Positions 1 through 10,446 of a stretch of DNA of 10,446 nt are shown in pieces. The first letter of the stretch is position 1, and each line of letters begins with the position of its first letter. Origin of the DNA: Atribacterota bacterium (lineage in GTDB: Bacteria; Atribacterota; Phoenicimicrobiia; Phoenicimicrobiales; Stramentimicrobiaceae); contig JAXGNR010000021.1 of assembly GCA_040767965.1 (NCBI GenBank), positions 1 to 10,446 on the forward strand, in the 5' to 3' direction. Below the pieces are notes generated by a model that saw only the letters and a list, made by a program, of their open reading frames with translations, was not told the DNA's origin and did not search any database. Position numbers and translations under genes: made by a program.

Positions 1-869
1 CTATCAACAAGAGCTGTGATTGGTATTTTTGGGGCATATTGCTTCCCTTCAGTAATATCAGCTGAAGTTGAAAACGCTAATGAAGCTCCATTAATGATAT
101 TTTTAAATCTTTTTTTCAAGTCTTCTAGATATATTAAATTTTTAGACCTAACAATGAAATCAGTTATTATCTTTTGGTTTATATCAGTGTTATTATTAAA
201 CAAATATGTGTAATGAATTCTTGCATCATCTACCATATGTTCTCTTAAAAACTCTATACCCAAAAAAGATATTAGCATTGTATCAATCTCTCTCTCGGTT
301 AAATTTTTGTTAAAATATTCTGAGTCTTTTTTACTACTGGAAAATGCTATTTTATAATGCATTGCTGCCAGTGTTTTCAAGTCAGTTGTTGTTTCTGTTC
401 CGCCATGCATAATCATTGCTATATCAATATCATTAAAACATCCATTTTCAATCATTTTTATTTTTCCACCACTTTGACCATAACCTTCTTCATCTGGGCA
501 CCCATAAACCACTATTTTAAATGGATATTTATCTGAAAGAGTGTTTATTATAGCAATTGCTGCTCCAACAGCACATGGACCCTGCATGTTATGTCCGCAG
601 GCATGTCCTATGCCAAACAAAGCATCGTATTCACATAATAATCCAATAGACGGTCCTCCTGGAAAACTTTCGTATTCTGCCCGAAAAGATGTTTTGTGGC
701 CACCTATTCCCAATTGCACTTTAAAGCCATTTTTTTCTAAATATTTAGATAAAACTTCTGATGACTGAAATTCTTGACAACCTACTTCTGAAAAATTAAA
801 TATTGTATCAGATAAATTTATTAATTCTTTTGATATCTTGTCTATATGTAAAAATATCTTTTCTTTCAT
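1..869 (-). CDS. M20 family metallo-amidohydrolase (M20D, Acy1L2/AbgB-like); partial, 3' end lies beyond the window edge
   Basis: Absent from the ORF track, so translated by hand. The frame is open from ATG 869 (SD AAGGAG at 878-883, 8 nt spacing) to position 1, giving 289 codons: MKEKIFLHIDKISKELINLSDTIFNFSEVGCQEFQSS...IGLLCEYDALFGIGHACGHNMQG...VVYGCPDEEG...GGKIKMIENGCFNDIDIAMIMHG...GIEFLREHM...RIHY. EYDAL, HACGHN, P(A/D)EE and MxH are hallmark M20D metal-binding and catalytic motifs. Confidence 0.9.
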   Translation of the reverse strand, partial: MKEKIFLHIDKISKELINLSDTIFNFSEVGCQEFQSSEVLSKYLEKNGFKVQLGIGGHKTSFRAEYESFPGGPSIGLLCEYDALFGIGHACGHNMQGPCAVGAAIAIINTLSDKYPFKIVVYGCPDEEGYGQSGGKIKMIENGCFNDIDIAMIMHGGTETTTDLKTLAAMHYKIAFSSSKKDSEYFNKNLTEREIDTMLISFLGIEFLREHMVDDARIHYTYLFNNNTDINQKIITDFIVRSKNLIYLEDLKKRFKNIINGASLAFSTSADITEGKQYAPKIPITALVD

Positions 870-921
870 TATCATTTCTCCTTAAATATTTTTAAAATAA
901 TTCTAGCCAATTAAAATTACA

Positions 922-1869
922 TTAAACTTTAAAACAGCTTACAAAATGGTTGTTAGAATATTCTAAAAGGCTTGGATCCTTTTCCCTACAAGCATCATCA
1001 GCCAAAAAACATCTTCCTGCAAACCTGCAGCCAGGTTTGGGATTAATTGGACTAGGAACATCTCCTTTTAGGATTATTCTTTTTCGATTAATATTTAATT
1101 TAGGGATAGGAACCGCTGATAACAATGCTTTTGTGTATGGATGTAATGGATTTTTAAATATTTCGTTTGAACTTGCTATTTCTACTATTTTACCTAAATA
1201 CATCACTGCAACCCTATTACTGATATGTTTAACAACACTTAAATCGTGTGAAATAAATAAATAAGTTAAATTCATCTCATTTTGCAAATCTTTAAGTAAA
1301 TTAATTACTTGTGCTTGTATTGAAACATCTAATGCAGATACTGGTTCATCTAAAACAATAAAGGAAGGATTTAGGGCTAAAGCCCTAGCTATTCCAACTC
1401 TTTGTCTCCGACCACCATCTAGCTCATGAGGATACGCATTTACCATTCTATTGGACAGTCCTACTTTTCCCATTAAGTCATAAATATGATTTGTCATATC
1501 TTTTTTTTCACGATAAACATTTTGAACTATAAAGGGCTCTGAAATACTTTCAAAAACACTTTTTCTGCCATCTAATGAAGAATAAGGATCTTGAAATACA
1601 ATCTGAATTTCTTTTCTTGCATTTTTTAAATCTTTTTTGCTTAATTCAAGAAGGTTTATGCCTTTAAAATATATTTCTCCGCTTGTGCTTTCAATCAATC
1701 TCAATATTAACCTTCCTATTGTTGATTTTCCGCATCCAGATTCGCCAACCAGTCCAAGAGTTTCCCCTTTATCTATGTAAAAACTCACATTGTCTACAGC
1801 ATGTAGCAAGCCTTTTTTTACATTAAAATATTTTTTTAAGTTTTTTATTTCTAATATTCCATTGTCCAA
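922..1869 (-). CDS. dppF: Oligopeptide/dipeptide ABC transporter ATP-binding subunit (DppF/OppF family)
   Basis: Walker A GESGCGKS, Q-loop IVFQDP, variant signature LDGGRRQR, Walker B IVLDEP, H-loop SHDL, and C-terminal HPYT...PGCRF..RC domain. Start is TTG 1875 or TTG 1869; 1869 is better spaced from GAGG at 1878-1881. Symbol is a family-level label. Confidence 0.93.
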   Translation of the reverse strand: MDNGILEIKNLKKYFNVKKGLLHAVDNVSFYIDKGETLGLVGESGCGKSTIGRLILRLIESTSGEIYFKGINLLELSKKDLKNARKEIQIVFQDPYSSLDGRKSVFESISEPFIVQNVYREKKDMTNHIYDLMGKVGLSNRMVNAYPHELDGGRRQRVGIARALALNPSFIVLDEPVSALDVSIQAQVINLLKDLQNEMNLTYLFISHDLSVVKHISNRVAVMYLGKIVEIASSNEIFKNPLHPYTKALLSAVPIPKLNINRKRIILKGDVPSPINPKPGCRFAGRCFLADDACREKDPSLLEYSNNHFVSCFKV

Positions 1870-1902
1870 TTTCAATACCTCATTATATTTATGTATTCTA
1901 AA

Positions 1903-2871
1903 TTATACATTCGGGCATTTAACAAAATGTCCTTTTTCTATTTCTACATTATCAGGCATTACAGTTTTACATTTTTCTGTTGCAATTGGGCATCTAGGGT
2001 AAAAACTACATCCTTTTGGCAAATTAATTGGATCAGGCATTAGTCCAAATATTGGTCTGAGTATATTTTCTTCACTTGTAATGTCTGGGATACATTCAAA
2101 AAGACCTTTAGTATAAGGGTGTTTAGGGTTTAAAAAAATATGATTTTTATTGCCATACTCCACTATCTCTCCAGCATAAATAATTGCTACAGAATTGCAA
2201 ACTTCAGCAACTACTCCTAGATCATGAGTAATCATAATTACCGATGTATTATATTTGGATATTAAATCTTTCATCATTTCCAATACTTGTGCCTGAATAG
2301 TAACATCTAAGGCAGTGGTAGGTTCATCTGCAATAAGAAGTTTGGGATTACATACTAAAGCCATCGCGATAACAACACGTTGTTTCATTCCTCCGCTAAG
2401 CTGATGAGGATAATCATTGGCTCTCTCTTTATCAATTCCCACCTGACCCAACATGTCACCTGCCATATTTAAGGCTCTTTTCCAATTATGACAATCATGG
2501 AGAGAAATCGCTTCTGCTATTTGATTTCCAATTGGAATAACAGGATTTAACGATGTCATAGGATCTTGAAAAATCATAGAAATTTGTTTTCCTCTGATTG
2601 CTCTCATTTCTTTTTCATTCTTCTTTAATAGGTCTAATCCTTCAAAGAATATCTTACCGTTTATTATTTTTGCTGGCGGGTTTGGTAATATCCTCATAAT
2701 TCCTTTTACTGTTGTTGTTTTTCCAGCACCGGTTTCACCAACAAGTCCCAATATCTGTCCCTGTTCCATAGCCAAATTGAGATTTCTTACTGCCTGCACT
2801 TTGCCTTCATGAGTTAAATAATGTATCGTTAAATCTTTTACTTCTAATAATTTGGCTTCATTTTTGCTCAT
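1903..2871 (-). CDS. dppD: Oligopeptide/dipeptide ABC transporter ATP-binding subunit (DppD/OppD family)
   Basis: Walker A GETGAGKT, MIFQDPMTSLNP, signature LSGGMKQR, Walker B LIADEPTTALDV, THDLGVV, and Cys-rich C-terminus. SD GGAGG at 2881-2885. Symbol is a family-level label. Confidence 0.95.
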   Translation of the reverse strand: MSKNEAKLLEVKDLTIHYLTHEGKVQAVRNLNLAMEQGQILGLVGETGAGKTTTVKGIMRILPNPPAKIINGKIFFEGLDLLKKNEKEMRAIRGKQISMIFQDPMTSLNPVIPIGNQIAEAISLHDCHNWKRALNMAGDMLGQVGIDKERANDYPHQLSGGMKQRVVIAMALVCNPKLLIADEPTTALDVTIQAQVLEMMKDLISKYNTSVIMITHDLGVVAEVCNSVAIIYAGEIVEYGNKNHIFLNPKHPYTKGLFECIPDITSEENILRPIFGLMPDPINLPKGCSFYPRCPIATEKCKTVMPDNVEIEKGHFVKCPNV

Positions 2872-2964
2872 ATTAGTCAGCCTCCAAACGCAACTGTCTT
2901 TTTAGAATAATATATTTTTATTTTTTGGATAATTTGGAAATAAATTTTATTAATAAATTTAAGT

Positions 2965-3873
2965 TTAATCTTTAAGTTTTGGGTCAAGCGCATCTCTCAA
3001 TCCATCACCAATTAAATTCATAGCATAGATAGCAAACATTATTGCAATTCCAGGAAATGTGCAAACATGGGGACTATGTCTTAAAAAATCTCTCCCTGTG
3101 GAAAGCATGGAACCCCATTCAGGAGTAGGAGGAACAATCCCTAATCCTAAAAAACTTAAGGAAGCACACGAAAGAATCGCAGTACCAACACTCATGCTTA
3201 TTTGAATGATCATAGGGGCCATACTGTTTGGGATTATATGTTGGGTTATAATATAAAAATCGCTTGCGCCTGTTGCTCTTGAAGCTTCTATAAATTCTTG
3301 CTCACGAACAGACAAAACAGCACCTCTCATGACTCTGCAATATCTTGGCATAGTTGAAATGCCAATTGCTACCATCATATTTTGTAAACCTGGGCCTAAT
3401 GCTGAAACAATTGCAATTGCTAACAATATTTGAGGTATGGCCATAAATATATCCATTATTCTCATAATTATATTATCTATTCTACCCCCAAAAAAGCCAC
3501 CAATTGAACCCAGGGAACTTCCTAATAAAAATGCAATGCCAACAGCAATCAATCCGACAGATATTGAAATCCTTGAACCATAAACAATTCTACTGAAAAC
3601 ATCACGTCCAAGTTCATCTGTCCCAAGTATGTGTTCCTTTGTAGGTGCTTTCAATCGATTTAATAAATTTTGCTCAAGAGGATCATGTGTCGCTATTATC
3701 GGAGAAAAAATAGCAAGGGAAATTAAGATAATTAACATTATCAAACCAACGACAGCGGATTTATTTCTACGAAATCTTCTCCAGATTTCAGCACTTTGAC
3801 TTTTTTTGGCATATTTTATTTCTGTCTCAATGCTAATATTCTTTGGCTGAATTTCTTTGTTTTTCCTATTCAT
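2965..3873 (-). CDS. dppC: Oligopeptide/dipeptide ABC transporter permease (DppC/OppC family)
   Basis: IWRRFRRNKSA N-terminal motif, HILGTDELGRDVFSRIVYGSRIS, EAA loop EFIEASRATGAS, LSFLGLG..PPTPEWG, and GDGLRDALDPK. Start is ATG 3873 (GGAG upstream) or GTG 3885, which overlaps the dppB stop. Confidence 0.95.
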   Translation of the reverse strand: MNRKNKEIQPKNISIETEIKYAKKSQSAEIWRRFRRNKSAVVGLIMLIILISLAIFSPIIATHDPLEQNLLNRLKAPTKEHILGTDELGRDVFSRIVYGSRISISVGLIAVGIAFLLGSSLGSIGGFFGGRIDNIIMRIMDIFMAIPQILLAIAIVSALGPGLQNMMVAIGISTMPRYCRVMRGAVLSVREQEFIEASRATGASDFYIITQHIIPNSMAPMIIQISMSVGTAILSCASLSFLGLGIVPPTPEWGSMLSTGRDFLRHSPHVCTFPGIAIMFAIYAMNLIGDGLRDALDPKLKD

Positions 3874-3884
3874 TTTTTTCTCCA

Positions 3885-4817
3885 CTACTTATATTGAGAT
3901 TTTAGACGAGGATCAGCAAAGGTATAAAGTATATCAACTATCAAATTTACGATGCTAAAAGCTAAGGCGATTATTAATACTCCTCCCTGGACTATAGGAT
4001 AATTACGTGCTTTTATGGCATCAACCATCATTTTACCCATTCCAGGGACTGCAAATACAGACTCAGTTAATACTGCCCCTCCCAGCATTACTCCAAATCT
4101 AATACCAATTACTGTTATTATTGGTATTAGAGCATTCTTTAGCGCATGATTTAAAATTATATTTTTCTCTTTTTGACCTTTTGCTCGAGCTGTTACAATA
4201 TAATCCTGTCTTATTACTTCTAGCATGCTAGACCTGGTCATTCTTGTGATTACCGCTGCAGTACTTGTCCCAATCGTAATTGTTGGTAAAATCATATGTT
4301 TCCAGCTAGAAAAACCAGTTGCTGGTAACCAGCCAAGATAAACCGAAAATAGCAGCATTAATAACAATCCTTGCCAAAAGTTTGGCATAGCAGTACCAAT
4401 CATTGCTAATATCATTGAAATATTATCAAAAATGGAGTATTGCTTAACAGCAGATATAATACCTAGTACAAGACCTATGATTACAGCTAAAGCTACCGAT
4501 AAACCAGCCAATTTTACAGTATTAGGGAAGGTTTGAGCTATCCTTGTAGTAACAGGTTGTCTTGTAGCATAACATATTCCCAGATCTCCTTTTGTTACGA
4601 AATTCCATAAAAACCTTCCAAATCGTACAAGAAAAGGATCATTAAGGCCCATCTCTTCTCTTAATGCATCAATTGCTTCTTGCGATGCTCCTTCTTCACT
4701 CAATAATATTTCAGCAGGGTCACCTGGAGTAATATACATTAAAGTAAAGACTATCAATGATACAAAAAACATCACAGGAATTAGCATAAATAATCGATAA
4801 AAAATATATTTTATCAT
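3885..4817 (-). CDS. dppB: Oligopeptide/dipeptide ABC transporter permease (DppB/OppB family)
   Basis: PGDPA, GLNDP, TRMTRSSMLEV, EAA loop DYIVTARAKG, HALKNALIP, ESVFAVPGMG, and DILY..DPR. ATG 4817 (MIKYIFYRL) matches the typical DppB N-terminus and has GGAAGG upstream, so it is preferred over the track start at 4841. Confidence 0.95.
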   Translation of the reverse strand: MIKYIFYRLFMLIPVMFFVSLIVFTLMYITPGDPAEILLSEEGASQEAIDALREEMGLNDPFLVRFGRFLWNFVTKGDLGICYATRQPVTTRIAQTFPNTVKLAGLSVALAVIIGLVLGIISAVKQYSIFDNISMILAMIGTAMPNFWQGLLLMLLFSVYLGWLPATGFSSWKHMILPTITIGTSTAAVITRMTRSSMLEVIRQDYIVTARAKGQKEKNIILNHALKNALIPIITVIGIRFGVMLGGAVLTESVFAVPGMGKMMVDAIKARNYPIVQGGVLIIALAFSIVNLIVDILYTFADPRLKSQYK

Positions 4818-4915
4818 ATAGTTTTCTACCTTCCCATACAATCTATTATTAAAAATATTTATTTAAAGATAAAATAAAACAAAAATATGGAAATCAATTT
4901 TATATTATTAATTAG

Positions 4916-5914
4916 TCATTTTCTGAGATTTACAATAGCCTTATCTTCGATTTTTTCTAAACCATTCTTAAAAAAACCCACTATCATATTAGCAGCAGAT
5001 ACACCCATTCTATCAAACGATTCTTTGGTTATACCAGCTATATGTGGAGTAGTTACAACATTGTTTAACTGCAAAAGCTTATTATGAATGAAGTTTGGGG
5101 GTTCCATTTCAAAAACATCAATTCCTGCTCCTGCTATTCTGTTCTCTTGAAGAGCATCAATCAATGCATTTTCATCAATAACTTCTCCTCTAGAAGTATT
5201 GATTATATAGGAATTCTTTTTCATCAATAAAAATTCATTTTTTCCAAGAAGATGAAATGTATCTTTATTTAAAGGGCAGTTAACACTAATAATATCAGAC
5301 TCTTTTAAGAGTAATTCAAGGTTATCTACCAATTTAACTGATTTTGGAATATCTTTTATTGATAGAAAAGGATCAAAAACCAATATATTCATTTGCAGAG
5401 GCTTCAATAAATCAACTATTTTAGAGCCAATTCTCCCAAAACCAATAATTCCAACATTTTTTTTATATAATTCTTCTCCTTGGTTAATGTCTCTATTCCA
5501 ATTTCTATTACATGTTAGCCCTTTATGATTTAATAATATTCGTTTAAATAGAACAAGCATTAAAGTTAAAACATGTTCTGCGACAGATTGCGAATTTGCA
5601 CCAACAGTGATTAATACTGGAATATTAAGGTTAGTTGCAGCATCAATATCTATATTATTATATCCGACTCCGTGCTTAACAATAATCTTCAGTTTATTAG
5701 AAGAATTGATTACTTCTCTATCAATAATCCCCTTTCGAACAATTAATCCATCTATTTGCTTTTGTTTAGAAATAAATGCAATTTCAGAAGAGGATGCATA
5801 ATCTTCTGTGTATATAATTTGAAAATTATTTTTAGTTAATATTTTCTTTGCTTCTTCACCTAACTTAGAACCGGTAATTAATATTGTTTTAGATTGAACG
5901 CTATTTTGTTTCAT
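4916..5914 (-). CDS. NAD-dependent D-isomer-specific 2-hydroxyacid dehydrogenase (phosphoglycerate dehydrogenase-like, no ACT domain)
   Basis: HGVGYNNID, NSQSVAEH, Rossmann GIIGFGRIG followed by FDPF (Asp suggests NAD preference), INTSRG (Arg), DVFEMEP (Glu), and TPHIAG (His). Start is ATG 5914 or TTG 5929. Confidence 0.92.
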   Translation of the reverse strand: MKQNSVQSKTILITGSKLGEEAKKILTKNNFQIIYTEDYASSSEIAFISKQKQIDGLIVRKGIIDREVINSSNKLKIIVKHGVGYNNIDIDAATNLNIPVLITVGANSQSVAEHVLTLMLVLFKRILLNHKGLTCNRNWNRDINQGEELYKKNVGIIGFGRIGSKIVDLLKPLQMNILVFDPFLSIKDIPKSVKLVDNLELLLKESDIISVNCPLNKDTFHLLGKNEFLLMKKNSYIINTSRGEVIDENALIDALQENRIAGAGIDVFEMEPPNFIHNKLLQLNNVVTTPHIAGITKESFDRMGVSAANMIVGFFKNGLEKIEDKAIVNLRK

Positions 5915-6042
5915 ATTAAGATCTTTCAAAAGCTAGTGTTTAGGAATTAATTAAATAATAATTAAATAATAATTAATAAAACTGATATTGTAATAAAATA
6001 TTTAAAAGGCATCTAAATAAAGAAATAATAAACATATTAAAG

Positions 6043-6099
6043 TAAAAACAAATGTCTATACTGGGAGTTTATACAGTCCAGCATAGACATTTGTTTTTA
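6043..6099 (-). terminator. Long stem-loop directly after the SBP stop codon; probable intrinsic terminator or mRNA-stabilising hairpin
   Basis: A perfect 17-bp inverted repeat (TAAAAACAAATGTCTAT at 6043-6059, ATAGACATTTGTTTTTA at 6083-6099) extends inward through CTGG/CCAG. On the minus-strand RNA the one mismatch is a G-U pair, giving a 22-bp stem, a 13-nt loop and a U-rich 3' arm. Confidence 0.75.
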
Positions 6100-6105
6100 T
6101 AAATA

Positions 6106-7631
6106 CTAATCAGCAAAGTATACAGTTGAATATTCAATTCTTTCATTTGGAATAGTATTAAAGCCTCTGACTTTTGAGTTTAAAGCTACACTGGAGTATT
6201 CGTAACACAAATATATTAACAAAGCTTCGTCATGAATTACTTTTTGTACCTCCAGATAAATCTTGTTTCTTTCTTCAAGATCCATTGTTATCTTTGCCCT
6301 TTCAAGCAAGTTATCAACATATGGATTAGAATAATTTACTCTACTTCCACCTGGCCCATGATTAGAAGAATGGAATAATTTCATTAATCCTTCACCAGTT
6401 TCACCAATATTGAAAGCGCTTCTAACTGGCATTACTTCTTGGTTCATTCTATTTGCATTCTCGGTTAAGGCTCCGCTTTCCATTGGATTCAGTGAAAGAG
6501 TTACACCAACTTCTGCCCACTGAGCTTGCAACATCTGCGCCATAAGGTTATTGGTCGCATTTGCAAGGTAAGTGAAAGAAGTTTTGTAATTATCTTCATA
6601 GCCGGCTTCTTTTAACAGCTCTCTCGCTTTTTCTGGATTATAATCATACAATGGTAGGTTTTCATGTCTTCCACCTAAACAGGGGGGACAATTGTTGTAG
6701 CTTTTTGTGCTCCCATTTTTGTATATAAAACTTCTCTTATAGTATCGATATCAGTGGCATAATTTAAAGCTTGTCTGACTTTTTTATCTGCTAAACTATT
6801 TTGTGTTGTATTAAAAGCTATATACCTAACATATATGCTAGGATAAAGAACAAGATTGATATTTTCATCAGCATCAAGTCTTTCATAGTCAATTGCAGGT
6901 AAGACCAAAGCTGCATCGACACCACCGCTTTCAATTTCTACAACTCTACTGCTTTGTTCGGTTATAATACGGAACACTACACTCTTTAATTTTGCATTTT
7001 CCCCCCAGAAGTCATCAAAACGTTCAATTGTAATATTGTCACCTGCTGTCCATGATTTAAATTTAAAAGGTCCGGTACCAATAGGATTAATATTGGCATC
7101 TCCTCCTGCTTCAATGGCTGCTTTTTCGCTAACAATACTTAAATGTGTTAGACATAATAAACTGGTGAATGGTGCGTACTCCTCTTTAGTCCTTATTATT
7201 ACCGTATAATCATCAGGTGTCTCAAACCCTTCCATGTCAATTTCAGCAGTATAAGCCCCACTTACAGGTTTTTCGTTTGCCCTCTTTAGGCTATATATAA
7301 CATCATTAGCCTTTAGCTCTTCACCATTATGAAACTTTACTCCTTTTCTTAAATTAAAACGATAAGTTAAGCTATCAATCTGTTCATAACTCTCAGCTAA
7401 TCCAGGAACAATATTCATATCAGTATCAAAATCAAGTAAAGTATCAAATATTTGAGCAACTATGGTACATGTAATAGAAATGTTTGTGGCAGTAGGGTCT
7501 AATGACTGTGGCTCGCGATCAATTGCTACTGTCATAACTTCTTTTGCAGCAAAACTTGTTGCAGATAACATTGCCACTAAGAAAAATACCATTAACAGTA
7601 AATTCAAGAGCGTTTTTAAATTTTTTTTCAT
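6106..7631 (-). pseudogene. ABC transporter substrate-binding protein, family 5 (DppA/OppA-like), interrupted by a 1-bp frameshift near 6678-6687; either a pseudogene or a sequencing error
   Basis: ORF 6675-7631 has a signal peptide, EPQSLDP, IFDTLL, PGLAES, LRKGVKFHNGE and PIGTGPFKF. ORF 6106-6651 has YDYNPEKARELLKEAG...ERNKIY. These are the N- and C-terminal parts of one SBP_bac_5 protein in different frames. Adding one base joins them as IVPP(G/C)LGGRHENLPLYDYNPEKA, about 508 aa. SD AAAGGA lies upstream of ATG 7631. Confidence 0.88.
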
Positions 7632-7649
7632 ATTTTATTTCCTTTCTTT

Positions 7650-7976
7650 TTATTCATCGACTTTTATTTTGATTTTCAATAATGGAGCATACTGTTGTGC
7701 TCCATAAACATCAGTATCTCCAACAGTCCCTGAAGATATTGTTCTGGCTATAGTAACTTTAATAGCATTGGCAGGTTCGTATTCTCCAAAATAAGTAATT
7801 TTTTCAATTGGAATATGGTACAGTTTAGCAAACAATTCTTTGGTAATAGATTTACTTCTCTTGACAAATTGATATGATTCTTGGTCTTTAAAAAGAAGGT
7901 CAAAAGTTATCTCAAATGGACCAGCATTTTTACTTCTAATAATTTTAGCTAACTTTGTTATTGGTATCTCCTTCAT
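7650..7976 (-). CDS. DUF4387 family protein (small partner of the AtuA-like protein)
   Basis: LAKIIRSKNAGPFEITFD and GDTDVYGAQQYAPL match my recollection of the DUF4387 consensus. SD GGAGG at 7986-7990; start is ATG 7976 or TTG 7979. It lies directly downstream of the DUF1446 gene. Confidence 0.85.
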   Translation of the reverse strand: MKEIPITKLAKIIRSKNAGPFEITFDLLFKDQESYQFVKRSKSITKELFAKLYHIPIEKITYFGEYEPANAIKVTIARTISSGTVGDTDVYGAQQYAPLLKIKIKVDE

Positions 7977-8025
7977 CAATAAATACCTCCTGATTAAGTA
8001 TTTAATATGTTTATACTACAAAATA

Positions 8026-9384
8026 CTAAAATTCCATCGTCTCAATTGAAAATATATCTTCTAAACTGTCTATTTCGACCAAATGATGTATGTTAAATTC
8101 ATAGACTTCTCCAGTTGGTATATCTGAAGGGGCAAAAGGGAAAGCAAGGTTTCCTGCAGTACCTATTCTATTTTTATAAGAATAGTGCAGTAGTGTTGAT
8201 CTTGCAAAAGCACAAATAGTATTTGCTAATTCTTGGTTTTTTGCAGTAACTTCTATTATCAAACATAATTCGTGAGAGGTAATTTTTTTTTGAGGTTCTA
8301 AATCTGCCATCACACCATTTTTGCCATATATATGAAATATTAATCGGTAATCAAAATCTGCGATACTGGAAAAATATGATGTTGTTGAATTTCGCACATG
8401 CTCTTCACACTCAGTGATTCTTCTGATCATTATAGGGTCTCTTACTCCAGCAATACTAATGGTTCTATAGGCAACTTTACGAGCTCCTTCGAGTTTTATT
8501 TTTAAATTGCTATTCCCAACAAATCTTGAGCCAGATACCGAGACTGATCTATTTGAATATTGTTCAAATTTACAATTCGAAAGATCAACGATTCCCTCAG
8601 GACCAATAATTTGTAAAGGATTTGATTTTTCATATAGAGAATGTGCCGCTACAGAACTAATTGTACATTTTCTACTTTTATTAGTTGGTTCAACTATAAA
8701 ATCATTTTTTCTAATAACTCCGAACATACAGTCAGAAGTTGTTCCCGGGGTAGATGACAAAGCTCCACATTCAAGAATTTTACCCATATGCAAAGCAAGG
8801 CCAGGATCGCAACCTTTTTTAATTGGCAAGGCAGCAAACATTGCAGGGTCATTGGAGCGCCCAGCTATAATTAGATTGGCATCCATTTTTAATGCCTCTA
8901 TGAACGGTTGCACACCCATTACACCCACAATTCTTGTAGCATCTTCAATATCTTTTATTGATATATCGGGCACTGGTCCTAATGGTGCTATTTTTTCTTC
9001 AATTAACTTTTTTTTAAGATATTCTTTTTCAACTTCAGAATGAATTACTGCAGTTTTAAAATGTAAATTGTTTTCTTTTATAATTTCTTTGACTATTTCC
9101 ATAGTCCAATCAAGATGTTTGTCCGCTCCAGAGCCACCTGCGGAACCAATTATAACAGGAATCTTATTTTTAAATCCCGCTAACAACATTAATGAAAGAT
9201 CTTTTTTTGTAGCTTCTTTGCTGACAATGCCCACCCCAGCTCCCAGTTTGTGAGGCCCTGCATCTGTAGATCCTGCATCAGCAGCTATAACATGTGGCTC
9301 TTTTTTTAATCCTAACTGAAAAGACTTTTCTGGAAATCCATAGCCCACCATTCCGACTGGGGATAAAACTCCAATTCCGTTCAT
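8026..9384 (-). CDS. Acyclic terpene utilisation AtuA-family protein (DUF1446), function unknown
   Basis: SPVGMVGYGF, DAGSTDAGP..LG, GSAGGSG, IIAGRSNDPA, ALHMGKILECG, SVAAHSLYEK and TAGNLAFPFAP. It is 452 aa, has SD GAAAGGA, and is adjacent to DUF4387. Confidence 0.85.
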   Translation of the reverse strand: MNGIGVLSPVGMVGYGFPEKSFQLGLKKEPHVIAADAGSTDAGPHKLGAGVGIVSKEATKKDLSLMLLAGFKNKIPVIIGSAGGSGADKHLDWTMEIVKEIIKENNLHFKTAVIHSEVEKEYLKKKLIEEKIAPLGPVPDISIKDIEDATRIVGVMGVQPFIEALKMDANLIIAGRSNDPAMFAALPIKKGCDPGLALHMGKILECGALSSTPGTTSDCMFGVIRKNDFIVEPTNKSRKCTISSVAAHSLYEKSNPLQIIGPEGIVDLSNCKFEQYSNRSVSVSGSRFVGNSNLKIKLEGARKVAYRTISIAGVRDPIMIRRITECEEHVRNSTTSYFSSIADFDYRLIFHIYGKNGVMADLEPQKKITSHELCLIIEVTAKNQELANTICAFARSTLLHYSYKNRIGTAGNLAFPFAPSDIPTGEVYEFNIHHLVEIDSLEDIFSIETMEF

Positions 9385-9415
9385 ATTGATCCTTTCGGTT
9401 TTTAATTCAATTTAT

Positions 9416-9444
9416 ATTATAATAACAATATAATACATTGACTA
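9416..9444 (-). promoter_or_regulatory. Possible sigma70-type promoter for the atuA-like operon
   Basis: Minus strand reads TAGTCA (9444-9439), N17, TATAAT (9421-9416), about 30 nt upstream of ATG 9384. The -35 box matches 4/6 and the region is very AT-rich, so support is weak. Confidence 0.35.
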
Positions 9445-9492
9445 ATTCATGACTATTTTTAATTGTTTACTGCATTAAGTATAAAAATATTA

Positions 9493-10200
9493 TTAAATAA
9501 AATTAATAATTGCTTTTCTTATATTATTTAGATGAAATTGCATGGCTTCAACAGCTCTTTTGCTATTATGTTCTTTAATATATTTGCATATTTCCAAATG
9601 TTCCAAATATTGTTCCTGTTTTCGCCCAGGAATTTTCCAGGTTTTTTCACGAATATTTTCTAATAAATCAAATTCCATTTTTACAAGATTAACAAAAATA
9701 AAATTATGTGATGCTCTGGCAATAGATAAATGGAAATCTCTGTCTAAATTATTTTCTTCTAAAACAATATTTATACTATTCTCAAATTTACCTTTTTTAC
9801 TCTTGATTAAAACTTTTTGGATTTCATCAATATCGTCTTTGGAAGCTCTTTTTACAGCAAATTCAACTATTTTCAACTCAAACACTTCTCTTGCTTCCAA
9901 TAGTTCTAAAATAGATGTTTTCTCCAGCCTTAGAATTATATTGTCAGTATCTATAAATGACTCTTTATCTATCTCCCTAATAAATCTCCCACCACCTGGC
10001 TTGCTTTTTATCACTCCTCTTGCCTCTAAAACACGCAATCCTTCCCTTAAAGAACTCCTACTAATTCCCATAAATTCAACAAGGTCTCTTTCTGGAGGTA
10101 TTTTATCTCCTGGTTTTAAAGTATTATTTTTAATTAATTCGTAAATCTGATTAATTGCATATTCATATAGCTTGTAATGGATTATTTTATTTAATAGCAT
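9493..10200 (-). CDS. GntR family, FadR subfamily transcriptional regulator (wHTH + FCD domain)
   Basis: HTH region LKPGDKIPPERDLVEFMGISRSSLREGLRVLEARGVI..KPGGG, and FCD motifs ELLEAREVFE, DRDFHLSIARASHN, EHLEI and AMQFHL. ATG 10200 gives a typical 235-aa length. The TTG 10284 extension is probably non-coding. Confidence 0.93.
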   Translation of the reverse strand: MLLNKIIHYKLYEYAINQIYELIKNNTLKPGDKIPPERDLVEFMGISRSSLREGLRVLEARGVIKSKPGGGRFIREIDKESFIDTDNIILRLEKTSILELLEAREVFELKIVEFAVKRASKDDIDEIQKVLIKSKKGKFENSINIVLEENNLDRDFHLSIARASHNFIFVNLVKMEFDLLENIREKTWKIPGRKQEQYLEHLEICKYIKEHNSKRAVEAMQFHLNNIRKAIINFI

Positions 10201-10225
10201 TATATATTTTCTATATTTTATATTT

Positions 10226-10284
10226 ATTGGTTTGCCTAGCAGACCAATTTTAAGTATATTAGCAAATATTAATTTTAAAATCAA
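10226..10284 (-). promoter_or_regulatory. Putative promoter of the regulator gene with a palindromic operator at about +1
   Basis: Minus strand reads TTGATT (10284-10279), N17, TAATAT (10261-10256, preceded by TGn). It is followed 7 nt later by the inverted repeat ATTGGTTTGC-cta-GCAGACCAAT (10226-10248, 9/10 symmetric) with TGGT...ACCA cores. Confidence 0.5.
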
Positions 10285-10446
10285 ATAAAATTTTATTTAA
10301 AATTTTACCTTTATTACGAAACTTAATTAAAAAAGTCTAATGATTAAAACAAGTAATTGAAAAATAATTTCTTTTTTTACTATTTAGCTAATAATTAATA
10401 ATATTTACAACTAAAAATTAATCATATACTATTCTGTTTTTTTTTC

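Follow-up and report, generated by a model that had tools for sequence, protein, structure and literature searches.

According to a recent preprint, the two-subunit citramalate lyase CmlAB of Raoultella planticola splits citramalate into pyruvate and acetate (bioRxiv 10.64898/2026.01.16.699985). Members of the same lyase family, 47–51% identical to the genes studied here, are held by the methylaspartate operons of glutamate fermentation (glmS-glmL-glmE-mal-cmlA-cmlB-x-fumarase), and a DUF1446 gene downstream of mal was already noted in a figure legend (PMC4682846). Other systems that invite comparison are AtuA of acyclic terpene utilisation in Pseudomonas, modules of a LysR regulator, an M20 amidohydrolase and a family-5 ABC importer on Clostridia-type contigs, and two solved M20 enzymes, HmrA (3RAM) and the Xaa-Arg/beta-alanyl-lysine dipeptidase PM20D2 (7YH4).

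Here we describe a locus that combines a CmlAB-type lyase with such an importer and amidohydrolase. The stretch of DNA analysed (the window; 10,446 nucleotides) is an entire 10.4-kb contig, C21, of an Atribacterota genome that is 98% complete; the source organism is an uncultured sludge bacterium. Ten genes fill the contig, and all long open reading frames with family matches (ORF list, Pfam and NCBIfam) lie on the minus strand (Table 1). In transcription order they encode a GntR+FCD regulator, AtuA/DUF1446, DUF4387, SBP_bac_5, 2-Hacid_dh, two permeases, two ATPases and M20, with coordinate-derived gaps of 108, 46, 18, 176, 74, −1, 93, 27 and 46 nt. The co-directional cluster of the original prediction is therefore real and its family assignments stand, while its count of eleven genes drops to ten, two of the reading frames being halves of a single solute-binding protein (SBP) gene. 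Contigs from other metagenomes, identical in sequence, bridge the SBP/dehydrogenase, dehydrogenase/permease, cmlB/cmlA and cmlA/GntR junctions, arguing that the gene order is not an assembly chimera.

Table 1 Features of the window in transcription order, with supporting matches
Feature	Coordinates	Strand	Evidence
GntR-family regulator, FCD effector domain	9493..10284	-	Pfam GntR 56.9 bits, FCD 62.1 bits
Regulator-cmlA intergenic region, candidate promoter-like site	9385..9492	-	TAGTCA-17-TATAAT at 9444..9416
CmlA-like large subunit, AtuA/DUF1446 family, citramalate-lyase-type enzyme	8026..9384	-	9erq_A E 2e-138, residues 6-448
CmlB-like small subunit, DUF4387, divergent	7650..7979	-	Pfam DUF4387 134.9 bits; 9erq_B E 7.8e-30, residues 7-104
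Family-5 solute-binding protein SBP_bac_5, two frames (7631..6675 and 6651..6106)	6106..7631	-	Pfam SBP_bac_5, both halves
22-bp hairpin, 7 nt past SBP stop codon, then U-rich stretch	6043..6099	-	dG -29.8 kcal/mol, z -8
D-isomer 2-hydroxyacid dehydrogenase, short SerA-like form	4916..5929	-	2-Hacid_dh_C (PF02826) 189 bits, 2-Hacid_dh (PF00389) 91 bits
DppB/NikB-type permease	3885..4841	-	Pfam BPD_transp_1, BPD_transp_1_N; 81% to L056; phylum best 51-53%
DppC-type permease	2965..3885	-	Pfam BPD_transp_1, OppC_N; 78% to L056
OppD/DppD-type ATPase	1903..2871	-	Pfam ABC_tran, oligo_HPY; 74% to L056
OppF/DppF-type ATPase	922..1875	-	Pfam ABC_tran, oligo_HPY; 70% to L056
M20D-type amidohydrolase, first 291 codons, cut by contig end	3..875	-	TIGR01891 107.7 bits

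The lyase genes and their regulator

The AtuA-family and DUF4387 genes lie next to each other, 46 nt apart, and share with CmlAB this two-gene layout, full-length similarity to both subunits and the fold of the large subunit. An AF2 model of the latter (pLDDT 88.7) aligned with 9evf_A—an entry titled 'Citramalate lyase - ADP - pyruvate complex'—over 447 of 452 residues (Z 48.0, rmsd 2.2 Å), the next match reaching Z 9.5. The original prediction had treated DUF1446 and DUF4387 as uncharacterised, a description that is now outdated: judged by sequence and model, the pair are close relatives of the solved enzyme (PDB 9ERQ/9EVF), with a predicted citramalate-lyase-type activity. Against 9erq_A the window protein scores 465 bits and a canonical member from a methylaspartate cluster 523 bits. 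AtuA of the acyclic terpene pathway was rejected, as the match to PF07287 (70.5 bits) is weak compared with the 465 bits to CmlA and a Pfam search of the window proteins revealed no atu-type neighbours (biotin carboxylase, acyl-CoA dehydrogenase or hydratase).

Unlike its described relatives, this lyase is encoded outside a methylaspartate context, at the level of both locus and genome. Relatives 47–51% identical reside in glmS-mutL-glmE-mal ... fumarase clusters (L026, L029 and a Prevotella nigrescens record), whereas the mutase, ammonia-lyase and mesaconase genes are missing from the window, which carries an importer and an amidohydrolase instead. Pfam profile searches of the 98% complete genome returned neither Met_asp_mut_E nor Fumerase matches, and the best MAAL_C score, 25.9 bits, stayed under the cut-off of 27. 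Since the methylaspartate route was not found in the genome, which has a single copy of cmlA, the acid must come from elsewhere. The nearest lyase relatives adjoin homoaconitase-like or fumarase-like genes, which makes the native substrate of the lyase uncertain.

Upstream of cmlA, the regulator—probably starting at ATG 10203, giving 236 aa—had been named FadR, yet it scored only 40.7 bits against the FadR equivalog NF003444 (cut-off 189) and reached no NCBIfam equivalog. We thus rejected the fatty-acid regulator proper and place the protein among the GntR regulators of the FCD subfamily. Of 31 related loci, 12 carry a GntR gene 50–57% identical immediately upstream of cmlA. The intervening region contains repeats of the word TAGTCA and a promoter-like site that we regard as a candidate only, because such sites are no more frequent across the window (60) than in shuffles (52.6 ± 7.2).

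Mosaic origin of the cluster

Comparison with other genomes indicates, on sequence grounds, that the cluster is a mosaic of a native GntR-cmlA-cmlB unit and a horizontally acquired, Firmicutes-type importer/M20 block. Among 85 other Atribacterota genomes, 25 carry cmlA at 71–76% identity, followed by different genes. The type A cluster of this phylum (GntR-cmlAB-HD-homoaconitase-like-Iso_dh-PrpD-saccharopine-dehydrogenase) shares the leading trio with the window (cmlA 73–75%, GntR 50–57%) but differs in every gene downstream of cmlB, and the genome has no counterparts of its HD, PrpD and saccharopine-dehydrogenase genes. Conversely, the SBP, permeases, ATPases, dehydrogenase and M20 have no orthologue in the 85 genomes: the best sequences there reached 36–37% (SBP), 44% (dehydrogenase) and 51–53% (permease), and nothing matched M20 at E 1e-45. 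Nor did the importer, dehydrogenase or M20 occur in any of the 31 genome loci that contain a CmlA relative, so the cluster is not a unit conserved among relatives.

The acquired genes find their relatives in two Firmicutes-type metagenomic loci, L055 and L056 (SBP 81/75%, the closer value being that of its nearest relative; M20 59%; permeases and ATPases as in Table 1), and the DNA likeness of the window shifts from an Atribacterota relative to L056 at about positions 7650–7590. In both loci the importer and M20 block directly follows a cmlAB pair whose cmlA is only 47% identical and belongs to a distant clade in a quick tree. The combination of DUF1446/DUF4387, importer and M20 proposed originally thus recurs in an unrelated lineage, although L055 and L056 represent one organism in two metagenomes and hence one other lineage. 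Of the neighbours expected to recur, the importer and M20 did so; the dehydrogenase is missing from this sole recurrence.

These data bear on whether the two parts of the mosaic work together at all. A regulator-controlled organic-acid lyase may simply have come to lie beside a horizontally acquired importer of dipeptides or N-acyl-amino acids that brings its own hydrolase, along with a stray dehydrogenase; the amino acids set free would feed general fermentation. This would agree with the quite different neighbours of GntR-cmlAB in its relatives and with the LysR modules (L059, L060, L062), in which importer and M20 occur without a lyase and which are related to the window block (SBP 50–53%, permeases 63–70%, M20 38–40%) but carry LysR in place of GntR and M20 upstream rather than downstream. 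From these modules it follows that importer plus M20 can act on their own in the uptake of peptides or amides. On the other hand, the same importer lineage stands directly behind a cmlAB pair of distant lineage in L055/L056, the small subunits changed in parallel (see below), and no terminator-like site was found in the 18-nt cmlB-SBP gap. That spacer is also 18 nt long in L056, but with a sequence that is not alike, a point against cooperation. Conversely, the cmlB/SBP junction is crossed by a metatranscriptome contig whose sequence is identical to that of the window, a weak argument given that DNA may be present in such a library. On balance, we regard a chance neighbourhood as possible but doubtful.

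Importer, amidohydrolase and dehydrogenase

The Dpp/Opp-type importer is complete by Pfam, comprising SBP_bac_5, two BPD_transp_1 permeases and two oligo_HPY ATPases. A single base lacking beside position 6679 breaks its SBP gene in two in this assembly, and M20 is incomplete, features that might be taken for a decaying, non-functional cluster. However, contigs of X1 and X2 that are otherwise identical, as well as one X3 contig, contain the missing base (X1, X2 and X3 being DNA metagenomes of three different studies), the contig end and not a mutation interrupts M20, and all other frames are open. As three other metagenomes have contigs without the frameshift, the SBP gene is probably intact, and we consider decay highly improbable. 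A lipobox cysteine and a long linker are present in all 12 homologues compared, whereas the signal peptide of the window SBP is short and lacks the cysteine; we count the altered N-terminus as a likely domestication of the acquired gene.

The strong hairpin that follows the SBP gene is a candidate partial terminator or mRNA stabiliser. As it may cause the downstream genes to be transcribed separately, it is a further point in favour of unrelated neighbours. In L056, too, a hairpin lies after the SBP gene.

For the best solved matches of this SBP lineage with a named ligand, the molecule names indicate binding of peptides, glutathione, opines or metal chelates rather than of plain dicarboxylates, and the nearest solved relatives are glutathione- or dipeptide-binding proteins. 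This speaks against a simpler scheme in which the SBP would bind free citramalate or a similar dicarboxylate itself, CmlAB would yield pyruvate and acetate, and M20 would be incidental. Uptake plus cleavage is nevertheless a common layout: an Acetobacteraceae locus (L028) contains nothing besides cmlAB but an FCD regulator and an MFS transporter, and in type B relatives an ABC importer comes right after cmlAB. Yet M20 accompanies the window's importer lineage in five of the six loci that reach far enough (L055, L056, L059, L060 and L062; not L057), and we judge import of the free acid quite improbable.

The remainder of the M20 gene was found on no other contig of the genome. Truncation at the contig end probably accounts for its score below the TIGR01891 cut-off of 153.75, the 59% identical, 531-aa L056 protein reaching 186.7 bits. 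With this full-length orthologue, the best solved relatives were HmrA (E 1.2e-49) and PM20D2 (E 4.1e-34); the likeness is at the family level only, the L056 protein being about 130 residues longer. That M20 and SBP resemble peptide-handling proteins is in keeping with a chance neighbourhood.

The dehydrogenase (probable start ATG 5914, 332 aa) lies between the SBP and permease genes, a position it does not occupy in L055/L056. Its best relative anywhere is 56% identical, and it reached no dehydrogenase equivalog in NCBIfam (PGDH 267 versus 454, glyoxylate reductase 206.5 versus 455). By these comparisons it qualifies as an orphan insert.

Proposed pathway and divergence of the small subunit

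We propose, at roughly even odds in our estimation, that lyase, importer, M20 and dehydrogenase cooperate as a mosaic catabolic unit. The importer would take up a small amide-linked compound, from which M20 would release a hydroxy-dicarboxylic acid (citramalate or one of its close analogues). The CmlAB-type, nucleotide-binding lyase would then, independently of coenzyme A, convert this 2-hydroxy-2-alkyl-dicarboxylic acid to a 2-oxo acid and acetate, and the dehydrogenase may interconvert 2-oxo and 2-hydroxy acids for redox balance, with the GntR protein co-regulating the units. In the window, the Firmicutes-type block has taken the place of the genes following cmlAB in relatives, and the orphan dehydrogenase is inserted into that block. 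An amide-linked acid is plausible as the substrate class, and the cluster probably represents a still undescribed breakdown route. Against the cooperative scheme we count that no natural amide of citramalate is known to us, that only one other lineage shows the recurrence, which leaves out the dehydrogenase, and that the nearest solved M20 and SBP relatives point to ordinary peptides.

The small subunit differs from solved CmlB at the last position of the motif YGAQQ[H/Y], where the window has Tyr. His occupies this position in solved CmlB and in 25 of 26 other locus-derived sequences, the remaining one, L056, also having Tyr; among 150 family representatives we counted His in 87, Tyr in 26 and another residue in 10, the motif not being found in 27. 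The window subunit is 62–65% identical to members of its clade, which are 79–94% identical to each other. It has thus diverged sharply, and has seven residues, the Tyr among them, uniquely in common with L056, compared with none or one with each of the 25 others, a pattern indicating that the two small subunits changed in parallel. Replacement of His by Tyr could have altered or abolished activity.

A bolder extension, which we hold to be unlikely, is that the Tyr-type CmlAB of the window and L055/L056 is a lyase of new specificity, performing the C–C cleavage step of a pathway, so far undescribed, that consumes an imported amide conjugate, with different lyase lineages having been joined twice to the same importer and M20 and the small subunit having adapted in parallel. 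If true, the substrates would be conjugates of a 2-hydroxy-2-alkyl-dicarboxylic acid, such as an N-citramalyl-, N-citryl- or N-malyl-amino acid.

Layout and integrity of the cluster

The window is the entire contig C21 of a 2.33 Mb genome assembled into 30 contigs (98% complete), and all ORFs that matched a family are on the minus strand (see the table of genes below). The original prediction described eleven co-directional genes with short gaps; the shared orientation was confirmed, with intergenic gaps of −1 to 176 nt, and the genes are in fact ten, the family-5 solute-binding protein (SBP) lying in two frames. An Rfam search of the whole window (E 0.1) returned no match, and a simple scan found no terminator-like sites in the minus-strand gaps. 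When the other 29 contigs were searched by tblastn for the rest of the truncated M20 gene, just distant paralogues (25–31% identity) were recovered.

Genes of the window in transcription order, each assigned by family match
Order	Product	Coordinates	Strand
1st	GntR regulator with FCD domain		minus
2nd	AtuA/DUF1446 protein, 452 aa (cmlA)	9384..8026	minus
3rd	DUF4387 protein, 109 aa (cmlB)	7979..7650	minus
4th	Family-5 SBP, split over two frames	6106..7631	minus
5th	D-2-hydroxyacid dehydrogenase (DH)	4916..5929	minus
6th–7th	Two permeases		minus
8th–9th	Two ATPases with oligopeptide-type C-terminal region		minus
10th	M20 amidohydrolase, first 291 codons, runs off contig	3..875	minus

The two SBP frames are offset by one base. 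Three DNA metagenomes, each from a different study (runs X1–X3; soil, wastewater, landfill), supplied Logan contigs that we aligned on the window. An extra letter next to position 6679 is present in X1, whose single contig over this site (987 nt) does not otherwise differ from the window, in X2, again in the one contig that covers the site, and in one of the X3 contigs (depth 2.7 of 5.2). With this letter, manual reading carries the frame stop-free into the second SBP ORF and restores a Pro-Pro-Gly-Leu-x-Gly-Arg stretch, as in the consensus of 13 relatives. We had considered a slip in a run of six C and discarded it as off by two bases, since the metagenome contigs put the missing letter next to 6679. 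Even though the source sample may be among the three runs, the break is no fixed pseudogene: it is a minority allele or arose in assembly. Decay of the locus as a whole, contradicted by the intact letter in these contigs, is very improbable.

The same metagenome contigs bridged the SBP/DH, DH/permease, cmlB/cmlA and cmlA/regulator junctions, and the gene order of the window is therefore real. Contig joints with sides of 20–32 letters at 90% likeness were set aside as stemming from other organisms or repeats. At 10197, within AT-rich sequence around the start of the regulator gene, one X3 contig of high depth (39.7 of 43) lacks a letter; it may come from another abundant organism. In a metatranscriptome library (X5), one contig identical to 7574-7767 spans the cmlB/SBP junction; as the library may contain some DNA, this is only a hint of expression, and parts of the window left uncovered by this RNA run carry no information.

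Seven nucleotides past the SBP stop codon lies a near-perfect 22-bp hairpin (window 6043-6099; ΔG −29.8 kcal/mol, z −8), probably the usual device yielding more binding protein than membrane parts. A GC-rich hairpin occupies the equivalent place after the SBP gene of a Firmicutes-type organism (L056:11609-11640).

The lyase and its relatives

DUF1446 and DUF4387 had been taken as uncharacterised, yet the enzyme at the core of the cluster is known by now. The large protein matched chain A of PDB entries 9ERQ/9EVF, citramalate lyase subunit A (CmlA), over its full length (E 2e-138), and the small protein matched chain B (CmlB; E 7.8e-30). An AlphaFold model of the large subunit, built on 20 relatives (pLDDT 88.7), superimposed on 9evf_A with Z 48.0 and an rmsd of 2.2 Å over 447 residues, the next match reaching Z 9.5. 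The 9EVF database entry is titled "Citramalate lyase - ADP - pyruvate complex" and was released on 2025-10-08. Without using coenzyme A, CmlAB-type lyases break a C–C bond adjacent to a free carboxylate, and their genes still carry the labels "unknown" or terpene-utilisation; to our knowledge, citramalate is the sole CmlAB substrate reported to date.

A preprint states that CmlAB of Raoultella planticola, obtained from the I. Berg laboratory as a gift, converts citramalate directly to pyruvate and acetate (bioRxiv 10.64898/2026.01.16.699985), and a figure legend in another paper mentions a DUF1446 gene lying downstream of that for methylaspartase (PMC4682846). The literature searched yielded no primary paper on CmlAB. 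Methylaspartate clusters with the order glmS-mutL-glmE-mal … fumarase (L026, L029 and an annotated Prevotella record) hold relatives 47–51% identical to the window CmlA. Against 9erq_A, a canonical methylaspartate-cluster member scored 523 bits, compared with 465 for the window protein and 466 for that of L056. Together, these matches make it very likely that the window lyase belongs to the CmlAB family. Its own genome holds one copy of cmlA, and there (98% complete) glutamate mutase E and class I fumarase/mesaconase are absent and no methylaspartase scored above cut-off; that is, the usual citramalate source was not found in this genome.

Among species-representative genomes, a scan detected relatives of CmlA at 31 loci. 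A GntR gene 50–57% identical to that of the window stands directly upstream of cmlA in 12 of them; none of the 31 holds SBP, DH or M20 orthologues, the strongest matches being ATPases at 40–46%. For L022, L028, L030 and L031, loci of high GC content, the simple ORF picker called frames that are spurious, and the Pfam search covered five proteins of L028 from this group. Within the phylum, cmlA was present at 71–76% identity in 25 of 85 other Atribacterota genomes, plus one 44% match.

Most Atribacterota relatives show a layout here called type A: in eight loci (L005 and, by ORF lengths, L007, L009, L010, L012, L014, L016 and L025; L020 partly), cmlB is followed by ORFs with a constant length pattern. 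The one such locus scanned for families (L005:9162-21354) encodes, after GntR-cmlAB, an HD-domain protein, the large and small subunits of a homoaconitase-family enzyme, an Iso_dh protein closest to homoisocitrate dehydrogenases, a PrpD-family protein, two saccharopine-dehydrogenase-like proteins and a class-III aminotransferase. By analogy, the set reads like the enzymes of the alpha-aminoadipate pathway or of 2-oxoacid elongation with the lyase replacing the synthase, and it may constitute a reverse route with a 2-oxo acid and acetate as end products. In two type B loci (L015:7374-16155, L018:3993-15948), PrpD, a DUF1932 dehydrogenase, Ldh_2 and class I fumarase subunits precede cmlAB, and a different, TOBE-type ABC importer with a fused permease follows.

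A plasmid collection contained 51 records with a CmlA relative; in the three inspected (H1, H10, H16), neither a family-5 importer nor M20 lay beside it. CmlAB-type pairs also reside on conjugative plasmids of Alphaproteobacteria (L070, Neorhizobium; L071, Ochrobactrum), one pair adjoining fumarate hydratase, P450 and agmatinase genes and the other an ABC importer, CoA transferase and thiolase. The lyase seems to be a mobile module found in many clusters for acid catabolism.

Origin of the importer, hydrolase and dehydrogenase

The best matches in the 85 other Atribacterota genomes were 36–37% identical for the SBP, 44% for the DH and 51–53% for a permease, and M20 was not found there at E 1e-45. 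The closest SBP anywhere (81% identical) is labelled as belonging to a Firmicutes MAG, and a metagenome scan provided two contigs of this organism (L055, L056). Their gene order is a divergent LysR gene, a DUF1932-type dehydrogenase, an RraA-like aldolase/decarboxylase, cmlA (47%) and cmlB (60%), then the SBP (81/75%), permeases (81, 78%), ATPases (74, 70%) and M20 (59%, 531 aa), after which comes an AbrB-family membrane protein. Hence, the search for the combination in another genome, which the original prediction had proposed, found importer and M20 behind cmlAB, in one lineage; the reading as a catabolic cluster gains from this single recurrence and is weakened by the lack of conservation in relatives.

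In L056, the DUF1932/NAD_binding_2 dehydrogenase and the RraA-like protein ahead of cmlAB lie at 6536-8289; the latter scores above the NF004850 cut-off and partially matches CHA aldolase/oxaloacetate decarboxylase. Near cmlAB, L018 and L015 likewise have DUF1932 and RraA-like genes.

Along the window, DNA likeness flips from an Atribacterota relative to L056 at ~7650-7590, where cmlB stops and the SBP gene starts, and we regard a mosaic origin of the cluster as likely. The N-terminus of the window SBP (7540-7631) has lost the long linker and the lipobox cysteine found in all 12 nearest homologues; it is a short, ordinary signal peptide instead, which we read as refitting for a periplasm. Read this way, the locus clearly illustrates how gene transfer from a bacterium with one membrane to one with two, or the reverse, can rebuild a catabolic operon, a lipoprotein signal being turned into a periplasmic one.

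The DH is absent at this position in L055/L056, and its closest relative anywhere is 56% identical; L057 has a different 2-Hacid_dh (36%) upstream of the SBP. The window DH is most like phosphoglycerate dehydrogenases of the short form, followed by McyI and glyoxylate reductases, and reached no equivalog cut-off. The M20 lineage resembles HmrA (E 1.2e-49) and Xaa-Arg/beta-alanyl-lysine dipeptidase, and the window fragment contains His-x-Cys-Gly-His and Asp-Glu-Glu-Gly, which we take to be the M20D metal and catalytic motifs. Among solved structures, the SBP matched the unnamed entry 5U4O, followed by the heme/glutathione-binding HbpA, GsiB (YliB) and DppA.

Possible coupling of lyase and importer

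A quick tree placed the window cmlA as sister to other Atribacterota sequences (SH-aLRT 98) and L056 cmlA in a distant clade with one Acetobacteraceae and one Acidobacteriota sequence. Because the two fall in different clades, two lyase lineages precede the same importer lineage, arguing against a chance juxtaposition of the lyase with a peptide-uptake unit. Such a juxtaposition would fit the finding that L059, L060 and L062 have importer and M20 on their own behind a LysR regulator, and that lyase, importer and M20 recur together in one lineage only; weighing both sides, we consider it rather unlikely, and functional coupling of the lyase with the importer and M20 about an even call.

CmlB proteins of Atribacterota and Thermotogota are mutually 79–94% identical, whereas window CmlB is 62–65% identical to them, and L056 CmlB shares 60% with window CmlB versus 51–55% with the others. 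Seven residues are common to window and L056 CmlB and occur in no other sequence; with each of the 25 others, window CmlB shares 0–1 such residues. One of the seven lies in the motif YGAQQ[H/Y], with Tyr in these two proteins and His in the 25 and in the solved CmlB. Among 150 DUF4387 representatives, the position is His in 87, Tyr in 26 and another residue in 10 (motif not found in 27); Tyr is recurrent in the family and therefore no defect by itself. The large subunit showed no excess of parallel changes with L056 (2 shared, against a background of 0–4) and is moderately more distant from the Thermotogota outgroup (69% versus 74–80% for other clade members). By sliding identity and alignment, cmlB DNA is closer to the Atribacterota relative throughout, except for one short stretch nearer L056. 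The CmlB changes may reflect either convergence or patchy gene conversion.

In our preferred reading, which presumes that lyase and importer are coupled, the cluster is a mosaic catabolic unit: the importer would take up a small amide-linked compound and M20 would hydrolyse the amide. From the acid so released, citramalate or a closely similar 2-hydroxy-2-alkyl-dicarboxylate, the CmlAB-type lyase would form acetate and a 2-oxo acid, and the DH would balance the 2-oxo/2-hydroxy pair. Uptake of the free acid instead is improbable. The window and its one counterpart would then combine a CmlAB-type lyase with importer and amide hydrolase, with binding protein, hydrolase, lyase and regulator as a handle for finding a new natural substrate; if the two halves are unrelated, the result is just an ordinary annotation update. 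The organism occurs in anaerobic digesters and landfills. Elsewhere in its genome (G000:C7:53884-55772, 74906-75580, 90013-91404), two RraA-like genes, one beside Ldh_2, and a distant M20 paralogue lie within 40 kb and may form another organic-acid island.
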